Sequence record: NC_054920.1
From: Escherichia phage vB_EcoM_G9062
Strand: one strand, 5' to 3'
DNA length: 64,000 nucleotides
In this document: positions 1 through 64,000 of the stretch, one piece after another
Layout: every line of letters begins with the position of its first letter
Position numbering within the stretch: the stretch's first letter is position 1
The notes under the pieces: generated by a model
The model's database searches: none
Told to the model about the DNA's origin: nothing
Seen by the model: only the letters and a program-made list of their open reading frames with translations
Program-made: the position numbers and the translations under genes

Positions 1-507
1 TTGTTCCAGATTGACAAAGAAGCAGTTGAAATTGCTCGTCAGACTGGTCGCGGCGAAGGTAACTTCATTATCGCTTCCCGTAACGTAGTTAACGTTCTGG
101 CTTCAGTTGATACCGGCATTTCTTATGCTGCACAAGGTCTGGCTACTGGCTTTAACACTGATACTACCAAGTCAGTATTTGCTGGTGTTCTGGGTGGTAA
201 ATACCGTGTATATATCGACCAGTATGCTAAACAGGATTATTTCACCGTAGGTTATAAAGGTCCGAACGAAATGGATGCTGGTATTTACTATGCTCCATAT
301 GTAGCTCTGACTCCGCTGCGTGGTTCTGATCCGAAGAACTTCCAACCGGTAATGGGATTCAAAACTCGTTACGGTATCGGTATCAACCCATTTGCAGAAT
401 CCGCTGCTCAGGCTCCGGCTTCTCGCATCCAGAGCGGTATGCCTTCTATTCTGAATAGCCTTGGTAAAAACGCTTACTTCCGCCGTGTATATGTTAAAGG
501 TATCTAA
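1..507 (+). CDS. 23: Major capsid protein gp23, C-terminal 168 aa (5' end lies outside window)
   Basis: ORF open from window edge; C-terminus ...PSILNSLGKNAYFRRVYVKGI matches T4-type gp23; hairpin terminator follows. Confidence 0.9.
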   Translation: MFQIDKEAVEIARQTGRGEGNFIIASRNVVNVLASVDTGISYAAQGLATGFNTDTTKSVFAGVLGGKYRVYIDQYAKQDYFTVGYKGPNEMDAGIYYAPYVALTPLRGSDPKNFQPVMGFKTRYGIGINPFAESAAQAPASRIQSGMPSILNSLGKNAYFRRVYVKGI

Positions 508-522
508 TCTTTGACGATTTAA

Positions 523-548
523 GGGACCTTCGGGTCCCTTTAGTTGTT
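523..548 (+). terminator. Rho-independent terminator after gene 23
   Basis: GC stem agggacc-ttcg-ggtccct followed by T-rich run. Confidence 0.5.
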
Positions 549-555
549 TTTATGG

Positions 556-563
556 TATAAATA
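556..563 (+). promoter_or_regulatory. T4-type late promoter (TATAAATA) for gene 24
   Basis: Exact TATAAATA about 28 nt upstream of gene 24 ATG. Confidence 0.6.
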
Positions 564-590
564 AATCATATAAACTGAAAGGAAAGCGCA

Positions 591-1874
591 ATGGCTAAAA
601 TCAACGAACTTCTGCGCGAATCAACCACAACGAATAGCAACTCAATCGGTCGCCCAAATCTCGTTGCTTTGACTCGCGCTACCACTAAATTAATATATTC
701 TGACATTGTAGCAACGCAAAGAACTAATCAACCTGTTGCTGCTTTTTATGGTATCAAATACCTTAACCCGGATAACGAATTTACATTTAAAACTGGTGCT
801 ACTTACGCCGGAGAAGCTGGATATGTAGACCGAGAACAAATCACAGAATTAACAGAAGAGTCTAAATTAACTCTCAATAAGGGCGATTTATTCAAATATA
901 ATAATATCGTTTATAAAGTATTAGAAGATACACCATTTGCTGATATTGAAGAAAGCGATTTAGAATTAGCTCTTCAGATTGCAATTGTTCTTTTAAAGGT
1001 TCGTCTATTTTCTGACGCAGCGTCAACAAGCAAATTTGAAAGCTCTGATAGTGAAATTGCGGATGCTAGATTCCAGATTAATAAATGGCAAACCGCAGTT
1101 AAATCTCGTAAACTTAAAACTGGTATCACAGTTGAATTAGCACAAGATTTAGAAGCAAATGGATTCGATGCTCCTAATTTCTTGGAAGATTTGCTTGCAA
1201 CTGAAATGGCAGATGAAATCAATAAAGATATTCTGCAGTCTTTGATTACAGTGTCAAAACGCTATAAAGTTACAGGAATTACTGATACTGGATTCATCGA
1301 TTTGAGTTATGCATCTGCACCTGAAGCTGGTCGTTCATTATACCGAATGGTATGTGAAATGGTTTCGCATATCCAAAAAGAATCAACTTATACAGCAACG
1401 TTCTGTGTTGCTTCAGCTCGTGCTGCTGCGATTCTTGCTGCATCAGGTTGGTTAAAACATAAACCAGAAGATGATAAATATCTTTCACAAAATGCCTATG
1501 GGTTCTTAGCTAATGGTTTACCGCTTTATTGCGATACTAACAGCCCATTAGATTATGTAATCGTTGGTGTAGTAGAAAATATCGGTGAAAAAGAAATTGT
1601 TGGATCAATTTTCTATGCTCCGTATACAGAAGGTCTTGACTTAGATGACCCTGAACATGTAGGTGCATTTAAAGTTGTAGTTGACCCAGAAAGTTTGCAG
1701 CCATCTATCGGTTTATTAGTTAGATATGCTTTATCAGCAAATCCTTACACTGTAGCAAAAGATGAAAAAGAAGCAAGAATAATTGATGGTGGAGACATGG
1801 ATAAAATGGCGGGTCGTTCAGATTTGTCTGTTTTATTAGGTGTTAAGCTACCAAAAATTATCGTTGATGAATAA
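591..1874 (+). CDS. 24: Head vertex protein gp24
   Basis: 427 aa, same length as T4 gp24; gp23 paralog immediately downstream of 23. Confidence 0.92.
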   Translation: MAKINELLRESTTTNSNSIGRPNLVALTRATTKLIYSDIVATQRTNQPVAAFYGIKYLNPDNEFTFKTGATYAGEAGYVDREQITELTEESKLTLNKGDLFKYNNIVYKVLEDTPFADIEESDLELALQIAIVLLKVRLFSDAASTSKFESSDSEIADARFQINKWQTAVKSRKLKTGITVELAQDLEANGFDAPNFLEDLLATEMADEINKDILQSLITVSKRYKVTGITDTGFIDLSYASAPEAGRSLYRMVCEMVSHIQKESTYTATFCVASARAAAILAASGWLKHKPEDDKYLSQNAYGFLANGLPLYCDTNSPLDYVIVGVVENIGEKEIVGSIFYAPYTEGLDLDDPEHVGAFKVVVDPESLQPSIGLLVRYALSANPYTVAKDEKEARIIDGGDMDKMAGRSDLSVLLGVKLPKIIVDE

Positions 1875-1877
1875 AAC

Positions 1878-1897
1878 AAAGGGACCTTTCGGTCCCT
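1878..1897. terminator. Bidirectional hairpin between convergent genes 24 and rnlB
   Basis: aaagggacc-tttc-ggtcccttttt; T/A tracts on both sides. Confidence 0.5.
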
Positions 1898-1903
1898 TTT
1901 TAT

Positions 1904-2908
1904 TTAACTTACCAATTCAATCCAAGTCGGACGAAGTACATCTTGTACCATTTTAACTAATTCCTTTTTAACCAAAGAAGGATTATCTGCTTGAGTTAGA
2001 GTAATACCTTCACGAGAAGTTTCTTCCAAAATATCTTGAACAGTTAGTCCCATCACCTTTCCAAAATCCTTCGGACCAATTTCACCAATTTTAGAAATAA
2101 CGTTATTTACTCGGTTCAGTGTAACGTAGCAAGCTAAAATTCCCACCAATTTGTTATCAGCTTCTGATAGTTCAACTTTAGCTTTAATAGGCTTATCAGA
2201 CTTTTTCTTTTCACTAAATTTGGAATTCTTGCATTTGATGGCTACACGATTTCCATTATGAAGCCAAGAAGGATAACAAGGTTTCAATACATATCCTTCA
2301 GCGGTAAATACTTCGCCTTTGGCTTCAGCTTTCCAAACACATTTGTTAGCGTCAACTAATCCAGCATGGTCTACTGTAAAATTATAATCTTGGACGACAG
2401 AATCTAAATCATTTGGCAATTTAATAAGTTCTTCAAATTTACCACGACCTAAAAGTGGAGCCATTTTAAATTTAAATGTATTACAAAATGATTCCATCAT
2501 ATAATCATCGACATAAGTCACATCACCACTTTCTGTAGTGACAATAATGTCAAATACATAAAAATCTTTATCGCCATAATCGACATTCTTCTGAATGCCA
2601 GGTCCAGCGAATTCGCCAAAGACTTGATAAGATACAACCGCTGAGGTTTCCATAATATCTTGTACTGCTTTAATAGAATCTTCGTAATTCTTTAGAATAA
2701 TTTCATACCCAAAGAAATCTTCAGCAGGAAGAATCGGTCCAGTACGTTTAGCGCAAGTTACTTTATCACGCTCAATAATCAATGAGAAATTTGTGCCGTG
2801 AATCTTTTCACGAGCTACCCACTCCCCACCAGTCAATCCCAAGCTATAAAGTTTTTCAATAAATTTAGAGTTGTAATGATTTTCAAGACTGCTATACTTT
2901 TTAAACAT
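1904..2908 (-). CDS. rnlB: RNA ligase 2 (Rnl2)
   Basis: 334 aa; N-terminal nucleotidyltransferase motif KIHGTN; matches T4 Rnl2 in length and sequence. Confidence 0.93.
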
Positions 2909-2917
2909 AATTAATCC

Positions 2918-3196
2918 TCAAAATGTAATTTCTAACCAATCACCATCACGCTGATCACTATTGACTTTAAAGCTGAATCCTTCTTTTCTCAGCCAATCAC
3001 CAATTTCTTCAGTAATCAATTTATCACGAGCAATACAATAATAACTAAAATGTGTTTTACCTTGTTCAGCTGCTTTATTAGCAAGTTCCGAAAAATCTTT
3101 AATAAAACACTCTAGCTTAAACTGTTTACTTTTAAGTGCTTTTTCGCGCAATTGATTAGCAAAAGATTCATTTTCATAAAGATCATACTGTTCCAT
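2918..3196 (-). CDS. Hypothetical protein (position of T4 24.2)
   Basis: 92-aa ORF with ATG start, synteny. Confidence 0.6.
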   Translation of the reverse strand: MEQYDLYENESFANQLREKALKSKQFKLECFIKDFSELANKAAEQGKTHFSYYCIARDKLITEEIGDWLRKEGFSFKVNSDQRDGDWLEITF

Positions 3197-3398
3197 TTTT
3201 CACCTTTTTATTGATATGTCTTTTTCTATAGACGACTTTTTCTCGAGTTTCAAATTTATTTTTAGCAGTCATAGCTCGAGCCCATAATACAGCCACTTCT
3301 TTTGCCTGTAAGTTTAATTCACGAGCAATTTCAATGAATGACTTTCCAGACTCATGAAGAGTAAACACCACAACCTCAGTTCTCATAATCAATCTCAT
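3183..3398 (-). CDS. Small putative helix-turn-helix protein (position of T4 24.3)
   Basis: 71-aa ORF; segment SFIEIARELNLQAKEVAVLWARA resembles an HTH. Confidence 0.5.
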   Translation of the reverse strand: MRLIMRTEVVVFTLHESGKSFIEIARELNLQAKEVAVLWARAMTAKNKFETREKVVYRKRHINKKVKNGTV

Positions 3399-3468
3399 GT
3401 TATCGAGTTGGTGCCATTATATACATCATTTTCTGATTGTGTTTTGTGTGCTTTCAAAATGAAGAAAG

Positions 3469-3482
3469 GGGCCGAAGCCCCT
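3469..3482 (-). terminator. GC hairpin downstream of hoc
   Basis: ggggc-cgaa-gcccc stem; T-rich on minus strand side. Confidence 0.4.
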
Positions 3483-3487
3483 TATGA

Positions 3488-4906
3488 TTATGGATAGGTA
3501 TAGATGATACCAGTTTCTAAAGCAGTTTTATGAATGATGTATCCATTACGCGATTCTTGAACATCAACTTCTGGATAGTCTTTCATCATCTTCTGAAGAG
3601 TGTAACGATGTAGGTAATATTTACTATCTGGGTCGTCAGTTTTCCAATCTTTACCTTCTTCGGTCATTTTTTGGATTTCATCCATAACCCACCAACCGCA
3701 CCAGATATAAGCTGAAGTACGATGTGGAAGAGGATGAACATAAGGTAGTTCACCTTCTGGTTCTGGAGCAACTTTATCAGTTACCTGAACTTGACCTTCT
3801 GCTGTAATAGTTTTGCTATCGTAATCAGTTGCAGTAACGACAGCAGTAACTTCAATAGTTTGACTTCCAACAGATGAGGTATCGACAGTATATACGTTAG
3901 TTGACCCTTCTACAGGAGAAGAATCTTTCTTCCATGAGTAAGTAATTTGTGCTTCTTCTGGAGCACCCGTAACATTAGCCGTAAATGTAGCCGAAGCATC
4001 TTGCTGAACATTAATAGAAGGAGGAGTCAATGTAACCTGTGGATTCATTGTCTTCTTATTAACTGTCAATGATACTTCATTAGAAGTAACTTCCTTTTCA
4101 TTGTAATTTTCAGCAGTTACTTGGGCTACGCATTTAATTCTTTTTACTCCACTTGTAGTTGGAGTATAGCTAAATGTAGAGTTAGTTTCTCCACCAACTT
4201 GTGAATCATCTACATACCACTGATACGTAGCAGACGCTCCATCAGGTTGAGAAGCTAAGGCAGCAGTAAATTGAACTGGGGTTCCGATTACTCCCGCTGG
4301 AGGACTATCAGGAGTTACTGCCAAAGTAGTTGTCTGCGTCTTTTTATTAACAGTTAGTGACACTTCATTGGAAGTAACTTCCTTTGTATCATAATCTGTC
4401 GCGGTTACTTGAGCTACGCACTTAATTGTTTTAACTCCGCTTGCGTCAGGAGTGTAATTGAATGTAGTGCTAGTTGCTTCGCCCACAGGAGAACCGTCAA
4501 CGTACCATTGATACGTAGCGTTTGCACCTGATGGCTGTGAAGCTAAGGCAGCGGTAAATTCAATTGGAGTTCCAATCACTCCAGCATCAGGGCTACCAGG
4601 AGTTACTGCCAAAGTAGTTGTTTGTGTCTTATTTTGAACTGTGATAGTTGTACTAATTTCAGCTGTTTCAGGTTCAGATTCTGCAACTTGATTGGTTGCA
4701 ACTACTTTAATAGTCTTTTGACCGGCAGGTCCTTTTAGTACATAACTAAAAGTTGCTGACGTTTCTTCCTGTGGAGCGTCGTCTACAGTCCAAGCATATG
4801 TAATAGTTCCGCCTCCAGTTTCACCACTGGGTGTAGCAGTAAACTGCTTAGTTTCATCAATAACCCCTGTCGGTGTTTTAGGAGTTATATCAACTGTAAA
4901 AGTCAT
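3488..4906 (-). CDS. hoc: Hoc outer capsid decoration protein, 472 aa with an extra Ig-like domain
   Basis: N- and C-terminal regions match T4 Hoc (MTFTVDITPKTPTGVIDETKQF...; ...YVHPLPHR..IWCGWWVMDEIQKMTEEGKDWK); tandem ~96-aa repeat. Confidence 0.9.
   Translation of the reverse strand: MTFTVDITPKTPTGVIDETKQFTATPSGETGGGTITYAWTVDDAPQEETSATFSYVLKGPAGQKTIKVVATNQVAESEPETAEISTTITVQNKTQTTTLAVTPGSPDAGVIGTPIEFTAALASQPSGANATYQWYVDGSPVGEATSTTFNYTPDASGVKTIKCVAQVTATDYDTKEVTSNEVSLTVNKKTQTTTLAVTPDSPPAGVIGTPVQFTAALASQPDGASATYQWYVDDSQVGGETNSTFSYTPTTSGVKRIKCVAQVTAENYNEKEVTSNEVSLTVNKKTMNPQVTLTPPSINVQQDASATFTANVTGAPEEAQITYSWKKDSSPVEGSTNVYTVDTSSVGSQTIEVTAVVTATDYDSKTITAEGQVQVTDKVAPEPEGELPYVHPLPHRTSAYIWCGWWVMDEIQKMTEEGKDWKTDDPDSKYYLHRYTLQKMMKDYPEVDVQESRNGYIIHKTALETGIIYTYP
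4048..4624 (-). repeat. Tandem in-frame duplication (two ~288-bp units) inside hoc encoding near-identical Ig-like domains
   Basis: Protein repeats TQTTTLAVTPGSPDAGVIGTPIEFTAALASQP... and TQTTTLAVTPDSPPAGVIGTPVQFTAALASQP... ending SNEVSLTVNKK. Confidence 0.8.
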
Positions 4907-4915
4907 AAGTTATCC

Positions 4916-5596
4916 TTATTTTAATGTTACGAAAGAAGAGTTGCGTGTTTCACGAATTAGAACTGATCCGTCACGGTTAATGTAATAAATTAAGCTAAAT
5001 AAAGTTTGGTGTGCTGACGCATGTTCAAAACTAGTTGGGTGAGATTTCCAATCAGGAGTTTCAGCAATCCATTGATAAATCCACCAAGGAACAGTACAGA
5101 ATCCTGGATTTTTTCCAATCAACTGAAGATTCGGGCTAAAGTTTTCCGGAAGAGTAAATACAGACGGCTTTTCAGATTCAATAATCTCAGCTACAGCCTG
5201 TTCAAATTTTTCTTCAACAAATGGAGTATCTTCAATCAAAACATCGGTATTTTCAGGAATTTTATCTGTTTCTACTACTTCAATTTTAATGTCAGATTTA
5301 ACCGGAGAATCAATCAAAAGTGCTGCTTCTGGATTGACTTCTTCATCGTCATATTTTAACCCCTCTGCAGCATCAGCAGCATCAATTAAGTCTTTAATAG
5401 ATAACCCATCAGTCTCCGGCATAGGTTCACTAGCGAGCTTCTGGAGAGCTTCTTCAATATCATTAACGATATTATCAAAAGATTTATTCTTTTTGACCTT
5501 TATACCAAACTGTTCAGCATATTCAGCTAATTTAGCTTTAGCTTCTTTATTATCATCAAGAGCCTTCAGCTCTGCAATATAATCTTTATCTATCAT
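4916..5596 (-). CDS. inh: Inhibitor of prohead protease (Inh)
   Basis: 226-aa acidic ORF at the T4 inh position between hoc and uvsW. Confidence 0.7.
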   Translation of the reverse strand: MIDKDYIAELKALDDNKEAKAKLAEYAEQFGIKVKKNKSFDNIVNDIEEALQKLASEPMPETDGLSIKDLIDAADAAEGLKYDDEEVNPEAALLIDSPVKSDIKIEVVETDKIPENTDVLIEDTPFVEEKFEQAVAEIIESEKPSVFTLPENFSPNLQLIGKNPGFCTVPWWIYQWIAETPDWKSHPTSFEHASAHQTLFSLIYYINRDGSVLIRETRNSSFVTLK

Positions 5597-5609
5597 AATA
5601 TTTCCTCAG

Positions 5610-5617
5610 TATAAATA
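5610..5617 (+). promoter_or_regulatory. Late promoter TATAAATA upstream of uvsW
   Basis: Exact TATAAATA about 30 nt upstream of uvsW ATG. Confidence 0.55.
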
Positions 5618-5646
5618 TAGATATATTTATTACATGGTATTTAGAC

Positions 5647-7158
5647 ATGACTGACATTAAAGTACATTTTTATGATTTTAGTCACGTGAGAATTGATTGC
5701 GAAGAAAGTACATTTCATGAACTCCGTGATTTCTTTAGCTTTGAAGCTGATGGGTATCGTTTTAATCCGAAGTACAAATATGGCCACTGGGATGGACGAA
5801 TTCGTCTTTTAGATTATAATCGCCTTCTTCCATTCGGTTTAGTCGGGCAAATTAAAAAGTTCTGCGATAACTTTGGCTATAAAGCCTGGATTGACCCACA
5901 GATTAACGAAAAAGAAGAATTATCAAGAAAAGATTTTGATGAATGGCTTTCTAAATTAGAAATCTATTCAGGAAATAAAAGAATTGAACCGCATTGGTAT
6001 CAAAAAGATGCAGTGTTCGAAGGATTAGTTAATCGTCGTAGAATTCTTAATCTTCCAACATCCGCTGGTAAATCGTTAATTCAAGCTTTGCTTGCGCGAT
6101 ATTATTTGGAAAATTATGAAGGTAAAATTCTTATCATTGTTCCAACAACTGCTCTAACAACTCAGATGGCTGATGACTTCGTTGACTATCGTTTATTCAG
6201 TCATGCAATGATAAAGAAAATTGGTGGCGGAGCATCAAAAGATGATAAATATAAAAATGATGCACCAGTCGTTGTTGGTACATGGCAAACTGTAGTAAAA
6301 CAACCGAAAGAATGGTTCTCACAGTTTGGAATGATGATGAATGATGAATGCCATCTTGCTACAGGAAAAAGTATTTCATCTATCATATCAGGTTTAAATA
6401 ACTGCATGTTCAAATTTGGTCTATCTGGTTCATTACGTGATGGCAAAGCCAATATCATGCAGTATGTTGGAATGTTTGGTGAAATATTTAAGCCAGTAAC
6501 GACTTCTAAGTTAATGGAAGATGGACAAGTAACTGAGCTAAAAATTAATAGTATTTTTCTTCGCTATCCCGATGAGTTCACTACTAAATTAAAGGGAAAA
6601 ACTTATCAAGAAGAAATAAAAATTATTACGGGGCTTAGTAAAAGAAATAAATGGATCGCTAAATTGGCTATTAAGCTTGCACAAAAAGATGAAAACGCTT
6701 TTGTCATGTTTAAACATGTATCACATGGTAAAGCTATTTTCGATTTAATTAAAAATGAATACGATAAAGTTTATTACGTATCAGGGGAAGTTGATACCGA
6801 AACCCGCAATATAATGAAAACCTTAGCTGAAAATGGTAAAGGAATAATTATAGTAGCTAGTTATGGTGTATTTTCTACTGGTATTTCAGTTAAAAATCTG
6901 CATCACGTTGTTTTAGCGCACGGTGTTAAATCAAAAATCATTGTATTACAAACAATCGGTCGTGTATTACGTAAGCATGGTTCTAAAACAATCGCAACAG
7001 TCTGGGACCTCATAGATGACTGTGGTGTCAAGCCAAAATCTGCTAATACTAAAAAGAAATATGTTCACTTGAACTATCTTTTAAAACACGGCATTGATCG
7101 TATTCAGCGCTACGCAGATGAAAAATTTAATTACGTAATGAAAACAGTTAATTTATAA
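5647..7158 (+). CDS. uvsW: UvsW DNA/RNA helicase (SF2)
   Basis: 503 aa; Walker A LPTSAGKS, DECH box (MMMNDECHLA); length as T4 UvsW. Confidence 0.93.
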   Translation: MTDIKVHFYDFSHVRIDCEESTFHELRDFFSFEADGYRFNPKYKYGHWDGRIRLLDYNRLLPFGLVGQIKKFCDNFGYKAWIDPQINEKEELSRKDFDEWLSKLEIYSGNKRIEPHWYQKDAVFEGLVNRRRILNLPTSAGKSLIQALLARYYLENYEGKILIIVPTTALTTQMADDFVDYRLFSHAMIKKIGGGASKDDKYKNDAPVVVGTWQTVVKQPKEWFSQFGMMMNDECHLATGKSISSIISGLNNCMFKFGLSGSLRDGKANIMQYVGMFGEIFKPVTTSKLMEDGQVTELKINSIFLRYPDEFTTKLKGKTYQEEIKIITGLSKRNKWIAKLAIKLAQKDENAFVMFKHVSHGKAIFDLIKNEYDKVYYVSGEVDTETRNIMKTLAENGKGIIIVASYGVFSTGISVKNLHHVVLAHGVKSKIIVLQTIGRVLRKHGSKTIATVWDLIDDCGVKPKSANTKKKYVHLNYLLKHGIDRIQRYADEKFNYVMKTVNL

Positions 7159-7183
7159 GGGCTTCGGCCCTTTGGAGAAAAAG

Positions 7184-7414
7184 ATGTTACTAGAATTTAA
7201 ACAATTTCTTTATGAAGCTTCTATTGATGAATTTATGGGTAAAATTGCCTCTTGTCAAACATTAGAAGGTTTAGAAGAACTTGAAGCTTATTATAAGAAA
7301 AGAGTTAAAGAAACTGAATTAAAAGATACTGATGACATCTCAGTCAGAGATGCTTTGGCAGGAAAAAGAGCTGAATTAGAAGATTCAGACGATGAAGTAG
7401 AAGAAAGCTTTTAA
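7184..7414 (+). CDS. uvsW.1: UvsW.1 small acidic protein
   Basis: 76 aa from ATG preceded by GGAG; track ORF begins at an upstream TTG. Confidence 0.75.
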   Translation: MLLEFKQFLYEASIDEFMGKIASCQTLEGLEELEAYYKKRVKETELKDTDDISVRDALAGKRAELEDSDDEVEESF

Positions 7415-7420
7415 ATTAAA

Positions 7421-7447
7421 AAAGGCCCAACCAAAAAGGAAGGGCCA
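7421..7447 (-). terminator. Terminator for the minus-strand uvsY transcription unit
   Basis: ggccc...gggcc stem followed on the minus strand by a T6 tract. Confidence 0.5.
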
Positions 7448-7469
7448 AAACTATAGACTAAAGGTCACA

Positions 7470-7637
7470 CTATAGCAAAAGTTGCGTTTCATTTAATTGT
7501 TCTTCCGAACTTTCTGAAACTGGTAGTTCTTTAATGTAATTATAGCAAGGCCCAGGATGTACAGGACCTTTGTCTGTTTCAACAACCAATGCAGAATCGA
7601 TTGGAGTTTTACAGACAACACAAATCTTATCTGACAT
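7470..7637 (-). CDS. uvsY.-2: UvsY.-2, small CxxC protein
   Basis: 55-aa ORF MSDKICVVCKTPIDS...GPCYNY; below the 60-aa cutoff of the ORF track. Confidence 0.65.
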   Translation of the reverse strand: MSDKICVVCKTPIDSALVVETDKGPVHPGPCYNYIKELPVSESSEEQLNETQLLL

Positions 7638-7665
7638 GATTGTCTCCTCTGAATTATATATCTAT

Positions 7666-7890
7666 TTATACAACTCTCATATGCATATCAATGCCCATAT
7701 CTTTAGAATAAAAATATTCATCAAGATATCCGGCAAATTTTCCTTTAATATAAAGAACATCTTCACCGCACGGGTGGTCGGCCAGGATACGAATATCCTG
7801 ACGCTTAAGATTATGCTTTTTCATTAAGAATTGAATTTCCGTTTCAAATTCTTCTTCATAATTAAAAGCATCATCAATGTTATATCTCAT
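7666..7890 (-). CDS. uvsY.-1: UvsY.-1
   Basis: 74-aa ORF; stop/start overlap with uvsY. Confidence 0.75.
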   Translation of the reverse strand: MRYNIDDAFNYEEEFETEIQFLMKKHNLKRQDIRILADHPCGEDVLYIKGKFAGYLDEYFYSKDMGIDMHMRVV

Positions 7891-8303
7891 TATTTTCCAG
7901 CCTCAAATGCTCGCATGTCTTGAATATGCTTAATAGCAAATCCACGTGATTTAATAGCATCAAGAGCTCCGCTACAGAAATCTAATAAAATCCCCCAATA
8001 CTGTAACGAGGTATCAACCTTTAAAACATCCTTATCAGCTGATAGAACTGTCTTCATTTCTGATTTCTCGTAACGATCCATACTAAATTCATCACCATCT
8101 CCTCGTCCCGAGTAGTAGTCTAATTTAGCTTTAAGAGCAACTTTTTTCTGTGCTTCAATTCTAAGCATTTCCTTTTTAATACTTGAATGCTTATTAAGCC
8201 ATTTACTATATAACATCACATTATTAGCTGCTTCATACTGTAATTTAGTCGAATCTATAAACACATCTTTCTTCAATTCTTCTTGAAGATCTTCTAATCT
8301 CAT
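7890..8303 (-). CDS. uvsY: UvsY recombination mediator
   Basis: 137 aa, same length as T4 UvsY. Confidence 0.92.
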   Translation of the reverse strand: MRLEDLQEELKKDVFIDSTKLQYEAANNVMLYSKWLNKHSSIKKEMLRIEAQKKVALKAKLDYYSGRGDGDEFSMDRYEKSEMKTVLSADKDVLKVDTSLQYWGILLDFCSGALDAIKSRGFAIKHIQDMRAFEAGK

Positions 8304-8343
8304 ATTGTTCTCTATTCAATTGTTATTGGATGGACTTAGATTC

Positions 8344-8371
8344 ATTATACCACGTTTATACGTGAAGCATT
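8344..8371 (-). promoter_or_regulatory. MotA-dependent middle promoter upstream of uvsY
   Basis: Minus strand reads aaTGCTTcA, 13 nt, TATAAT. Confidence 0.5.
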
Positions 8372-8768
8372 ATACTCTATTACTGGAAGCCAGTTGTAGT
8401 TTTATCTGCTCAATATCATCAGGGTTATCGATGACTGAAAAGCGTATTTCTACTATCAAAGTATAATCATCATAAACCGGTATTACATTAACTGCTAATT
8501 TATCAATACGTGGCTCATAGTTTCTTACTGCGCTTTCGATATTGCGCTCAACTGTGTCAGCAGTAAGAGGAGTCATATTTTCAAAAAGCTGGTCTGATAA
8601 ATCACATCCAAATTCAGGGTCAAACGGTCTTGAACCTTTTCTTGTTGTAATAATTCCTAAAAGACTGTTTTTAATTGACCTTAATCCAAGCGATCTGGAA
8701 ACATCTTTGTTCCAATCCATTTTCATTTCTGGGTCAATGTCAGAATAAAGCTTATTAATATTTGCCAT
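8370..8768 (-). CDS. 25: Baseplate wedge / sheath initiator gp25
   Basis: 132 aa, as T4 gp25; start overlaps gene 26 stop (TAATG). Confidence 0.92.
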   Translation of the reverse strand: MANINKLYSDIDPEMKMDWNKDVSRSLGLRSIKNSLLGIITTRKGSRPFDPEFGCDLSDQLFENMTPLTADTVERNIESAVRNYEPRIDKLAVNVIPVYDDYTLIVEIRFSVIDNPDDIEQIKLQLASSNRV

Positions 8769-9394
8769 TATAGTAACTCAAAGAACTCTTTGAGGCCTCT
8801 TATTACATGAGCATGGGTTTTTCCACACTCTGGACACTTAATTGGAACAGCCAAATAAACGGTAGGTTTTAAAAGCATATCTTTTATAGCTACAATATCT
8901 GACTCTGTGATGATAGAATATAAATCTTCTAGTTCCTTTTCATTTAAGTCTTCAACTGGAATGCTTTCCCCGTTAGCATGAATCGTTTCTATGCATGATA
9001 CTATCATGTGGGCTATATTTTTATCATCAAAAATTTTAGGGTATCGGAATTTAATTTTAATGTCACCCAGTGTATACCAGAGGTCTTCTGGTGCATCTAT
9101 TTGTGTATGTAATAGATTTATATGGGTTGGTATTTCAGTTCCACAGGTGCACTTCCAAGAGTTTTCGTGATTAACTTCACCAAGAGAATGCGCCCATAAA
9201 TGAATCAGTAATAGTTCTGATTCTTGGCGGTTTAAATCTTTTGCATTTGTACAGTCTTTGATTAGCTTTTTAACAATCTCTTCTACTGAACCATTCTTTT
9301 TAGCAGTAATAAGTTCTAGATATTCTTTAAGCGTGAATGCGCGACAATTGATTATTTTAGAACCAACTCTCACATCAAATTTGTATTCATACAT
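8768..9394 (-). CDS. 26: Baseplate hub protein gp26
   Basis: 208 aa, synteny 25-26 divergent from 51. Confidence 0.88.
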
Positions 9395-9416
9395 ATTTTA
9401 GCTCCTTTATTTATCA

Positions 9417-9428
9417 TATTTATAAATA
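9417..9428. promoter_or_regulatory. Overlapping divergent late promoters for genes 26 (minus) and 51 (plus)
   Basis: Palindromic tatttataaata gives TATAAATA on both strands. Confidence 0.6.
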
Positions 9429-9445
9429 GAATAAAAGGAGCATCT

Positions 9446-10198
9446 ATGGCAAACATTATTCGTTGTAAATTACCAGATGGTGTTCATCGTTTTAAACCAT
9501 TTACGGTAGAAGATTATCGAGATTTTTTGTTAGTTCGAAACGATATAGAGCATCGGTCACCACAAGAACAAAAAGAAATAATTACTGATTTAATTGATGA
9601 TTATTTTGGAGACTATCCGAAGACTTGGCAACCATTTATATTTTTGCAGGTATTTGTAGGGTCAATAGGTAAAACTAAAGTACCAGTCACATTTGTATGT
9701 CCAAAATGTAAAAAAGAAAAGACAGTTCCATTTGAAATATATCAAAAAGAATTAAAGGAACCTATTTTTGATGTAGCTAATGTTAAAATTAAATTAAATT
9801 TTCCTTCTGAGTTTTATGAAAATAAAGCAAAGATGATTACTGAAAATATTCATTCTGTTCAAGTAGATGAAATGTGGTATGATTGGAAGGAAATTAGTGA
9901 ATCGAGTCAAATAGAACTTGTTGACGCCATCGAGATAGAAACATTAGAAAAAATTCTCGATGCAATGAATCCTATTAATTTAACATTGCACATGTCGTGT
10001 TGTGATAAGTACATTAAAAAATACACTGATATAGTAGATGTGTTTAAGCTATTAGTTAATCCAGATGAGATATTTACTTTTTATCAAATTAATCACACGC
10101 TTGTAAAAAGTAATTATAGCTTAAATTCAATAATGAAAATGATTCCTGCCGAGCGCGGATTCGTATTAAAACTGATTGAGAAGGATAAACATCAATGA
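9446..10198 (+). CDS. 51: Baseplate hub assembly catalyst gp51
   Basis: 250 aa, synteny, late promoter. Confidence 0.88.
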
Positions 10199-11367
10199 GT
10201 ATGTTACAACGTCCTGGATATCCAAATCTCAGCGTTAAATTATTTGAGAGTTATGACGCTTGGAGTAATAATAGATTTGTTGAATTAGCTGCTACTATTA
10301 CCACATTAACTATGCGTGACTCTCTTTATGGTCGAAATGAAGGAATGCTGCAGTTTTATGATTCTAAAAATATCCACACAAAAATGGATGGAAATGAAAT
10401 AATTCAAATTTCTGTAGCTAATGCAAACGATATTAATAATGTTAAAACACGAATTTATGGATGCAAGCATTTTTCCGTGTCAGTAGATTCAAAAGGCGAT
10501 AACATCATTGCTATTGAATTGGGAACTATTCATTCTATAGAAAATCTTAAATTTGGTAGACCATTTTTCCCTGATGCAGGTGAATCTATAAAAGAAATGC
10601 TTGGTGTCATTTATCAAGACCGCACATTATTAACTCCAGCAATAAATGCTATAAATGCTTATGTTCCTGATATTCCATGGACTAGCACATTTGAAAACTA
10701 TTTGTCATATGTAAGAGAAGTTGCTCTAGCGGTAGGAAGCGATAAGTTCGTATTTGTATGGCAAGACATCATGGGAGTTAACATGATGGACTATGATATG
10801 ATGATAAATCAAGAACCATATCCAATGATTGTAGGTGAGCCAACTTTAATAGGTCAATTCGTCCAAGAATTGAAATATCCATTAGCATATGATTTTGTTT
10901 GGTTGACTAAATCAAACCCGCATAAACGTGATCCAATGAAAAATGCTACTATCTATGCTCATTCATTTTTAGATTCTTCATTACCAATGATTACTACAGG
11001 AAAGGGTGAAAACTCTATTGTAGTGTCAAGGTCAGGTGCTTATTCTGAAATGACTTATAGAAATGGATATGAAGAAGCTATTCGTCTTCAGACTATGGCG
11101 CAATATGACGGCTATGCTAAATGTTCTACTGTCGGTAATTTTAACTTGACTCCTGGCGTTAAAATTATTTTTAATGATAGTAAAAACCAATTTAAAACAG
11201 AATTTTACGTTGATGAAGTTATTCACGAATTATCAAATAATAATTCCGTAACTCATCTATATATGTTCACTAATGCAACGAAACTGGAAACAATCGACCC
11301 AGTTAAGGTTAAAAATGAATTTAAAACTGATACTACCACTGAAGAAAGTAGTTCTTCCGATAAGTAA
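10195..11367 (+). CDS. 27: Baseplate hub subunit gp27
   Basis: 390 aa; ATGA overlap with gene 51. Confidence 0.92.
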
Positions 11368-11848
11368 TAAAGAAGTTTCTATTCCTAAGATGGGTCTTAA
11401 ACATTATAACATTTTAAAAGATGTTAAAGGTCCTGATGAAAATTTAAAGCTTCTTATTGATTCTATTTGTCCAAATTTATCACCGGCAGAAGTTGATTTC
11501 GTTTCCATTCATTTATTGGAATTTAATGGAAAGATTAAATCTCGTAAAGAAATAGATGGTTATACTTATGACATTAATGATGTTTATGTGTGCCAAAGAT
11601 TAGAATTTCAATACCAAGGAAATACATTTTATTTTAGACCTCCTGGAAAATTTGAACAATTTTTAACGGTGAGCGATATGTTATCCAAATGCTTGCTTAA
11701 GGTCAATGATGAAGTTAAAGAAATTAATTTTCTTGAGATGCCAGCATTCGTTTTAAAATGGGCAAATGATATTTTTACAACTTTAGCAATTCCTGGCCCT
11801 AATGGTCCAATAACCGGAATTGGCAATATTATTGGATTATTTGAATGA
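11315..11848 (+). CDS. 28: Baseplate hub distal subunit gp28
   Basis: 177 aa from the internal ATG ([11 protein letters not shown]...); overlaps the 3' end of gene 27 in another frame. Confidence 0.8.
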
Positions 11849-13617
11849 AAAAGCCACAAGAAATGCAAACGATGCGTAGAAAAGTTATTTCAGATAATAA
11901 ACCAACACAGGAAGCGGCTAAATCCGCTTCTAACACTTTATCTGGACTTAACGATATATCTACGAAATTGGATGATGCTCAAGCTGCTTCTGAATTAATT
12001 GCTCAAACTGTTGAAGAAAAATCGAATGAAATAATTGGAGCAATTGACAATGTAGAAAGCGCAGTGAGTGATACTACTGCTGGTTCTGAGTTAATTGCTG
12101 AAACTGTCGAAATTGGCAATAATATTAATAAAGAAATCGGTGAATCGCTCGGAAGTAAATTAGATAAATTAACGAGTTTACTCGAGCAAAAAATCCAGAC
12201 AGCCGGAATTCAACAAACAGGAACTAGTTTAGCTACGGTTGAAAGCGCTATTCCTGTTAAAGTTGTTGAGGACGATACAGCTGAATCCGTGGGTCCTTTA
12301 TTACCAGCTCCTGAAGCAGTTAATAATGATCCTGATGCTGATTTTTTCCCTACCCCTCAGCCAGTTGAACCTAAACAAGAATCGCCAGAAGAAAAACAGA
12401 AAAAAGAAGCATTTAACTTAAAATTATCTCAAGCTTTAGATAAATTAACAAAGACTGTTGATTTTGGATTTAAGAAATCTATTTCAATTAGTGATAAAAT
12501 ATCAAGCATGTTATTTAAGTATACCGTTAGTGCTGCTATTGAAGCTGCTAAAATGACTGCAATGATATTGGCTGTTGTTGTTGGAATAGATCTGTTGATG
12601 GTTCACTTCAAATATTGGTCAGATAAATTTTCGCAGGCATGGGATTTGTTTAGTACAAACTTTACCAAATTCTCTAGCGAAACCGGAACGTGGGGTCCTT
12701 TATTACAGAGCATCTTTGATTCTATTGATAAAATTAAACAACTTTGGGAAGCGGGAGATTGGGGTGGATTGACAGCAGCTATTGTTGAAGGACTCGGAAG
12801 TGTTCTTTTTAATTTAGGTGAACTTATTCAATTAGGTATGGCTAAATTATCTGCTGCAATTCTTCGAGTCATTCCTGGTATGAAGGATACTGCTGATGAA
12901 GTAGAAGGAAGAGCATTAGAAAATTTCCAAAATTCTACTGGAGCATCTCTCAATAAAGAAGACCAGGAAAAAGTTGCAAATTATCAAGATAAACGAATGA
13001 ATGGAGACCTTGGTCCGATAGCAAAAGGATTAGATAAAATTGCTAATTGGAAAACTCGTGCATCTAATTGGATTCGTGGAGTTGATAATAAAGAAGCACT
13101 AACTACTGACGAAGAGCGTGCGGCAGAAGAAGAAAAATTAAAGCAACTTTCACCTGAAGAAAGAAAAAATGCTTTAATGAAGGCTAATGAAGCCCGTGCC
13201 GCAATGATTCGCTTTGAAAAATATGCTGATTCAGCTGATATGAGTAAAGACTCAACGGTTAAATCAGTTGAAGCTGCCTATGAAGACCTTAAAAAACGGA
13301 TGGATGACCCGGATTTAAATAATTCACCGGCAGTTAAAAAAGAACTTGCTGCTAGATTTTCTAAAATTGATGCTACTTATCAAGAGCTCAAGAAAAATCA
13401 GCCTAATGCCAAACCTGAAACTTCTGCTAAATCACCAGAAGCGAAACAAGTCCAGGTGATTGAAAAGAACAAAGCACAGCAAGCTCCTGTTCAACAAGCA
13501 TCTCCTTCAATCAATAATACTAATAATGTTATTAAGAAAAATACTGTCGTTCATAATATGACACCCGTAACGAGCACGACTGCTCCTGGTGTATTTGATG
13601 CGACTGGAGTTAATTAA
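11845..13617 (+). CDS. 29: Baseplate hub / tail length determinator gp29
   Basis: 590 aa, same length as T4 gp29. Confidence 0.92.
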   Translation: MKKPQEMQTMRRKVISDNKPTQEAAKSASNTLSGLNDISTKLDDAQAASELIAQTVEEKSNEIIGAIDNVESAVSDTTAGSELIAETVEIGNNINKEIGESLGSKLDKLTSLLEQKIQTAGIQQTGTSLATVESAIPVKVVEDDTAESVGPLLPAPEAVNNDPDADFFPTPQPVEPKQESPEEKQKKEAFNLKLSQALDKLTKTVDFGFKKSISISDKISSMLFKYTVSAAIEAAKMTAMILAVVVGIDLLMVHFKYWSDKFSQAWDLFSTNFTKFSSETGTWGPLLQSIFDSIDKIKQLWEAGDWGGLTAAIVEGLGSVLFNLGELIQLGMAKLSAAILRVIPGMKDTADEVEGRALENFQNSTGASLNKEDQEKVANYQDKRMNGDLGPIAKGLDKIANWKTRASNWIRGVDNKEALTTDEERAAEEEKLKQLSPEERKNALMKANEARAAMIRFEKYADSADMSKDSTVKSVEAAYEDLKKRMDDPDLNNSPAVKKELAARFSKIDATYQELKKNQPNAKPETSAKSPEAKQVQVIEKNKAQQAPVQQASPSINNTNNVIKKNTVVHNMTPVTSTTAPGVFDATGVN

Positions 13618-13625
13618 GGAATAAT

Positions 13626-14720
13626 ATGGCAATTGTTAAAGAAATAACTGCTGATTTAATTAAAAAGTCTGGTGAGAAAATTTCAGCCGGACAGAGTACT
13701 AAATCAGAAGTAGGAACTAAAACATACACTGCCCAGTTTCCAACTGGGCGTGCTAGTGGTAATGACACTACAGGGGACTTCCAGGTAACAGATCTATATA
13801 AGAATGGATTATTATTTACTGCATACAATATGTCATCTAGGGATTCTGGAAGTCTTAGATCGATGAGATCTAACTACTCTTCTTCATCTTCGAGTATTTT
13901 ACGTACAGCTAGAAACACTATTAGTAGTACAGTATCAAAACTATCAAATGGATTAATATCAAACAATAATTCAGGAACAATAAGTAAAGCTCCTGTCGCA
14001 AACATTCTTTTACCGAGATCTAAATCTGACGTTGATACATCATCACATAGATTTAATGATGTTCAAGAAAGTCTTATCAGCAGAGGCGGAGGTACTGCTA
14101 CTGGTGTGTTAAGTAATATTGCTTCAACTGCAGTATTTGGGGCACTGGAAAGTATAACACAAGGTATAATGGCTGATAATAATGAACAGATTTATACGAC
14201 AGCCAGAAGTATGTATGGTGGTGCTGAGAATAGAACTAAAGTGTTTACATGGGATTTGACTCCACGTTCAACAGAAGATTTGATGGCTATTATCAATATC
14301 TATCAATATTTTAACTATTTTTCTTATGGTGAAACAGGCAAATCTCAATATGCTGCTGAAATAAAGGGGTATTTGGATGATTGGTATCGTTCTACGTTAA
14401 TTGAACCTTTATCTCCGGAAGACGCAGCTAAAAATAAAACACTATTTGAGAAAATGACATCGAGCTTAACTAACGTTCTAGTAGTTTCAAACCCGACAAT
14501 TTGGATGGTGAAAAACTTTGGTGCAACATCTAAGTTTGATGGAAAAACGGAAATATTTGGTCCATGCCAAATACAGAGCATCAGATTTGATAAAACACCT
14601 AATGGTAACTTTAACGGATTAGCTATTGCTCCAAACCTCCCTAGTACATTTACTCTTGAGATTACTATGAGAGAAATTATCACGTTAAACCGTGCTTCTT
14701 TATATGCGGGGACTTTTTAA
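13626..14720 (+). CDS. 48: Baseplate tail tube cap gp48
   Basis: 364 aa, synteny. Confidence 0.92.
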   Translation: MAIVKEITADLIKKSGEKISAGQSTKSEVGTKTYTAQFPTGRASGNDTTGDFQVTDLYKNGLLFTAYNMSSRDSGSLRSMRSNYSSSSSSILRTARNTISSTVSKLSNGLISNNNSGTISKAPVANILLPRSKSDVDTSSHRFNDVQESLISRGGGTATGVLSNIASTAVFGALESITQGIMADNNEQIYTTARSMYGGAENRTKVFTWDLTPRSTEDLMAIINIYQYFNYFSYGETGKSQYAAEIKGYLDDWYRSTLIEPLSPEDAAKNKTLFEKMTSSLTNVLVVSNPTIWMVKNFGATSKFDGKTEIFGPCQIQSIRFDKTPNGNFNGLAIAPNLPSTFTLEITMREIITLNRASLYAGTF

Positions 14721-15685
14721 TGTATTCTTTAGAGGAATTTAATAATCAAGCAATAAACGCAGATTTCCAACGTAATAATATGTTTAGCTGCGTTTTTGCG
14801 ACAACTCCATCAACTAAAAGCTCTTCGTTGATAAGTTCAATTAGCAACTTTTCTTATAATAACTTGGGTCTAAATTCAGACTGGTTAGGATTATCTCAAG
14901 GCGATATTAATCAGGGAATTACCACGCTAATTACTGCTGGCACACAAAAACTGATAAGAAAATCAGGGGTTAGTAAATATCTTATTGGTGCCATGAGTCA
15001 ACGTACAGTTCAAAGTTTATTGGGCTCATTTACAGTTGGTACATATTTAATTGACTTCTTTAATATGGCATATAATTCATCTGGATTGATGATATACTCT
15101 GTAAAAATGCCAGAGAATAGATTATCCTATGAAACTGACTGGAATTATAACTCTCCTAATATTCGTATAACTGGGAGAGAATTGGACCCTTTGGTTATTT
15201 CATTTAGAATGGATTCAGAAGCTTGTAACTATCGTGCGATGCAAGACTGGGTTAACGCTGTTCAAGACCCAGTAACTGGACTGCGTGCTTTGCCACAGGA
15301 TGTCGAGGCAGATATTCAGGTTAATCTTCATGCTCGTAATGGATTACCTCATACTGCGGTGATGTTCACCGGATGCATTCCAGTGTCAGTGAGCGCTCCT
15401 GAGTTATCATATGATGGAGATAACCAAATAACTACATTTGATGTTACTTTTGCGTATAGAGTCATGCAGGCTGGGTCGGTTGATAGACAAGCTGCGCTTG
15501 AGTGGCTTGAATCTGCTGCTATAAATGGCATTCAAAGTGTTCTCGGAAATAGTGGAGGTGTTACTGGATTATCTAATTCGCTTTCACGACTTAGTAGATT
15601 AGGGGGAACTGCAGGAAGCATTTCAAATATTAATACTATGACAGGAATTGTCAATTCGCAAAGTAAAATATTAGGAGCAATATAA
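14720..15685 (+). CDS. 54: Tail tube initiator gp54
   Basis: 321 aa; ATGA-type junction with gene 48. Confidence 0.92.
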   Translation: MYSLEEFNNQAINADFQRNNMFSCVFATTPSTKSSSLISSISNFSYNNLGLNSDWLGLSQGDINQGITTLITAGTQKLIRKSGVSKYLIGAMSQRTVQSLLGSFTVGTYLIDFFNMAYNSSGLMIYSVKMPENRLSYETDWNYNSPNIRITGRELDPLVISFRMDSEACNYRAMQDWVNAVQDPVTGLRALPQDVEADIQVNLHARNGLPHTAVMFTGCIPVSVSAPELSYDGDNQITTFDVTFAYRVMQAGSVDRQAALEWLESAAINGIQSVLGNSGGVTGLSNSLSRLSRLGGTAGSISNINTMTGIVNSQSKILGAI

Positions 15686-15689
15686 CAAT

Positions 15690-15707
15690 GGGGACCGAAA
15701 GGTCCCC
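15690..15707 (+). terminator. Terminator after gene 54
   Basis: ggggacc-gaaa-ggtcccc then atattttattt. Confidence 0.55.
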
Positions 15708-15712
15708 ATATT

Positions 15713-16003
15713 TTATTTACGGAATGAAATAAAAGCAGCAACTGAAGCAACAGAGGTTTCTTCAATATAAACCTCAATTTTTACCGGAGCTTCTGACTCA
15801 AATTTACCTGTTACTACACCTTGGAAAATACTTTCAGTCTGTTCTGGCTTTGAAAAATTTTCAGAAGGAAAAATTCCGAACTTTTTATCTGTTCCAAAAA
15901 TTTTGATAAATTCATCATAAACTGCTTCATTAAAAGCGTTATTCCTGCTGATAACGCCTTCAACTACAAGTTCTTGACCTAAAAAGCGTAAAGAAGATTT
16001 CAT
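15713..16003 (-). CDS. alt.-3: Alt.-3-like small protein
   Basis: 96-aa ORF just downstream of the early promoter copy A. Confidence 0.7.
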   Translation of the reverse strand: MKSSLRFLGQELVVEGVISRNNAFNEAVYDEFIKIFGTDKKFGIFPSENFSKPEQTESIFQGVVTGKFESEAPVKIEVYIEETSVASVAAFISFRK

Positions 16004-16010
16004 TTTGTGT

Positions 16011-16064
16011 TCCTCATGTTATGTCAGTAAGACTACTATAACACAACACGAGGGACTTGTAAAC
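16011..16064 (-). promoter_or_regulatory. Early promoter plus leader, copy A of a 54-bp exact repeat
   Basis: Minus strand: GTTTAC, 17 nt, gTTATAGT, leader with SD gaggaac; identical to 31874-31927. Confidence 0.6.
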
Positions 16065-18121
16065 TACATTTTGAACTTTTTAGACATTCCGTTGATGTTA
16101 ACCAAAGAAGCTAAGATTTGAGAAACTTCGCTTTCCTCTTCTTTTGATTCTTCTACAAGGAATTGATTAAATCCAGCCATTGGACGAACTTCACCAGTTT
16201 CCATTAGATGGTCGCCATCATATACTGATTCTTCTAATTGTTCAGAAGGAGGAACGATTGTACCTTCGATTAGATACTTGTTATAAGCAGTTTCTTTCAT
16301 AAAGTAAGTACTTACTTTATTAATCTTCAGTAAAATTCCACGTGGTAGAATAACTTCAGCTTCTGACGGAAATCCTGATAAATGACCCGGAACGATAACT
16401 TTGATTCGCTCAGCTCCTTTAATTACCATACCCACGCTAGTTTCAGCATCTTCATTAGCATATGTAGAATGACTACCCATATGCATCAAATCTTCTGCAT
16501 CAACGGAACCTTCTCCTTCACCAGAAAATACTGCGCCGGAATCATCTAGAGCCATATAGTTTTTACCATGCTCACCGAAGATATTTGGTTTAAGCGATGT
16601 GGATACGAAGTTCTTGAAATAGAACATTTTATTTTCAATGTTATGACGCAAAGTTTTAAAGGTAACTTCTTGTCCACGGTAAAGTGTAGTTCCTGGAGGA
16701 AGAACTGAACCTTTAGCGAATGCAGAATCAAGCGTCTCAATATGTTTAATAGCTCGTTCCATATATTCTTCACGGGTAGAATCTGGTTTACCCAAAAGGA
16801 ACGAGTTCATTTCAACATATGAATCTGCACAATAATCTTCAATTACATCAGATTCAGCTTGAGTTAATCCTTTTGGAGTTACTTCAGTGCTTGCGTATTC
16901 ATATGCCTGAGCAGCAGATTCATTAATCAATTTATAAATGCCATTCATGACAAATTGAATAATAGCTGTCTTTTCATCTGGCGTAGCTTTAGAACCTTTA
17001 ACCAAATCATTGATAATTTTCTTAATAACATCAAAGCTATTAGAAATATTAATATCAGCAAGATCGCTTAAAATTTTATCAGTCTTATAATCAAAGAATT
17101 CTTTATTCTTTAAATATTCTTGAGAACCTTGATATGTTATATCGCTCTGTAACTTGATAGATGGATCACGTAAACGTGCATGGGCTAATGCAATATGATT
17201 TCGGAAGCTTTCGAGTTCATAATCACTAGATTTAAAACGAGAAGCGCTTCTCATACCGCCTATAGCTCCTTTGCTGAAGTTTGAACCAATTTGAATAACG
17301 CCAGAGTTCATTGGTCCTTCTGCTTTATACACCGGAACTTTAGATTCAAACTCTTGATATTTCTTAGCAGCGAAGCTATCACCCTGAAGTGAAGCATCAA
17401 CAGTAGAATATTGAGCTTGTGCTGCTAATCGACGACTAATTTTAGTTTTTTGAATAACAGCTTGATCCGTGCGCTTATCATTTTCTAAAGCAATAGAAGC
17501 AGCAACAGCGACAGCTTTAGGAACAGCATTACCTGTTTTAACATCTACATAAACATCACCGACCTTCGATTCAACTTTTGTGAATAACTCAGTTGAAATA
17601 GGAGGTACACCTGGAATGTCTTCTAAATTGGCATTTTTACGGTAAACCATAATATATGCATACTTTTTATCATAGTCCCAGATTTCCTTTAAAAGAACAT
17701 ATCGACCTGCTCCTTTAGTACGTACTAAACGGTCAGCAATAACTTGCATTTGACGAGCAGCGCCATTTGTTTTACTCTTTAGTACGCGGAATAAGCATGC
17801 ATCAATTTTATACTGTTTCATTGTTTGAAGAGCAGTATCAAAAACAGCGTTAATGACGCCAATTGGATTTCCACCCAAGTTTCTAAGTTTAACCAGTGAT
17901 AATTTCTCGTTGACACCTATCATTACGATATGCATCATTTTATCGCCCGGCTTAACGTTTTTATTTGTATCACCTCCAGAGGTGTATGTACAAAATCTAA
18001 ATCCAGGAAGCACGCTTTCTTCGCCGGCTTGAATAGCAAAAATTTGAGGTATTTTATGCTTAGGATTTAAGTTAACAACCGGCGCCGAAGCGCCGTCAAA
18101 TAATTCTGTAATAAGTTCCAT
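16064..18121 (-). CDS. Alt-like ADP-ribosyltransferase paralog (685 aa)
   Basis: Shares N-terminal and C-terminal regions with alt incl. TLYRGQ, YFKNFVSTSL, EAEVILPRG; central region divergent. Confidence 0.85.
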   Translation of the reverse strand: MELITELFDGASAPVVNLNPKHKIPQIFAIQAGEESVLPGFRFCTYTSGGDTNKNVKPGDKMMHIVMIGVNEKLSLVKLRNLGGNPIGVINAVFDTALQTMKQYKIDACLFRVLKSKTNGAARQMQVIADRLVRTKGAGRYVLLKEIWDYDKKYAYIMVYRKNANLEDIPGVPPISTELFTKVESKVGDVYVDVKTGNAVPKAVAVAASIALENDKRTDQAVIQKTKISRRLAAQAQYSTVDASLQGDSFAAKKYQEFESKVPVYKAEGPMNSGVIQIGSNFSKGAIGGMRSASRFKSSDYELESFRNHIALAHARLRDPSIKLQSDITYQGSQEYLKNKEFFDYKTDKILSDLADINISNSFDVIKKIINDLVKGSKATPDEKTAIIQFVMNGIYKLINESAAQAYEYASTEVTPKGLTQAESDVIEDYCADSYVEMNSFLLGKPDSTREEYMERAIKHIETLDSAFAKGSVLPPGTTLYRGQEVTFKTLRHNIENKMFYFKNFVSTSLKPNIFGEHGKNYMALDDSGAVFSGEGEGSVDAEDLMHMGSHSTYANEDAETSVGMVIKGAERIKVIVPGHLSGFPSEAEVILPRGILLKINKVSTYFMKETAYNKYLIEGTIVPPSEQLEESVYDGDHLMETGEVRPMAGFNQFLVEESKEEESEVSQILASLVNINGMSKKFKM

Positions 18122-18124
18122 GAT

Positions 18125-20173
18125 TTATCCTTGAACGAACTTGTAAGGCATGTTTGCAATATCTATGCAAGACGCAATAATTCCAAGAGATGATTCTACT
18201 TTCTGTTTAACATTTGATGAAACAAATGATGCAAAGTCAACTCTATCTTCTATATCACCTGTCATTGTAACCAATTCACCAGTTTCCATTAAATGGTCTC
18301 CGTCATAGATTACCGATTCGGTGAGTTCTTCTGTGGTCATAACTTCAGCTTGAATAAGCTTGTTGTTAGTTTTAACTGTTCCATCATTGTAAGATGCATC
18401 GGTTATTTTATTAACTTTGACCATTAATCCACGTGGCAAAATGACTTCCATTTCATTTGAAGGTGCTAAACTTCCACCGGGTAAAACAACATTGACCTTA
18501 TCAGCCCCAGTAATAACCCATCCAATTCCAACTAAATTATCGCTAGAATTTACTAGTCCTTCATCAGTTTTATCAATAGAAACACTTAGACGCTTTTCGT
18601 CTGGTAAAACACCTACAGATGAATCAGTCATCCAAGTACCAAAAATATTTGGATATAATGATGTTGACACAAAGTTTCTAAAATAAAAAACTCGATTTTT
18701 TACCATTGCTTCATATATTGAAGGTAACATTCGTTGTGAACGATACAAAGTAATACCTTTTGGTAATCGTTCACCATTTTTAAAGGCTGAATCTAAATTA
18801 TCAATAGCTTTTTCTATGTCAGATGCTGTCAAAATACTTGTACGCTCATCTGGATTATATAATCCCAAAAGAGCATTATTTATATCTACATATCCTGAAC
18901 CTACGTATTCACGAATTCCGCGTTTTTGCGCCGGTGTGTATTTAGATGAATCTTTATTTTCGACTATAGGATGTAATGACCATCCAGCTGTAAGAGCATA
19001 TCCACGTAATTCTCTTCGAATAATCTTTGTTTTTATTGCATTCCAAGAATTTTGTACTAACTCATTTGCAGCATCTTGGTTTAAATGCGAATGTTTGTTA
19101 ATATTTCTTTCAAACCAAGCACCTTTATATTTTTCTAAAGTATCATCGACGATAGAAGCAATAGTTTCTAAAGTTTTTATTGAAGTAATAGATTCTTTTC
19201 GTAATCTTTCTAAAGCTTTATTTTTTATTTCTGTATTAACATCAGATTCTTTATCTTCAGGAATTATAGAAGCTTCTCTGAATGCCATTCCAGCTGTAAC
19301 ACTATTAAGAGCATTCTCTAATGCAAATCCTGAAGTAGAAATAACAGTTAATTCGTTAGCATCGGAAATTAAAGGCGCATCAGCGGGTTTATTTAATTCT
19401 GCTGCTGAAGCCTCAAATTTTTGAAACATCGGTGTTTCAAATCTAGAAGATTCCAATGATTGACTTTGCGCAATTGCTCTACGGGAAATTTTAACTTTAA
19501 CGATTACAGCTTGGTCAGAACGTTTATCATTTTCTTGTGCAATAGATGCTGCAATTGCCTCATTTTTAGTTACTTGAGCTCCAGTATCTTTATTGATATA
19601 AACATCACCGACCTTCGATTCAACTTTAGTAAAGAGCTCGGTACTAATTTCTGGAACTCCTGGAATGTCTTCTAGTGATACATTTTTGCGATGTATAAGA
19701 ATATATGCATACTTTTTATCATAATCCCAGAGTTCCTTAAGAAGGACGTATCTGCCGCCTGAACGACTACGGATAAGTCTATCAGCAATAACTTGAATTT
19801 GTCGAGCTTGACCAGCGGTTTTAGACTTAAGAATACGGAGCATACAAGCATCAATTTTATATTGACGCATTGTTTGCATTGCAACAGTAAAAACTGAATT
19901 GATATAATTAATTGGGCTTGGCCCAAGACCTTTCAATTTAGCAATTGAACCTTTAGCGGTTAATGTAAAAGGAACAATATGCATCATTTTATCGCCCATT
20001 TTTAAATCGCGATTAGTATCACCTCCAGATGTATAGGTACATAAACGAAAGCCTGGCTGTTCAATTGCATCATCAACGTGAACTGAAAAAATTTGCGGTA
20101 TTTTCTTCTTTGGATTTAAGTTTGTAATCGGAAGAGTAGTATCTTCGTCAAATAATTCTGTAATGAGTTCCAT
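18125..20173 (-). CDS. alt: Alt ADP-ribosyltransferase, capsid-packaged
   Basis: 682 aa from second Met; TLYRSQ, YFRNFVSTSL, EMEVILPRG motifs (R-S-E type). Confidence 0.85.
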   Translation of the reverse strand: MELITELFDEDTTLPITNLNPKKKIPQIFSVHVDDAIEQPGFRLCTYTSGGDTNRDLKMGDKMMHIVPFTLTAKGSIAKLKGLGPSPINYINSVFTVAMQTMRQYKIDACMLRILKSKTAGQARQIQVIADRLIRSRSGGRYVLLKELWDYDKKYAYILIHRKNVSLEDIPGVPEISTELFTKVESKVGDVYINKDTGAQVTKNEAIAASIAQENDKRSDQAVIVKVKISRRAIAQSQSLESSRFETPMFQKFEASAAELNKPADAPLISDANELTVISTSGFALENALNSVTAGMAFREASIIPEDKESDVNTEIKNKALERLRKESITSIKTLETIASIVDDTLEKYKGAWFERNINKHSHLNQDAANELVQNSWNAIKTKIIRRELRGYALTAGWSLHPIVENKDSSKYTPAQKRGIREYVGSGYVDINNALLGLYNPDERTSILTASDIEKAIDNLDSAFKNGERLPKGITLYRSQRMLPSIYEAMVKNRVFYFRNFVSTSLYPNIFGTWMTDSSVGVLPDEKRLSVSIDKTDEGLVNSSDNLVGIGWVITGADKVNVVLPGGSLAPSNEMEVILPRGLMVKVNKITDASYNDGTVKTNNKLIQAEVMTTEELTESVIYDGDHLMETGELVTMTGDIEDRVDFASFVSSNVKQKVESSLGIIASCIDIANMPYKFVQG

Positions 20174-20210
20174 CATATCCTCTCTAGTGTTTATTCTATT
20201 TATAAAATTA

Positions 20211-20226
20211 AAGGCCCGAAGGCCTT
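20211..20226 (-). terminator. GC hairpin between the ligase operon and alt
   Basis: aaggcc-cgaa-ggcctt with T-rich flank on the minus strand. Confidence 0.4.
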
Positions 20227-20414
20227 TAATAATCTATTGGTAAGAGAGTACGGTATATTTCAAACTTTGGACCTTTTTCATAGGCATCAAATGTTTCTGT
20301 GAATTTATTATAAGCATATGCATCTACAAATTCGAGAATGACTTGTGATACAGAAGTAGAAACATCTCCACCTTCTTTTTGAGCAATGACAATTGTTTCT
20401 AAGTAAGCTTTCAT
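20226..20414 (-). CDS. Hypothetical 62-aa protein
   Basis: ATG start overlapping the ligase stop. Confidence 0.55.
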   Translation of the reverse strand: MKAYLETIVIAQKEGGDVSTSVSQVILEFVDAYAYNKFTETFDAYEKGPKFEIYRTLLPIDY

Positions 20415-21874
20415 AGACCAGTTACCTCATGAAAATCACCAAATACATCCTCGAATGTATTAGCTTTAGTTTTATCTTCACGTAAACGAATCGCAATCGG
20501 AAGAAATAATTTAACGTAATCAGTGCGGCCATCAGATTTTAACCAACCGTTGCATTCGCACTCTAGAATTTTTCCAATATAATAATTTTGGTTTTCCATA
20601 ATGCGAGTACGGTCAAGTTCATGCGATTTTACACCGGCTTTATCTTTTAAGCCTGAACCAGCATTTACTTTAATTTTTCCACACTCTGACTCAAGAATAA
20701 ATCCACCTGCTTTAGTAGGGTCTTTACGGTGAGGATAAATTCCTACAATTTTTAAATCAACATCAATTACTTCTTTAAATTTATAGAGATTTTTTGAACG
20801 AGCATTTTCCCATAATCCATCGATATTTTTGAGAATAATACCTTCAAGACCTTGGTCAATATACTTTTTATAAATTACCTTAGCTTCATCTAGGTTATTT
20901 ACTACCTGGTTTTCAATTAAAATTACTTTATCATATCCCGATGTCATTTGTTCTAGTTTAGAAAAACGTACATCATATTTTAAACGAAACGCTGGAAGAC
21001 CGTATATTTCTACCAACGGGACATAATCCCAGACCTGAAACTTCATACATTGAGCTTCTTTTTCAGAAATGGTTCCTTTTAAGGATTTATTGGCGATTCC
21101 ATTAGAAGTAGTACGAGATTCCGCTACTTCGGCGAATTCTTTGGCTTTACTAATTTCAGGATAAGCATCAAAAAGAAAATCTAGGCCTTCTGGTTCCTTT
21201 TTAACTTGCTCATGGTATACCAATTCGCCATCAATTAACACACCTTCTGGATGAATCTGGCGGGCTTCAGCAGTCATTTTGATTAACTCTTCCTTAAGAA
21301 GATCTAATCCTAGATATTCATTACCAGCTCGTGATAAAAGACGAACATCATCTAATTCATCGCCTCGGACTTCAGCAAAACACCGAGCTCCATCTGCTTT
21401 TAACTGCGCAAAGGCTGGAAACTTGATATTCTTATTAATGCCTTTTTCATCATAAGAACTTGCAAGCATTTGAGGTTGTTCAGGAATTAAACCTGGCCAA
21501 ACTTTATTTGCAATAGATACTGAAGCACCGCATTCAAGGTCTCGCATCATAACTCGACGCAAAACTTCAACATCATCCTTTTTACCATCAGTGATATATC
21601 CAGTTAATTCCTCAATTGCAGCATTTCCAGTCAATTTCCGAGTAGCTAACGTGAATTCAATGAAGTCAAGCATATCGGTAATAGTCAGCATTCCAAAACT
21701 CTGGGTAGCAATACCCGGTTTAGGCCATTTCTTGATATAATACTGTAACCCACGAGAATAAGTCAGACGATATACTCGTTTAAGCAATTCATTATCTTTA
21801 TTCTTTTCAAGAATTGCTTGCTTCTGCTTAGTTGAACCAATAGATGCTATTTCGTTCAGAATTTTAAGAATCAT
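20411..21874 (-). CDS. 30: ATP-dependent DNA ligase
   Basis: 487 aa, same length as T4 DNA ligase. Confidence 0.93.
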   Translation of the reverse strand: MILKILNEIASIGSTKQKQAILEKNKDNELLKRVYRLTYSRGLQYYIKKWPKPGIATQSFGMLTITDMLDFIEFTLATRKLTGNAAIEELTGYITDGKKDDVEVLRRVMMRDLECGASVSIANKVWPGLIPEQPQMLASSYDEKGINKNIKFPAFAQLKADGARCFAEVRGDELDDVRLLSRAGNEYLGLDLLKEELIKMTAEARQIHPEGVLIDGELVYHEQVKKEPEGLDFLFDAYPEISKAKEFAEVAESRTTSNGIANKSLKGTISEKEAQCMKFQVWDYVPLVEIYGLPAFRLKYDVRFSKLEQMTSGYDKVILIENQVVNNLDEAKVIYKKYIDQGLEGIILKNIDGLWENARSKNLYKFKEVIDVDLKIVGIYPHRKDPTKAGGFILESECGKIKVNAGSGLKDKAGVKSHELDRTRIMENQNYYIGKILECECNGWLKSDGRTDYVKLFLPIAIRLREDKTKANTFEDVFGDFHEVTGL

Positions 21875-22140
21875 TGTTCATCCTTTAGAGTTTGGTTTAC
21901 AGCTCTATTATAAATCAATTCATCATTAAGCTCAGTCAAAGACCTGTGGTACGTGGTTCTAACTTTATTTCCTTGCATCCAGTGCTTGACGTAAATGAAA
22001 CCTTGCTCTACACATTTTTTAAAAATTCGTTCGTCTTTTTGAGCTCGGAATTCTGGATTGCATCTAAAAAATTGATTTACGTGACCGTAATCACGTGTAG
22101 TATTACCTTCATTTTCATAAATAGTGTGAACAACAAACAT
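21871..22140 (-). CDS. Hypothetical protein (30.1 position)
   Basis: 89-aa ORF, overlapping stop/start junctions. Confidence 0.6.
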   Translation of the reverse strand: MFVVHTIYENEGNTTRDYGHVNQFFRCNPEFRAQKDERIFKKCVEQGFIYVKHWMQGNKVRTTYHRSLTELNDELIYNRAVNQTLKDEQ

Positions 22141-23003
22141 TAGAATGCTCCTTGGAAAATATTATCACCACTAGTAAATCTATTAAAATATCCTGCATCA
22201 CCAGGCTTAGTATAACTCCACGTATGGAATGGATTCATATGATACGGGTGTGTATAATATGGATTATATGGATGTGTATAATATGGATTATACGGATTAA
22301 ATTCAGGAGTTCTCCAGGTAGTGTTCCAACGAAAAGAATCGTTTTTAACCATCTTCTCAATTACATCTTTTATAGCTTTTTCACTATCAAAACTTTCTTT
22401 ATTTTCCTTCGGTGAAAAAAGCTTATTTTCTACATCATTCCATGTATAAACTCGCTGCGCAGTTTTTGGAATATTGTCACGCTCTCCTCGAGCCATCCAA
22501 TAAACAGGAACATTTAATATTTCACTCGCATGATCGCAGTGGTGGGCGAGATCGTCAATATAACAAATTACATTATATTTCTCTTTTGCCTTTTTGAATA
22601 ACTCTTCTTTTGAAGAATCATGACCACACATCATTACTTCTGAGAAGGCACCAGGAAAAAGAGCATTCAAATTAAATTGACGATTCAGCAGAGCGTCAAT
22701 AGAATCACCCAATGCTGTAACAGCTACAAAATTATAATCTTCTTTTAATTTGTTAATTACACACAGGGCATCTTTATATGGAGACAAGTAACGAATAAAA
22801 TCTGAACGATTGTATTTTTCAATTAACTTGACGCCAAGTTCTTCATCACAATTAAAGAGTTTACCAGGAGAAATAAATTTCTCATCTTGGATCATTTTTA
22901 AAATATGTTCTAACGGAAGATTATATTTCTGAGCAAAATAAGGAAGGCCTGATTGCCAGCTTAAACATACTCCATCAATATCAGTTAAAATAGTAGGCTT
23001 CAT
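22140..23003 (-). CDS. HAD-superfamily phosphatase-like protein (30.2 position)
   Basis: N-terminal DxDGV-type motif (LTDIDGVCL); C-terminal Tyr/Pro-rich repeat NPYYTHPY x2. Confidence 0.65.
   Translation of the reverse strand: MKPTILTDIDGVCLSWQSGLPYFAQKYNLPLEHILKMIQDEKFISPGKLFNCDEELGVKLIEKYNRSDFIRYLSPYKDALCVINKLKEDYNFVAVTALGDSIDALLNRQFNLNALFPGAFSEVMMCGHDSSKEELFKKAKEKYNVICYIDDLAHHCDHASEILNVPVYWMARGERDNIPKTAQRVYTWNDVENKLFSPKENKESFDSEKAIKDVIEKMVKNDSFRWNTTWRTPEFNPYNPYYTHPYNPYYTHPYHMNPFHTWSYTKPGDAGYFNRFTSGDNIFQGAF
22245..22295 (-). repeat. 24-bp in-frame tandem duplication inside the HAD-like gene
   Basis: gtgtgtataatatggattata repeated with 1-2 mismatches; encodes NPYYTHPY twice. Confidence 0.7.
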
Positions 23004-23458
23004 AGAGAGTCTCTTAATAGGTTTAACACATCAATAAATTCAGCTTCAGTTAGTATTGTATCATCTTTTGTTAGACCACTAGCCATGCTGTGCTTCAAAA
23101 CTTTTCCTTTCGAGGCTTGTAATGCATCACGAAAGCCCTTGTTTTGGATCGCTGCTTCAAAATATGCATTTGTATACAGCTCTTTCCACGCCGGGGAGTA
23201 TCTTGAAAACGGAACTCCCAGCCAGAAGAGGGTCCCACGGTCCTGAGCTCTTGCATAAGACCTTCCAGCTTGTTGGGCGGCAAGCCCGGATAACCCAAAT
23301 ATACGACGTTGTTGTTCAGCATTTTTCACCTTGCATCCTTGGAGGAATCCTTCAAGACCTCCGAATTGAATACCATCCATGACGAAAGGCCATTGGGCGA
23401 AATTACTTAATGCACACGATGGCCATCTAAAATTGCTTCTAATCTCTAACTCAGACAT
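23000..23458 (-). CDS. NADAR / YbiA-like domain protein (30.3 position)
   Basis: Motif LSNFAQWPFVMDG resembles the YbiA signature FSNFAxWP; ATG start 6 nt inside the track ORF, which begins at TTG. Confidence 0.7.
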   Translation of the reverse strand: MSELEIRSNFRWPSCALSNFAQWPFVMDGIQFGGLEGFLQGCKVKNAEQQRRIFGLSGLAAQQAGRSYARAQDRGTLFWLGVPFSRYSPAWKELYTNAYFEAAIQNKGFRDALQASKGKVLKHSMASGLTKDDTILTEAEFIDVLNLLRDSL

Positions 23459-23657
23459 TTTCAATACTTATAATTTCAACATCAGCCCAATGACCATAGC
23501 AAGGAAGACGAAATTCAACTGGCCAGTTAGGGTCCTTTTCTAATATAATAGACTTAACTTGTGGTTCTTCATGTTCATCAGTATATGGATTTTTATCTGT
23601 TACTTTATATGTGACCTTAATGTACTGAATTCCAAAAATCTTATTAATTATATTCAT
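23451..23657 (-). CDS. Hypothetical protein
   Basis: 68-aa ORF with ATG start, operon context. Confidence 0.5.
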   Translation of the reverse strand: MNIINKIFGIQYIKVTYKVTDKNPYTDEHEEPQVKSIILEKDPNWPVEFRLPCYGHWADVEIISIENV

Positions 23658-23851
23658 ACTAATTCCTTTAATCCGTAAATAGGAGATAATTCATCACCCA
23701 TACGAAGGTCTTCATTTCCATCTACCCAGGAAACAATATAAGCCTCTTTTATTTGAATACCACTCCATTTAAATGGAGGTAGAACCTTAGAAATTAATCC
23801 AGGTATACCAACTCCCTTTAATTCAACAGTTTGACCTAAAAAGAATTTCAT
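23654..23851 (-). CDS. Hypothetical protein
   Basis: 65-aa ORF, overlapping junctions. Confidence 0.5.
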   Translation of the reverse strand: MKFFLGQTVELKGVGIPGLISKVLPPFKWSGIQIKEAYIVSWVDGNEDLRMGDELSPIYGLKELV

Positions 23852-24138
23852 TAGAACCTCATCTGAAAACCGTGCGATTTAACATTACTACCGCCAATAT
23901 CAGAAATGTTAATTTCACTCGCAATTGAAGGGTCAATGTCAATTTCGCGATTGAGTTTAGTGATAGCTAAAGTATCACGCCCATTTACAGTACGAAACTC
24001 TAAAGGACAAACCACATCAACGTAGTTTTTAATCGATTCGCTAGTAGGTTGCAAATGTGCAGGAAGGTCTTTAGGCGACTTTGAGAAAACAACTTCACAG
24101 AAATTTTTGCGGGTGTCAAAATAAGTAGTCATAAACAT
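23851..24138 (-). CDS. Hypothetical protein
   Basis: 95-aa ORF. Confidence 0.55.
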   Translation of the reverse strand: MFMTTYFDTRKNFCEVVFSKSPKDLPAHLQPTSESIKNYVDVVCPLEFRTVNGRDTLAITKLNREIDIDPSIASEINISDIGGSNVKSHGFQMRF

Positions 24139-24179
24139 AGTATTTTCCTCAGTAAGGGGCCGAAGCCCCTCATTTTATT

Positions 24180-24545
24180 TTAAATATCAAATTCGTTAAG
24201 AACTACATCAAAGATTGCTTCAAGATGCTCAGGTTTAGCTCTGTTACTCAGAATATGACGAATCCAAGTTTTAACCAGAAGCTTGCGATTAACGCCATTC
24301 CAGCAAGGATGAGTCCCTAAATCGCGTTGACGAAAATCATCATCCAAAGCGATTTTAAAAGAAGAACCTTCCATTGTGATTGAAACCGTGATGCCATTTT
24401 CAAATCGCATATAAACGTAGTTAGGAGTCATATATTGTTCAATTTCGCATACTGATCCATTTTGATGTTTCCAAAGGCAAATAGTATCAATAGAACATGC
24501 AATACCATTAGAAAAATATTTACGTTCAAAGTTGATGTAGTTCAT
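24180..24545 (-). CDS. Hypothetical protein
   Basis: 121-aa ORF with SD ggaga; early promoter upstream. Confidence 0.6.
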   Translation of the reverse strand: MNYINFERKYFSNGIACSIDTICLWKHQNGSVCEIEQYMTPNYVYMRFENGITVSITMEGSSFKIALDDDFRQRDLGTHPCWNGVNRKLLVKTWIRHILSNRAKPEHLEAIFDVVLNEFDI

Positions 24546-24577
24546 TTTTATTCTCCGAGATGTTTAATTGCGGTACA

Positions 24578-24611
24578 GGTATATAATATCATATCCTGTA
24601 CCAAAGTAAAC
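24578..24611 (-). promoter_or_regulatory. T4-type early promoter
   Basis: Minus strand GTTTAC, ~17 nt, TGaTATTATAT. Confidence 0.5.
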
Positions 24612-24615
24612 TATT

Positions 24616-24984
24616 TTATGCAACTTTAATCCAATTATCTAAATTTAATTCACCTTTGGCTTTCATTTTTTCAATCAAGAGGTCAGCGGTAATACGACCA
24701 TTTTGATACCACGTAACATCTTCAGAGTAACCAGTTTCTTTATCTTCATAAGTCTCACAGCGAATTTTACCAAGAATCAAAGTTTTTAATTCGTATGTAT
24801 CTCCAGTAAAAAAGTTAGTTAACATTATTTTCCAAGAGAAATCATCAGAAGGACCTTCAGGAGTCATACAATCTACAAATTCAAATTGTTCTTTATATAA
24901 ATGCCACTGAAGTTCTTTAGTTTCGATAGCTTTATAGCCGTCGTGATCTTTACCTTTGATGTATGAGTTAAGATTGATTTTCAT
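24616..24984 (-). CDS. Hypothetical protein
   Basis: 122-aa ORF with SD aaggaga. Confidence 0.6.
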   Translation of the reverse strand: MKINLNSYIKGKDHDGYKAIETKELQWHLYKEQFEFVDCMTPEGPSDDFSWKIMLTNFFTGDTYELKTLILGKIRCETYEDKETGYSEDVTWYQNGRITADLLIEKMKAKGELNLDNWIKVA

Positions 24985-25009
24985 TTTATTCTCCTTTGTT
25001 TGTGTAAAA

Positions 25010-25041
25010 TAATACTATCACAAAGGAACCATACTGTAAAC
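25010..25041 (-). promoter_or_regulatory. T4-type early promoter
   Basis: Minus strand GTTTAC, ~17 nt, TGaTAGTATTAT. Confidence 0.5.
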
Positions 25042-25070
25042 AACTTTGTGCAATCTTTGGAAAATAAAAA

Positions 25071-25090
25071 AGGACTCCCGAAGGAGTCCT
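25071..25090 (-). terminator. Rho-independent terminator
   Basis: aggactcc-ttcg-ggagtcc followed by T6 on the minus strand. Confidence 0.55.
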
Positions 25091-25094
25091 CAAC

Positions 25095-25313
25095 TTATGC
25101 TTTCTGCTTACCAAAACGAGAAGCATCATCTCGAAGAACCGCACGTGCTCGGCGCATGATCTTCTCAACAGTTTGATTGATACGAGAGTTCGACCCACGC
25201 TTGTAACCAGCGCGTTTAGAATCACCAACTTTCTTTTCAACTGCTTTCTTTGCTTTAACTTGTTTTGCCATTATAAATTCTCTTTTAAATGAAAATGCAG
25301 GACTTATTGGCAT
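25095..25313 (-). CDS. Small basic protein
   Basis: 72-aa ORF (or 58 aa from MAKQVKAKK...); Lys/Arg-rich. Confidence 0.5.
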   Translation of the reverse strand: MPISPAFSFKREFIMAKQVKAKKAVEKKVGDSKRAGYKRGSNSRINQTVEKIMRRARAVLRDDASRFGKQKA

Positions 25314-25560
25314 TGCCTGCGCAAGCCCTCAAAGGGGTACTTAGGTTTTGAATATTTACCGACAGGATAACCATAAACCTCGTCATCATACCACCAAGAC
25401 TTACACAGATAACACTTTTCTGACGCATGATAGTAACATTCAAGAGGTACACTGTAAAACTGCCGGGGTCTTAAAACTATAATGATTCGCAAATCATTAA
25501 TCAGACAGTTCGACGGCTCCTCGTTTTAACTTCACACTAAGGCAGTGACTCTCCAATAAA

Positions 25561-25809
25561 TTACTTCAGTGTTACCACAAAGTGACGAACTGCTTTTCGT
25601 GCAGCAGAAGCCAAAGGCTTAGCATATTTAAGTTCATCTTTTTCCTGAAGCTCAGCAGCTAGTGCAGTTTGAGCAGGATTCAGATGTTTGAAATAACGCA
25701 GGATTTCAAGAGCTTCGGCTTCAACATCAATAGATGCGCCATAGTTTTCGTGACCATTATTCCATGCGTTTCGTTGCAGTTCAAGAGCGTGTTGTAATTG
25801 TTTAATCAT
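25561..25809 (-). CDS. rIII: RIII lysis inhibition accessory protein
   Basis: 82 aa, as T4 RIII; position between the 30.x ORFs and gene 31. Confidence 0.85.
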   Translation of the reverse strand: MIKQLQHALELQRNAWNNGHENYGASIDVEAEALEILRYFKHLNPAQTALAAELQEKDELKYAKPLASAARKAVRHFVVTLK

Positions 25810-25956
25810 TTAAAAATTCTCGTTAGAGATTAAAACTCGGTAGTCACGTTCTTCTGAATTTCATCTTCTTTCGACAGATCTCTCAGTTGTAGACTACCAC
25901 ATAGAATTGTTCGGTTAACTTATTATTCCGACACCCAATTCATATTATTATTTATA

Positions 25957-26292
25957 TCACTTATAAAGACACGGAATAGCTTTATAATGACAGGTAACGA
26001 ATTTTTGTTTAATTTCTTTTGGCTGCTTAAGACCCAGAGCTACAAAAGGATGCGGAACGTTTCGAATTTGACCAACTGGAAGAGAAGTCAAATCACCAAC
26101 TTCACAAAAACCTTCAGGAACATCAGGACCGACAGAGTGAATTACACACAGTTCAGGAACTTCACCTTGGACACGTTTACCGATAATAAGTCCTGATTCT
26201 GTAACTTCTTCATCACCGGCTTGTGCAGGTTCAGAAACTAAAATAACATATTCACCGACAGCACGAATTGGTAGCTGTTGTACTTCAGACAT
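25957..26292 (-). CDS. 31: Gp31 co-chaperonin (GroES analogue)
   Basis: 111 aa, as T4 gp31. Confidence 0.9.
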
Positions 26293-26348
26293 CGTTTTTC
26301 CTTTTTGTTAACAGATGAATTAATAATAACAAATAATTCTTAAAGCAT

Positions 26349-26657
26349 TTATTTACCAATAAATTGGAGTAAATGCTCAACTTTCATACCATTAACGGAA
26401 ATCAATTTGTCAATAGAAAAACCTCGCCATGCGCCAAGTTCAACATCAAATACTGGAATCATGTCAGTAGATTCTTTCCGAGTAGATTCAGTCAATTTAC
26501 CAGTTTGCATGGTTGGCATAAAGTCTGCATCACGAGTACCTTTCATAGTACGAATAGTACCATCAGACTTTTCAAAAACTACGTTTGAAACACCCATGGA
26601 CAATTTAGTTTTCAAAATTTCGCGAATTGCTACTTTCTGCTCAGTTGTCAGTTTCAT
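26349..26657 (-). CDS. Hypothetical protein (31.1 position)
   Basis: 102-aa ORF. Confidence 0.6.
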   Translation of the reverse strand: MKLTTEQKVAIREILKTKLSMGVSNVVFEKSDGTIRTMKGTRDADFMPTMQTGKLTESTRKESTDMIPVFDVELGAWRGFSIDKLISVNGMKVEHLLQFIGK

Positions 26658-26894
26658 TTATTTACCTATCACAGTTTTAATATGAGTTGTTCCACGTTCT
26701 TTAAGGGTGGAAAGTAATTTTTGGCATTTTTCTAAATCAGATTTCCAACTATATGGTCTATCAATACTAGTCCAATCAGTTTTATAATACTGTTTCCATT
26801 TAGAGAAAAAATATTTCTTATACTCTACAGCAAATGAGATGTTCTCGTTAGAATAAGAACTAATTGCTGTGAGCTTTACCAAACGAAATTTCAT
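26658..26894 (-). CDS. Hypothetical protein (31.2 position)
   Basis: 78-aa ORF abutting cd. Confidence 0.55.
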   Translation of the reverse strand: MKFRLVKLTAISSYSNENISFAVEYKKYFFSKWKQYYKTDWTSIDRPYSWKSDLEKCQKLLSTLKERGTTHIKTVIGK

Positions 26895-27475
26895 TATTCA
26901 CCACAGAATTCGTTGATATTTTCCCAGTTTAACTTATTCAAGTTTTTCTTAGGAACATTAAACACTTCAATACCTGCATTTCGCAGAATATCATCCCAGC
27001 CAGGTTTATTTTTATCGTATGTTTCGCAATAAACCAGCTTTTTAATACCAGATTGAGCTATCGCTTTTGCACAATCTGGACAAGGAGAAAGTGTTACATA
27101 CATAGTAGCACCTTCAATAGAAGAACCATTTCGTGCAGCAAACAAAATTGCATTTAGTTCAGCATGAATTTCATTTTTAGACGACCATTCAGAGTGAGCG
27201 CTACGGTGTTCTTTCGCCAATACAAAACGATCAGTTGAACCAAACGATACACATTCAGGCTTATGACCTTGAATGATAGTATGTTTAGGCTTATTCAGCA
27301 ACCAACCTTGCTCAGCAGCATAATCACAGCAGTTCACACCACCTGCAGGTGAACCATTATATCCAGTAGAAATAATACGTCCATTCTTTTCAATTACTGC
27401 TCCTACTTTCCAGGAGCAACATTTTGATTCTTGTGATACTAAATATGCAATTTGAAGTACTGTACTCGCTTTCAT
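26894..27475 (-). CDS. cd: dCMP deaminase
   Basis: 193 aa; zinc motifs HAELNAILFAA and PCPDCA. Confidence 0.93.
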   Translation of the reverse strand: MKASTVLQIAYLVSQESKCCSWKVGAVIEKNGRIISTGYNGSPAGGVNCCDYAAEQGWLLNKPKHTIIQGHKPECVSFGSTDRFVLAKEHRSAHSEWSSKNEIHAELNAILFAARNGSSIEGATMYVTLSPCPDCAKAIAQSGIKKLVYCETYDKNKPGWDDILRNAGIEVFNVPKKNLNKLNWENINEFCGE

Positions 27476-27810
27476 TTCATAATCACCAGATAAGCAGATT
27501 TAGCAGTTTCAACACGATAAATTTCGTGACGAAGTTTAGTTATACTTTTAATAACAGAACTAATTATATTCTGCCCATCTTTAAAGCGGTTTTTCTTATC
27601 AATAAAAATTGCACCAGCCATCTTTTTGTGAAGCTCAACTGGATACTTCGTCACAATAATAGCATCATACACAGAAGGATGAATACTATTCACTAGAGTA
27701 TCGTTCATTAAAGTTATTCTAATGAACTGTGCTGTTTCAGAGTCAAGCGCTCTATGATCGCCAGTATCATTTTCAAGACAATTATCAATTATATCAGTTA
27801 AATTCATCAT
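27472..27810 (-). CDS. Hypothetical protein (cd.1 position)
   Basis: 112-aa ORF, ATGA overlap with cd. Confidence 0.55.
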   Translation of the reverse strand: MMNLTDIIDNCLENDTGDHRALDSETAQFIRITLMNDTLVNSIHPSVYDAIIVTKYPVELHKKMAGAIFIDKKNRFKDGQNIISSVIKSITKLRHEIYRVETAKSAYLVIMK

Positions 27811-28043
27811 AGTACGCCATACACCCTTTGTGCTTCAACTAATCCATCAAAATCCAATTTGAGATGTGTTATTTGGTCACCATCACCTGGATTCACAATT
27901 ACTAATACCGAACGAGGAGTTTCGGTAATAACACGAACCGACGTTTCAGGAAATCGTTCAGAAACCTTATTTACCAATTCTTGAGCAAATAGTTTAACTT
28001 TTTCTTGGAATTCTTTAACAGTAATTGGTTTTTCGCTTAGCAT
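27807..28043 (-). CDS. Hypothetical protein
   Basis: 78-aa ORF. Confidence 0.55.
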   Translation of the reverse strand: MLSEKPITVKEFQEKVKLFAQELVNKVSERFPETSVRVITETPRSVLVIVNPGDGDQITHLKLDFDGLVEAQRVYGVL

Positions 28044-28564
28044 GTTGATCCTAGCTCCTTACTTTCAACATTTTTAACTAATTTGACAGAAACTAATTCA
28101 GCATCTTGGGTAATCATTACCGGACCTTCTTCATGCTCTTCAAGATATTCTAGAGCTTTCTTTTTAGCTTCTTCCTTCGTATCAGTTTGAGCATAGATAT
28201 AGAACATACAACCAGTAATACCTACTACTTTCCACTTAATTTCTTTATCAGTTTTAATTTCAAATTTACTTACAGAATCATCTTTTTGAACTTCTTCGAA
28301 AAAAGAATATTCTAACATATAAGCAATTGAAAATAACGGGCTAACTTTATAGGATTCACCCATTACATCAACAGCTTTATACCAACAATCATCAATTTCA
28401 CGTTTAATGCTAATAACATTTTTCGCAGGATCTATTTTTACTTTAAATGAATTTTCCCCAATAAACTGGGCAATTCGTTTATTGGCCCCGCAAGTTTCAT
28501 TAAAAATATCTTTATATCCAGCTTTAAAGCGATAAACCTTATCTTCTTCAAACCATTCGCTCAT
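28037..28564 (-). CDS. Hypothetical protein
   Basis: 175-aa ORF with SD gagga; early promoter upstream. Confidence 0.6.
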   Translation of the reverse strand: MSEWFEEDKVYRFKAGYKDIFNETCGANKRIAQFIGENSFKVKIDPAKNVISIKREIDDCWYKAVDVMGESYKVSPLFSIAYMLEYSFFEEVQKDDSVSKFEIKTDKEIKWKVVGITGCMFYIYAQTDTKEEAKKKALEYLEEHEEGPVMITQDAELVSVKLVKNVESKELGSTC

Positions 28565-28590
28565 TTCAATTTCCTCATTTGTTTTGGTAG

Positions 28591-28624
28591 AGCTATAATA
28601 TCACAACTCTACCGTAAAGTAAAC
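28591..28624 (-). promoter_or_regulatory. T4-type early promoter
   Basis: Minus strand GTTTAC, 18 nt, TGaTATTATAG. Confidence 0.5.
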
Positions 28625-28626
28625 CA

Positions 28627-28902
28627 TTAAATCGCTTTGAATTCCGCAGTTTGAGATTCAAAGCGAATGTCGCCTTTGATAACTAGCTCAGCATCAAGAC
28701 CGAATACGACAATGATATGCGCGGAACCTGGATACAGCGTAATGGCAACAGAATCCACCTGGTCTGGAAGCAAAGTGTTCAATACACGAGTCACTTGAGC
28801 ATGAATTCGAAGCTCAGCTGCGTTATCAAGTTTTTCAAACATATTATTAGCGATAATTTGGCTAAACACTACTTCTACGATTTTAGAGTAAGTCGGAAAC
28901 AT
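28627..28902 (-). CDS. Hypothetical protein
   Basis: 91 aa from the ATG preceded by gaggt; track ORF begins at TTG. Confidence 0.5.
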   Translation of the reverse strand: MFPTYSKIVEVVFSQIIANNMFEKLDNAAELRIHAQVTRVLNTLLPDQVDSVAITLYPGSAHIIVVFGLDAELVIKGDIRFESQTAEFKAI

Positions 28903-28904
28903 AT

Positions 28905-29105
28905 TTACCTCACATAATTTTCTTCGAGCCAATCAATAACATCCAAAGCGTTATCAAAAGTTGCGCCATCTACTTTGTCTTCTGTTTCATAATCAAGAAC
29001 ATCTAGGCCTACTCTTCCGTCAACAATAGGCCATAGACAAAATAGATATTTCTTTTCTTTTTCAATTTTATCACAAAGACGATAAATCTTTTCTAGGTTA
29101 TTCAT
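28905..29105 (-). CDS. Hypothetical protein
   Basis: 66-aa ORF. Confidence 0.5.
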   Translation of the reverse strand: MNNLEKIYRLCDKIEKEKKYLFCLWPIVDGRVGLDVLDYETEDKVDGATFDNALDVIDWLEENYVR

Positions 29106-29294
29106 ACGTTTTCCATGGTAAAGGCAGTTTAGTTTTCTTTACTACTAGTTCAACATCAGGATTCTTTTCTCTTAATTTAAGGCATTCCTCCCATGCTCTA
29201 TTTTCACTAGTAAATACACAAAATTGCCCATTACTAGTACCAACTAAACCGCTATTTACAATAACAATAGCCCAAGTTTCATGGTGCCAAGCCA
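29098..29294 (-). CDS. Hypothetical protein
   Basis: 65 aa from the ATG that abuts the pseT stop (TAATG). Confidence 0.5.
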
Positions 29295-30495
<1,201 letters not shown>

Positions 30496-30499
<4 letters not shown>

Positions 30500-30726
30500 T
30501 TATTTTTCTCAACTAATGATTGAATATAATCATGCAAGTCTTTAGATGCTTTACCCCACTTATTTTGATATTCATTTTTGAGATTAGCACGTGATTGAGC
30601 TAATAAAACATCATTAGTTGGAGGTAAAGATTCTAATCGTTGAATCTGTCGTCCATAAATCATTGCAGCCATCTCGGATTCATAAATTAATCCTTTTAGA
30701 TGTTCAAATTGATACCATGAAATCAT
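30496..30726 (-). CDS. Hypothetical protein
   Basis: 76-aa ORF. Confidence 0.55.
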
Positions 30727-31022
30727 TTACATTTATCCTCTTTTAGCTCTTGACGATAATAACATATCATAGTTTTCTGGTCATGTACATATCGTTTTAC
30801 ATCATTAAGCCAAATACGAAATTCCTGAGAATCTTCAAATGGCATACCTACCCAAGCTTTACCATCAATAACTTTAACTTGCCAAGATAGTTTAGCTTCG
30901 TCATATGACTTTATTTGCACAGGCCAATTAGGATGAACTGTTTCTTTCTTTACTTCTAGAGGCTTTGTCGAACAACCAACTAGAAGACCAATAGATAATA
31001 TTACTGCTGATAGTTTAATCAT
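30723..31022 (-). CDS. pseT.2: Outer-membrane spanin lipoprotein (o-spanin)
   Basis: Signal peptide plus lipobox LLVGCS; directly follows the i-spanin. Confidence 0.75.
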   Translation of the reverse strand: MIKLSAVILSIGLLVGCSTKPLEVKKETVHPNWPVQIKSYDEAKLSWQVKVIDGKAWVGMPFEDSQEFRIWLNDVKRYVHDQKTMICYYRQELKEDKCK

Positions 31023-31372
31023 TTAGAAAGGTCCTGGATGTCTTCTGCGAACTTGTTGAAGGAGTTGTTGATTTGTTTTTCAACCAATCCTGGCTTATGA
31101 GCCACCACATCCGCCTTCTTTGCGTCTTTGCGCAGTTTTTCATTTTCACGCTCAATAGCAGCAATTGCCTCACGATTTTTATTATTCATCGCATCAATAT
31201 AATTATACTGAATTCGCAAATTATTTAATGCTAAGGCGTTTTCATTGGCTGTTTTTGTAATTTCAGTAACTGATGTTTCTAATCTTTCTACCTTATTTTT
31301 TAAAATAATAGATGTTCCGCCAAATGCTATTACAAGTAATAGCAATCCAGCTGTAAAATTACTTACATGCAT
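31019..31372 (-). CDS. pseT.3: Inner-membrane spanin (i-spanin)
   Basis: N-terminal TM helix LLLLVIAFGGTSIIL then coiled-coil rich region. Confidence 0.7.
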   Translation of the reverse strand: MHVSNFTAGLLLLVIAFGGTSIILKNKVERLETSVTEITKTANENALALNNLRIQYNYIDAMNNKNREAIAAIERENEKLRKDAKKADVVAHKPGLVEKQINNSFNKFAEDIQDLSK

Positions 31373-31869
31373 AAAGTTTTAATAACCTCTATAATATCGT
31401 CTTGAGAAAGACCGTTAATTAAAATATGATGTTCAGCTGGAGATTTAGAAATTTTAAAGCATGCCTCAACATCTTCTGCCATATCCGATGCACTACGATT
31501 TGGATTACTAATTCCAAGACGATGCTTTCCAGTCAAAGGATTAACGATGATATAGCATTTACAACTATTGATATGAACATTAGGTTGAGTCTGATTAATA
31601 AATACATCACAATCATATTTCGCAAGCTGATTTTCTAAAAAGACTTTCATCTCTTCAACCGCATCAGGAAGCATATCACGGGCTTGCTCAAGACGACGAT
31701 TTCGATATTCTTTAATGGTCGTTTTCCGCTTGACTTGCTTAGCTAAATCTTTCTTAAGATCGGTGATATATCCAACTCGACGGTTTCCTTTAAATACAGA
31801 AATCCCATCTGTAGTATCACCGTATGCTTCAACGACCATTTCAGTAGTAATAAGCTGCAAATCCATCAT
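31363..31869 (-). CDS. alc: Alc, inhibitor of host transcription on cytosine-containing DNA
   Basis: 168 aa (T4 Alc ~167); position between rnlA and the spanins. Confidence 0.85.
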   Translation of the reverse strand: MMDLQLITTEMVVEAYGDTTDGISVFKGNRRVGYITDLKKDLAKQVKRKTTIKEYRNRRLEQARDMLPDAVEEMKVFLENQLAKYDCDVFINQTQPNVHINSCKCYIIVNPLTGKHRLGISNPNRSASDMAEDVEACFKISKSPAEHHILINGLSQDDIIEVIKTLCM

Positions 31870-31873
31870 AAAG

Positions 31874-31927
31874 TCCTCATGTTATGTCAGTAAGACTACT
31901 ATAACACAACACGAGGGACTTGTAAAC
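31874..31927 (-). promoter_or_regulatory. Early promoter plus leader, copy B of the 54-bp exact repeat
   Basis: Identical to 16011-16064; drives alc. Confidence 0.6.
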
Positions 31928-31930
31928 AGC

Positions 31931-33518
<1,588 letters not shown>

Positions 33519-33526
33519 AATAAAAT

Positions 33527-33540
33527 GGGCCTTGCGGCCC
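33527..33540 (-). terminator. GC hairpin between nrdB and denA
   Basis: gggcc-gcaa-ggccc, T-rich after it on the minus strand; lies between a GGAG and the denA ATG. Confidence 0.4.
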
Positions 33541-33545
33541 ACTCC

Positions 33546-34724
33546 TTAAAAATATTTTTTAAAACTCATCATAACTTTATCATCAACATCATTATCAATC
33601 TGTGCTACAAGATAAGATGACAGTTCTACTTCTTGTGGCGCGGATTGAACATTATCAGAATTAAGATATTCACGAATCCAAGGATACGGATGTTTAACCG
33701 GAGCATCGGTAATTGGGCATGGAAGACCGCACTGTTTCATACGAGATACAGTTAAGTAATCAATAAAGCTCCACATGCTATTTGTATTTAATCCAGGAAC
33801 ATCGCCATCTTTAAATAAATGAACTGCCCAGTCTTTTTCTTGACGGTTAACTTCCATGAAAATATCAACTGCTTCTTGTTCACACTCTTTGGCAATTTTA
33901 ACCCATTCATCACCATCAGTGCCAAGTTGAAGTTGACGAATAATATATTGTGTACCTTTAAGATGAAGCTGCTCATCACGTGCAATGAACTTCATAATCT
34001 TGGCATTACCTTCCATGATTTCCATGTTTTTATGGAAGTTAAAGGTACACGCAAAGGATACATAAAAACGAATAGCTTCTAATGCATTAATAACGTGCAA
34101 ACAGAGGTAAAGAGATTTCATTAGCTCACGCTTCCAATATGTCTCATGCTCAATAGCATCTTCAATAACGTCTTCGTCTGCATTAATTTCTTTTTGGTAT
34201 TCGATATCAGCTTTAGCGTTTTCCCAATAACGAGTTTTAATCAGAACATCATCATAATAACGTCCAATGGATTCAGCACGTTTCATAATAGCTTCATCTA
34301 ATACAATTTCATCAAATACCTTCGATGGATCAGTATAAAGATTTCGCATGATATGAGTATATGAACGACTGTGAATAGTTTCACTAAAAGTCCATGTAGC
34401 AACCCATGTATCAAGACTTGGGTCTGAAATTAACGACATAAGTACAGCAGATGGTGCACGACCCTGAATGCTATCCAAAAGTGATTGATACTTCAAGTTG
34501 TTAGTAAAAATATCTTGCTGATATTGAGGAAGCTTGTTAAATTGCGCAGCATCCATCATTAAGTTTACTTCTTCAGGACGCCAGAAAAATGACAACTGCT
34601 TTTCGGTTAAATCTTCAAAAACTTTATGACGTTGAATATCATAACGCGCAATACCAAGACCTGAACCAAAAAACATAGGTTCTTTTAAAACATCAACTGG
34701 ATTTGTATTAAAAACTGTGCTCAT
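33546..34724 (-). CDS. nrdB: Ribonucleotide reductase small subunit, intronless
   Basis: 392 aa from MSTVFNTNPVDV...; single uninterrupted ORF. Confidence 0.92.
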   Translation of the reverse strand: MSTVFNTNPVDVLKEPMFFGSGLGIARYDIQRHKVFEDLTEKQLSFFWRPEEVNLMMDAAQFNKLPQYQQDIFTNNLKYQSLLDSIQGRAPSAVLMSLISDPSLDTWVATWTFSETIHSRSYTHIMRNLYTDPSKVFDEIVLDEAIMKRAESIGRYYDDVLIKTRYWENAKADIEYQKEINADEDVIEDAIEHETYWKRELMKSLYLCLHVINALEAIRFYVSFACTFNFHKNMEIMEGNAKIMKFIARDEQLHLKGTQYIIRQLQLGTDGDEWVKIAKECEQEAVDIFMEVNRQEKDWAVHLFKDGDVPGLNTNSMWSFIDYLTVSRMKQCGLPCPITDAPVKHPYPWIREYLNSDNVQSAPQEVELSSYLVAQIDNDVDDKVMMSFKKYF

Positions 34725-35455
34725 AAATTTTTCCTCTTTAAAATTCTGCCGTGTTTCCAACCTGGCGGTATAATATCATCTTTACCTATAAGCGTGCATT
34801 CACTTCCATTATTAATCCATTTCTTACCGCGGATTCCTTTATAATCTCTTGGTTTTATTTTGTCAAACTTTGCATCAAGTTGATATGACCATCTAAATCC
34901 ATAAGCATATTGAAATTTACCCTCGGCACAATATTTGATATTTGACCCGTTTCCATTAACTGACCGGGACGCTGCCGCAATAGAGTGAAAGGTTTCTATG
35001 AAATCCCCATCTAATGAGAATTTATGTATTTCTACAGATGGGCACGCATATCTATTCACGTTAGATACATGCTGTTTAGTTTCGTTTTTATGATGCTTGC
35101 CTAGCATCCCTTTAGGATGAGGATTATTTTTCCAATATTTCTTAAAGAACTCAGAATTAGCTTTAGCAAATAATTTTCTGTGTAAGCTGTACAATCTGTT
35201 ATTAATTCTATTGCCAGCTTTATCTGTTGCCATTAACGTTAACGCAGAGGCAAGACCAAAATGGCCTTCATTTATCTTACATAGTAATAGATGAGCTATA
35301 AAATGTTCTCTGGCTGTTAATTCAACTAAATTTTCCTTATCATCAGAACCTCCCATACATTTAGGGATTATATGATGTGTCTCTTTATATTCTAGTAAAG
35401 ATTCCCGAGCCTGAGCTCGGGAAATTAGGTCGTTATAGATTTTTTGATAATTCAT
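34721..35455 (-). mobile_element. mobE: Free-standing HNH homing endonuclease (MobE-like) between nrdA and nrdB
   Basis: 244 aa; HNH motif HHIIPKCMGGSDDKENLVELTAREH; C-terminal YAYGFRWSY DNA-binding-like motif; start overlaps nrdA stop. Confidence 0.8.
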
Positions 35456-37719
35456 TACAATTTACACGCTGCGCAATCATCGGCTTTTGGAGTTTCTATT
35501 TCATAATCATCAGTACCAGAACCATCGCGGGTATTATGATAATAGAAATTTTTAATGCCATAATACCATCCGTATAGCATGTCATCAATCATTATTGACA
35601 TTGGAACCTTTCCTTTTGGAAAAATCTGTGGGTCATAATATGTATTCGCTGAAGCTGATTGACATACCCATTTCAGCATAATAGCTACCTGCGTAAGATA
35701 AGGTTTATTACCTTTCTTAGCTAATTTCCATGTATAATCATAGAGGTCTATGTTATGTTCAATATTGGGCACGACTTGATTAAAGGAACCCTCTTTTGAT
35801 TCTTTAACAGAGACTGGTCCACGTGGAGGCTCGATACCGTTTGTACTGTTAGAAACTTGGGAAGATGACTCACATGGCATAAGTGCTGATAATGTGCTAT
35901 TACGGATGCCAAAGAGCTTAAGGTCTTCCCGCAGCGACGACCAGTCACAAACGTATTTTGGAGCTGCGATTTGGTCAATCTTTTTATTGTACCAGTCGAT
36001 AGGTAATTCGCCTCGAGACCAACGAGTGTCTGAATAATATTCGCAAGGTCCTTTTTCTTTGGCGAGCTTAATGGATGCTTTAATGAGTCCATACTGTAAT
36101 CTCTCAAATAGTTCATGTGTTAAATCGTTAGCATCTTCATAAGAAGCAAAGTTACTTGCCAGCCAAGCTGCATAGTTAGTAACACCTACACCAAGGTTTC
36201 GACGCTTTTTAGCTTTTTCTGCTTCAGGAACTGGATATCCTTGGTAATCCAAAAGATTATCAAGAGCACGAACTTGAACTTCTGCTAATTCATTAATTTT
36301 ATCTTGGTCTTGCCAATCGAAGTTATCCAGCACAAATGCAGATAACGTGCACAATCCAATTTCAGCATCAGGACTATTCACATCATTTGTTGGAATAGCA
36401 ATTTCACAGCACAAGTTACTCTGACGAATAGGTGCCTTTTCACGAATAAACGGAGTATAGTTATTCGTATTATCAATGAACTGTACATAAATTCTTGCTG
36501 TTCCTGAACGTTCAGTCATGAGCAATTCAAATAGTTCACGGGCTTTAATACGCTTTTTACGAATATTAGGGTCTTTTTCTGCTGCTTCGTATAATTCACG
36601 GAAACGGTCTTGGTCTTTAAAATAAGAATAATAAAGCTCTCCACCCATTTCATGCGGACTGAACAAAGTAATGTAATCGTTCTTTCCGAATCGTTCCATC
36701 ATCAAATCATTCAGTTGAACACCATAATCCATATGACGAATGCGGTTTTCTTCTACGCCTTTGTTATTTTTCAAAACGAGAAGATTTTCAACTTCCAAAT
36801 GCCAAATAGGATAATAAGCAGTAGCAGCGCCGCCACGAATTCCACCCTGTGAACATGATTTAACTGCAGTCTGAAAATGTTTCCAAAAAGGAATAACACC
36901 AGTATGGCGTACTTCACCCATGCCAATCTTAGAACCTTCGGCACGAATCATACCAACGTTAATACCAATTCCAGCGCGTTTAGAGATATATTCAACAATT
37001 GAAGCGGAAGCCTTGTTGATAGACTTTAATGAATCACCTGCCTCAATAACAACACATGAACTAAACTGTCGAGTCGGAGTACGACAACCAGCCATAATAG
37101 GAGTTGGTAATGAAATCTGTCGAGTAGATACTGCTTCATAAAAACGAATAACGTGTTTTAATCTATCAACAGGTTCATCTTGATGCAAGGCCATTCCAAT
37201 AGTCATAAATGCAAACTGTGGAGTTTCATAAATTTGACCAGTGGTTTTATCTTTAACTAGATATTTTTCTTTTAATTGCATCGCCCCGGAATAAGTAAAT
37301 TCCATATCCCGTTCGTGCTTAATTTTTGATTCTAAAAATGTAATTTCTTCTGCTGAATATTTTGACAACAGTTCAGGGTCGTATTTACCTTCATTTACAC
37401 AGTAAGAAATATGGTCAATAAATGAACGCGGTTCATACTGCCCATAAACATGCTTACGAAGAGCGAACATTAGACAACGTGCAGCTACATATTGATAATC
37501 AGGCTCTTCAACCGAAATAGAATTCGCAGCGGCCTTAATGACAATAGTCTGAATATCATCAGTTGTCATTCCATCACGGAGATAAGATTTAATATTTTCA
37601 TATAATTCATAAGGATCTACTGATGTTCCCTCAGCTGCCCAAGATAAAACTTTAATAATTTTTTGTGGGTCAAAGCTCTGAGAAACACCACTACTTTTGA
37701 TAACATTAATTAATTGCAT
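35455..37719 (-). CDS. nrdA: Ribonucleotide reductase large subunit
   Basis: 754 aa, same length as T4 NrdA. Confidence 0.93.
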   Translation of the reverse strand: MQLINVIKSSGVSQSFDPQKIIKVLSWAAEGTSVDPYELYENIKSYLRDGMTTDDIQTIVIKAAANSISVEEPDYQYVAARCLMFALRKHVYGQYEPRSFIDHISYCVNEGKYDPELLSKYSAEEITFLESKIKHERDMEFTYSGAMQLKEKYLVKDKTTGQIYETPQFAFMTIGMALHQDEPVDRLKHVIRFYEAVSTRQISLPTPIMAGCRTPTRQFSSCVVIEAGDSLKSINKASASIVEYISKRAGIGINVGMIRAEGSKIGMGEVRHTGVIPFWKHFQTAVKSCSQGGIRGGAATAYYPIWHLEVENLLVLKNNKGVEENRIRHMDYGVQLNDLMMERFGKNDYITLFSPHEMGGELYYSYFKDQDRFRELYEAAEKDPNIRKKRIKARELFELLMTERSGTARIYVQFIDNTNNYTPFIREKAPIRQSNLCCEIAIPTNDVNSPDAEIGLCTLSAFVLDNFDWQDQDKINELAEVQVRALDNLLDYQGYPVPEAEKAKKRRNLGVGVTNYAAWLASNFASYEDANDLTHELFERLQYGLIKASIKLAKEKGPCEYYSDTRWSRGELPIDWYNKKIDQIAAPKYVCDWSSLREDLKLFGIRNSTLSALMPCESSSQVSNSTNGIEPPRGPVSVKESKEGSFNQVVPNIEHNIDLYDYTWKLAKKGNKPYLTQVAIMLKWVCQSASANTYYDPQIFPKGKVPMSIMIDDMLYGWYYGIKNFYYHNTRDGSGTDDYEIETPKADDCAACKL

Positions 37720-38036
37720 AAGTCCTCAACTTGAAAATCGTCTTTAAACAATCGGTTAACTATATGAGCTATTATATCACCATGACACGGCTTTGGTTTA
37801 CATGTGCATCCTAGCCTCATTCCACGTAAAGGCTCTAAATGTGCTTTAGTTATTTCTCCGGATTTAATTCGACGTATAAAATCTTTTTTGAATAATTCAA
37901 TGGCAGCCTCCCGGCTGCCAGCATCTTTACCGACGTAATTTCCCCAAAATGTACCGCGGTGAATATTAACATCAAAGTCGGATTTATATTTATTCACTAC
38001 CTGGCATAGACGGCCCGCGCGGTGATAATTCGTCAT
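37710..38036 (-). CDS. DUF4326-like small Cys/His protein (nrdA.1 position)
   Basis: 108 aa; motif [13 protein letters not shown]. Confidence 0.6.
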
Positions 38037-38265
38037 ATTGTTTTTCCGTTAAAACAGTAATATCATAGTAACAATCAGAAGAAGTTTTAACTGTAGAAAT
38101 TTTATTATCAAAATACTCACGAGTCATTTTATGAGTATAATATTTTTTGCCATAAATGATAATAGGCTGATTTGGTCCTGGAACTTCTAGCTCACTTGGA
38201 TTAGGAAGTGTAAAAAGAACTGCACCAGAAGTATCTTTAAATCGTAAAATCATATATCCTCGCAA
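37990..38265 (-). CDS. Hypothetical protein (nrdA.2 position)
   Basis: 91-aa ORF. Confidence 0.55.
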
Positions 38266-38276
38266 TTAAATTGAAA

Positions 38277-39137
38277 TTACACCGCCATCTTTCCTTTAAT
38301 TGGCGGGTGAGATACATAGTTGTTAAGAACAAAATTATGCGGCTTTGCGAATTGACTCAACCAAAATACCTGTGATTCTGTACCCCATTCATCGAATTCA
38401 TCTGGAAATTTTAATTGCAATTCGCATAAATCCATAGGTTCACGACGCAAAATTTCTTTACATTGTTCTACGTGATTCATATAGATATGAGTATTACCAC
38501 CAGAAAATATCAAATCTCCCGGAATAAGATTACACATCTTAGCTACAATATGAACTAACGCAGCGTATGATGCAATGTTGAATGGCAAGCCCAAGAACAC
38601 GTCAACACTTCTTTGATACCACTGTAAATCCAAATAGCCATTACGCACATTAAACTGATAGAACATATGACAAGGAGGTAATGCCATTTGCTTAAGTTCT
38701 GCCGGATTCCATGCTGAAACAATTTGACGCCTATCATTTGGCAGTTTTTTAATACGATCAATAACTTCTATAATTTGGTCTACACCGCCAAAATCACGCC
38801 ATTGTTTTCCATAAATTGGACCAAGTTCACCGCTATGGTATCCTAAATCTTTTGCTTGATTTTCGTAATTTTCATCCCAGACTGTTTTGCCTTGAATTAA
38901 TGAATTATGTTGAATTAATCGCAAATCATTTACGTTAGTACTTCCTGATAAGAACCACAATAACTCAGAAATACATGCATTCCAGGCGAGCTTCTTAGTT
39001 GTTACTGCAGGAAAACCTTTAGTTAAATCCCAGCGTAATTTAGTACCGAACAAAGCAATTGTTCCTGTGCCTGTTCGGTCATCGGTTTCATAGCCATTTT
39101 CAAAAATGTCTTTAATTAAATCTTGGTATTGTTTCAT
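38277..39137 (-). CDS. td: Thymidylate synthase, intronless
   Basis: 286 aa continuous ORF; catalytic region PPCHMFYQF. Confidence 0.93.
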   Translation of the reverse strand: MKQYQDLIKDIFENGYETDDRTGTGTIALFGTKLRWDLTKGFPAVTTKKLAWNACISELLWFLSGSTNVNDLRLIQHNSLIQGKTVWDENYENQAKDLGYHSGELGPIYGKQWRDFGGVDQIIEVIDRIKKLPNDRRQIVSAWNPAELKQMALPPCHMFYQFNVRNGYLDLQWYQRSVDVFLGLPFNIASYAALVHIVAKMCNLIPGDLIFSGGNTHIYMNHVEQCKEILRREPMDLCELQLKFPDEFDEWGTESQVFWLSQFAKPHNFVLNNYVSHPPIKGKMAV

Positions 39138-39182
39138 TTAGTACCTTATATAAATTATAATACATTTTATGAAGCTAAATAA

Positions 39183-39530
39183 TCAATACGGTTTAGCATC
39201 AAATTTTCTCTCAATTTCAGGCGTGAAATATAATTCTTTACCGCGTTTGGAAAAGCGACCAATAATATGATAATTATTCTCATCAAACGTGATATTACCA
39301 ATATCCATAGCTTTCAACCAAATATCGATATTTCTATCCAGCTTTATGTCAAAATTCCAATACGGTGAACTATTACCGAAAATACTGCAAGCGGATTCAG
39401 TGAAACAACTGCTATAAATCTTGTCTTTAGGAACTACTAATTGATAGACACCTTTAATAAACTGAGGACCCTGCCACTTTGGCTGTTTCGTGTCTTTTTC
39501 TAATAGAATAGGGTAATAATTAAAATTCAT
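39183..39530 (-). CDS. Hypothetical 115-aa protein inserted between frd and td
   Basis: ATG-initiated ORF filling a ~410-bp gap between genes that adjoin in T4. Confidence 0.6.
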   Translation of the reverse strand: MNFNYYPILLEKDTKQPKWQGPQFIKGVYQLVVPKDKIYSSCFTESACSIFGNSSPYWNFDIKLDRNIDIWLKAMDIGNITFDENNYHIIGRFSKRGKELYFTPEIERKFDAKPY

Positions 39531-39549
39531 ATTTCCGCCACGCGTTATT

Positions 39550-40376
<827 letters not shown>

Positions 40377-40387
40377 ATTATCTCCTA

Positions 40388-40720
40388 TTAAAAAGGATCA
40401 GGAACATATCCGCTAGCTTTAATCATTTTAATTAACGTTAACATTCCTTTGTTAACTGCTCGTGAGATTTCATCAAAAACTTCATCACTAAAAAGTTCTA
40501 ACACGCCCTTCTGAACTTTTAATTTACAGCCAACAATTTCGTCATCTCCTATAGTAAATTCGCTTCCGCCAATTCCGCCGAAAAACTTAATTACGCCAGT
40601 TAACTGTCTTCCACGAGAATATGGGTCGTGTGATAAAGTAATATGAGTCACCCCGGGTACAGTTTTAAATTGGCAGCGAATATTTACTTGTGAAATTCCA
40701 ATTACATGAATGTCAGACAT
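40388..40720 (-). CDS. Hypothetical protein
   Basis: 110-aa ORF. Confidence 0.55.
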   Translation of the reverse strand: MSDIHVIGISQVNIRCQFKTVPGVTHITLSHDPYSRGRQLTGVIKFFGGIGGSEFTIGDDEIVGCKLKVQKGVLELFSDEVFDEISRAVNKGMLTLIKMIKASGYVPDPF

Positions 40721-40730
40721 AATATTTTCC

Positions 40731-40973
40731 TCAAATAGACTTTTTCACAATTTTCCAATCAGCTTTAAACTGATCGACGTCAGAGTGATAAATCCAAAAT
40801 CCTGCGCTTTCACCGTCTTCATAAAGCGGACACCCATCACATTCATCTTCCCATCCCATGCCACGTAAAAGGTGTTCAGCTTTTTCAACAAGTTCAGAAT
40901 CTTTACCGATGATATTAAAATACCATTTACCTCTAACTTCTGAATCTTTGATACTCTGACGTTGTAATCTCAT
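40731..40973 (-). CDS. Hypothetical protein
   Basis: 80-aa ORF. Confidence 0.55.
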   Translation of the reverse strand: MRLQRQSIKDSEVRGKWYFNIIGKDSELVEKAEHLLRGMGWEDECDGCPLYEDGESAGFWIYHSDVDQFKADWKIVKKSI

Positions 40974-40982
40974 TTTATTCTC

Positions 40983-41052
40983 CTTAGCAAGCTTTAATCA
41001 AAAGATATAAACAGACCAACATAACTGCTGCCATAATATAAGGTGCGAACAT
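40983..41052 (-). CDS. Possible 22-aa hydrophobic peptide
   Basis: MFAPYIMAAVMLVCLYLLIKAC with SD ggag; early promoter upstream. Confidence 0.3.
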
Positions 41053-41111
41053 TTTCTTTTCTCCATTAGTTTTGATAGGGTAATAGTATCACACTACTAC
41101 CCTTTTGTAAA

Positions 41112-41477
41112 CTACTTTTTGAAAGTTTTTCGCAAAAGTTCAATGATTTCATCTACATTGTTTTCGTCAACAATGCAGTGAATTTTTGTTACGCCAGAAA
41201 CTATGTCTTCGGCTCCATCTTCTTCAGAAGTCGGTTCTTTATACTCGCGAAAACAATGAAATTCGTCTTCACAAACGTTAAAGTAAAAATGCTTTCCATT
41301 TGCGCATTCAATGTGTTTTATTACTCTAAATCCATCAACAAAGAAAGCTTCTTTAACTTCAAACCATCCACCATTTTCTTGAATAATTTTAACTATCGAT
41401 GAATTAGAACGTGGGCGATAATTAATAAATGTATCAATAAGTCTTGGAACAAGCTCATACTTTTTGCCAATATACAT
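41112..41477 (-). CDS. Hypothetical protein
   Basis: 121-aa ORF with SD gagga. Confidence 0.55.
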   Translation of the reverse strand: MYIGKKYELVPRLIDTFINYRPRSNSSIVKIIQENGGWFEVKEAFFVDGFRVIKHIECANGKHFYFNVCEDEFHCFREYKEPTSEEDGAEDIVSGVTKIHCIVDENNVDEIIELLRKTFKK

Positions 41478-41522
41478 TACGTTTTCCTCATTTTAACGGG
41501 GCTTGTAATAGCCCCTTGATAA

Positions 41523-41753
41523 TTATTGTTCAATCAATCCCATGTAAAATTCTGCGTCTTCAGAATCCATACCATCACAATATTCATTAGCCATAAAGCG
41601 GGTGAGGTCTTCAAGAGGACCTTCAATGACAATAGAAAAATTGCAATAATTGGGATCATCGTGAATACTTGTGATACTAAGTTCAGGATAACGATTACGA
41701 ATAATTTCTTCGATATATTCAAAATCAACGATGTCAATATCAACTTTAGCCAT
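41523..41753 (-). CDS. Hypothetical acidic protein
   Basis: 76 aa from MAKVDIDIV...; the longer track ORF would read through the promoter. Confidence 0.5.
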
Positions 41754-41782
41754 ATTATTTTCCTCTTTAATTATCAGCAGTA

Positions 41783-41816
41783 TTGCCGATAGTTGTATAG
41801 TACCATGGAAGGACAA
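41783..41816 (-). promoter_or_regulatory. T4-type early promoter
   Basis: Minus strand GTTTAC, 18 nt, gGTACTATAC. Confidence 0.5.
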
Positions 41817-41857
41817 GGATGTAAACAGTTTTGTGAAAAAATTTTTGAAATAAAAAA

Positions 41858-41876
41858 GGGGACCTCTAGGGTCCCC
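41858..41876 (-). terminator. Terminator downstream of gene 32
   Basis: Imperfect GC stem ggggacc...ggtcccc followed by T6 on the minus strand. Confidence 0.6.
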
Positions 41877-41898
41877 AATTAATTAGTAATATAATCTG

Positions 41899-42807
41899 TT
41901 AAAGGTCATTCAAAAGGTCATCTAGGTCCGTGTCATCAGCACTAGATGAACTGCCAGAGCTTGAGCTCATAAAATCATCTTCAGTTTTTGTTTTGAAGTC
42001 ATCAACATTGAATGCATCCAAATCATCAGCAACTTTATCAGCTTTCTTAGCGGCAGTTGCAGCGGCACCACCCATTGCAGCAGTTCCCATAACTTGACTG
42101 AACTTAGTGCTCAGTTCTTCAAATGATTTGAATTTATCTTTAGAAGTCATTTCAGAAAGGTCAACCATTTGTTCGAACAGTTCTTTCTGGAAAGATTCAT
42201 CGTCAATGTTTGGAATCGCAGATTGATTCAGGAATTTAGATTCGTCGTAGTTACTAAAACCAGAAACTTGTTTAACTTTCAGTACAAAGTTAGCACCTTC
42301 CCACGGGCAAGTTACATCAACCGGAGTTTCACCCATTTCAACATCAACTGCAATCATTGCATTGATTTTATCCCAGATTTTCTTACCGAAACGATATTTA
42401 AATACTTTACCTTCGTTTTCTGGAGCAGCTGGGTCTTTTACAACAAGAATGTTAGCCCAGTAAGAAGTTTTACGTTTAACAAGACTGTACTCTTTATTGT
42501 CAGTGTTGTACAAATCATTTTTACTGATGTACTGACATACTGGACAAGAATCGTAATCACCGTAGGTAGATGAGCATGTTTCGATATACCATTTACCATT
42601 TTTCTTGAAACCGTGATTTACAAGAAGTGCGAATGGTGCTTGTTCATCATTTTTAGACGGAAGAAAACGAATTACTGCTTGGCCGTTACCCGCATTGTCG
42701 AGTTTCAGTTTCCACTCGCCTTTATCTTCAGAAGAAAAACCACCTTTATTTCCAGCCAGTTTAGCCATTTGCGCAGCGAGTTCAGCAGTAGATTTACGTT
42801 TAAACAT
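41899..42807 (-). CDS. 32: Single-stranded DNA-binding protein gp32
   Basis: 302 aa; acidic Ser-rich C-terminal tail [22 protein letters not shown]. Confidence 0.95.
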
Positions 42808-42865
42808 TTTTATTTCCTTTTTAATTTAATTAACAGTTGGTGCTATGACGATGTATGACCTCATA
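42808..42865 (-). promoter_or_regulatory. Gene 32 autoregulatory translational operator (pseudoknot plus A/U-rich region)
   Basis: mRNA reads UGACC-AGCUAUGA-GGUCA-UACAUCG-UCAUAGC then UUAAUUAAAUUAAAAAGGAAAUAAAAAUG. Confidence 0.7.
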
Positions 42866-42891
42866 GCTGGTCAGTGAGATAATTATAATCT

Positions 42892-42899
42892 TATTTATA
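42892..42899 (-). promoter_or_regulatory. Late promoter TATAAATA upstream of gene 32
   Basis: Minus-strand TATAAATA about 85 nt upstream of the gene 32 ATG. Confidence 0.45.
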
Positions 42900-42907
42900 A
42901 TAAGCAA

Positions 42908-43561
42908 TTAATACTTGCAAGATTTCACAGTTTCAATGAAAACATTTTTAGCTTTCTGTGAATCAATATTTAAAATTTTTCTATAAGCCTTTAACTTTAT
43001 AGAATAATTATTCCAGACTAAATTATCAGTCTGTTCATCATGTTTATCAATTATATTTAAAAACGAATCAAGCAAGATAAACGTCTCAAACGAAATTATG
43101 TTCGATTGCAGAAGTTTAAAAATATAACTTGACTGAACCTTTGGATTATATTCAAAGATTTCTTTAAAAGCAGAAACTTCAACTTTTTTACTAAAATAAT
43201 AAATGTTGCGAATATCTTCTTCAAACTTAAATTTAATTTGCTTTAAGCGTCCGATATATTCACGATAAAACACAAGTGCATCAGCGTCAGAGATGTCACC
43301 AATCCAAGCATCCTGGTTAGCAACCAAATTACTTATAAAAATTAAAGCAAGTTCCTTTAATTTATATTTTTCTGATAACTTCTGGAAAAAATACTTATCC
43401 CTTCGCTTTTGATAAGCGGCATCAGACACCCGCATGCACCAATTATACTTAATTACATCATACTTTCCATTCATATGCTGTTTTATCATTAAGTATAATT
43501 TATAAACTGATTTACCATCAATGTATCTTTCACCACCAGCAGGCATGCGGAGTTTAATCAT
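42908..43561 (-). CDS. 59: Gp59 helicase loader
   Basis: 217 aa, as T4 gp59. Confidence 0.9.
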   Translation of the reverse strand: MIKLRMPAGGERYIDGKSVYKLYLMIKQHMNGKYDVIKYNWCMRVSDAAYQKRRDKYFFQKLSEKYKLKELALIFISNLVANQDAWIGDISDADALVFYREYIGRLKQIKFKFEEDIRNIYYFSKKVEVSAFKEIFEYNPKVQSSYIFKLLQSNIISFETFILLDSFLNIIDKHDEQTDNLVWNNYSIKLKAYRKILNIDSQKAKNVFIETVKSCKY

Positions 43562-43896
43562 AGTAGAAAATCTAATGTATTAGTTTTTTCACAACGAACA
43601 ACAGAAGGACGTAAAAGATTTTCGTCAATAGCTTCTGACTGAATTTTTTCAATTATACCCGAAGGAATAAATTTAGCAAATTGAGTTTCAGGAATAGAAT
43701 TTTCTTCTAAGAATGCTGTTGTAGCTTCAAGATAACTCATTCCAAACTCTTCTACCATTTTTTCAATAATAAATCCATTTTCTTGGCGGTCAAGAAGCTT
43801 TGCAATTTCATCCTTTTCTTTCTTAATTGAAAGTTCTTTTTCTGAAAGTCCGGTCTCATCGACCGGACGAATATCATTTAGAGAAAACTGTGTCAT
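43558..43896 (-). CDS. 33: Gp33 late transcription co-activator
   Basis: 112 aa from MTQFSLNDIRPV...; track ORF begins at an upstream TTG. Confidence 0.88.
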   Translation of the reverse strand: MTQFSLNDIRPVDETGLSEKELSIKKEKDEIAKLLDRQENGFIIEKMVEEFGMSYLEATTAFLEENSIPETQFAKFIPSGIIEKIQSEAIDENLLRPSVVRCEKTNTLDFLL

Positions 43897-44143
43897 AAAG
43901 TTCAACTACCTCTTCAGTTTCAGCTTCAAACACATCACGATTATCTTTATGATACAAAGCTAACAGACGATTAAACATCTTACCATCAACGCCAAGTTCA
44001 TCTTTGGCACGAATTCGAATATCTTTAATCAATTCATTATAACCAGAAATTTTCAGTTTATGATCAGATGCTTCTTTAATAAATTTAGCCAAGTCTTCGC
44101 CATGGATAGCTTCATCAAATTCAACCATTTCTTTTTTAGCCAT
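43874..44143 (-). CDS. dsbA: DsbA double-stranded DNA-binding protein
   Basis: 89 aa, synteny 33-dsbA-rnh. Confidence 0.8.
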   Translation of the reverse strand: MAKKEMVEFDEAIHGEDLAKFIKEASDHKLKISGYNELIKDIRIRAKDELGVDGKMFNRLLALYHKDNRDVFEAETEEVVELYDTVFSK

Positions 44144-44151
44144 TATTCACC

Positions 44152-45069
44152 TCAAAATTCATTAATGCTATTAGTTAATTTAGAAAGACCCGCTTTTACA
44201 AAATATGAATAAATTTTGCCGCGCGGTGGTAATTTATATGAATTATAGTAATTCACAATGTTTGAAGCAATATTATCAGGAATATAATCAAAATCAATTA
44301 GAACTAAATTTTCTTTATAACGATTATATTCAGATTCTGTGAGAAGCACCTTAGCTTGCTCACGGTCATTAGCAATAGCTTCAACAATAGAGGTTTTCAT
44401 TGAAGGAGTTCGTTCACCTTCAACTCTGGTAAACCAAAAGTCAGATCGTACTTTAACTGAAGCAACGTTATCCTTTTTGTCGCCTTTAAGGATTTTAGTC
44501 ATACAGTCAATTTCAGCAGAACCGCTTTTAATTTTAACCCATTTCTTGTGCATCGGTGACCATTGCTTAACATTTGGGTATTTGTGAAGTTGAGTAAAGT
44601 CACCATCCGACGAAATGATTAAAATCTTATGTCCTTCTAAAGAGAACTTTTTAACAAGAACAGCGATATGATCATCTGCTTCATACTTATCAATATCCAT
44701 AACGATGTATGGCATATAAGCTTTCAATTCATCTATAACTTTATGACTGGATTCAAAATAACCTTCCCAGTCCCAAGTAGATTCTTCTCGTGCTTTTCCA
44801 CGGTTTTTCTTATAATAATAAGCGAAATCACGACGCCAGTATCCAGATTTCGCATTATCAATACACAATACAATTTTAGTGTATCCAAGAGTTTTTGCTT
44901 TTTTAACATTGAACTTAATTGAGTTCAATATCAAATGACGAACCATTGATAAATTAATTTTTTCTTTATCTGGGAAGTTTACCAGAGCAGTTGAAAGCGC
45001 AATCTGACTAAAGTCAATTAAGCAAATTCCTTCTTTGTAATCTTCATCCAGCATCATTTCTAAATCCAT
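44152..45069 (-). CDS. rnh: RNase H (5'-3' flap exonuclease)
   Basis: 305 aa from MDLEMMLDEDYKEG...; track ORF begins at an upstream TTG. Confidence 0.9.
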   Translation of the reverse strand: MDLEMMLDEDYKEGICLIDFSQIALSTALVNFPDKEKINLSMVRHLILNSIKFNVKKAKTLGYTKIVLCIDNAKSGYWRRDFAYYYKKNRGKAREESTWDWEGYFESSHKVIDELKAYMPYIVMDIDKYEADDHIAVLVKKFSLEGHKILIISSDGDFTQLHKYPNVKQWSPMHKKWVKIKSGSAEIDCMTKILKGDKKDNVASVKVRSDFWFTRVEGERTPSMKTSIVEAIANDREQAKVLLTESEYNRYKENLVLIDFDYIPDNIASNIVNYYNSYKLPPRGKIYSYFVKAGLSKLTNSINEF

Positions 45070-45131
45070 ATGAACCTCGTTCAATTAGTGAGATTTCTAT
45101 TATATACTATCTAAATCTTAAAGTAAACAGG

Positions 45132-45139
45132 TATAAATA
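45132..45139 (+). promoter_or_regulatory. Late promoter TATAAATA for gene 34
   Basis: Exact TATAAATA about 35 nt upstream of the gene 34 ATG. Confidence 0.6.
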
Positions 45140-45173
45140 CTTATTATTGAAAACACAATAGGAGCCCGGGAGA

Positions 45174-48100
45174 ATGGCCGAGATTAAAAGAAAGTTCAGA
45201 GCAGAAGATGGTCTGGACGCAGGTGGCGATAAAATAATCAACGTAGCTTTAGCTGACCGTACCGTAGGAACTGACGGTGTTAACGTTGATTACTTAATTC
45301 AAGAAAACACAGTTCAGCAATATGATCCAACTCGTGGATATTTAAAAGATTTTGTAATCATTTATAATAATCGTTTTTGGGCAGCAACGGATAATATTCC
45401 AAAACCTGCTGGAAATTTTAATAGAATTCGTTGGAAAGCATTACGTACTGATGCCGTATATACAACCGTATCATCTGGACCATATCAATTAAAATCCGGA
45501 GAAGCAATTTCAGTAGATACATCAGTTGGCAATGACATTGAGTTTACTTTACCACCTTCTCCGCTTGATGGAGAAACCGTAATAATTCAAGATATCGGTG
45601 GAAAACCTGGCATAAATCAGGTTAAAATAAATTCTTCAAATCAGAGTATTGTCAATTTTAGAGGTGAACAGGTACGTTCAGTTTTAATGACTCATCCAAA
45701 GTCACAGATGATATTCATTTTTAATAATCGTTTGTGGCAAATGTATGTTGCTGATTATAGCAGAGAAGCTGCGATTGTTACTCCATCGACTGCGTATCAA
45801 GCACAATCTAATGATTTTATCGTACGTAGATTTACTTCTGCTGCACCAATTAATGTTAAACTTCCGAGATTTGCTAATCATGGCGATATTATTAATTTCG
45901 TTGATTTAGATAAACTGAATCCACTTTATCATACAATTGTTACTACATACGATGAAACGACTTCAGTACAAGAAGTTGGAACTCATTCCATTGAAGGCCG
46001 TACATCGATTGACGGTTTCTTGATGTTTGACGATAATGAGAAATTGTGGAGATTGTTTGACGGGGATAGTAAAGCACGTTTACGCATTATAACAACTAAT
46101 TCAAATATTCGTCCAAATGAAGAAGTCATGGTATTTGGCGCGAATAATGGAACAACCCAAACAATTGAACTTCAGCTTCCGACTGATATTTCTGTTGGTG
46201 ATACTGTTAAAATTTCCATGAATTACATGAGAAAAGGACAAACAGTTAAAATCAAAGCTGCTGGTGAAGATAAAATTGCTTCTTCAGTTCAATTGCTGCA
46301 ATTCCCAAAACGTTCAGAATATCCGCCTGAAGCTGAATGGGTAACAGTTCAAGAATTAGTTTTTAATGGTGAAACTAATTATGTACCAGTTTTGCAACTT
46401 GCTTATATAGAAGATTCTGATGGAAAATACTGGGTTGTACAGCAAAACGTTCCAACAGTTGAAAGAGTCGATTCTTTAAATAATTCTACTAGAGCAAGAT
46501 TAGGCGTAATTGCTTTAGCTACACAAGCTCAAGCAAATGCTGATTTAGAAAATTCTCCACAAAAAGAATTAGCAATTACTCCAGAAACGTTAGCTAATCG
46601 TACTGCTACTGAAACTCGCAGAGGTATTGCAAGAATAGCAACTACTGCTCAAGTAAATCAGAACACCACATTCTCTTTTGCAGATGACCTTATCATCACT
46701 CCTAAAAAGCTGAATGAAAGAACTGCTACAGAAACTCGTAGAGGTGTTGCTGAAATTGCTACGCAGCAAGAAACTAATACAGGTACTGATGATACTACAA
46801 TCATCACTCCTAAAAAGCTTCAAGCTCGTCAAGGTTCTGAATCATTATCTGGTATTGTAACTTTTGTATCTACCGCAGGAGCTACTCCAGCTTCTAGTCG
46901 TGAATTAAATGGTACGAATGTTTATAATAAAAACACTAATAATTTAGTTGTTTCACCTAAAGCTTTGGATCAGTATAAAGCTACTCCAACGCAACAAGGC
47001 GCAGTAATTTTAGCAGTTGAAAGTGAAGTAATTGCTGGACAAAGCCAAGAAGGATGGGCAAATGCGGTTGTAACGCCAGAAACGTTACATAAAAAGACAT
47101 CAACTGATGGAAGAATTGGTTTAATTGAAATTGCTACGCAAAGTGAAGTTAATACAGGAACTGACTATACTCGTGCAGTCACTCCTAAAACTTTAAATGA
47201 CCGTAGAGCAACTGAAAGTTTAAGTGGTATAGCTGAAATTGCTACGCAAGTTGAATTCGACGCAGGCGTCGACGATACTCGTATCTCTACACCATTAAAA
47301 ATTAAAACCAGATTTAATAGTACTGATCGTACTTCTGTTGTTGCTCTATCTGGATTAGTTGAATCAGGAACTCTCTGGGACCATTATACCCTTAATATTC
47401 TTGAAGCAAATGAGACACAGCGTGGTACACTTCGTGTAGCTACACAAGTTGAAGCTGCTGCAGGAACATTAGATAATGTTTTAATAACTCCTAAAAAGCT
47501 TTTAGGTACTAAATCTACCGAATCGCAAGAAGGTGTTATTAAAGTTGCAACTCAGTCTGAAACTGTGACTGGAACGTCAGCAAATACTGCTGTATCTCCA
47601 AAAAATTTAAAATGGATTGTGCAGAGTGAACCAACTTGGGCAGCAACTACTCTGATAAGAGGGTTTGTTAAAACTTCTTCTGGTTCATTAACGTTTGTTG
47701 GTAATGATACGGTAGGTTCAACACAGCCATTAGAATCATATGAGAAAAATGGTTATGCAGTATCACCATATGAATTAAATCGCGTATTAGCAAATTATTT
47801 GCCGTTAAAAGCAAAAGCTGCTGACGCAAATTTATTAGATGGTCTAGATTCATCTCAGTTCATTCGTAGGGATATTGCCCAGACAGTTAATGGTTCACTA
47901 ACCTTAACCAAACAAACGAACCTGAGTGCCCCTCTTGTATCATCTAGTACTGCTACGTTTGGTGGATCAGTTTCAGCAAATAGTACACTAACTATTTCTA
48001 ATACTGGAACGGCAACTCAATTAATTTTTGAGAAAGGACCTCAAACTGGAACAAACCCGACTCAAACAATGACTGTAAAAGTGTGGGGAAATCAATTTAG

Positions 48101-49043
48101 TGGGGAGTCAGACACAACACGTTCTACTGTATTTGAAGTTAGTGATGAAACTTCTAGTCATTTTTATTCTCAGCGTAATAAAGCTGGTAATATAACATTT
48201 AATATCAACGGTACAGTAACACCGATAAATGTGAATGCTTCAGGAACATTGAATGCGAATGGCGTTGCTACATTTGGTAATTCAGTCACTGCAACTGGTG
48301 AAATTATTTCTCGAAGCGCAAATGCTTTCCGTGCTATTAATGGAAATTATGGTTTCATTATTCGTAATGACGGGTCAGTAACGAATTTTATGCTTACTGC
48401 ATCAGGCAATCAAACTGGTGGATTTAATGGATTACGTCCATTGTCCATTAATAATCAATCTGGGCAGGTCACAATTGGTGAAAGCTTGATCATTGCTAAA
48501 GGTGCTACTATAAATTCAGGTGGTTTAACTGTTAACTCGAGAATTCGTTCTCAAGGTGTTAAAACATCTGATTTATATACCCGTGCGCCGACATCTGATA
48601 CTGTAGGATTCTGGTCAATCGATATTAATGATTCAGCCACTTATAACCAGTTCCCGGGTTATTTTAAAATGGTTGAAAAAACTAATGAAGTTACTGGACT
48701 TCCATACTTAGAACGTGGCGAAGAAGTTAAATCTCCTGGTACATTGACTCAGTTTGGTAACACACTTGATTCACTTTACCAAGATTGGATTACTTATCCA
48801 ACGACTCCAGAAGCACGTACCACTCGCTGGACACGTACATGGCAAAAAACTAAAAACTCTTGGTCAAGTTTTGTTCAGGTATTTGATGGAGGTAACCCTC
48901 CTCAACCTTCGGATATAGGAGCAATTCCATCTGATAATGGAATAATAGGTAATCTTACTATTCGTGATTTCTTACGAATTGGTAATGTTCGCATTATTCC
49001 TGACCCAGTGAATAAAACTGTTAAATTTGAATGGGTTGAATAA
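45174..49043 (+). CDS. 34: Long tail fibre proximal subunit gp34
   Basis: 1289 aa, same length as T4 gp34; internal repeats. Confidence 0.93.
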   Translation: MAEIKRKFRAEDGLDAGGDKIINVALADRTVGTDGVNVDYLIQENTVQQYDPTRGYLKDFVIIYNNRFWAATDNIPKPAGNFNRIRWKALRTDAVYTTVSSGPYQLKSGEAISVDTSVGNDIEFTLPPSPLDGETVIIQDIGGKPGINQVKINSSNQSIVNFRGEQVRSVLMTHPKSQMIFIFNNRLWQMYVADYSREAAIVTPSTAYQAQSNDFIVRRFTSAAPINVKLPRFANHGDIINFVDLDKLNPLYHTIVTTYDETTSVQEVGTHSIEGRTSIDGFLMFDDNEKLWRLFDGDSKARLRIITTNSNIRPNEEVMVFGANNGTTQTIELQLPTDISVGDTVKISMNYMRKGQTVKIKAAGEDKIASSVQLLQFPKRSEYPPEAEWVTVQELVFNGETNYVPVLQLAYIEDSDGKYWVVQQNVPTVERVDSLNNSTRARLGVIALATQAQANADLENSPQKELAITPETLANRTATETRRGIARIATTAQVNQNTTFSFADDLIITPKKLNERTATETRRGVAEIATQQETNTGTDDTTIITPKKLQARQGSESLSGIVTFVSTAGATPASSRELNGTNVYNKNTNNLVVSPKALDQYKATPTQQGAVILAVESEVIAGQSQEGWANAVVTPETLHKKTSTDGRIGLIEIATQSEVNTGTDYTRAVTPKTLNDRRATESLSGIAEIATQVEFDAGVDDTRISTPLKIKTRFNSTDRTSVVALSGLVESGTLWDHYTLNILEANETQRGTLRVATQVEAAAGTLDNVLITPKKLLGTKSTESQEGVIKVATQSETVTGTSANTAVSPKNLKWIVQSEPTWAATTLIRGFVKTSSGSLTFVGNDTVGSTQPLESYEKNGYAVSPYELNRVLANYLPLKAKAADANLLDGLDSSQFIRRDIAQTVNGSLTLTKQTNLSAPLVSSSTATFGGSVSANSTLTISNTGTATQLIFEKGPQTGTNPTQTMTVKVWGNQFSGESDTTRSTVFEVSDETSSHFYSQRNKAGNITFNINGTVTPINVNASGTLNANGVATFGNSVTATGEIISRSANAFRAINGNYGFIIRNDGSVTNFMLTASGNQTGGFNGLRPLSINNQSGQVTIGESLIIAKGATINSGGLTVNSRIRSQGVKTSDLYTRAPTSDTVGFWSIDINDSATYNQFPGYFKMVEKTNEVTGLPYLERGEEVKSPGTLTQFGNTLDSLYQDWITYPTTPEARTTRWTRTWQKTKNSWSSFVQVFDGGNPPQPSDIGAIPSDNGIIGNLTIRDFLRIGNVRIIPDPVNKTVKFEWVE
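46580..47620 (+). repeat. Degenerate tandem fibre repeats inside gene 34
   Basis: Recurring units such as ITPKKLxxRxATETRRGxAEIATQxE and AVTPKTLNDRRATESLSGIAEIATQ. Confidence 0.5.
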
Positions 49044-49051
49044 GAGGTATT

Positions 49052-50167
49052 ATGGAAAAATTTATGGCAGAGTTTGGACAAGGATATGTCCAAACGCCAT
49101 TTTTATCGGAAAGCAATTCAGTAAGATATAAAATAAGCATAGCGGGCTCTTGCCCGCTTTCTACTGCAGGGCCATATGTTAAATTTCAGGATAATCCCGT
49201 TGGAAATCAAACATTTAGTGCAGGTCTTCATTTAAGAGTTTTTGACCCTTCTACGGGAGCATTAGTTGATAGTAAGTCATATGCTTTTTCTGCTTCAAAC
49301 AATACAACATCTGCCGCTTTTGTCAGTTTCATGAATTCTTTGTCAAACAATAGACTTGTTGCTATATTAACTAGCGGAAAGGTTAATTTTCCTCCTGAAG
49401 TGGTATCTTGGTTAAGGGGAGCAGGAACTTCAGTTTTTCCATCAGATTCAGTATTGTCAAGATTTGACGTATCATATGCTGCTTTTTATACTTCTTCTAA
49501 AAGAGCTATTGCATTAGAGCATGTTAAACTAAGTAATAGAAAAAGCACAGATGATTATCAAACTATTTTAGATGTTGTATTTGATAGTTTAGAAGACGTC
49601 GGAGCGACAGGATTTCCAAAAAGAACTTATGAAAGTGTCGAGCAATTCATGTCAGCAGTTGGTGGAACTAATAACGAAATTGCGCGATTGCCAACTTCAG
49701 CTGCTATAAGTAAACTTTCTGACTATAATTTAATTCCTGGTGATGTTCTTTATCTTAAAGCACAGTTATATGCTGATGCTGATTTACTTGATCTTGGAAC
49801 TACAAACATATCCATTCGTTTTTATGATGCATCAAATGGATATATTTCCTCTACCCAAGCTGAGTTTACTGGGCAAGCTGGGTCATGGGAATTAAAGGAA
49901 GATTATGTAGTTGTTCCTGAAAATGCAGTCGGATTTACTATATATGCGCAGAGAACTGCTCAAGCTGGTCAAGGCGGAATGAGGAATTTAAGCTTTTCTG
50001 AAGTATCAAGAAATGGCGGCATTTCAAAACCTGCCGAATTTGGCGTCAACGGTATTCGCGTTAATTATGTCTGTGAATCGGCTTCACCTCCAGATATAAT
50101 GGTACTTCCTACACAAGCCTCTTCTAAAACTGGCAAAGTGTTTGGACAGGAATTTAGAGAAGTTTAA
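49052..50167 (+). CDS. 35: Long tail fibre hinge gp35
   Basis: 371 aa, synteny. Confidence 0.85.
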   Translation: MEKFMAEFGQGYVQTPFLSESNSVRYKISIAGSCPLSTAGPYVKFQDNPVGNQTFSAGLHLRVFDPSTGALVDSKSYAFSASNNTTSAAFVSFMNSLSNNRLVAILTSGKVNFPPEVVSWLRGAGTSVFPSDSVLSRFDVSYAAFYTSSKRAIALEHVKLSNRKSTDDYQTILDVVFDSLEDVGATGFPKRTYESVEQFMSAVGGTNNEIARLPTSAAISKLSDYNLIPGDVLYLKAQLYADADLLDLGTTNISIRFYDASNGYISSTQAEFTGQAGSWELKEDYVVVPENAVGFTIYAQRTAQAGQGGMRNLSFSEVSRNGGISKPAEFGVNGIRVNYVCESASPPDIMVLPTQASSKTGKVFGQEFREV

Positions 50168-50171
50168 ACTG

Positions 50172-50189
50172 AGGGAGCCTTCGGGTTCC
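50172..50189 (+). terminator. Terminator between genes 35 and 36
   Basis: gggagcc-ttcg-ggttccc then tttttcttt. Confidence 0.6.
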
Positions 50190-50198
50190 CTTTTTCTT

Positions 50199-50206
50199 TA
50201 TAAATA
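50199..50206 (+). promoter_or_regulatory. Late promoter TATAAATA for gene 36
   Basis: Exact TATAAATA about 25 nt upstream of the gene 36 ATG. Confidence 0.6.
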
Positions 50207-50229
50207 ATATTAAAATAAAGGGGCATATA

Positions 50230-50880
50230 ATGGCTGATTTAAAAGTAGGTTCAACTGTAGGTGGATCTGTCATTTGGCATCAAGGAAATTTTCCATTGAA
50301 TTCAGCCGGTGACGATGTACTCTACAAATCATTTAAAATATATTCAGAATATAATAAACCACAGGCAGCTGATAACGATTTCGTTTCTAAAGCTAATGGT
50401 GGTACTTACACCGGTCCAATTACTATTAATTACGGGGTAAATAGTTATCTTCAATTAAGTAATAATGAAACCCCCATTCGAATTCGTTCTGGTGGCGGTA
50501 CCGGTAATACTCTTGTAGTTGGCGGCTCTTCCGGCGGTATTAGTTTTAGACCTGCAGGTAGTGAAATCACTACTGGACAAATTACTATTACACCAGAAGG
50601 TTTGACAACATTTACCAGGGCTGTAACGGCTCCATCGGTAACTGTTACATCTACTCCTTCCGCAGCATCTGATGTTACTCGCAAAGATTATGTTGATGGA
50701 GCAATAAATACTGTTACAGCAAATGCAAACTCTAGGGTATTACGCTCTGGAGACACTATGACAGGAAATTTAACTGCGCCAAACCTTTTTTCACAGAATC
50801 CTGCATCTCAACCTTCACACGTTCCACGATTTGACCAAATCGTAATTAAGGATTCTGTTCAAGATTTCGGCTATTATTAA
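50230..50880 (+). CDS. 36: Long tail fibre distal connector gp36
   Basis: 216 aa, synteny. Confidence 0.88.
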
Positions 50881-50888
50881 GAGGACTT

Positions 50889-53855
50889 ATGGCTACTTTA
50901 AAACAAATACAATTTAAAAGAAGCAAAACTGCAGGTCAACGTCCTGCAGCTTCAGTATTAGCCGAAGGTGAATTGGCTATAAACTTAAAAGATAAAACAA
51001 TTTTCACAAAAGATGACTCAGGTAGTGTTATAGAATTAGGTTTAAAATATGGAGGAACTATAAATGGATCTTTAGAGGTTACAGAAAATATAACTGGAAC
51101 TTTAATTGGAAATTCTAGTACAGCTACTAAATTGCAAACACCTAGGAAAATTAATGGTATATCTTTTGATGGATCAAAGGACATTACACTAACTCCATCT
51201 GATATAAATGTAAATAGTACAACGTTTATAAAAAATAACGGCGAATTACCTGTTGATGCTAATTTAGATGAGTATGGGCCTGTTGAAGAATATCTTGGAG
51301 TTTGGTCGAAAGCAACTTCAACCAACGCTCAACCAGCAAATAAATTTCCAGAAGAAAATGCTGTAGGTGTTCTAGAAGTATTTGTGGCCGGTCAATTTGC
51401 TGGTACTCAGAGATATACAACTAGATACGGAAATGTTTATATTCGTTCCTTGACTGCTACATGGAACGGAGTAAACGGTCCGTGGAGTGCGTGGCGAAAT
51501 ATTCAATCTGGTACTCGTCCACTGTCAACAACGATTGATCTTAATGATCTAGGAGGCGCTGAACACCTTGGTTTGTGGCGAAATAGTTCAAATTCCATTG
51601 CTACCTTTGACAGAAATTTCCCAGAAGAAGGATCGTCCGCTCAAGGACTTTTAGAAGTATATGAAGGTGGAAACTATTCTCGCACACAGAGATATACGAC
51701 CAGATTTGGTGTTGTTTATACTCGTTGTCTTGCTGCTGCGTGGGATGCTTCTGCGCCTAAATGGGGACCTTGGCAACAAGTCGGTAATGTCACACCGGCG
51801 ACTTTCTATGACGGAGATCTGAATGATTTTAAAACTCCTGGGTTATATAATATTTTAGGCACTGATGCCGTTATTAACTGTCCTACCGGTGAAGGTTTGC
51901 CGACTGTTATTGTTGGTTTGCTGGAAGTTAAACAGCGTGCTTCTGGCGGTGCTATTTTCCAAAAATTTACTACTGCCGGAACGGGTGCAACTACTCGCGA
52001 TCGTATTTTTGAGCGTGCATATACTGGTGGTGTGTGGGGTGCATGGAACGAAGTATATACATCTTATTCTCTGCCAATTACTTTGGGTATGGGTGGTATT
52101 AAAACTCAATTAGCGGAGCTAGACTGGCAAACCTTTGATTTTGTTCCTGGTAGTATGTTTAGTGTTCCTTTGAACAAAATAAAGAACATGCCAGCAAATA
52201 TGGATTGGGGTGCGATTGACGGAAACTTGGTTATGTTTTCTGTCGGTCCTAGCGAACACACTAGCACAGGGCGTACTGTTCAGGTTTGGCGTGGTACTGT
52301 ATCCCAGACAAACTACCGTTATTTTGTCGTTCGTGTGTTCGGTAATTCTGGAAATAGAACTTGCACAGTTCGCCGTGTTGTTCTTGAAGACGGATCACAT
52401 ACTTGGACTGCTAAACAAGATTTTAATGGCGCAGTTAATTTTAACTCTACTGTTAACCTTAATAACACTACCACATTTAAAACAGAAGTTAAATTTCGCG
52501 CATTGAATGCGTTCCGCCTGTATGGCGGAAAATTTGGTACATTTTTCCGTAATGATGGAGAGAGTCTTTATATTCTTTCCACCGACGAAGATGATCAAGA
52601 TGGAAACTTTAACACAAATAGACCTTTCCGTTATGAATTAAGAACTGGTGATGTTACTTTGGGTGGTACTAGTGGTGCTAACGTTTTAAAATTAAAACGT
52701 GATTCTCTCACCGCATTTTTTGGTGGTGATATTAACATGAAAGGCTTGATGACTTTTGACGCCGGACGTTTAGGATCACGAGATTATTTTAAATTTAACC
52801 ATTGGGGTGATAGCAATAACGCTCGTGATAACATTATTCAGTTAGAAGATAGCAAAGGCGTTCATTTTTCCACTGAACGTACTTTAGCGACTGGTGCAAT
52901 TAAGACTAAATTTTTTGGTGAAGTTGAATCCGAAGGTAGATTGATTATTAAACGTCCGGGTGATTCTATTGTATTATCAACAACTGCTAGTAATTCTTTG
53001 CATATTCGCGGTGATATAGACGGGACTGGTAACTGGTATATTGGTAAAGGTGGTGCTGATAATGGATTAGCGTTCTATAGTTATGCTACTAATGCTGGTG
53101 TATACATTACAAACGCAGGAGATATCTCGCTAAGTCCAAAGGGTGCCGAAATGGCTCAGGTCAATAACGTTCGATTATATGTTCATGGTGAACGTTGGAC
53201 TGCTAGTCAACCAGGTGATTGGGGTAGTCAGTGGCAAGTGGAAGCGCCAATATTCGTCGATCATGGTTATGTTGGACCAGATAGCTATTATCCAATTATT
53301 AAAGGAAGAAGTGTAATCACCAATCAAGGGTTTGTAACTGCCGTCGATCTTGGTATTCGTCGTGTCAATAACAATTGGGGACAAGCAATTATTCGTGTTG
53401 GATCTGCGGAGGCATCGCCAGCGGCTGGACACCCTAACGCGATATTTGAATTTCATTACGACGGTACTTTCTATTCTCCTGGTAATGGTAACTTTAACGA
53501 TGTGTATATTCGTTCCGATGGTCGACTTAAGATCAATAAAGAAGAGTTAGAAAACGGAGCACTTGAAAAAGTATGCCGACTGAAAGTTTATACATACGAT
53601 AAGGTTAAGTCTATTAAAGATCGTAGTGTTATTAAACGTGAAGTTGGTATTATTGCTCAGGATCTTGAAAAAGAATTATCAGAAGCTGTATCTAAAGTTG
53701 AAGTTGATGGATCTGATGTTCTGACAATTTCTAACTCCGCTGTAAATGCTCTTTTAATTAAGGCTATCCAAGAAATGAGCGAAGAAATTAAAGAATTAAA
53801 AACGCCTTTCTTCACTAAAATTGCTCGCAAAATTAGTAATTATTTTAAATTCTAA
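50889..53855 (+). CDS. 37: Long tail fibre distal subunit gp37 with C-terminal intramolecular-chaperone-like domain
   Basis: 988 aa; N-terminus as T4 gp37; C-terminal ~113 aa begins [14 protein letters not shown] (S74-peptidase-like motif). Confidence 0.9.
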
Positions 53856-53887
53856 CAACAAGGGGCTTTGCCCCTTTGGAGAAAATT

Positions 53888-54688
53888 ATGGCAGTAGTTG
53901 GTGTTCCCGGTTGGATTGGAAGTTCATCCGTAAATGAAACAGGACAACGATGGATGAGTCAAGCAGCTGGTCAATTAAGATTGGGTGTTCCTTGCTGGAT
54001 GAGCCAATTCGCCGGACGCTCAAGAGAGATTATTCATACTGTAAGTGCTAATCATAATTTTAATGGTCAGTGGTTCCGTGATAGATGCTTTGAAGCTGGC
54101 GGTGCACCCATTGTATTCAATATTGTTGGTGATATCGTTTCTTATTCTAAAGATGTGCCACTTTTCTTTATGTATGGGGATACGCCTAATGAATATGTTG
54201 TTCTTAATATTCATGGTGGTGTTCATATGTGGGGTCGTGGTGGTAATGGTGGATACACTCACTCAGGAGGCGACGGTAACGGTACACAAGGCGGTCATGT
54301 TATTCAAAATGATATCGGTGGACGGCTTCGTATTTGGAACTACGGTGTTATAGCTGCTGGTGGTGGCGGTGGTGGTGGTATTGCATATCGTCCACACTCA
54401 GGGGCAAACTGGCAAGATATCGGTGGCGGTGGTGGTCGACCTTTCGGTGGCGCTGGCGGCGGCGGTTATTCCGGTGGTGCTGCTTCGTATGAAGGTCCGG
54501 GTGGTGGTTATGACTATGGTAACGCACACTCCGGCGCTGGTGGTAATGCTGGTGCTTCTGGTCAGAATGCATGGTCTGACGGCGGTAAAGTTCTTAAAGT
54601 TGGTGTTGGTGGTGCGTCTGGTCATGCAGTGTTTGGATCTTCTCCAACTTGGGGTGCTGTTGGAACAATTTACGGACCAAGAGTATAA
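53888..54688 (+). CDS. 38: T2-type receptor-recognising adhesin gp38
   Basis: 266 aa from [13 protein letters not shown]...; conserved N-terminus and glycine-rich motifs; track ORF begins at TTG. Confidence 0.88.
54347..54560 (+). repeat. Glycine-rich motif region of gp38 (low-complexity GGT/GGC codon runs)
   Basis: Encodes [12 protein letters not shown]...[19 protein letters not shown]...GPGGGYDYG...[10 protein letters not shown]. Confidence 0.75.
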
Positions 54689-54718
54689 TTTGAATAAATA
54701 TCCTTAAAAGGAGGGTCT

Positions 54719-55375
54719 ATGGCAGCACCTAGAATATCATTTTCGCCCTCTGATATTCTGTTGGGTGTTCTAGATCGCTTGTTCAAAGATAATGCTACCG
54801 GGAAAGTTCTTGCTTCCCGGGTAGCTGTCGTAATTCTTTTGTTTATAATGGCGATTGTTTGGTATAGGGGAGATAGTTTCTTTGAGTACTATAAGCAATC
54901 AAAGTATGAAACATATAGTGAAATTATTGAAAAGGAAAGAAATGCACGCTTTGAATCTGTCGCCCTGGAACAACTCCAGATAGTTCACATATCATCTGAG
55001 GCAGACTTTAGTGCGGTGTATTCTTTCCGCCCTAAAAACTTAAACTATTTTGTTGATATTATAGCATATGAAGGAAAATTACCTTCAACAATAAGTGAAA
55101 AATCACTTGGAGGATATCCTGTTGATAAAACTATGGATGAATATACAGTTCATTTAAATGGACGTCATTATTATTCCAACTCAAAATTTGCTTTTTTACC
55201 AACTAAAAAGCCTACTCCCGAAATAAACTACATGTACAGTTGTCCATATTTTAATTTGGATAATATCTATGCTGGAACAATAACTATGTACTGGTATAGA
55301 AATGATCATATAAGTAATGACCGCCTTGAATCAATATGTGCTCAGGCGGCCAGAATATTAGGAAGGGCTAAATAA
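54719..55375 (+). CDS. t: Holin T
   Basis: 218 aa, same length as T4 holin; single N-proximal TM segment. Confidence 0.92.
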   Translation: MAAPRISFSPSDILLGVLDRLFKDNATGKVLASRVAVVILLFIMAIVWYRGDSFFEYYKQSKYETYSEIIEKERNARFESVALEQLQIVHISSEADFSAVYSFRPKNLNYFVDIIAYEGKLPSTISEKSLGGYPVDKTMDEYTVHLNGRHYYSNSKFAFLPTKKPTPEINYMYSCPYFNLDNIYAGTITMYWYRNDHISNDRLESICAQAARILGRAK

Positions 55376-55648
55376 TTATTTGTTCGTATACATCTCTAGA
55401 TATCGATATACACTCTCAAACCCCTCGTTGAATTCGTCGATGAGGGTTTTCTTATCTTCTTGGGTTAATTCAGAAACAATTTTACGGAATAAATTCTGAT
55501 TTAATTTTCTACCTTCATGCGTTACTCCAATCTCATTCAGAAATGCAATAAAATTAGCACGATTTTCAACAATATCTTCTCTGGAAAATTTAATCAAAAT
55601 AGATGCAACAGTAATAATTTCACGAACTGTATCAATGTTTTTATTCAT
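55376..55648 (-). CDS. asiA: Anti-sigma70 factor AsiA
   Basis: 90 aa, matches T4 AsiA. Confidence 0.92.
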   Translation of the reverse strand: MNKNIDTVREIITVASILIKFSREDIVENRANFIAFLNEIGVTHEGRKLNQNLFRKIVSELTQEDKKTLIDEFNEGFESVYRYLEMYTNK

Positions 55649-55660
55649 TAACTATACCAC

Positions 55661-55813
55661 TCAATTAGTTGACTTTGTTATAATATCATCAGACACTTGA
55701 TTTGTAAACTGGTCTGTGTTATTTTCTTCAAAAATTTTTTCTACGAATTCCTTGAACGACTCACGTTCCTGAGCTGCATTATGCTCGATTACCATTTCAA
55801 GATTATGACTCAT
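55661..55813 (-). CDS. Small acidic ORF between arn and asiA
   Basis: 50-aa ORF MSHNLEMVIEHNAAQERESF..., ATGA overlap with the arn stop; below track cutoff. Confidence 0.4.
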   Translation of the reverse strand: MSHNLEMVIEHNAAQERESFKEFVEKIFEENNTDQFTNQVSDDIITKSTN

Positions 55814-56088
55814 TCGAAATAATCTTCAATTTCGTAATCATGGACATAAATCATTATAGTTTTTAATACATCATCAATACTTTTTCCTGGAGCTGGAATT
55901 ACGTAAAAATATCCTGCTTTTGAGAGGTCTTTATAAGTTCCAACCAAGAAATCATTATTCTCGAGATGTAATTCTTCAACTAATTCATTAACAATTGAAT
56001 GGTATAAATTTGGTAGAAACTTATATAGCTTTTCTAGAATATCAATTTTGATTGTATATTGAACCACAGATTGAGAATCAATAATCAT
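55810..56088 (-). CDS. arn: Arn anti-restriction protein
   Basis: 92 aa, matches T4 Arn in length and sequence. Confidence 0.88.
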   Translation of the reverse strand: MIIDSQSVVQYTIKIDILEKLYKFLPNLYHSIVNELVEELHLENNDFLVGTYKDLSKAGYFYVIPAPGKSIDDVLKTIMIYVHDYEIEDYFE

Positions 56089-56197
56089 AGACCTTCCCCT
56101 TATGTTTCTGTTTGCGATTAGATTCTTTAAACGCTTTCTTCTTATCCTTATGAACAGAAGCTTTATTAAAATTATGTTTTGCGACTAAATTGTTCAT
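56078..56197 (-). CDS. Possible small basic ORF upstream of arn
   Basis: 39-aa Lys-rich ORF overlapping the arn start; below track cutoff. Confidence 0.3.
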   Translation of the reverse strand: MNNLVAKHNFNKASVHKDKKKAFKESNRKQKHKGKVYDY

Positions 56198-56390
56198 AGT
56201 GCTGAATTACCTCTCTTAAACATTTGCATGTGAATGAAAACTTTTTAGCTACACCACATTCAAATATATGTTCTCTTAAATCATGCGTGTCAGTATATCC
56301 CATCTCAACAATAAAATGTCTTATTAGATTTTTATCTTTATCATTGAGAGAATTAAAATAATCAGATTTTGAATTAATTTCCCTGGCCAA
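56172..56390 (-). CDS. Hypothetical protein
   Basis: 72-aa track ORF with TTG start; my by-eye reading of this line disagreed with the track frame by 1 nt. Confidence 0.4.
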   Translation of the reverse strand: MAREINSKSDYFNSLNDKDKNLIRHFIVEMGYTDTHDLREHIFECGVAKKFSFTCKCLREVIQHYEQFSRKT

Positions 56391-56670
56391 ATTGAATCAC
56401 CTTCAGTTGACGTTTTAGCTCTTTTATCATCTCTTCGTTCATCGCAATATAAAGATCGCGTAAAGCAGGTTTTATCATTCCATTTATTGGGGAACTAAAT
56501 GGGCATACATAATCTTTTCCTACGAGCTTTTTGGTGAATTCCATATCACAGAACTGAAATGCCGGTTCATTGGCATAAATTCCCCAATTAGTTGACATCA
56601 TTTTATTGGCATATTCCAACGCCTGGATTTGATTCTTAATTCCATCAATTTGAAACTTTTTAATATTCAT
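56374..56670 (-). CDS. Hypothetical protein
   Basis: 98-aa ORF with ATG start. Confidence 0.55.
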   Translation of the reverse strand: MNIKKFQIDGIKNQIQALEYANKMMSTNWGIYANEPAFQFCDMEFTKKLVGKDYVCPFSSPINGMIKPALRDLYIAMNEEMIKELKRQLKVIQFGQGN

Positions 56671-57131
56671 TAGTAAAGGTCCTCAGAGTAAAGTTCTTTT
56701 TCACTACCACCGCGTTCAATACGTACTTGTCCGGCGTAAGTTGCAATAATCATTGCTTCTTCACGTGTCCAGTAATTGCTATACTGATCAATAAACCCTT
56801 GGTCATCATCACAAACTTGCTGAGTAACTAATTGGGGTTTAACTACATCTAAAACTTCTGCCATATCTTTAGAATAATGACGAGCACCTGGAATAACAAG
56901 AGTTCGTCCATCTTTTAATTTAAAACGGTTGGCGGCACAAACAATTCGTCGTTGATACTTTTGGTTTTCATCCCAGTATGCGGTCTGCCAACAGATTTCA
57001 GGAACTTCTTTTAGAATATCTTCTTCTGTGCATTTATAACCATGCGCTTTAAATTTTTCAACAAGACTTTCTGGAGTTTCACGACATAAAGGAACATTCA
57101 GCATTTTTAAACGATTAATAAATGGGTTCAT
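56670..57131 (-). CDS. Hypothetical protein
   Basis: 153-aa ORF, overlapping junctions. Confidence 0.55.
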
Positions 57132-57457
57132 TTAAACCATCCTTTAATACGTTGCCATAAAGTTTTCTGTTGAGCTTTGTTAACACCAATTGAACGAATA
57201 ACTGGTTGAGATTCCTGAAATTCTTTATAATCAGCAAGGTAAATTTCGTAAGCTGCATCCATAAATGAACTTATCGCTGCCATAAAATTATTGCGAATAC
57301 CTACTGGAGCATCTTTACTTTCACGAATAATCATGTATTTACCAGTCTTAATCTTTACGATAGTTCCAAGATAAGCTCCATGGTACCAGATGTCCCAACC
57401 CTCTTGAGTAGGTTCTACACAACGACGAAGTTCATTGACAATTTCTAACTTGTTCAT
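57128..57457 (-). CDS. Hypothetical protein
   Basis: 109-aa ORF. Confidence 0.55.
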
Positions 57458-57467
57458 TATTTATTCC

Positions 57468-58103
57468 TCACAGTTCAGATGCTACAGTGATTACAGCTTC
57501 AATGTTTTCTGCCGAGCGTTTAATGTCAAGATACACATTACCGTTTTTAGCGATTTTACATGACATTCCGATATCAGTAAATTTCTGAATATGATGTTCC
57601 ATCATTTTGTATCCAAAAATTCGCATATTTCCATTATTGTTAATTTCAAAATTACGAATTCCGTGAGTGCGTTTTTCTAAAATGGCAAGATAATTACTAC
57701 GATAAGTTTCAACCTTTTTAAGAACAAATCCATTTTCATCTAAAAGTTTTAACATGAGGTCTTTATCTTCTTCCATATCAGAAGTAATCTCACGAGCTTT
57801 ACGAGTTGCTCGTTTTTTCAGTAGTTCCGGAGCATTTTCCTGCGCGTATAAAGTTGCTGCGTTTGAAATAATATCTTGAGCTTCACCTGTAATGATTAAT
57901 CCATCACCAGATTTCTCCACCAGGCCTTTTTTAATCAATACCCCAATATTACTATTAACTACTGCGTTACCTAAATCTGGATGCACCTCACGAACTTCTG
58001 CAGCTGTAATGAAATCTTTCTTAGCAATGGTAATTAAAATCGCAGCAGTTTTTTCATTCAGAACATCGTTAGAAGCTTTGATGATGTAAGTTACTTTAGA
58101 CAT
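57468..58103 (-). CDS. motA: MotA middle-transcription activator
   Basis: 211 aa, matches T4 MotA. Confidence 0.92.
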   Translation of the reverse strand: MSKVTYIIKASNDVLNEKTAAILITIAKKDFITAAEVREVHPDLGNAVVNSNIGVLIKKGLVEKSGDGLIITGEAQDIISNAATLYAQENAPELLKKRATRKAREITSDMEEDKDLMLKLLDENGFVLKKVETYRSNYLAILEKRTHGIRNFEINNNGNMRIFGYKMMEHHIQKFTDIGMSCKIAKNGNVYLDIKRSAENIEAVITVASEL

Positions 58104-58136
58104 TTTAATCTCCGTTTCAGTTCATTTATTTGATAG

Positions 58137-58170
58137 GTCTATAGTATCATGTTTAAAGCAGAAGTAAACA
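58137..58170 (-). promoter_or_regulatory. T4-type early promoter for motA
   Basis: Minus strand GTTTAC, ~17 nt, TGaTACTATAG, then SD ggaga. Confidence 0.55.
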
Positions 58171-58207
58171 CTTTTTGCACTCTTTTTCAAGAGCTCTAAT
58201 AAAGTAC

Positions 58208-58435
58208 TTACTTAATGTTCAGATTACGAACTTCGATTTCGTCTTCATGGGCAAAATCAAACTGTTTGAATTCTGTGTCACCTTTAAATTTAAAAATCAT
58301 TGTGAAGAAAGTCAGAACACCAGGTTTTTCTTCACGAACTCCACAGATATCATATTCAATACCATCTACAACCAGTTTGTTAGCAGTCAGAGCATTTTTA
58401 GCTTTAACAATTTCGTTTTCGATTTTAAATTTCAT
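58208..58435 (-). CDS. Hypothetical protein
   Basis: 75-aa ORF with SD ggaga; early promoter upstream. Confidence 0.6.
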   Translation of the reverse strand: MKFKIENEIVKAKNALTANKLVVDGIEYDICGVREEKPGVLTFFTMIFKFKGDTEFKQFDFAHEDEIEVRNLNIK

Positions 58436-58480
58436 TTTTTGTATCTCCGGGTTGTTTGTTTCAGTTCATTTATTTGATAG

Positions 58481-58514
58481 TTGTATAGTACCACAGTATG
58501 CTTTGGTTGTAAAC
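58481..58514 (-). promoter_or_regulatory. T4-type early promoter
   Basis: Minus strand GTTTAC, ~17 nt, gGTACTATAC. Confidence 0.5.
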
Positions 58515-58545
58515 CGTTTTGTGAAAAAATTTTTGAAATAAAAAA

Positions 58546-58567
58546 GGGAGAGCCGAGGCTCTCCCTA
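58546..58567 (-). terminator. Rho-independent terminator
   Basis: gggagagcc-tcg-gctctccc followed by T6 on the minus strand. Confidence 0.6.
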
Positions 58568-58570
58568 AAA

Positions 58571-58720
58571 TTACTGCATGACTGTGATAACTGTCATGAT
58601 AACACGTTGAATTCCGAACGCAAGAAGACCTCCTGCTACGGCAGGAACAACACCTAAACCCGCCAGTAAAATGCCACCAGATACTAATGCAGCGCTTGTG
58701 ATACCAATGAATGGACTCAT
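58571..58720 (-). CDS. Small glycine-zipper membrane peptide
   Basis: 49-aa ORF MSPFIGITSAALVSGGILLAGLGVVPAVAGGLLAFG...; ATGA overlap with gene 52 stop. Confidence 0.45.
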   Translation of the reverse strand: MSPFIGITSAALVSGGILLAGLGVVPAVAGGLLAFGIQRVIMTVITVMQ

Positions 58721-60045
58721 TTGATTTCCTCTAAATCTTTGGTGTATTCTGTAACTACATCAGTAGTTTTCCAATATTCGTTTTCTTCTTTTTTGGCTTT
58801 AGCTTCTTCAGCAAGTTTCTTTGCTTCGTCGGAAGTCATATGAAAAATGTTCATTCCAACTAGTTTATCAACATAAGAAGAATACATATCAATTTTAGAA
58901 AGTTCTTCGGTCAGTTCTTTGCGAGTTTTACCTTGTACAACAATTTCACCTGAAATTACTTTCTTAATGAAATGTGCCTTGGCAAAAGCTAAACGAAATG
59001 CTGATTCAGTTTCTTTGATTTTGTTATCAATTCGTTTTTGGACATAAGTTTTACGAACTTCAACGAAGTCTTTGATTAAATCAACTACATTATCGTAAAC
59101 TTGCAGCTTTCCTTTCTCATTAATGACGGTAATATTCTGGGAACGACGCTCAATCAACCCGAAGTCTTTCATAATTTTTGCATGGCGTTCTTCTTCATTA
59201 TCGCTCAAAGAGTATTCTTTTCGGAATTTAACTTTGAAGCCAAAGCCATGCTCACCACAAGCATCATCCCATGTAATGAAGCCTTTATCTTCAAGCGGGT
59301 CTAAGATTTTACTCACATAAGTTTCACGATCATACTTATATGGAATCTCAGTGATATGCATTTGAGTTCGTGAAGTAAACTTATATGTTCCACGAATTTC
59401 ATATTGCCCATCAATTTCAACGACTTCACCACGAAATTCTGGGAATTCTACCTTCGGTTTAGTTACTTTCTTTCCTTGAAGAGCTTGCAGTACAGCTTTC
59501 TTGACAGAAGAAACACTATGAGGAAGAATGTAAGTTGCATAACCAGTTGCAATACCGGAAACGCCATTAAGAAGAACAGTAGGAATAATAGGCAAATAGA
59601 AAGCAGGCGGAATGTGTTCTTTATCTTGATGTACTGGAGCATATTCAGTATCTTTATATACGTTATAGAAATTTTTACTTACACGAGCAAAAATATAACG
59701 ACTTGCTGCTGCCTTTTGGACAGTACGAGAACCAAAGTTTCCTTGACCGTCTAACAGAGGAAAGTTATTATTCCAAGTGTTAGCCATCAAAGCACCTGCG
59801 TCTTGCGCAGAGTTTTCACCATGATGATATCCAAGGTCCGCTACACCGCCTGCGATAGAAGCGAGTTTGTGAAACTTATCTTTATTTCCTCGTGCCAAAT
59901 CAAGAGCTCGAGCAATAACAAATCGTTGAACTGGCTTAAATCCGTCAATCATATTTGGAATGGCACGATTTTCAACCGTGTACATAGCATAAGCCAATGC
60001 TTCATTATCAATGATACTTTTTAAATCACGATTATTCAGTTGCAT
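58717..60045 (-). CDS. 52: DNA topoisomerase II medium subunit gp52
   Basis: 442 aa, as T4 gp52. Confidence 0.92.
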   Translation of the reverse strand: MQLNNRDLKSIIDNEALAYAMYTVENRAIPNMIDGFKPVQRFVIARALDLARGNKDKFHKLASIAGGVADLGYHHGENSAQDAGALMANTWNNNFPLLDGQGNFGSRTVQKAAASRYIFARVSKNFYNVYKDTEYAPVHQDKEHIPPAFYLPIIPTVLLNGVSGIATGYATYILPHSVSSVKKAVLQALQGKKVTKPKVEFPEFRGEVVEIDGQYEIRGTYKFTSRTQMHITEIPYKYDRETYVSKILDPLEDKGFITWDDACGEHGFGFKVKFRKEYSLSDNEEERHAKIMKDFGLIERRSQNITVINEKGKLQVYDNVVDLIKDFVEVRKTYVQKRIDNKIKETESAFRLAFAKAHFIKKVISGEIVVQGKTRKELTEELSKIDMYSSYVDKLVGMNIFHMTSDEAKKLAEEAKAKKEENEYWKTTDVVTEYTKDLEEIK

Positions 60046-60049
60046 AAAT

Positions 60050-60190
60050 TTACCATACTAGTGAATGTAGTGCCATAATAACATCAGAAATGAAAAGCAC
60101 GACTTGAATTAATCCGAACATTATTCCGTAATATAATGCTATCAATAAAATAGCAAGGGCTAATGAATAGCCCAAGATTTTCTTAATCAT
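60050..60190 (-). CDS. Small hydrophobic membrane peptide
   Basis: 46-aa ORF MIKKILGYSLALAILLIALYYGIMFGLIQVVLF...; below track cutoff. Confidence 0.4.
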   Translation of the reverse strand: MIKKILGYSLALAILLIALYYGIMFGLIQVVLFISDVIMALHSLVW

Positions 60191-60341
60191 TAGTAGATAA
60201 CAACACAAATGTTAAATATGCACACATACCCTGAGCTAAAGCTTGCGAAAACACACTGCTGGCATCAATACAGATAGTTAAAACACATGCTACTATCCAA
60301 CAAATAAATGAAATAACTCCTAATAATTTTGCGATATTCAT
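60183..60341 (-). CDS. Small hydrophobic membrane peptide
   Basis: 52-aa ORF MNIAKLLGVISFICWIVACVLTICIDASS...; below track cutoff. Confidence 0.4.
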   Translation of the reverse strand: MNIAKLLGVISFICWIVACVLTICIDASSVFSQALAQGMCAYLTFVLLSTND

Positions 60342-60348
60342 ATTTTCC

Positions 60349-60429
60349 TCACTGGCGTCCGAAGACGCCTTTAGTTTTAAGATTATTACGATAGAACTGC
60401 ATCACGTGTTCGTTGTGGAAATTACTCAT
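60349..60429 (-). CDS. stp: Stp peptide (26 aa)
   Basis: Encodes [26 protein letters not shown], which I recognise as T4 Stp; start overlaps the ndd stop. Confidence 0.8.
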
Positions 60430-60887
60430 TAATATGCCTGCAAAACGAATTTAAAATTATCAGCCAACATACGGTTCATTTCTTCAAGTGTTTGATACTC
60501 AGAATGATGATTACGAGTAAACGCTAAAGCTAACTGTCCTTTTCCAAATCCCGTCGTCAGAGGTTTCATCTTAGAAGCAGGCAGATAAAATACTGTGTAT
60601 ACCATATTGTTATTTGCAATAGTACGTGCAAGCTGAGACCGACGTTGACGAATATGACTTAGAACTGCACTGAATCCTTGCTTAGAACGCTGATTACCTA
60701 CATAAAATCGTGCAGACACACATGGATTACTAAATGGACGACCATCTAATTTACTTACTAAAAAATAAAATCCAGGTTTAGATAAAATATCTTTATGCGG
60801 AGTTCCCAAAAACCACTCACCACCCTTGATTGTACCAATAACAGTAGCTCCTGCATTATTCAGATCAGTAACAGTCATGTATTTCAT
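60429..60887 (-). CDS. ndd: Ndd nucleoid disruption protein
   Basis: 152 aa from [18 protein letters not shown]... with SD gagga; track ORF extends upstream. Confidence 0.88.
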
Positions 60888-60947
60888 ATTAATTTCCTCT
60901 AAATTATTTTCTACTCCAAGGCCGCATGAATACACGCGGCCATTAAA

Positions 60948-61163
60948 TTAATCGTCGCAGTCGACGCTCAATTCCCAAAACTCTTCTACAGTATAAGTTT
61001 CAGTATCATTTTCAATACAGAAACGTTCATTACTGTTATTTGCTAAAGTAGCATTAACTGTCGGTTTCTCGCTAGTGCTCTTAAGAGGTGAAATACGAAT
61101 TAACTGATCACCGTTATCTAAACAGAAAATTTCACCAACTTTTACATCTTTAAAACTTTTCAT
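60948..61163 (-). CDS. Hypothetical protein
   Basis: 71-aa ORF. Confidence 0.5.
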   Translation of the reverse strand: MKSFKDVKVGEIFCLDNGDQLIRISPLKSTSEKPTVNATLANNSNERFCIENDTETYTVEEFWELSVDCDD

Positions 61164-61278
61164 AATTCACCTCAAGGAGTATAAAATCCAAACGCAGTTG
61201 TTGACCATCCCATCCAATATGGAAAATTTGCACCAATGTAAAACATAAGAATATAAAACCAACCGCTCAGCAAATTCA

Positions 61279-61497
61279 TCATTTTACACCATTCCAAATT
61301 GTTTCAACCACGGATTTTAAACCATTTTGATGAATATCAATTCCGACTACTGTCATCAAATAGATTCCAACTACAACTGAACCTAAGGCAAAAATCAGCA
61401 TGAAAATGAATAAAGCCGGAAAAATATTATCGAAAAACCATTCAATAAATGTAAAAGCACTGCGTTTACGCTTCATATTTTCCTCACATAAATCCAA
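61279..61497 (-). CDS. Small membrane protein
   Basis: 72-aa ORF with two predicted TM segments. Confidence 0.5.
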   Translation of the reverse strand: MDLCEENMKRKRSAFTFIEWFFDNIFPALFIFMLIFALGSVVVGIYLMTVVGIDIHQNGLKSVVETIWNGVK

Positions 61498-61597
61498 AGT
61501 AAGCGTTTAATACATCAATCATTAAAACGATTGGGAATATACTCAAAACTACTAGTATTATAACTACATTCCATATAGCTTTAACAATCTTTTTCAT
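61484..61597 (-). CDS. Small membrane peptide
   Basis: 37 aa from the ATG preceded by SD ggaggaac (MKKIVKAIWNVVIILVVLSIF...). Confidence 0.45.
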   Translation of the reverse strand: MKKIVKAIWNVVIILVVLSIFPIVLMIDVLNAYFGFM

Positions 61598-61620
61598 TTT
61601 CTGTTCCTCCGTAGTTGATA

Positions 61621-61654
61621 GGTAATAGTACCACGGAAGAACAGTCTTGTAAAC
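61621..61654 (-). promoter_or_regulatory. T4-type early promoter
   Basis: Minus strand GTTTAC, ~17 nt, gGTACTATTAC. Confidence 0.5.
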
Positions 61655-61839
61655 AACTTTTTTAAAAATATTCGTAATAAATGTGAATACCAACTACTAC
61701 CGCTGAAACCTGTGCAACCCACCACGCACAAGCAATAAGTACAGAATTCAAAATTTTCATAATAACCTCATTACAAAAGTAAATGTTAAACAAATTAATG
61801 GAATACTAATTAACCAAACAAAACACCACCATAATGAAC

Positions 61840-62103
61840 TCATAGTTCAATCTCAGCGATTTTCATTTCATTATTGTTAATAGCATTTTTAAGACTATCC
61901 GAAAGAATTACATTCCAGTGGTCATTCATATGACCATTAACTAAGCGTGTAATTTCTTCGGGAGTTGAAAAATAAGGCGTATCAGACTCCCAATGCGATA
62001 ATCCTAAGCGAGTATAAATCATGCCTTCATCATCGCTAGAATATTCAACTGACACAAACTCATCAGTTATTTTATGTTTAGCGTAATAAAATTTAAATTT
62101 CAT
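61840..62103 (-). CDS. Hypothetical protein
   Basis: 87 aa from the internal ATG with SD ggagag; the longer track ORF reads through the promoter. Confidence 0.5.
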   Translation of the reverse strand: MKFKFYYAKHKITDEFVSVEYSSDDEGMIYTRLGLSHWESDTPYFSTPEEITRLVNGHMNDHWNVILSDSLKNAINNNEMKIAEIEL

Positions 62104-62132
62104 TTTACTCTCCAAATCCGTATCAGTTGATA

Positions 62133-62168
62133 GTTGTATAGTACCACGGTCCTTGTGGTATGTAAACC
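62133..62168 (-). promoter_or_regulatory. T4-type early promoter
   Basis: Minus strand GTTTAC, ~17 nt, gGTACTATAC. Confidence 0.5.
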
Positions 62169-62183
62169 ATTTTGTGAAATTTT

Positions 62184-62741
62184 TTAAATGGAAAGATACC
62201 ATCCGCTGTAGTTGCTTTTTCTTACAACCTTACGAAGGTCTTCTCTATCACCGATGAACTTCGGAGTGTATTGGATGACACCTGGATGAATTTCTTTAGT
62301 GTTGAATATAATTATACAGTCAGCGACTTGATGATTTAGAATGGGCCCTAGATTTATTCCAGAACCATATGGATACTCTCCGCTGCATCCTGTTGTCACC
62401 GAAATCCAACGTGAGTCAGTTTGATGTGTCTTAACTTCTACACGAAGCCCGCAGTATCTTGGATGCGCCAATACATCCCATGCATATGTGTACGGATCAT
62501 CGACATCTTCTTGACCTTTGTTAACATACCCGCTCAGCCAATCTGCTACAAAAAACTCTGCGTACACAGCGATACGGCATCTTTCGATAACTTCTGCCTT
62601 ATCCTGATTTGGGTTTTGTTTTAAAGAGTATCTTGCAGTATCAACAATTTTGACCTTCATTTCACTAGTCAAGTCACTGTTCGATAGGGTAAATGTCGGA
62701 ATCTGAAATAGTCTCTGTAACCCCGGATTCGTTTTCTGCAT
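62184..62741 (-). CDS. denB: Endonuclease IV
   Basis: 185 aa, matches T4 DenB. Confidence 0.9.
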   Translation of the reverse strand: MQKTNPGLQRLFQIPTFTLSNSDLTSEMKVKIVDTARYSLKQNPNQDKAEVIERCRIAVYAEFFVADWLSGYVNKGQEDVDDPYTYAWDVLAHPRYCGLRVEVKTHQTDSRWISVTTGCSGEYPYGSGINLGPILNHQVADCIIIFNTKEIHPGVIQYTPKFIGDREDLRKVVRKSNYSGWYLSI

Positions 62742-62808
62742 TTAAACTTTCCTTTTATGTCTGAATCACTGGTATTCATATAATAAATCATAATTTCTCT
62801 TAAAACAA

Positions 62809-62824
62809 AAGGGCCGAAGCCCTT
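62809..62824 (-). terminator. GC hairpin (copy 1 of a repeated hairpin)
   Basis: aagggc-cgaa-gccctt with T-rich flanks. Confidence 0.45.
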
Positions 62825-62827
62825 ATT

Positions 62828-63022
62828 TTATTTGAATTGTGCAATTCTTTTCTCTAGACATTCAGCATAAGATTTCATTGAGATAAACTGCGAAAGTAAC
62901 AGTTCTTGCTCAACTGCATTAACTGTTAGAAACTTTGCGCTTTCTAAAAATTTGCTCAGTGCATTAATTTTGAGCATTAATTGATCGTATTCTTCTTTTA
63001 CTCGTGCTTGATAACCTAACAT
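62828..63022 (-). CDS. Hypothetical 64-aa protein
   Basis: ATG ORF bracketed by two near-identical hairpins. Confidence 0.5.
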   Translation of the reverse strand: MLGYQARVKEEYDQLMLKINALSKFLESAKFLTVNAVEQELLLSQFISMKSYAECLEKRIAQFK

Positions 63023-63039
63023 AATTTTCCTCAGTTAAG

Positions 63040-63055
63040 GGCCGAAGCCCTTATT
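63040..63055 (-). terminator. GC hairpin (copy 2), overlapping the rIIB 3' end
   Basis: Same aagggc-cgaa-gccctt stem as at 62809. Confidence 0.35.
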
Positions 63056-63989
63056 TAAATTGTTCAGTAACGTCTTCAACTACTTCGTATTGGCAGGTAC
63101 GCATTTTAGCATCGTTGTAATCAATCGGAATTGATACTACATCACGCGGATGTACTTTAACTTTTACAACTCGGCTAGTTGAACTGCCAAAGTGACGAAT
63201 ATAAGATTTAGAACACACATGCAGACCGCGAGAACAAGTTTGTGTATCATCGTCATTCACACGAGTACGTGGCATTTTAACTACTTTACCAGGGCTGTTA
63301 TCAAAAGTATTTGAATGACAGTCAAAGTAATTACTGCGAACTACTTTCCAAGCATAGAAGTAACCGTCTTCTGTAATTTCAATATCGTTTGCTACCAAGA
63401 AATCAAAGAGTCGAGATACCGCTTTTTGGCTTGGGTTTTCCAACAGATTTTCCAAGAACGGAAAATAGAATTCAAAGTTTTCGCCTTTTTCCATCGAGTC
63501 AAGAATACGATCAACCAAACCAGATCGCAATTCAATATTTTGATAGAACAAGCTTCCACCTTCAATTCGAACATCGCCGGAAATATATTTTTCAACAGCG
63601 CGACGAACATTAATTTTTTGTGCCGCTTCTTCCAACTTATCCGCTACAAGCAGATTAAGAATTTCCTGGAAGTTTGAATGAGTATTAGGAGTTGCGTTAT
63701 AAGTTACACCGTCAACAGTAATTGAAATGAATTTTTTAGATGCATTCCAAATAATGTCAGATTTAGCAACTGGAGCAATAACTGCATCGCTATTAACTTT
63801 AACTGTAATATCACCGCTAATAGTAACTTTAGAGCGTTTAGCTTCTTCAGCATTTTTCAAAACACGACGAATTGTGTCAACCGATACACCTTGCCAATCA
63901 GCCAATTCCTGTTGGGTGTAATTACCACTTGAATACAATTTAACAATTTCAGCTTGTTCGTTTTTGGTCAGGCATTTAATATTGTACAT
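63051..63989 (-). CDS. rIIB: RIIB rapid-lysis protein
   Basis: 312 aa, matches T4 rIIB; start 11 nt from the window end. Confidence 0.92.
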   Translation of the reverse strand: MYNIKCLTKNEQAEIVKLYSSGNYTQQELADWQGVSVDTIRRVLKNAEEAKRSKVTISGDITVKVNSDAVIAPVAKSDIIWNASKKFISITVDGVTYNATPNTHSNFQEILNLLVADKLEEAAQKINVRRAVEKYISGDVRIEGGSLFYQNIELRSGLVDRILDSMEKGENFEFYFPFLENLLENPSQKAVSRLFDFLVANDIEITEDGYFYAWKVVRSNYFDCHSNTFDNSPGKVVKMPRTRVNDDDTQTCSRGLHVCSKSYIRHFGSSTSRVVKVKVHPRDVVSIPIDYNDAKMRTCQYEVVEDVTEQFK

Positions 63990-64000
63990 AATTTTCCTTA

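Follow-up and report, generated by a model that had tools for sequence, protein, structure and literature searches.

Surface proteins with variable domain number

Hoc, the highly immunogenic outer capsid protein, is a non-essential fibre that decorates the capsids of T4-type phages. A comparable kind of variation is found in exposed, immunogenic bacterial surface proteins, such as those of the streptococcal alpha C/Rib type, in which recombination adds and removes whole-domain repeats among close relatives; these repeats are typically near-identical in DNA and vary at high frequency.

Hoc has been described as a conserved anchor that carries a variable string of Ig-like domains, with homologues containing from 1 to 10 of them (Fokine et al. 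2023; PMC10385173), and the same article gives the T4 Hoc fibre as 180 Å, with three Ig domains and the anchor. The Hoc protein of phage PNJ-9 has 283 aa and two Ig domains, one domain being absent (PMC11853027). Together with the range of 1-10 domains, this means that a variable number of Ig domains in Hoc is already established. Those published variants compare distant phages, whereas here the number of units ranges from 1 to 4 in a single genus and varies even inside a species-level group, with junctions that can be traced. In the literature searched, the coverage of which is incomplete, no description of within-genus copy-number polymorphism of domain 2, or of collapse junctions, was found.

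The hoc genes of Dhakavirus are similar in that they occur in forms of 282, 377 and 472 aa (the last in IME341), with steps of ~95 aa by which whole Ig domains are gained or lost. They differ in that IME341 duplicates domain 3 (54/94 aa between the copies) and the 282-aa form is without domain 2. This comparison made use of IMG/VR, with 21 loci only and few of them from Tequatrovirus. The Dhakavirus length changes are independent events in another genus.

The hoc gene and its locus

The window analysed here is a stretch of 64,000 nucleotides of DNA from Escherichia phage vB_EcoM_G9062 (NC_054920.1), one strand, and the gene under study and its neighbours are located in it as follows.

3488-4906, minus strand: hoc, an uninterrupted frame of 472 aa in the list of open reading frames
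1904-2908: rnlB
2918-3196: 24.2
3183-3398: 24.3
4916-5596: inh
5647-7158: uvsW

The gene had been named hoc in the original prediction, and this identity was confirmed by a phmmer match to the T4 Hoc chain 5vf3_Z of the PDB (E=1.7e-222), other T4 Hoc chains also being matched, as well as by the C-terminal domain, of which 93/94 aa are identical to T4, and by a gene order that agrees with the T4 annotation, hoc being flanked by inh on one side and 24.3/24.2/rnlB on the other. In the alignment with 5vf3_Z, residues 93-376 of T4 Hoc are paired with residues 189-472 of the window protein, in which Pfam recognizes PKD, Ig_2, Ig_3 and I-set domains.

Over its full length, the gene is 99.9% identical in nucleotides to those of vB_EcoM_G4498, Yersinia phage PYps5T and Salmonella phage UAB_60, and at least 99% of its 1419 nt are shared with each of seven independent GenBank records. 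Judged from hoc and its flanks, which match the gee4498 group, the window phage is a Tequatrovirus of the gee4498 type. The labels given to hoc vary among records, including "PKD domain protein", "capsid and scaffold protein" and even "endonuclease", and in some related records the gene is annotated in two parts or with spans of 1418-1420 nt.

Domain anatomy of the 472-aa protein

From the N-terminus to the C-terminus, the protein can be divided into five segments, the two repeat units being called u1 and u2.

4628-4906, minus strand: Ig-like domain 1 (D1), aa 1-93; 245/279 nt and 77/93 aa identical to T4 D1
4340-4627, minus strand: repeat unit u1, a "type A" domain-2 unit, aa 94-189; 225/288 nt identical to T4 domain 2 (D2)
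4052-4339, minus strand: repeat unit u2, a "type B" domain-2 unit, aa 190-285; 260/288 nt identical to T4 D2
3773-4051, minus strand: Ig-like domain 3 (D3), aa 286-378; 247/279 nt and 82/93 aa identical to T4 D3
3488-3772, minus strand: C-terminal capsid-binding (anchor) domain, aa 379-472 and the stop codon, homologous to residues ~281-376 of T4 Hoc; 274/282 nt and 93/94 aa identical to T4

The Pfam PKD match (aa 195-267) lies inside u2, and the Ig_3 and I-set matches (aa 289-373) lie inside D3. The closest described protein, T4 Hoc (PDB 5vf3, 8t1x; NP_049793), is encoded by the same gene at the same locus, consists likewise of an Ig-like string on a capsid anchor, and has orthologous D1-D3 domains (83-91% aa identity), but it has three Ig-like domains where the window protein has four, the additional one being a 79%-identical type A paralogue upstream of the T4-like type B unit. 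The difference between the 472 aa of the window protein and the 376 aa of T4 Hoc is 96 aa, that is, exactly one unit, and the proposal that the excess over T4 is a second, tandem Ig-like domain of 96 aa could be upheld, the domain being of the domain-2 type. In clustering, u1 falls among units that stand first in other multi-copy alleles. By similarity, u1 is the one that T4 lacks, and u2 is the closer counterpart of T4 domain 2. The T4 domain 2 is itself a mosaic, with a perfect match to u2 over unit nt 72-216 and a perfect match to u1 over 216-240.

An AF2 model made with 30 two-copy homologues contains four beta-sandwich domains with a pLDDT of ~90, while its anchor is poorly predicted, and the best Foldseek matches of this model in the PDB are generic strings of four Ig domains (Sidekick, Dscam, ICAM-5), with nothing specific to Hoc. 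The window Hoc is thus predicted to be a four-Ig fibre on a standard capsid anchor, with both units expected to fold. From its near-identical anchor domain, it would bind as a monomer at the centre of gp23 hexamers, with 155 copies per capsid.

A diverged tandem repeat

A repeat search found a gap-free tandem direct repeat with a period of 288 nt at 4050-4337 and 4338-4625, and TRF reported 4050-4630 with the same period, 2.0 copies and a score of 701, so that the location first proposed for the repeat, 4048-4624, is correct to within 2-3 nt. The two units follow each other in tandem and in frame, and each has exactly 96 codons. On self-alignment of the protein, u1 and u2 share 76/96 aa (79%), while the other pairs of Hoc Ig domains have 25-40 identities over 85-92 aligned positions (~40%), and the two units have 36-40 over 85-90 positions with the other Ig domains; the two units are therefore more similar to each other than to the other Ig domains, and the repeat is judged, by this comparison, to be a real duplication of the domain-2 module.

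The copies had been thought to be near-identical in protein and nucleotide sequence, a description that does not fit them. Only 220/288 nt (76%) are identical, and the 68 nucleotide differences, 41 of which are at third codon positions, include synonymous differences in 35 codons. The longest exact tract common to u1 and u2 is 25 nt.

Copy number across relatives

Arrays of domain-2 units proved to be common among relatives. In a protein search, 120 Hoc cluster representatives fell into three length classes, of ~376 aa with one unit (n=82), ~472 aa with two (n=30) and ~568 aa with three (n=8), two or more units thus being present in 38/120. A blastn search of GenBank phages with u2 gave 888 copies in 615 records, and among 60 evenly spaced records of these 615, 35 were one-copy, 24 two-copy and one four-copy. 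When the whole gene was used as the query, the span was 1419 nt in 20/50 sampled full-length matches and 1131 nt in 30/50. The largest protein, the 664-aa Hoc of slur14, has four units that are 74-84% identical in nucleotides, and in two three-copy genes of the 568-aa class the units are 75-81% identical. Neighbouring units more than 85% identical in aa were not found among the multi-copy alleles examined, and no fresh duplication was seen. The GenBank record of moskry already annotates repeat regions within hoc.

The domain-2 units cluster into at least three types, A, B and G, with consensus sequences that are 78-86% identical, and the architectures seen were A, B, G, AB (the window), AA, AG, BG, ABG, AAG and ABA. 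As the sole unit of one-copy alleles among the 120 representatives, type A occurs 36 times, type B 35 times and type G 10 times. Each of u1 and u2 is more similar to units of other phages, with aa identities of up to 100%, than to the other of the pair. Judged from these searches, the two-unit array is a common allele class and one state of a standing copy-number polymorphism of 1-4 units (376, 472, 568 and 664 aa) in Tequatrovirus hoc. In contrast to the bacterial repeats mentioned above, units of hoc have 74-84% identity and the tracts over which they agree exactly are short, so that copy-number change should occur at far lower rates than in those proteins.

Contraction on the background of the window allele

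Some one-copy Hoc proteins have flanking domains that are 99-100% identical to those of the window. In ten one-copy alleles, D3 and the C-terminal domain are identical to the window in 564/564 nt, and in APTC-EC-2A, a one-copy phage classified in the species Tequatrovirus gee4498, the flanks on both sides are identical over 1500/1500 positions. The single units were typed at the 68 positions where u1 and u2 differ, and seven of the ten alleles proved to have a chimeric unit, u1 in its 5' part and u2 in its 3' part, with three distinct junctions, which are given below together with the u1/u2 identity tracts at them.

Class I: u1 to unit nt 6, u2 from nt 32; APTC-EC-2A, ESCO58 and a metagenomic contig of SRR11808715; 25-nt identity tract at 4597-4621, partner 4309-4333, minus strand
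Class II: u1 to unit nt 108, u2 from nt 120; contigs of ERR11560411 and SRR22388795, from different samples; 11-nt identity tract at 4509-4519, partner 4221-4231, minus strand
Class III: u1 to unit nt 242, u2 from nt 258; a contig of ERR3229928, and D5505 in the same region with a patchy transition; 15-nt identity tract at 4371-4385, partner 4083-4097, minus strand
Nearly pure u1 unit: P0064, in two samples; no clear 3' footprint of u2
Mosaic u1/u2/u1 unit: P0019

All chimeric classes have u1 at the 5' end and u2 at the 3' end, which is the polarity that a deletion by unequal crossover in a u1-u2 array must give. One two-copy parent can yield all three classes, while the reverse direction needs several independent non-homologous joins, and the events are for this reason read as contractions. 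The claim that the direct repeat is prone to recombination is thus borne out by natural one-copy collapse products, with chimeric u1/u2 units, on the same allele background. The switch intervals are set by the spacing of the diagnostic sites, so their overlap with the identity tracts is expected even for crossovers that occur independently of position and does not prove a dependence on homology. Simple crossover within the array does not explain everything, as the units of P0064 and P0019 require either that one-copy alleles exchanged sequence with one another or that a microhomology deletion took place where the units meet. The metagenomic chimeras are unlikely to be mis-joins of de Bruijn assembly, as the common tracts are at most 25 nt long, and classes I and III are also supported by finished isolate genomes.

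The same polarity was looked for among the 82 one-copy units of the protein representatives, by asking whether their N-terminal part resembles first-position units and their C-terminal part last-position units. Their first third was first-position-like in 36/82, and in the two informative columns nearest the 3' end 93% resembled last-position units, the last third taken as a whole being mixed.

Age of the units and selection

Synonymous and non-synonymous divergence was estimated by the Nei-Gojobori method. Between u1 and u2, pS is 0.57, dS 1.09 and dN 0.137, while dS between the window and T4 is 0.21 for D1, 0.27 for u2 against D2, 0.23 for D3, 0.14 for the C-terminal anchor domain, 0.12 for inh and 0.19 for rnlB. 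The u1/u2 value is therefore 4-9 times those of hoc and its neighbours, which means that the units parted several-fold further back than this phage and T4 did. Even in the last 15 residues (45 nt), where the peptides of u1 and u2 are identical, there are six synonymous differences. The original prediction had called the duplication recent; a dS of 1.09 against 0.12-0.27, and the occurrence of the two-unit form in ~40% of sampled records, speak against this.

The dN/dS ratio between the units is ~0.13, which indicates that both have been kept functional under purifying selection. Between phages, the ratio is 0.4-0.5 in the Ig domains and ~0.03 in the anchor (compared with T4). Concerted evolution within arrays left no sign in these comparisons, a u1-u2 pair from one genome having no greater similarity than a u1 and a u2 taken from two genomes.

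Origin and dynamics of the array

The best explanation, to which a probability of about 0.8 is given, is that hoc carries an old, diverged array of two domain-2 units, the copy number of which shifts by unequal homologous recombination, with contractions as the recent events. Copy number would change when recombination takes place between the units, probably by the T4 homologous recombination machinery, and in the lineage of the window allele the recent events would be losses that left sister phages with a single chimeric unit, 5' u1 and 3' u2.

An unlikely, although not negligible, alternative is that illegitimate or unequal recombination between co-infecting phages placed diverged one-copy alleles of domain 2 in tandem, first two and then three or four. 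Types A, B and G each also occur alone, a nearly pure u1 allele is present on the exact background of the window, and the aa identity between unit types (78-86%) overlaps the range of D1 among phages (72-100%), all of which speaks for this alternative. However, the units are about twice as diverged in nucleotides (24%) as the D1 alleles compared (4-18%), and a collapse may also lie behind the "pure" one-copy types, given that a crossover in the boundary tract leaves a footprint of only 2 nt, as in APTC-EC-2A. A non-homologous join is also required for such stacking, at a boundary between units that offers only a few bases of microhomology.

A recent tandem duplication in this phage, giving two near-identical Ig units, is very improbable and was rejected on identity, dS and distribution. 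It would account for units that are in tandem, in frame, exactly 288 nt each and similar to a degree that no other two Ig domains of Hoc come near, but not for their 76% nt and 79% aa identity, for synonymous divergence several times that of orthologous genes between the window and T4, for the u1-u2 arrangement in ~40% of sampled Tequatrovirus records, or for the greater closeness of each unit to units in other phages. An artefact, by which the second unit was mis-assembled or two genes were read through, has nothing specific in its favour apart from the related records with divided or slightly different hoc spans, and was rejected as having a negligible probability, the frame being uninterrupted, seven independent records being near-identical, and the exact u1/u2 tracts being too short (at most 25 nt) for assemblers to confuse or collapse the units.

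A further role for the array may be considered, although it is doubtful. The domain-2 array could be a maintained cassette for length and antigen variation, in which diverged types (A, B, G and rarer ones) are shuffled into fibres of 3-6 Ig domains, tuning the reach of the capsid fibre, adhesion or antigenicity, and in which neighbouring units stay diverged at synonymous sites since near-identical ones are quickly deleted by recombination or misfold. This is allowed by the widely varying copy number and unit order, by the lack of neighbours above 85% aa identity, and by the dN/dS of 0.4-0.5 in the Ig domains against 0.03 in the anchor; if true, hoc would be a viral counterpart of the repeat-variable surface proteins of bacteria.

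Functional implications and significance

The reach of a four-Ig Hoc fibre would be about one Ig domain longer than that of the 180 Å fibre of T4, which could change the reach or the avidity with which mucin or cell surfaces are bound, and an effect of the extra unit on surface binding, as had been suggested, is plausible. Published mapping of the binding domains disagrees on domain 2. In PNJ-6 Hoc, the D1 residues E29 and G33 are reported to bind MUC2 and domain 2 did not bind (PMC11150434), while in PNJ-9 Hoc domain 2 did bind (PMC11853027). The translated D1 of the window carries both E29 and G33. Given that PNJ-6 domain 2 did not bind MUC2, the additional unit may serve purely as a spacer; it may also be a further weak binding site or an antigenic variant.

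Hoc is used as a display and vaccine platform of T4 and has been proposed to mediate the adherence of phages to mucus. GenBank already contains alleles 99.9% identical to that of the window. Hoc is a well-known protein, and the finding concerns its population genetics without pointing to any new type of system. Its practical bearing is on engineering, where repeat instability matters, on comparisons of adhesion among therapeutic phages and on annotation. For the T4-type coliphages, it means that ~40% of those sampled have four or more Ig domains in Hoc instead of the textbook three, and that the array can contract by recombination.

Larger and divergent domain-2 arrays

The largest domain-2 array observed in hoc is that of Escherichia phage slur14 (NC_028448.1), whose gene has the following position in the fetched locus.

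L030:1432-3426: slur14 hoc, encoding a Hoc of 664 aa

The slur14 protein carries four domain-2 units in tandem, giving six Ig domains in total, and this array, with units sharing 74-84% nucleotide identity pairwise, is larger than any other seen in the genus. Another Hoc of 472 aa, P0049 from the homologue search, has a second unit with just 55-56% identity to either window unit, and it represents a fourth unit type, far more divergent and inserted at the same position.

Dhakavirus hoc genes occur in three lengths, 472, 377 and 282 aa (IME341, L005:1501-2919, and loci L007 and L011), the shortest of which is devoid of domain 2. These length forms are parallel to the Tequatrovirus array and independent in origin: the duplicated module in Dhakavirus is domain 3, its copies agreeing at 54/94 aa.

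Irregular hoc records

In Shigella phage KNP5 (NC_055713.1, 109965-112036) the hoc match falls in two pieces across 2072 nt with a query coverage of only 76%, and could stem from an insertion in hoc or from a differing array. The two-copy hoc is sometimes annotated as two parts or as 1420 or 1418 nt long (FriedrichMiescher, MZ501066.1; vB_EcoM-UFV05), which suggests either a frameshifted gene, hoc being non-essential, or sequencing errors. A Tequatrovirus-type hoc unit with 82.6% identity is also found in PV654520.1 (142 kb), labelled Pseudomonas phage vB_PSGBLB0006, where the host label or the record itself may be wrong.

Constraint and exchange around hoc

Two Ig domains of Hoc were compared between the window and T4.

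4628-4906, minus strand: domain D1, dN/dS about 0.5
3773-4051, minus strand: domain D3, dN/dS about 0.4

In the same comparison the anchor domain, inh and rnlB show dN/dS values of 0.03-0.06, and the exposed Ig domains are evolving either with far looser constraint or with diversifying selection acting on them.

Two further features of the window flank hoc.

3183-3398, minus strand: 24.3-like ORF (DUF2774), 71 aa from the first in-frame start
5597-5646: gap between inh and uvsW, merely 50 nt

The 24.3 of T4 is annotated at 56 aa, and its homologues at the other loci examined are called at 61-71 aa, which points to start-codon or length variation directly downstream of hoc. Between inh and uvsW, the GIY-YIG homing endonuclease gene segE is found in T4 (L022:4058-4675), in ESCO58 (L025:144-761) and in contigs L029, L033 and L035. 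Phages with identical hoc 3' halves differ in whether they have segE, which argues that the hoc neighbourhood is a site of active exchange.

Follow-up and report, generated by a model that had tools for sequence, protein, structure and literature searches.

The 64-kb window of Escherichia phage vB_EcoM_G9062 (the whole stretch of DNA analysed; 64,000 nucleotides of NC_054920.1) contains two intact ORFs on the minus strand, alt and alt2, which encode Alt-type R-S-ExE ADP-ribosyltransferases. The two genes and their surroundings are arranged as follows.

18125..20173, minus strand: alt, 682 aa from the ATG at 20173, the annotated start in T4
19466-20173, 18944-19465, 18329-18943 and 18125-18328, minus strand: N-domain, central helical region, ART domain and C-terminal tail of alt, respectively
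16064..18121, minus strand: alt2, 685 aa, a full-length paralogue of alt
17417-18121, 16886-17416, 16247-16885 and 16064-16246, minus strand: the same four segments of alt2, respectively
15713..16003, minus strand: alt.-3 homologue (DUF5498), a neighbour of the pair and not a member
16035-16063: early-type promoter-like site of the alt.-3 homologue (GTTTACA-17-TATAGT)
15688-15709: bidirectional terminator after the alt.-3 homologue

Read from its first ATG, the alt ORF spans 18125..20176 (683 aa), the in-frame ATG at 20176 adding one methionine. The alt stop codon (TAA, 18127-18125) and the alt2 ATG (18121-18119) are separated by exactly 3 nt (ATC), and both genes are in the same frame. The ORFs and their spacing confirm the original prediction of two full-length Alt-type genes in tandem on the minus strand. 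As in T4, alt is placed between the alt.1/ligase homologues and the gene 54 side. The region probably represents the standard Tequatrovirus alt locus in its complete form, in which a T4-type alt allele is followed by an ancient full-length alt2.

The upstream gene is the orthologue of T4 Alt (NP_049811), with which its product shares 675 of 682 residues (~99%); the neighbours, the late promoter position and the R-S-ExE residues are also the same. The downstream gene is the paralogue named "Alt2" in BASEL phage records, and its product is 98-100% identical to the 'ADP-ribosyltransferase Alt2' of Bas35 and Bas37 and to the T2 and T6 proteins. Both products exceed the PF03496 cut-off of 23.4 bits (Alt, 123.3 bits; Alt2, 71.9 bits) and match phrog_802 over the full length (E values of 7e-264 and 4e-256, respectively). 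PF26846 (Tevenvirinae_ADPRT) and PF03496 are both precomputed for a protein that shares 99% identity with the window Alt2. The Alt2 genes of Bas35, Bas37, T2, T6 and RB14 (annotated 'alt.-2' in the last) occupy the same position with the same 3-nt spacing, and nothing of substance distinguishes them from the window alt2. Their upstream partners differ: T2, T6 and Bas37 contain a different alt allele (697-698 aa), whereas Bas35 and the window contain the T4-type allele. The same order, class A and then class B, is observed upstream of alt.-3 in Dhakavirus. The arrangement is already known and annotated as Alt/Alt2 in GenBank. Of the possible objection named in the original prediction, an identical intact pair with a known function for each member, the pair itself exists in T2 and T6, but a literature search found no published function, targets, activity or enzymology of Alt2, and the name Alt2 is used in no paper found.

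Alt and Alt2 exhibit 41% identity in BLASTP (E = 5e-160), far beyond chance. The identity is unevenly distributed, with 67% in the N-terminal ~235 aa and 37% in the C-terminal ~270 aa. Over the central ~175 aa, no BLAST hit and no sequence or profile similarity is observed, and a forced alignment of residues ~236-412 yields 10-20% identity. The conserved ends and dissimilar middle of the original prediction are therefore found, but the middle is shorter than the ~250 aa proposed. T4 Alt compares with the window Alt2 in the same way; the two share the architecture, the N-domain, the catalytic motifs and both gp21 motifs, but are dissimilar in the middle and 37% identical in the catalytic domain. 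Pfam places the start of the ART domain at residue 375 of Alt and residue 416 of Alt2, and the loops ahead of the ExE differ between the two catalytic domains. The catalytic residues are located as follows.

18740-18742, minus strand: Alt R478 (TLYRSQ)
18659-18667, minus strand: Alt S503-T-S505 (NFVSTSL)
18446..18454, minus strand: Alt E574-M-E576 (ExE)
16676-16678, minus strand: Alt2 R482 (TLYRGQ)
16595-16603, minus strand: Alt2 S507-T-S509
16355..16363, minus strand: Alt2 E587-A-E589 (ExE)

A family alignment of 25 sequences shows no variation at the R, STS and ExE residues, and in both proteins the R, S and ExE positions line up with those of T4 ModA and ModB. Together with PF03496 and phrog_802, the alignment identifies both copies as intact Alt-family R-S-ExE transferases; neither copy, the upstream one included, lacks a catalytic residue. 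The Glu-x-Glu element is present, but it is EME or EAE just ahead of VILPRG, and the string EVILPRG quoted in the original prediction holds the second Glu only. ModA and ModB contain the same catalytic core but are ~200-aa early proteins made after infection, with no counterpart of the N-terminal domain, central region or processed tail.

AlphaFold2 models of Alt and Alt2 are of moderate confidence (pLDDT 73-75; 74.6 for Alt2), with values below 50 in the C-terminal tails. The modelled ART domain of Alt2 matches Vis, C3 (C3bot), Certhrax, CDTa, VIP2 and iota (Ia) in Foldseek (probability 1.0, E values from 2e-4 down to 6e-7, 5.7e-7 at best, ~240 aligned columns), although sequence identity to these C3-like and binary-toxin ARTs is 14-20%. 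Two-domain toxins align over one domain only (TM-score normalised to the target, ~0.3), so by this test Alt has no second ART-like domain at its N-terminus. Delivery of the Alt family would be by ejection from the phage head, in contrast to a toxin translocon.

The middles of both proteins are predicted to be all-helical bundles with a similar helix order. Because of this similarity, the swap of central domains claimed by the original prediction is not established. Moreover, synonymous divergence between Alt and Alt2 is equal and saturated (dS ~1.3) in the N-terminal, middle and C-terminal segments, and the class-B middle is confined to Alt-like genes at the alt locus in the phage collection searched. 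Replacement is no more likely than extreme divergence of one ancestral central domain. The central region could also serve packing or ejection instead of target choice.

The dS values indicate that the alt/alt2 duplication is old. The corresponding dN values are 0.28, 0.94 and 0.72, and constraint between the two proteins is strongest in the N-domain. Among Alt2 orthologues, pairwise dN/dS is 0.018-0.046, and pN/pS is similarly low in the N-domain (0.033), middle (0.042), ART domain (0.027) and tail (0.040). Conservation of the Alt2 middle among orthologues is 97-100%, against a difference of ~16% at synonymous sites (pS 0.16). These ratios indicate strong purifying selection on Alt2, including its central domain. 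Intact Alt2 is present at at least 90% identity in about 400 phage records, including T2 and T6, and natural Alt-N::Alt2 hybrid genes stand in place of both genes in some genomes.

In T4, alt2 is reduced to a remnant.

16084..17773, minus strand: alt2 stretch missing in T4, ~1,690 bp (blastn of the T4 locus against the window)

Two collinear blastn blocks (96.6% and 94.7%) flank this gap and overlap by 9 nt at the junction. The translations of T4 alt.-1 and alt.-2 (NP_049810 and NP_049809) correspond to Alt2 residues 1-54 and 62-116, and Alt2 scores 138 and 129 bits with phrog_23015 and phrog_15247, versus 78 and 70 bits for Alt. The T4 GenBank record describes an 'old duplication of the first part of gene alt'. 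Judged from the alignment, alt.-1 and alt.-2 are the remains of the first ~116 alt2 codons, left by a frameshift near codon 54 and a 1.69-kb deletion. The original prediction had been unsure whether the upstream copy is intact in T4; it is, and the downstream copy is the broken one. Since T4 lost alt2 by deletion, no study of alt2 targets or activity was found. The T4-type deletion is observed in 91 records, and alt2 is dispensable in at least some backgrounds, as T4 and these records do without it. In the HIDEN-SEQ supplement, Bas37 Alt2 (bas37_0032) is classified as 'Intermediate' (116 of 164 sites hit, mean count 44.5) and Bas37 Alt (bas37_0033) as 'Non-essential' (164 of 179 sites hit, mean count 203.6).

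Three candidate expression signals accompany the pair.

20197..20204, minus strand: T4-type late promoter box TATAAATA, which precedes the alt start codons by 20 nt
20209..20227, minus strand: terminator-like hairpin at the end of alt.1 (AAAGGCC-TTCG-GGCCTTT, then a T-rich run), just ahead of the late promoter
18128..18132, minus strand: alt2 Shine-Dalgarno AAGGA within the last alt codons, 6 nt ahead of the alt2 ATG

The box, which is the T4 late promoter consensus, is the only one immediately upstream of either gene. The window contains 12 matches versus 8.9 expected by chance, and therefore position, not count, carries the promoter argument. A second box at 18877-18884 is internal to alt and could give alt2 some independent late transcription. 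The hairpin was read from the sequence and is not listed by a consensus scanner; a conserved terminator upstream of alt has been described (Nolan et al. 2006). Most likely, alt and alt2 are co-transcribed from the late promoter upstream of alt, and the placement of the alt2 Shine-Dalgarno is consistent with co-transcription and coupled translation.

T4 Alt, an injected mono-ADP-ribosyltransferase, is a head protein with propeptides at both ends that are cleaved by gp21 at L/I-x-E motifs; the short N-terminal propeptide is removed, and C-terminal processing has been reported (PMC9026906). Candidate gp21 motifs are found in both proteins.

18104..18112, minus strand: Alt2 N-terminal gp21-type motif I4-T-E6 (MELITE/L), identical to that of Alt (20156-20164)
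16199..16207, minus strand: Alt2 C-terminal gp21-type motif L639-M-E641, in the YDGDHLMETGE block
18284-18292, minus strand: Alt C-terminal gp21-type motif L628-M-E630

The YDGDHLMETGE block is invariant in the family and lies at the edge of the low-confidence, disordered tail, and the exact C-terminal cleavage site would be at LME (DGDHLME/TGE) in both paralogues. The N-terminal domain is assumed to have a role in packaging. The small head-core proteins of T-even phages likewise have gp21-removed propeptides, are injected with the DNA, differ as sets from one T-even phage to another and counter host defences. However, they are non-enzymatic and contain a 10-19-residue N-terminal capsid-targeting sequence, unlike the ~76-kDa Alt-family enzymes, which are processed at both ends.

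We favour, as the likeliest reading of the locus as a whole, that Alt2 is a second head-packaged, injected enzyme with targets different from those of Alt. Alt and Alt2 would both be arginine-type mono-ADP-ribosyltransferases of four parts, with a Tevenvirinae-specific N-terminal α/β domain, an all-helical centre, a C3/VIP2-like catalytic domain and a disordered C-terminal tail. Like T4 Alt, Alt2 would be incorporated into the core of the prohead, cut by the gp21 protease after ITE and near LME, and ejected with the DNA to ADP-ribosylate host proteins ahead of any phage gene expression.

Alternatively, Alt2 could be an active transferase that is not packaged and acts late inside the infected cell on host or phage proteins. 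The literature yielded no virion data for Alt2 and no proteomics paper on a phage with both genes, so we infer its presence in the virion from the shared motifs and N-domain only, and L/I-x-E is a very short motif, frequent by chance. However, MELITE and the invariant DGDHLMETGE are conserved at equivalent positions in Alt and Alt2, purifying selection extends to the removable tail itself, alt2 most likely lies in the late transcription unit of alt, and the Alt-N::Alt2 hybrids fit interchangeable N-domains, which makes an unpackaged Alt2 unlikely. We give a similarly low probability to redundancy, in which both enzymes mainly modify Arg265 of RNA polymerase alpha, the pair provides dose or back-up, and the middle has no part in target choice, acting for example as a spacer for head packing or tail unfolding. 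The common architecture, the arginine-specific ExE signature, the similar helical middles and the viability of T4 without Alt2 are compatible with such a role. Nevertheless, the catalytic domains and the loops before the ExE have diverged, a mere spacer would not be held as tightly as the Alt2 middle, the pair has been retained very long, the Bas37 insertion mutants of the two genes behave differently, and Alt alleles that differ in the middle cannot replace each other against Mokosh. A decaying duplicate without its own function, suggested by the broken T4 copy and its deletion in 91 records, is refuted, within the limits of sequence evidence, by the selection analysis (dN/dS of 0.02-0.05 in every segment), the roughly 400 full-length ORFs, the complete set of catalytic residues and the intermediate essentiality in Bas37, and is extremely improbable.

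Because the central region is wholly different and the catalytic loops are strongly different, Alt and Alt2 probably have different host proteins as targets. T4 Alt restores plaquing on Mokosh type I, whereas the Bas37/T2-type Alt allele does not (bioRxiv 10.1101/2025.11.20.689424). Most of the differences between this allele and T4 Alt fall in the middle (35% identity) and the ART domain (69%). This difference between Alt alleles provides a precedent for functional divergence within the family.

The window comes from a T4-like phage genome (Tequatrovirus) and, as the original prediction had stated, carries two Alt-type genes in tandem on the minus strand. In outline, the prediction reads the locus correctly. 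ORF calls, BLASTP and Pfam and PHROG matches agree on this arrangement. The gap from the TAA of the upstream gene (18127-18125) to the start of the downstream gene (18121) is 3 nt.

The two Alt-type genes from ORF calls
18125-20173, minus strand: alt, the upstream gene, 682 aa from the second ATG (18125-20176 from the first ATG)
16064-18121, minus strand: alt2, the downstream gene, 685 aa

Alt and Alt2 are 41% identical (BLASTP, E = 5e-160). The first ~235 residues (N-domain) are 67% identical and the last ~270 residues are 37% identical, and the intervening residues ~236-412 give no BLAST hit, with 10-20% identity when the alignment is forced. Both genes belong to the Alt family by profile, motifs and position. 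PF03496 (ADPrib_exo_Tox), which represents R-S-E class mono-ADP-ribosyltransferases, matches Alt with 123.3 bits and Alt2 with 71.9 bits (cut-off 23.4). The Alt-like transferase family phrog_802 spans Alt residues 1-682 (E 7e-264) and Alt2 residues 1-685 (E 4e-256). Matches to PF26846 (Tevenvirinae_ADPRT), precomputed by the source, occur in proteins 99% identical to the window Alt2 and, by segment comparisons, in proteins 97-100% identical to the window Alt. The pair occupies the locus position of the Alt family between DNA ligase/alt.1 and alt.-3/gene 54, in an orientation opposite to that of the baseplate genes. NCBIfam has no family for Alt or Alt2, and an Rfam scan of 15000-21000 returned nothing.

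The alt gene starts with two adjacent ATGs (20173-20178, minus strand; MMELITE...). The T4 annotation uses the second ATG (20173), which is also favoured by Shine-Dalgarno spacing (GAGG, then 5 nt); the 7-residue N-terminal Alt propeptide given in a review would suit the first, if cleavage occurs after ITE. The two genes share a reading frame (18122-18127, minus strand) with only the TAA and an ATC codon between them. Stop read-through would yield an Alt-Alt2 fusion, and nothing points to its occurrence.

The catalytic residues are R478, S503-T-S505 and E574-M-E576 in Alt and R482, S507-T-S509 and E587-A-E589 in Alt2. The R, STS and ExE residues are invariant among 25 family sequences and fall in the same columns as those of T4 ModA and ModB, in line with the prediction that both copies retain the R-S-E elements. 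The Glu-x-Glu string had been misplaced: the real motif is EME in Alt and EAE in Alt2, and directly precedes VILPRG. ExE is the signature of arginine-type ADP-ribosyltransferases. As ExE enzymes by sequence, both proteins probably modify arginines.

The central regions were predicted to be ~250-aa unrelated stretches that had been swapped. The divergent stretch measures ~175 residues, and the two middles are indeed unrelated in sequence, with no BLAST or profile similarity. Profile-profile comparison of the central regions gave a probability of 2.7% that covers just the last 16 columns, already within the catalytic domain, and larger class profiles with added secondary structure gave 0.4-0.6%. 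Sequence cannot settle whether the two regions are homologous.

AlphaFold models of Alt2 (pLDDT 74.6, pTM 0.70) and Alt (pLDDT 72.6, pTM 0.55) consist of the same four parts: an α/β N-domain (~15-195) with linker helices, an all-helical centre, an ADP-ribosyltransferase (ART) domain and a low-confidence tail. The modelled central helices lie at residues 248-260, 272-280, 282-294, 306-324, 332-348, 350-361 and 366-405 in Alt and at residues 250-261, 273-284, 286-292, 301-318, 328-338, 340-355, 362-374 and 381-413 in Alt2. Phage SP18 has a single Alt, to whose predicted structure each model aligns across ~660 columns. The helix positions are similar in both models, and "swapped" is at most a possible description of the middles. 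Import of the central domain from another protein family is without support: the Alt2 middle occurs once per genome and every time within an Alt-like gene (tblastn, phage genomes). Extreme divergence of one helical domain is at least as likely as replacement by a foreign domain.

The modelled ART domain of Alt2 matches Vis (4xzj, E 5.7e-7), C3bot, Certhrax, CDTa, VIP2 and iota toxin in Foldseek; the fold search with the Alt model covered viral models. The binary toxins (VIP2, iota Ia and CDTa) contain two ART-fold domains, whereas Alt2 matches them over one domain (~245 columns; TM normalised to the target ~0.3). By this test, in which the toxin alignments cover a single domain only, the N-domain is not a second ART fold of the VIP2 kind. 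It has no PDB match among the Foldseek matches listed, and the Alt2 sequence has no match to PDB chains at E <= 1.

The upstream protein is identical to T4 Alt at 675 of 682 residues and its upstream neighbours, alt.1 and DNA ligase, are those of T4. By sequence, only this gene qualifies as an orthologue of T4 Alt itself, central region included. The downstream protein is 41% identical, with a middle that has no match, and lacks the whole-length near-identity expected of a T4 Alt orthologue; its sequence identifies it as the orthologue of Alt2 and of the remnant represented in T4 by the small ORFs alt.-1 and alt.-2. The T4 locus aligns to the window in two collinear blocks (96.6% and 94.7% identity) that flank a ~1,690-bp gap (window 16084-17773) with a 9-nt junction overlap. 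The translations of T4 alt.-1 and alt.-2 correspond to Alt2 residues 1-54 and 62-116, with a frameshift between them. The PHROG families at these stretches score 138 and 129 bits against Alt2 vs 78 and 70 bits against Alt. The T4 record traces the alt.-1/alt.-2 ORFs to an old duplication involving the first part of alt. Nolan et al. 2006 make the same statement and report that phage 44RR has a full-length duplicate of alt (PMC1524935). The original prediction had left open whether T4 itself has an intact upstream copy; the near-identity of the upstream protein, the deletion alignment, the remnants and both published statements establish that it does, and that in T4 the break lies in the downstream copy.

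Within Tequatrovirus the alt locus ordinarily holds this pair, and T4 is the derived exception. The whole 4.75-kb region is present at >=80% coverage in 285 phage records, many of them annotated with two Alt-like transferases. The Alt2 protein is found at >=90% identity in 400 phage records, and its central region alone (tblastn, phage genomes) recovers the same 400 plus 44 distant copies. The T4-type deletion junction occurs in 91 records, environmental isolates among them, and is a natural minority allele. The distribution of Alt2 rests on the tblastn against phage genomes. An exhaustive HMMER search of a 1.84-billion representative library with the 176 central residues of Alt2 gave zero matches, missed its own family and is uninformative on uniqueness. 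A word-indexed profile search with the alignment of the Alt2-type (class B) centres is equally uninformative, as it returned 2 proteins only and missed known positives. Sub-domain queries in both large-database searches missed the Alt2 family itself, and their negatives do not equate to absence.

An intact tandem pair already characterised in T4 or T2, with a known function for each copy, had been named as a finding that would count against the original prediction. T2 and T6 each carry alt and alt2, so this applies to the presence of the pair but not to a known function. Records of the BASEL phages name the genes 'ADP-ribosyltransferase Alt' and 'ADP-ribosyltransferase Alt2', and the RB14 record labels a full-length alt2 gene 'alt.-2'. 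Given the two-Alt annotations, the T2 and T6 pairs and the BASEL names, the arrangement is already known and annotated; no publication on what Alt2 does was found. A full-text search for the name Alt2 in connection with phage ADP-ribosyltransferases returned no papers, and a 2010 review of T4-related genomes does not mention Alt.

The two genes diverged long ago. Between alt and alt2, dS is saturated and equal over three segments (1.31, 1.31 and 1.35); the corresponding dN values are 0.28 (N-domain), 0.94 (middle) and 0.72 (C-terminal part). Because dS is saturated in the N-domain too, the N-terminal likeness in this genome reflects constraint, and recent gene conversion is ruled out here as its cause. 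The dN/dS of alt2 is 0.018-0.046 (window, BASEL phages Bas35 and Bas37, T2 and T6). Every segment is constrained, with pN/pS values of 0.033 in the N-domain, 0.042 in the middle, 0.027 in the ART domain and 0.040 in the tail. Together, these values exclude a pseudogene or decaying duplicate.

The central regions of the family form at least four sequence classes that have no BLAST links between them.

Sequence classes of the central region
Class A: T4 Alt, the T2/T6/Bas37 allele, Mosigvirus Alt and the middle Dhakavirus gene
Class B: Alt2 and the last Dhakavirus gene (JS10 type)
Class C: Jiaodavirus Alt
Class D: the first Dhakavirus gene

In a Dhakavirus, the trio is ordered D-A-B and is followed by the alt.-3 homologue, so the A-then-B tandem is older than the divergence of these genera. 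A single Alt gene is present in Mosigvirus and in Jiaodavirus. Three tandem Alt-like genes (631, 693 and 707 aa) are seen in the Dhakavirus Salmonella phage vB_SalD_ABTNLS3 (comparison locus L008:12-6124), and some Aeromonas phage records contain up to four matching places. Across genera, copy number at the alt locus ranges from one to at least three.

Within Tequatrovirus, the upstream alt gene is dimorphic, with a T4-type allele (window, Bas35 and T4) and a T2/T6/Bas37-type allele (window 18125-20173 against comparison loci L003, L004 and L005). Over residues 1-240 the two alleles are ~100% identical. Identity then falls sharply, to 24-62% across the middle and the catalytic domain, and recovers at the C-terminus. 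The T4-type alt middle is found at >=90% identity in only 173 phage records, compared with 400 for Alt2. Some T4-like genomes have only one gene between alt.1 and alt.-3, a hybrid that combines an Alt-type N-terminus with an Alt2 middle and catalytic domain.

Hybrid alt genes: metagenome contigs, and proteins P0003-P0006
L011:4001-6061, hybrid alt gene
L012:4001-6055, hybrid alt gene
L010:5001-7061, hybrid alt gene

The four hybrid proteins display clean single crossovers at four conserved N-domain stretches (~44-55, 103-111, 175-193 and 219-225). In sequence, the hybrids look as if unequal recombination between the tandem paralogues had reduced the pair to one gene.

Signals around the genes are as follows.

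Expression signals and neighbouring features
20 nt upstream of alt, minus strand: late-promoter box TATAAATA, after a terminator-like hairpin
16035-16063: early-type promoter-like site of alt.-3, GTTTACA-17-TATAGT
15713-16003, minus strand: alt.-3 homologue (DUF5498, 96 aa)
15688-15709: strong bidirectional terminator after alt.-3

Since alt2 has only a Shine-Dalgarno sequence within the end of alt and the 3-nt gap, and the late box lies upstream of alt, we infer that the two genes would form one late transcription unit. A second exact TATAAATA is located within alt (18877-18884, minus strand), ~750 nt upstream of alt2. It may be an internal late promoter of alt2 or a chance occurrence, with 12 matches in the window against ~9 expected. 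In T4, C-terminal extensions of Alt.-3 allow escape from the CmdTAC defence system (PMC11618068). The alt.-3 homologue of Bas37, bas37_0031, is depleted (log2 -2.7) in one Bas37 comparison in the HIDEN-SEQ supplement. The gene 30.2 homologue (22140-23003, minus strand; 287 aa) contains a tandem repeat, PYNPYYTH x2, near its C-terminus, within ...NPYNPYYTHPYNPYYTHPYHMNPF....

T4 Alt is a head-core protein of ~40 copies that is trimmed at both ends by the gp21 protease (motif L/I-x-E) and ejected with the DNA (PMC9026906). It ADP-ribosylates Arg265 of RNA polymerase α (PMC2988021), an activity that should hold for the upstream gene, given 99% identity. It also helps T4 to evade Mokosh type I (bioRxiv 10.1101/2025.11.20.689424). 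The L/I-x-E motif, which is short, is found at conserved sites in both window proteins: ITE at 4-6 in each, and LME at 628-630 in Alt and 639-641 in Alt2. The Alt2 N-terminus MELITE/L is identical to that of Alt. The family-invariant YDGDHLME/TGE block of Alt2 sits where the model turns disordered, and its extreme C-terminus (…KF) and N-domain are conserved. Literature searches for the virion proteome of a phage that carries both genes turned up only a Morganella phage with one Alt, and no virion or ejection data on Alt2. For Alt2, we infer packaging, processing, injection, activity and distinct targets. Both products would enter the prohead, where they are predicted to be trimmed, and would then be injected with the DNA.

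The loops that precede ExE differ between the proteins (GGSLAPSNEME in Alt vs GHLSGFPSEAE in Alt2). The T2/Bas37-type Alt allele, whose middle is 35% and ART domain 69% identical to T4 Alt, cannot substitute for T4 Alt against Mokosh (HIDEN-SEQ preprint, bioRxiv 10.1101/2025.11.20.689424). In the HIDEN-SEQ supplement (file 8), Bas37 Alt2 is classed 'Intermediate' (116/164 sites hit, mean count 44.5), with insertions under-represented, and Bas37 Alt is classed 'Non-essential' (164/179 sites, mean count 203.6). The unrelated middles, the 37% catalytic identity with different loops and the HIDEN-SEQ results suggest different targets; reading the insertion counts in this way is our own interpretation.

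Tentatively, Alt2 might be a second virion-delivered enzyme whose class B middle and divergent catalytic loops direct it to host proteins beyond those of Alt, possibly a defence system, as T4 Alt acts for Mokosh type I. The locus might then be a modular arsenal in which the conserved N-terminal 'delivery' module also serves as a recombination handle for the exchange, fusion and loss of specificity-plus-catalytic modules. The dimorphic upstream allele, the hybrids that join an Alt N-terminus to Alt2 and the arrays of one to three genes across genera fit such an arsenal.

T4 Alt is the textbook case of an enzyme injected with phage DNA. As a genome-scan finding, the pair is not a discovery, being already annotated and common, and the remaining interest is that Alt2 is old and strongly conserved. 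T4 is the odd one out, as most close relatives, T2 and T6 among them, carry this second Alt-type enzyme, itself strongly conserved. Should Alt2 be packaged and act on targets of its own, the immediate-early host take-over or counter-defence of ordinary T-even phages involves two injected enzymes, not one. Because T4 lost alt2, decades of 'alteration' work would then have overlooked half of the enzymes, by load, that typical T-even phages inject.

Follow-up and report, generated by a model that had tools for sequence, protein, structure and literature searches.

Genomic location of the repeated cassette

The 64,000-nucleotide stretch of NC_054920.1 analysed here, referred to below as the window, comes from a Tequatrovirus (T4-like phage), and the 18 kb around the repeat are about 97% identical to many T4-like coliphages. 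The window contains a 54-mer, TCCTCATGTTATGTCAGTAAGACTACTATAACACAACACGAGGGACTTGTAAAC (plus-strand search), at 16011–16064 and again at 31874–31927, the two copies lying 15,863 bp apart in direct orientation. An exact-match search of the window gave 0 mismatches between them, as the first-pass annotation had reported, and the identity extends beyond the promoter consensus. It breaks off abruptly at both cassette ends. No third copy was found in the 64-kb window, even with three mismatches allowed, and the chance expectation for such a match was 0 in 100 dinucleotide-preserving shuffles. Each copy exactly fills the gap from an upstream stop codon to a downstream start codon on the minus strand, copy 1 between the second alt paralog and alt.-3 and copy 2 between rnlA and alc. 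The genes were identified by synteny with T4 and other annotated relatives, which bears out the earlier statement that the cassettes precede alt.-3 and alc. The block between the copies carries the DNA ligase gene (gene 30), gene 31, cd, and pseT. The features are as follows (SD, Shine–Dalgarno sequence).

16011–16064, minus strand: cassette copy 1, with the −35 hexamer at one end and the SD at the other, between the alt-paralog stop codon and the alt.-3 ATG (exact repeat, promoter scan, RNA hairpin)
31874–31927, minus strand: cassette copy 2, between the rnlA (gene 63) stop codon and the alc ATG (exact repeat, promoter scan, fold)
16059–16064, minus strand: −35 element GTTTAC of copy 1, whose first G doubles as the final base of the alt paralog's TAG stop codon (16064–16066)
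31922–31927, minus strand: −35 element GTTTAC of copy 2
16040–16053 (copy 2, 31903–31916), minus strand: 5′ arm of the hairpin, CCUCGUGUUGUGUU, which is the promoter spacer with the anti-SD CCUC
16035–16040 (copy 2, 31898–31903), minus strand: −10 hexamer TATAGT, preceded by TGt (extended −10; promoter scan)
16028 (copy 2, 31891), minus strand: predicted transcription start, an A 7 nt past the −10 hexamer (sigma-70 promoter geometry)
16012–16025 (copy 2, 31875–31888), minus strand: 3′ arm of the hairpin, GACAUAACAUGAGG (RNA fold)
16011–16015 (copy 2, 31874–31878), minus strand: SD GAGG(A)
15713–16003, minus strand: alt.-3 homolog, 96 aa, served by copy 1 (synteny)
31363–31869, minus strand: alc, inhibitor of host transcription, served by copy 2 (synteny; the T4 annotation starts at the second ATG, 31866)
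16064–18121, minus strand: second alt paralog, full-length, 685 aa, upstream of copy 1; its transcripts would run into the cassette
31931–33091, minus strand: rnlA (gene 63) open reading frame upstream of copy 2 (annotated homologs have 1125 nt, which would place the end at about 33055)
20197–20204, minus strand: late-promoter-like TATAAATA just upstream of alt, the likely source of late read-through into copy 1
15688–15709, no strand assigned: terminator-like hairpin, bidirectional, which follows alt.-3 and faces the convergent gene 54 (terminator scan)

An equivalent pair, with one mismatch between its copies, is present in T4. The alt region is variable, and in T4 most of the second alt paralog is gone. 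The 54-mer was found in a phage collection at 995 places in 498 records, about two per genome, and among the matches listed every record has two places. Alc at 95% identity or more occurs in about 495 records, matching the 498 with the 54-mer, so that the cassette pair is a genus-wide feature rather than a peculiarity of this isolate. In every genome retrieved there are two copies in the same order, with a spacing of 13.2–15.9 kb.

An early promoter in each copy

Read on the minus strand, the cassette sequence is GTTTAC AAGTCCCTCGTGTTGTG(T) TATAGT AGTCTTACTGACATAACAT GAGGA. The promoter scan found TTTACA, a 17-nt spacer, and TATAGT with an upstream TG at both copies, with 10 of 12 consensus positions matched, and each copy thereby has the elements of a T4-type sigma-70 early promoter (−35, 17-nt spacer, TGn, and a TAnnnT −10). 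The first-pass annotation had read the promoter as GTTTAC, 17 nt, TATAGT; the elements are correct, but the spacer is 17 nt only when counted from TTTACA and is 18 nt from GTTTAC. A leader ending in the SD GAGGA, also part of that description, is present in both copies on the minus strand.

The minus strand of the window holds 13 GTTTAC-type early promoters. Over 54 nt, pairs other than the two cassettes share 45 ± 10% identity and never more than 72%, and the 100% identity of the copies is therefore far beyond what the promoter consensus entails. The earlier statement that other early promoters have only the consensus in common is roughly right, although some other pairs have longer stretches in common (for example 36 nt with 92% identity and 122 nt with 73%). 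Among relatives there is little or no variation in the −35 hexamer, in most of the −10, or in the SD. The sequence upstream of the −35 hexamer, the UP-element region, differs between the two copies.

In T4 omics data, which assign the early class per gene and not per promoter, alc and alt.-3 are early at both the RNA and the protein level, alt is late, and rnlA combines early RNA with late protein (PMC9697503 and its supplement). The predicted early promoters of the two copies drive alt.-3 and alc, both early in T4. The proposed co-regulation of the two genes says little, because 215 T4 genes are classed early (PMC9697503). The description of the pair as two host-takeover genes is overstated for alt.-3, which is described as uncharacterised and is not known as such a gene; a T4 strain lacking nearly the whole of it could be propagated (PMC11618068). 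The T4 record AF158101 has no promoter features annotated in the cassette region, and nothing relevant came from literature searches on the pair of alc/alt.-3 promoters, on structure in the alc leader, or on T4 transcription start maps. A small upstream open reading frame (MRNTK or MRTL), starting at the ATG inside CATGAGGA and with its TGA overlapping the start codon, was considered and dropped; it is trivial, since the conserved spacing between SD and ATG yields it, and it has no SD of its own.

A predicted hairpin formed by the promoter spacer and the SD

The sense RNA of the cassette is predicted to fold into an 18-bp hairpin with a minimum free energy (MFE) of −22 kcal/mol (z −5.4; 0 of 200 shuffles as stable). 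The fold of the 54-mer is

...........((((((((((((((..((((....)))))))))))))))))).

and the alc context extends the stem of copy 2, to −24.4 kcal/mol. The 5′ arm is the −35/−10 spacer, with the anti-SD CCUC, and the 3′ arm contains the SD. The −10 and the predicted start are located in the apical part, which is built of an internal loop and a short top helix, and the main stem is closed by the first base of the −10. For the antisense RNA the energy is only −12.8 kcal/mol (z −2.3), three of the sense pairs being G·U; because of this strand asymmetry, a role of the sense-strand RNA is favoured over a DNA cruciform. The first-pass annotation had missed this inverted repeat within the cassette, by which the promoter spacer pairs with the SD.

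The hairpin is kept in all 20 natural Tequatrovirus variants, with energies from −15.8 to −27.2 kcal/mol. Some derived alleles strengthen the stem: 15A and 39A turn a G·U into an A–U pair, 43C forms a G–C pair, and 26C and 10T add a pair; in ACG-C40 an extra SD G pairs with a spare C. Others (15T, 17A, 18A, 28A, 39T, and 11A) each break one stem pair. Overall, standard pairs occupy 97.4% of the pair cells. One genome carries a compensatory change, from C–G to U–A, in which an SD base is involved. Owing to the low divergence within Tequatrovirus, the covariation there does not reach significance (67 of 500 shuffles do as well).

The position of the predicted start relative to the arms would separate two kinds of RNA. 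In partition-function folds of read-through RNA, the four GAGG bases have unpaired probabilities of 0.00–0.03 at both sites. The predicted start is at cassette index 36, downstream of the whole 5′ arm (indices 11–24), and RNA beginning there would have a whole-transcript MFE, covering any structure that is left, of only about −4.5 to −4.8 kcal/mol. The terminator scan gave no terminator-like site between the upstream genes and the cassette at either locus.

A similar arrangement is found at the rnlA/alc junction of seven other genera (Gelderlandvirus, Dhakavirus, Jiaodavirus, Roskildevirus, Kanagawavirus, Gualtarvirus, and Biquartavirus), where an anti-SD segment pairs with the SD with z values from −1.7 to −3.9. 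It belongs to the promoter spacer or sits at the −10, in no case downstream of the predicted start. The arms differ by genus, as in AUCUCCGUUU/AAACGGAGAU, UCUCCUCAU/AUGAGGAGA, AUCCUCAUCAG/CUGAUGAGGAU, and CCCAUUUUGUUGUGU/ACAC-AACAAAAUGGG, and the stems are in different registers. In the Mosigvirus-like outgroup HY126 there are promoters at both junctions and no significant hairpin (z −0.3 and +0.3), so that the device is dispensable in some lineages. One Lazarusvirus has a gap of only about 12 nt before alc.

The most serious alternative is that the hairpin serves the messages of the upstream genes, alt and rnlA, as a 3′-end structure, an attenuator, or a barrier to exonucleases, and that its pairing with the SD is incidental. 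The location would suit such a role, the cassette starting at the upstream stop codon or at most 3 nt from it, and at three other early promoters of the window (24611, 28624, and 41112) a hairpin surrounds the −10 without involving the SD. The promoter-early stem-loop (PeSL) cassettes of T4-type phages (Arbiol et al. 2010, PMC2839356; Comeau et al. 2014, PMC4122927) include stem-loops for which such a role has been proposed and which act as terminators (PMC2839356), and the alt.-3 copy of SA20RB is annotated as a rho-independent terminator. However, the terminator scan is empty at both cassettes, its sole match being the hairpin at 15688–15709, after alt.-3, and at the alt.-3 copy no U-tract follows the stem (ACACAAAAUG); the reading as an intrinsic rho-independent terminator was rejected on these grounds. 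Moreover, eight genera have the SD in the 3′ arm and the anti-SD in the 5′ arm, which a pure 3′-end structure does not need, and the sole compensatory change involves an SD base. We consider this alternative unlikely. Membership in an Rfam family was also rejected, the covariance models giving no relevant match around either copy at E ≤ 1.

Variation and probable exchange between the copies

Both copies were compared in 17 Tequatrovirus genomes, a small set chosen partly for divergence. The IMG/VR viral contigs, scanned with Alc and Alt.-3, gave 5–6 loci for each, and the annotated phage collection was sampled instead. Within a genome the copies differ by 0–5 nt; they are identical in this window, in PP01, in UFV10, and in one IMG/VR contig, and 1 nt apart in T4. 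The identity noted in the first-pass annotation is thus real here but is not that of a fixed pair. PP01 and UFV10 have the same variant haplotype in both copies, and ACG-C40 has 26C in both.

Across the 17 genomes there is no position at which the alc copies and the alt.-3 copies show a fixed difference. Ten derived alleles were counted at the alc copy and 14 at the alt.-3 copy, and seven are common to both sites, compared with 1.3–1.7 expected under independent mutation (P ≤ 0.0004, a statistic from a non-random genome set without correction for phylogeny). Two-site haplotypes, 28A+31A and 31A+33T, are likewise found at both loci. The mean distance between copies within a genome, 2.5 nt, is similar to that between genomes at the respective sites, 2.1 and 3.2 nt. 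These patterns strongly suggest that the copies are kept alike by ectopic gene conversion and are not a frozen duplicate, although mutational hot spots could account for part of the shared polymorphism. The perfect match of the copies here would then be one snapshot of ongoing copying.

If the likeness were due instead to a duplicated strong promoter held by purifying selection, with no exchange and with an inverted repeat devoid of any RNA role, the near invariance of the −35 hexamer, most of the −10, and the SD and the early expression of both alc and alt.-3 would be accounted for. An identical spacer and leader is not needed for promoter function, as the other pairs, about 45% identical, illustrate, and the 13 to 16 polymorphic sites of the 54-mer among relatives indicate that the constraint is not strict. 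Neither the absence of fixed differences between the sites, with seven alleles and both two-site haplotypes in common, nor the strand-asymmetric structure with its z of −5.4 is expected on that basis, and we give this possibility little credence compared with gene conversion.

The outcome of exchange between the copies is constrained by the genes that they enclose. The intervening 13–16 kb include genes 30 (ligase) and 31, which are essential in established T4 genetics, and a duplication of 15.8 kb would be larger than the headful terminal redundancy of T4. Since a crossover would excise or duplicate this block, only non-crossover products should survive, which the constant two-copy arrangement fits; no deletion or duplication between the copies was seen among the genomes sampled. 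The earlier suggestion that the repeat recombines is supported in the form of non-crossover exchange, to which the shared polymorphisms point, but not in the form of deletion or duplication, two copies being present in all genomes retrieved. The latter is mechanistically possible and biologically a dead end.

About 50 bp of homology suffices for recombination in T4 (Singer 1982, cited in PMC2839356). The very active homologous-recombination machinery of the phage would be the likely agent of the copying between sites. It is improbable that the cassette is a PeSL-type DNA module promoting crossovers (mini-circles, deletions, and duplications) that shuffle the alt-to-pseT block, even though PeSL recombination in RB49 and phi1 yields mini-circles with crossovers between the −10 and the SD/ATG, the homology is long enough (PMC2839356), and the alt region is variable, for the block holds essential genes and its duplication would exceed the terminal redundancy, as set out above, every genome sampled has the two copies in the same order, and the G·U-dependent strand asymmetry speaks against a symmetric DNA cruciform.

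Regarding the direction of the copying, the alt/alt.-3 junction of other genera differs from the alc junction. The overlap of the TAG stop codon with GTTTAC is conserved in Dhakavirus, Marfavirus, and Kanagawavirus; the spacer is of the generic CCAC..GTGG type in the first two and of a different sequence in Kanagawavirus, and the pairing with the SD is weak in all three (z about −1.5). Tentatively, the hairpin design may be ancestral at the alc junction, and in Tequatrovirus a cassette of the alc type was probably copied into the alt.-3 junction by conversion. This conversion would have been primed by the shared ends GTTTACAA and ACATGAGGA, which would mark the limits of the converted tract. 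Copying in the reverse direction, with the Mosigvirus alc promoter as an alt.-3-type cassette, was dropped: the CCAC..GTGG-like spacer is a generic type of T4 early promoter, present in the window at 62167 as well.

A putative switch dependent on the origin of the transcript

The explanation that best covers the observations as a whole, and one that we hold to be fairly probable, is that of an early-promoter cassette homogenised by gene conversion that acts as an SD-masking RNA switch. The second function is suggested by folding and comparison. RNA reading through from the upstream genes would carry both arms and fold at about −22 kcal/mol, with the SD hidden. At copy 1 this RNA would be the late alt mRNA; in SA20RB, the site equivalent to TATAAATA is annotated as a late promoter. 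At copy 2, where no late promoter is nearby, longer rnlA-containing transcripts would take its place, their source and timing being assumed. The RNA from the embedded promoter, starting about 7 nt past the −10, would lack the 5′ arm and be translatable. Since the read-through RNA would hide the SD, Alc and Alt.-3 would be made essentially only from their own immediate-early promoter. Such gating would explain why both proteins are confined to the first minutes of infection, despite being encoded downstream of genes that are transcribed later.

A mechanism of this kind is known from the translation initiation regions of the T4 genes e (lysozyme), soc, 49, and I-TevI, in which a late promoter is located inside an SD-sequestering hairpin and the early read-through RNA is untranslated; the review that describes these hairpin gates does not mention alc (PMC3014915). 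The predicted behaviour of the cassette agrees with theirs in three respects: the SD is held in a helix that requires a transcript begun at an upstream promoter, RNA of the proximal promoter begins inside or after the 5′ arm and can therefore be translated, and translation is gated in time. Unlike the late internal promoter of those genes, the promoter of the cassette is a sigma-70 early one, whose spacer is itself the anti-SD arm. The silenced RNA is accordingly early read-through in e, soc, 49, and I-TevI, whereas here it would be late (alt) or a longer prereplicative transcript (rnlA). Because the embedded promoter is early, the logic of the gate would be mirrored, with only the promoter-proximal, immediate-early RNA being translated. 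The cassette is probably an addition to the T4 class of promoter-dependent translational gates, and would extend the classic mechanism of these genes from late to early promoters.

At the DNA level, the PeSL cassettes are the closest described modules. Like the cassette, they are compact, occupy the intergenic space between a stop codon and an ATG, combine an early promoter with a stem-loop and an SD, recur within a genome, and serve as substrates for homologous exchange, and their consensus for T4 and PST, TTTACW-N17-TAYWAT, fits the cassette. The PeSL stem-loop, however, is a terminator upstream of the promoter, whereas the stem of the cassette spans the spacer, the −10, and the SD. In addition, PeSL copies are similar and not identical and flank small variable open reading frames in hyperplastic regions, while the cassette copies enclose essential genes at a distance of 13–16 kb and show signs of non-crossover exchange only. 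In annotation, a hairpin overlapping an early promoter of a T4-like phage should not automatically be called a terminator, as has happened in one deposited record.

Among duplicated bacterial genes it is a general phenomenon that dispersed repeats evolve in concert through ectopic gene conversion. The cassette resembles such cases in the lack of fixed differences, the shared polymorphisms and haplotypes, and a within-genome divergence no greater than that between genomes. It departs from the usual ones in that the tract is only 54 bp long, near the minimal homology for T4, and is a non-coding regulatory element. The polymorphism pattern would offer a clean case from nature in which a 54-bp regulatory element of a virulent phage evolves in concert through ectopic recombination, with a bearing on how regulatory modules move in T4-like genomes.

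A broader reading, which we regard as doubtful for now, is that the cassette is a portable module, a promoter plus a translational insulator, spread and homogenised between gene junctions by ectopic gene conversion. If this were true, it would amount to a general and so far undescribed rule by which T4-like phages insulate immediate-early proteins from read-through mRNA. In phage engineering, a gene placed behind the cassette could be expressed in dependence on the promoter from which its transcript originates. Besides the alc junctions of most Straboviridae genera examined, the same design, in an unrelated sequence, is present in the window, most clearly at the early promoter at 61654, where the hairpin reaches −22.1 kcal/mol (z −5.9) with GGAGGAA in its 3′ arm, and weaker promoter-embedded hairpins that mask the SD are found at 25041 and 41826.

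Variants of the cassette in related phages

The -10 hexamer of the early-promoter cassette varies among relatives at both sites (window 16011-16040, preceding alt.-3, and 31874-31903, preceding alc), where TATAGT, TACAGT and the consensus TATAAT occur, and the strength of the alt.-3 and alc promoters probably differs from phage to phage. In phage ACG-C40 both copies carry TACAGT, and the Shine-Dalgarno sequence (SD) of the alc copy (locus L019, 2793-2850) has one added G, giving GAGGGA. This G is predicted to pair with the third C of CCC, which is elsewhere unpaired, and by calculated folding energy the copy is the most stable variant of the cassette (-27.2 kcal/mol).

The alt.-3 copy of phage SA20RB (OL960581.1, locus L023, 32292-32341) was deposited as a rho-independent terminator (WebGeSTer), and the early promoter is unannotated in that record both there and at alc. 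The promoter-embedded hairpin has probably been mislabelled here.

Hairpins elsewhere in the window

Other early promoters have a predicted hairpin or a strong inverted repeat (z, folding-energy score against shuffled sequence):

61601-61654, minus strand, early promoter with cassette-like architecture and unrelated sequence, -22.1 kcal/mol, z -5.9
24540-24611, minus strand, early promoter with strong inverted repeat, z -4.3
28560-28624, minus strand, early promoter with strong inverted repeat, z -3.7
41048-41112, minus strand, early promoter with strong inverted repeat, z -3.1

In the first, which precedes a membrane-type ORF of 37 aa, the spacer CUGUUCUUCCGUGGU is predicted to pair with ACUACGGAGGAACAG, within which the SD is located; weaker SD-covering stems are found at 25041 and 41826. 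The other three inverted repeats enclose the -10 element, leave the SD outside and are not typical terminators, since they have no U-tract.

A family of G+C-rich hairpins of the GGGGCCGAAGCCCC type is present at:

3463-3485
24151-24173
62805-62827
63033-63055

Some of them are followed by T-runs, and the family resembles intrinsic terminators. It is also similar to the GGGC...GCCC motifs that Mosig, as cited in PMC2839356, tied to T4 deletion endpoints.

alt paralogs and other repeats

Two full-length alt paralogs stand in tandem:

16064-18121, minus strand, 685 aa
18125-20176, minus strand, 683 aa

The second alt paralog, at 16064-18121 in the window, is reduced in T4 to the fragments alt.-1 and alt.-2 (T4 locus L002, 7066-7451), the deletion endpoint lying ~20 nt upstream of the -35 element of the alt.-3 cassette. 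T4 and the window share the flank ...ctaaaaagttcaaaatgta, and divergence sets in before ctaaaaagttcaaaatgta.

Two pairs of early-promoter regions, 58114-58149 with 58458-58493 (36 nt at 92%) and 41788-41909 with 58476-58597 (122 nt at 73%), share similarity extending past the consensus, and may represent more duplication or exchange of promoter cassettes. Further repeats are:

4050-4625, two tandem copies of a 288-nt direct repeat, 76% identity
46578-47500, plus strand, several short imperfect direct repeats, in register, 30-35 nt, ACTCCNNAAAANNTTA...

The latter presumably lie within the plus-strand long-tail-fibre region and look like a repeated peptide motif.

Follow-up and report, generated by a model that had tools for sequence, protein, structure and literature searches.

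The stretch of DNA analysed here (64,000 nucleotides of Escherichia phage vB_EcoM_G9062, hereafter the window) carries a small ORF located two genes away from DNA ligase and four and five genes away from two Alt-type ART genes. Since this ORF had been taken for a NADAR/YbiA-like protein, the question arises whether it indeed belongs to this family and, if so, from what it removes ADP-ribose: from DNA modified by a host toxin or from targets of the phage's own transferases. Our answer, which none of the findings contradicts and in which we have high confidence, is that the ORF is the orthologue of T4 gene 30.3 (adfN, anti-DarT factor NADAR), coding for a free-standing NADAR-fold N-glycosidase that defeats DarTG1. 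The original prediction for this gene was correct, yet what it predicted was already known in print.

Gene 30.3 and its setting

The predicted 152-aa ORF is real and can be read directly on the minus strand. Gene 30.3 (adfN) occupies positions 23000..23458 (-), running from the ATG at 23458-23456 to the TGA at 23002-23000, and consists of 459 nt, or 152 codons and a stop. The ORF listing also includes an alternative start two codons upstream, a TTG at 23464; the T4 annotation uses the ATG start. The encoded protein has the same length as T4 gp30.3 and is identical to it in 150 of 152 positions (99%), both substitutions, V47A and I125M, being conservative. An identical protein is encoded by Escherichia phage LYE-01. 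The match to Pfam PF08010 (Phage_30_3, 'Bacteriophage protein GP30.3') covers the whole length (E 5.2e-70; 234 bits, the cutoff being 36). At the nucleotide level, 699 phage records match bases 22000-24200, among them Shigella phage ESh18 with an identity of 97.9%, and the segment is part of a T4-like (Tequatrovirus) genome. The gene order alt, alt.1, 30, 30.1, 30.2, 30.3, 30.4 is that of T4 and is kept from alt to 30.7:

16064-18121 (-), second Alt paralogue, Pfam PF03496
18125-20176 (-), alt, Pfam PF03496
20226-20414 (-), alt.1
20411-21874, gene 30 (DNA ligase)
21871-22140, gene 30.1
22140-23003 (-), gene 30.2
23000-23458 (-), gene 30.3 (the AdfN ORF)
from 23451, genes 30.4, 30.5 and onward

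The product of the alt.1 orthologue (20226-20414, minus strand) matches a recent Pfam family, PF24647 'Phage blade protein' (E 2e-29). Another ORF, at 23095-23322 (-), lies in the +1 frame within 30.3 and is equivalent to the annotated internal ORF 30.3' of T4; it would encode 75 aa and matches Pfam DUF2883 (E 4e-49). Its frame is open across the 75 codons in most relatives and is shortened in loci L002 and L013. The start is unconserved: phages whose 30.3 is 84-86% identical, and also L003, have an Ile or Thr codon in place of the ATG. Whether 30.3' is a real gene with a second product is therefore doubtful.

The NADAR fold and the active-site residues

The assignment began with a 13-residue motif, LSNFAQWPFVMDG, corresponding to residues 17-29 (23372-23410, minus strand). 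This N-terminal NADAR signature aligns with FSNFAAWPIKVDG of E. coli YbiA. Within an alignment of 72 gp30.3 homologues reaching down to 35% identity (A1), residues A16, L17, S18, N19, F20 and F25 are invariant. A single sequence says little about more distant relationships in this case. Its search against PDB sequences returned E. coli YbiA as the sole match, at an E-value (1.3) that is insignificant alone, and the window protein by itself did not match Pfam NADAR (PF08719) even at E-values up to 10. The family as a whole is more informative. The family profile matched the PDB chain of YbiA (2b3w) with an E-value of 0.0085, and hhalign aligned A1 with E. coli K-12 YbiA over 90 columns at a probability of 93.5% (E 2.3e-7). 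PF08719 is matched individually by 28 of the 72 family members (best E 1.5e-7), so that the link to Pfam NADAR shows only through other members of the family.

Structure comparison points in the same direction. In the AlphaFold2 model of window gp30.3 (pLDDT 92.1, pTM 0.88), helices span residues 35-41, 47-54, 58-66, 89-105, 107-115 and 138-151, accompanied by small strands. When the model was compared with the PDB using Foldseek, matches with a probability of at least 0.94 were confined to three structures, all of them NADARs, whereas the next ones did not exceed 0.05. The top match was YbiA (2b3w; E 1.5e-4, TM 0.69), the other two being the Phytophthora NADAR (PnNADAR) with ADP-ribose (8bau) and the DarT1-associated NADAR of Geobacter lovleyi (8bat). 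In other words, the likeness to the FSNFAxWP signature of YbiA, noticed originally in the sequence, becomes significant with the family profile and is confirmed by fold comparison. Taken together, the profile and the predicted structure support a NADAR/YbiA fold for the window protein. More exactly, it falls into the phage gp30.3 subgroup of NADARs, which is neither the YbiA subfamily proper nor the DarG1 subfamily.

The catalytic residues of characterised NADARs have not been lost. Their codons and the C-terminal helix are located as follows:

23351..23353 (-), codon of E36 (GAA, read directly), the catalytic Glu corresponding to YbiA E48, PnNADAR E43 and E. coli C7 NADAR E88
23330..23332 (-), codon of K43 (AAG, read directly), corresponding to YbiA K55, PnNADAR K50 and C7 NADAR K95
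23090..23092 (-), codon of H123 (CAC, read directly), the last-strand residue that tells NADAR subfamilies apart
23003..23047 (-), C-terminal alpha-helix, residues 138-152 (model helix 138-151, intact)

E36 is invariant in A1 and aligned to YbiA E48, while K43, the phosphate- and adenine-coordinating lysine, is aligned to YbiA K55 and kept in at least 90% of the 72 homologues. H123, also invariant, comes after the model strand 120-122 and pairs with YbiA E125 once the hhalign alignment is extended one position further. According to published work (PMC11543638; PMC11125620), YbiA has Glu at this position of the last strand, DarT1-linked NADARs have Asp, and the gp30.3 proteins of phages have His; H123 of the window protein is thus of the phage type. 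The importance of the other two residues and of the C-terminus is known from experiments with relatives: the T4 AdfN mutants E36A and K43A are impaired, and RB69's own adfN allele is inactive, a frameshift having cost it the 15 C-terminal residues (PMC11825919). The window allele is of full length and its C-terminal helix is intact; hence, we expect it to be active.

Substrates and relation to other NADARs

For the window protein itself, the analysis establishes the gene and its orthology, together with fold and residues; that the enzyme is active and acts against DarTG1 is known from the literature on the 99%-identical T4 protein. Purified T4 gp30.3 hydrolyses guanosine-ADPr but not thymidine-ADPr in vitro (Cihlova et al., Toxins 2024; PMC11125620), which bears out the prediction that a NADAR at this locus would remove ADP-ribose from guanine in DNA. 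Johannesman et al. (Nat Commun 2025; PMC11825919) mapped T-even resistance to DarTG1 to 30.3, renamed the gene adfN, and found gp30.3 of T4 both necessary and sufficient for this resistance. T4 and T2 become sensitive to DarTG1 when adfN is deleted, ectopic AdfN rescues RB69, and AdfN removes ADP-ribose from DarT1-modified DNA (PMC11825919). The suggested role in countering a DarTG-type defence therefore holds and can be refined to DarTG1 (guanine) rather than DarTG2 (thymine). As to the mechanism, host DarT1 would block replication by attaching ADP-ribose to the N2 position of guanine in phage DNA. AdfN would hydrolyse the guanine-ribose bond, E36 and H123 flanking the distal ribose and K43 holding the diphosphate and adenine, with the result that ADP-ribose would be released, the DNA restored and the phage able to grow on hosts carrying DarTG1. 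By analogy, we infer that the window allele, with its V47A and I125M substitutions, would behave like T4 AdfN.

There is one complication. In uninfected E. coli, T4 gp30.3 gave no protection from DarT1 (PMC11125620), and T4 AdfN rescues phages outside the T-even group weakly (PMC11825919). These two observations imply that its in vivo activity depends on something present in T-even infection, and a further T-even factor is indeed reported to be required for full in vivo activity of AdfN(T4) (PMC11825919). The failure as an antitoxin in uninfected cells also suggests that DNA repair may not be the sole role of the protein. It could be argued that what AdfN mainly degrades is not DNA adducts but soluble molecules derived from ADP-ribose (immune signals or NAD by-products, for example), as was proposed for phage NADARs in general by Iyer et al. 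2022 (PMC9503650). However, there is direct in vitro evidence for de-ADP-ribosylation of DNA, with which the DarTG1 phenotype goes along (PMC11125620; PMC11825919), and conserved NAD-salvage genes were not found as neighbours in the loci examined. We therefore consider a mainly soluble substrate to be improbable.

The ART genes of the window bring up another possibility, namely that AdfN erases ADP-ribose marks set by the phage's own Alt, ModA and ModB, making up a writer/eraser pair that acts on protein, RNA or phage DNA. The genes in question, at 16064-18121 and 18125-20176 (-), are arranged in tandem 3-7 kb from 30.3 on the same strand, and both code for full-length PF03496 proteins (685 and 683 aa). 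In this respect the window differs from T4, where a single alt is accompanied by the remnants alt.-1 and alt.-2. Of the two copies in the window, the downstream one is 99% identical to T4 Alt, whereas the identity of the upstream one is only 41%; the tandem pair also occurs in Shigella phage ESh18 and in some IMG/VR contigs. A co-location of NADAR and ART genes in T4-like phages was noted earlier by Iyer et al. 2022 (PMC9503650). Nonetheless, among 66 distant viral loci with gp30.3 homologues (36-46% identity), only two have an Alt homologue within 6 kb, and about 60 have none there.

The timing of expression might also differ. The T4 late-promoter consensus TATAAATA (20204-20197, minus strand) precedes the alt start codon (ATG at 20176) by about 20 nt, which suggests that alt is not co-regulated with 30.3; this is a consensus match, and the whole-window count of such matches (12, with 8.9 expected) is not above chance. 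A late promoter would fit Alt, a virion-packaged protein of T4. Ligase and Alt were named roughly correctly as neighbours, but 'early cluster' is a loose description as far as alt is concerned. A further TATAAATA, at 25949-25956 (-), directly follows the ORF 25957-26292 (-), apparently the gene 31 co-chaperonin.

The specificities do not agree with a writer/eraser pair either. Alt is an arginine-specific protein transferase. The NADARs tested so far, by contrast, cleave N2-guanine-ADPr and not thymine-ADPr (PMC11125620), and the reported phenotype of the adfN deletion is specific to DarTG1 (PMC11825919). Alt-type writers and an eraser do share one region, as had been pointed out, but the idea that AdfN erases the modifications made by Alt is unsupported, and so is the suggestion that it protects phage DNA from the phage's own enzymes, given the guanine specificity and the lack of an Alt neighbourhood in most distant loci. 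Overall, we find it highly improbable that AdfN serves to reverse the phage's own ADP-ribosylation.

The protein encoded in the window shares E36, K43, H123, the C-terminal helix, the flanking genes 30.2 and 30.4, and the ATGA overlap with 30.2 with T4 gp30.3/AdfN. With the DarG1/DarT1-associated NADARs (the BC4488 subfamily, including the G. lovleyi protein 8bat and that of E. coli C7) it has in common the NADAR fold and the conserved Glu and Lys; both also hydrolyse guanine-ADPr, as known for the T4 protein in the case of gp30.3. In the published phylogeny, gp30.3-type NADARs are nearest to the DarT1-linked ones (PMC11825919). There are, however, differences from DarG1. Window AdfN, an antitoxin-like protein classed as a DNA ADP-ribosylglycohydrolase, is an orphan, flanked by 30.2 (HAD) and 30.4, and among the window ORFs no DarT-like ORF was found beside it (ORF listing, Pfam). 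It has no N-terminal extension, the NADAR signature starting at residue 17 of 152, and its last-strand residue is His123 instead of the Asp of DarG1-type proteins, in line with the literature. Furthermore, T4 AdfN is unable to replace DarG1 in uninfected cells. Other phages have acquired NADARs independently: AdfN(Bas32) and AdfN(Bas60) belong to other NADAR clades and, like the T4 type, are specific for guanine-ADPr and counter DarTG1, but in contrast to the T4-type enzyme they work without T-even infection (PMC11825919).

The best match in both fold and profile is YbiA of E. coli (2b3w), which RefSeq annotates as 'N-glycosidase YbiA' and which has the motif xSNFAxWP...DG...E..FQ..K in common with the window protein, but the identity is about 17-24% and YbiA belongs to a host operon under LexA control. 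A housekeeping N-glycosidase of the YbiA type, acting on riboflavin-pathway intermediates, is hardly credible here, because the subfamily-defining Glu (YbiA Glu125) is replaced by an invariant His (His123) in the gp30.3 family, the gene is carried by a lytic phage, and the published phylogeny mentioned above places gp30.3 elsewhere.

Gene 30.2 and the search for a partner

If AdfN(T4) requires a T-even factor, the adjacent gene 30.2 is a candidate. Its product is 90% identical to T4 gp30.2 and had no match in Pfam. Nevertheless, the original description of this neighbour as a HAD-like phosphatase proved accurate. Foldseek matched the gp30.2 model with YfnB (3i76) and with the deoxyribonucleotidase-like structures 3bwv and 2jao (E 2e-8 to 6e-8), and the HAD motif residues D8 and D10 (motif I DxD), K132 (motif III) and D150-D151 (motif IV acidic pair) are invariant in 54 homologues. 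By sequence and model, approximately residues 1-200 form a predicted HAD-superfamily domain that is 5'(3')-deoxyribonucleotidase-like and has a Rossmannoid fold. The AF2 model has a pLDDT above 90 over the N-terminal 200 residues and below 50 in the C-terminal tail, which is disordered and rich in Pro, Tyr, His and Asn. In the region coding for the tail there is a 24-bp tandem repeat (22242-22297, minus strand; 2.3 copies, 90% match) with a repeated NPYYTHPY unit, and a 10-residue insertion relative to T4 gp30.2 results from it.

The stop codon of 30.3 overlaps the start codon of 30.2 within an ATGA at 23000..23003 (-), as it does in T4, and this arrangement suggests that the two genes may be co-expressed or translationally coupled. 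Every close relative keeps them side by side, as do five of the distant loci, whereas about 60 other loci do not. Since adjacency is confined to closer T4 relatives and a few distant loci, a functional link between 30.2 and 30.3 has no specific support. Nor does co-distribution discriminate: 30.3 is found in 1,509 phage records and 30.2 in 1,437, spread over nearly the same genera, which is to be expected of any two old and widespread T4-like genes. Within 3 kb on each side of the gp30.3 homologues in the 66 distant loci, the commonest neighbour cluster is present in just 8 loci, the 30.2 cluster and ligase in 6 each; therefore, gp30.3 homologues have no conserved operon partner. It is tempting to think of gp30.2 as the T-even factor needed by AdfN(T4), either processing the released ADP-ribose or recruiting or stabilising AdfN, yet we regard this as a long shot.

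Sequence signals are uninformative with regard to the transcription unit of 30.3, because over 20000-26500 neither sigma-70 promoters (25, against 23.2 in shuffles) nor terminators (5, against 3.5) are in excess. GC-rich hairpins followed by T-runs, resembling intrinsic terminators, occur at 24155-24170 (+) and 25070-25091 (-), in the 30.6/30.7 and 30.8/30.9 gaps; here too the count is not above that of shuffles.

What, then, does the window add? In biological terms, no more than has already been published on AdfN, except for an intact and probably active allele in another T4-like phage. Nonetheless, it is instructive that a real counter-defence enzyme was recognisable from a motif of only 13 residues by a reader using the sequence alone. 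As for the phage itself, it should resist hosts carrying DarTG1, and knowledge of this kind may help in predicting the host range of therapeutic T4-like phages.

Follow-up and report, generated by a model that had tools for sequence, protein, structure and literature searches.

In bacteriophage T4 (NC_000866), the genes for dihydrofolate reductase (frd, 145109-145690) and thymidylate synthase (td, which ends at 145112) overlap by 4 nt within an ATGA motif, a direct overlap mentioned in a preliminary description of the locus considered here. In relatives of T4, a small gene which has already been catalogued under several names occupies this junction. The GenBank entries of T6 and T2H (AY262134, AY262132) use the name td.1, while the records of RB32, RB14 and RB51 designate the same gene RB32ORF229c. 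None of the T6, T2H or RB32-type entries assigns a function, and no function is given in the annotation of the protein family to which the product belongs, PHROG 1928. Literature searches on td.1, RB32ORF229c, phrog_1928 and frd together with td retrieved no paper on the gene, and two reviews, on T4-related genomes and on phage nucleases, do not mention it. An identical Td.1 protein is encoded on 104 public contigs, where it is named 'hypothetical' throughout. Two more specific labels are attached to the protein in phage records: 'putative homing endonuclease' in four BASEL phages (MZ501106, MZ501052, MZ501046, MZ501050) and 'putative glucose-1-phosphate adenylyltransferase' in phages BW-1 and pSe_SNUABM_01 (OR125554, NC_054937). 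The latter was rejected as an annotation error, the protein showing no Pfam or NCBIfam nucleotidyltransferase match and being, with 115 residues, far too small.

Among the other described systems with which td.1 invites comparison are the free-standing seg and mob homing endonuclease genes of T-even phages. Like them, td.1 occupies an intergenic position and shows presence/absence polymorphism. In contrast to them, it has no nuclease or DNA-binding module, is half their size, displays ancestral synteny and is under purifying selection.

The locus investigated lies in the window, a stretch of 64,000 nucleotides from Escherichia phage vB_EcoM_G9062 (NC_054920.1). The open reading frame found there between frd and td is td.1 and thus not a new gene. 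With the Td.1 of T6 and T2H, it shares the length of 115 aa, the position between frd and td, the strand and a 99% identical protein (T6 Td.1, ABI48938). The neighbouring td genes differ, since T6 td contains a group I intron and the window td does not.

The td.1 gene and its neighbours

The ORF list and the sequence place an ATG-initiated frame of 115 aa between frd, its upstream neighbour, and td, its downstream neighbour, all three on the same strand. Its translation, which starts MNFNYYPILLEKDTKQPKWQGPQF, is the one quoted in the preliminary description. The junction comprises the following features:

38277..39137, minus strand: td (thymidylate synthase), 286 aa, without group I intron (Pfam Thymidylat_synt, E 8e-95)
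39132..39140, minus strand: direct repeat TAAATGAAA, downstream copy, spanning the td start codon, 416 nt from the upstream copy
39138..39182, minus strand: td.1-td spacer, 45 nt, with a promoter-like site and the AAGG ribosome-binding site of td (consensus scan and sequence reading)
39183..39530, minus strand: td.1 coding sequence, 115 aa plus TGA stop, member of PHROG 1928 (ORF list and profile match)
39531..39549, minus strand: frd-td.1 spacer, 19 nt, AATAACGCGTGGCGGAAAT, with a weak GGA-type ribosome-binding site (sequence reading)
39548..39556, minus strand: direct repeat TAAATGAAA, 9 nt, upstream copy, spanning the frd Lys-stop and an ATG-AAA-TAA mini-ORF
39550..40131, minus strand: frd (dihydrofolate reductase), 193 aa from MIKLVF, with its TGA stop at 39552-39550 (Pfam DHFR_1, E 6e-19)

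The frd stop and the td ATG are separated by 412 nt, for which about 410 bp had previously been estimated. The 3' end of frd matches T4 frd exactly up to the repeat, and td forms one unbroken frame of 286 aa without the I-TevI gene, whereas td is split in T4 and T6. A mini-ORF reading ATG-AAA-TAA (39545-39553, minus strand) overlaps the frd TGA. It begins with the same two codons as td and has the appearance of a remnant left by an ATGA-coupled junction.

Several putative expression signals were located around td.1. A consensus scan returned a promoter-like site at 39186..39157 on the minus strand (TTGATT-18-TATTAT), and the td.1-td spacer also holds TTTAGCTTCA-N10-TATAAT, at 39179-39154 on the same strand, which resembles a MotA box followed by a -10 element as in T4 middle promoters; both are consensus matches only. 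This spacer is conserved in T6 and SP1, shortened in SF and absent from T4. A terminator scan gave nothing relevant, and an Rfam scan of positions 37000-42000 produced a single match at chance level.

The td.1 gene belongs to the prereplicative frd-td-nrdA nucleotide-metabolism cluster. Between frd and frd.1 (DUF5417, 40731-40973, minus strand), the window carries two further genes on the minus strand, one of 81 aa (phrog_3183, 40131-40376) and one of 110 aa (Pfam DUF7247, 40388-40720). In T4, only a 72-nt gap separates frd from frd.1, so that T4 is shorter at a second spot in the cluster. Just downstream of nrdA, a 244-aa ORF with HNH and NUMOD1 matches (34721-35455, minus strand) represents a free-standing homing endonuclease gene about 3.7 kb from td.1; the equivalent site of T4 and T6, which lies between nrdA and nrdB, is occupied by mobE.

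The td.1 ORF is a real protein-coding gene under strong purifying selection. The comparison covered seven Tequatrovirus and Mosigvirus copies together with two metagenomic relatives; between the more divergent Tequatrovirus and Mosigvirus copies, pairwise dN/dS ranges from 0.03 to 0.07, with dS reaching about 1. One could consider that the frame is a non-functional spacer, open by accident and perhaps kept only for the expression signals of td. The promoter-like site between td.1 and td would suit such a spacer, as would the stronger DNA conservation of the first and last 60 nt of the ORF relative to its middle. This reading is nevertheless barely credible: substitutions in td.1 are nearly all synonymous, homologues with 26-47% identity retain both the length and the invariant residues, the structural model of the protein is confident, and an open frame of 115 codons is improbable by chance in AT-rich DNA.

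Ancestry of the frd-td junction

The preliminary description regarded the ORF as inserted between two genes which overlap in T4. The distribution of td.1 speaks against this direction. A search of 50,697 phage records with Td.1 (tblastn) identified 579 matching records, 361 with at least 90% identity and 218 with less than 60%. With a 1-kb probe of the locus, 535 phage records were matched, and the complete frd-td.1-td arrangement was present in 351 of them. The gene is found at the same position in T2, T6, many RB phages and about two-thirds of Tequatrovirus records. Diverged homologues also immediately follow frd in at least nine further T4-like genera, as exemplified by Enterobacter phage MY742 (unclassified), Edwardsiella PEi26 (Kanagawavirus), Klebsiella Mineola (Jiaodavirus), Erwinia Cronus (Roskildevirus), Salmonella STML-198 (Gelderlandvirus), Klebsiella Potts1 (Marfavirus), Citrobacter Moon (Moonvirus), Serratia CHI14 (Winklervirus) and Escherichia EcS1 (Kagamiyamavirus). 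These proteins are 26-47% identical to Td.1, and their start codons usually overlap the frd stop. In the window and in 11 phage or metagenome loci, the gene follows frd and precedes td with all of them on one strand, and in IMG/VR frd immediately precedes, and td follows, the td.1 family in all 14 loci. Between genera, the identity of Td.1 (27-47%) broadly tracks that of Frd (44-54%), which fits vertical descent.

Most of the phages listed contain an adjoining second ORF of 113-144 aa. This ORF is a paralogue (HMM E 4e-9 to 5e-20; phrog_1928) distinguished in alignments by about 20 residues inserted into its first loop. PHROG 1928, which the window Td.1 matches over its full length (E 1e-35, residues 4-111), thus merges two kinds of protein, type a, to which the window Td.1 belongs, and type b, with the insertion, which includes the second ORFs of the other genera. 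Tequatroviruses retain type a only, and an HMM search of the 64-kb window revealed no td.1 paralogue elsewhere. In the nearest outgroup contig (Logan SRR23814683, whose Td.1 is 63% identical), the order is frd, paralogue a, paralogue b, a 69-aa gene and td. MY742 has the same gene order, and in both the adjoining genes overlap by stop and start codons; such overlaps in the array are of the ATGA type wherever the sequence was read. In Cronus, paralogue b is placed between frd and the a copy. The 69-aa outgroup gene belongs to phrog_9550. Collectively, td.1 is the first gene of an ancestral frd-td array of T4-like phages which consists of two PHROG-1928 paralogues and a 68-aa phrog_9550 gene.

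To survey the state of the junction, 60 of the 535 matching records were taken at even spacing. About 40 of the 60 carry td.1 (T2, T6, RB3, RB6, RB14 and RB51 among them), about 11 have a 68-aa gene instead (Shinka, ACG-C40, Sf21, EC121), and the junction is empty in four (two records of T4, G28 and HY03). The 68-aa gene belongs to phrog_9550, the family of the third gene of the outgroup array. What was kept of the one ancestral array thus differs between Tequatrovirus lineages, which is the signature of differential loss. Genes of the phrog_9550 family, 68-69 aa long, were located at 1238-1444 in the phage Shinka locus (L013) and at 4670-4879 in locus L015, and they fill the frd-td slot in about one-fifth of the sampled matching records; the Shinka record labels its copy DUF4858, and Pfam shows no match.

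The comparison of this junction among T-even phages, proposed in the preliminary description, thus gave a divided answer: the gene occurs in most relatives but not in T4, and no function is attached to it. With both flanks identical to the window, T4 contains the repeat only once (TATATAAATGAAACAATACC), so that its junction corresponds to the window minus one repeat-to-repeat unit of 416 bp. RB69 has the same kind of single-copy junction. A six-frame HMM search of the complete T4 genome detected no member of the PHROG-1928 family (best E 0.6). Because T4 and RB69 lack it, td.1 is dispensable. On the proposed scenario, the array would have eroded differently among Tequatrovirus lineages: the window phage, T2 and T6 would have kept td.1 alone, a second group would have kept only the 68-aa gene, and T4 would have lost everything through a 416-bp deletion between the two TAAATGAAA repeats, recreating an ATGA-coupled frd/td junction. 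It is highly probable that td.1 is ancestral and dispensable rather than inserted, and that T4 lost the whole array by this deletion.

The reverse direction has also to be considered, in which the ATGA overlap of the T4 type would be ancestral and td.1 would have been inserted in the lineage of the window, duplicating TAAATGAAA in the manner of a target site. The cassette is indeed flanked by a 9-nt direct repeat resembling a target-site duplication, the end of frd keeps ATG-AAA, the first two td codons, followed by a stop, and td.1 has clearly entered some Mosigviruses laterally. By itself, the TAAATGAAA repeat does not tell the direction of the event. It consists of coding-constrained bases (the K-stop of frd and the M-K of td) and is a common 9-mer here, with 11 copies per 64 kb of this genome; neither a transposase nor a nuclease is present. 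Deletion between short direct repeats is a classical type of mutation in T4. What makes an insertion improbable is the occurrence of td.1 homologues behind frd in all other genera inspected, as well as in the closest outgroup contigs, and the fact that the alternative junction gene of Tequatroviruses, phrog_9550, is also part of the outgroup array, for which differential loss accounts and insertion does not.

Loss from an ancestral array does not explain every state of the junction. While td.1 is missing from most Mosigviruses, a few of them (SF, PTK and Shf125875) carry it, with a protein 93% identical to that of the window, compared with 60% for Frd and 82% for Td. At the DNA level, td.1 of SF (1509-1856 of locus L014) is 89% identical to window positions 39183-39530, while frd is 62% and td 76% identical. 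Between the window Tequatrovirus and SF, td.1 has a dS of 0.66, below those of its flanks (frd, 2.1; td, 1.7), which indicates that td.1 also moves laterally, and hence that the presence and absence states are not all due to simple vertical loss. Its first and last 60 nt are 97-98% identical between Tequatrovirus and SF, and its middle 80-85%. As judged from these sequence comparisons, the pattern of identity between SF and the window points to lateral exchange of td.1 between genera. SF has no 19-nt spacer, its td.1 ATG overlapping the frd TGA directly, whereas the window has the spacer and the relic ATG-AAA-TAA; small indels at ATGAA repeats therefore recur. A metagenomic locus (L020, IMG/VR UViG_3300045988_128797, 2400-4251) matches the window at 99.5% identity in Frd and 100% in Td.1 but at only 86% in Td, which places a recombination boundary at or just after the td.1-td spacer.

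Predicted fold and possible roles of Td.1

Td.1 is a mildly basic protein of about 13.7 kDa with a pI of 8.5. The preliminary description had seen no recognisable motif in it, which the profile searches bear out: Pfam, NCBIfam and PADLOC returned no match even at E<=10, and the best hit of a PDB profile search had an E of 0.24, which is not significant. Neither a PD-(D/E)xK nor another catalytic nuclease motif was detected, and no nuclease was significantly matched in PDB by sequence or structure. Searches of 1.8 and 5.8 billion proteins recovered some 50 relatives, all of them phage proteins of 95-148 aa and none with a fused domain or a Pfam domain. The long matches P0021 and P0023 were discarded as repetitive eukaryote-like sequences.

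An AlphaFold2 model built from a 25-sequence alignment reached a mean pLDDT of 92 and a pTM of 0.85. It contains strands at residues 6-12, 27-34 and 62-64, a helix at 68-77 and strands at 80-82, 86-96 and 99-104, and Td.1 is confidently predicted to fold, into what would be a small barrel of five beta-strands whose single helix separates the third strand from the fourth. The comparison with OB folds covered the order of secondary-structure elements in this model, b1-b2-b3-helix-b4-b5, which matches theirs. When the fold was compared with PDB entries up to April 2026, no structural match was significant, OB folds included. The weak matches are mostly OB-fold nucleic-acid binders (HIN, Teb1, ExoVII, Cdc13, S1, RecO, SSB and RPA), and those in BFVD are only uncharacterised proteins, mostly of T4-like phages.

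Alignments of the family revealed five invariant residues (W19, G27, G91, K95 and G97) and four near-invariant ones (L9, Q16, Y29 and F93), R92 being also conserved; the window Td.1 has all of them. Td.1 resembles OB folds of the SSB, RPA, S1, HIN and Cdc13 type in its predicted strand-helix order within about 100 residues, and in its conserved aromatic and basic residues in the loop between strands 1 and 2 and in the strand 4-5 region. In the model, Q16, W19, G27, Y29, G91, R92/F93, K95 and G97 would sit in the strand 1-2 loop, in strand 2 and in the strand 4-5 hairpin, which are the usual ligand sites of OB folds, and these residues may share one face. Given the OB-fold order and the placement of the conserved residues, a small binding module would be expected. 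Td.1 would be an early protein, presumably translated from the message that also carries frd, its neighbour immediately upstream on the same strand. Its ligand would be single-stranded nucleic acid or else a protein partner in the machinery of nucleotide synthesis and replication, which it might tune in some hosts or conditions. We tentatively propose, on the basis of the model, that Td.1 is an early OB-like protein of this kind; the assignment is plausible without being probable. Since T4 and most Mosigviruses do well without td.1, any role in core nucleotide metabolism would be auxiliary.

Other functions have to be weighed against this proposal. The preliminary description had raised the possibility of a remnant of a mobile element, and a degenerate homing endonuclease would be in keeping with the label in the BASEL phage records, the position between conserved genes, where free-standing homing endonuclease genes are also found, the presence/absence polymorphism, and the true homing endonuclease genes nearby, namely I-TevI inside the td gene of T4 and, in the window, an ORF resembling mobE. 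The protein itself makes such an origin very improbable. It has no GIY-YIG, HNH, LAGLIDADG, NUMOD or other Pfam or NCBIfam domain at E<=10, is about half the size of Seg and Mob proteins, and is predicted with confidence to form a single compact domain. Its dN/dS of 0.03-0.07 is unlike that of a decaying gene, and none of its 50-odd relatives, all within 95-148 aa, is a longer form bearing a nuclease. The junction is empty in T4 and RB69, as it might be in a homing-type distribution, yet td.1 is syntenic across genera.

A second possibility, an accessory or anti-defence gene having also been suggested in the preliminary description, is that Td.1 is directed at the host, as an accessory, counter-defence or takeover factor which blocks a bacterial protein, for example a defence attacking nucleotide pools or modified DNA; the gene would be kept where the host has the target and lost otherwise. 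This would accommodate its uneven occurrence among close relatives (T2 and T6 have it, T4, G28 and HY03 do not), the three alternative contents of a single slot, the lateral exchange into a few Mosigviruses, the duplication of the paralogue in other genera, the small size of the product encoded in an early-gene cluster, and the viability of T4 without any member of the family. Purifying selection on td.1 is strong, however, and shows no trace of an arms race, which speaks against such a role, as does the fixed position after frd in phages infecting Escherichia, Klebsiella, Edwardsiella, Erwinia, Serratia, Citrobacter, Salmonella and Enterobacter, which would be unusual for host-specific counter-defence. 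Td.1 also shows no significant similarity to solved anti-defence proteins (PDB to April 2026), and no literature on td.1 was found that would lend it such a function. A host-directed role is thus the main alternative, though a rather unlikely one. The best explanation overall remains an ancestral td.1 array, eroded in Tequatrovirus, whose product is a small OB-like binding protein; we give this combined reading a probability of roughly 0.5.

Implications for T4-like phages

The observation from which this analysis started was accurate and its direction was misread: td.1 is a catalogued gene lost by T4 and not a novel insertion. T4 is the reference genome of its group and yet is the exception here, having lost an array which most of its relatives have kept, so that reading the 'extra' genes of these relatives as insertions is misleading at this locus. 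The case also illustrates how overlapping stop and start codons generate short repeats, and how these repeats allow the clean loss of whole genes while the neighbours remain translationally coupled.

Td.1 represents a conserved and confidently folded family without a solved relative, which is unsurprising for a T-even phage, about half of whose genes are in the same situation. It is conceivable, though doubtful, that PHROG 1928, with Td.1 and its paralogue, constitutes a previously unstudied fold whose function was missed because T4 had deleted the gene, and which would serve either as a part, needed in certain hosts or conditions, of the T-even machinery coupling deoxynucleotide synthesis to replication, or against bacterial defences acting on nucleotide pools. 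The position of td.1 between the dihydrofolate reductase and thymidylate synthase genes, invariant across at least ten genera, would in that case carry functional meaning.
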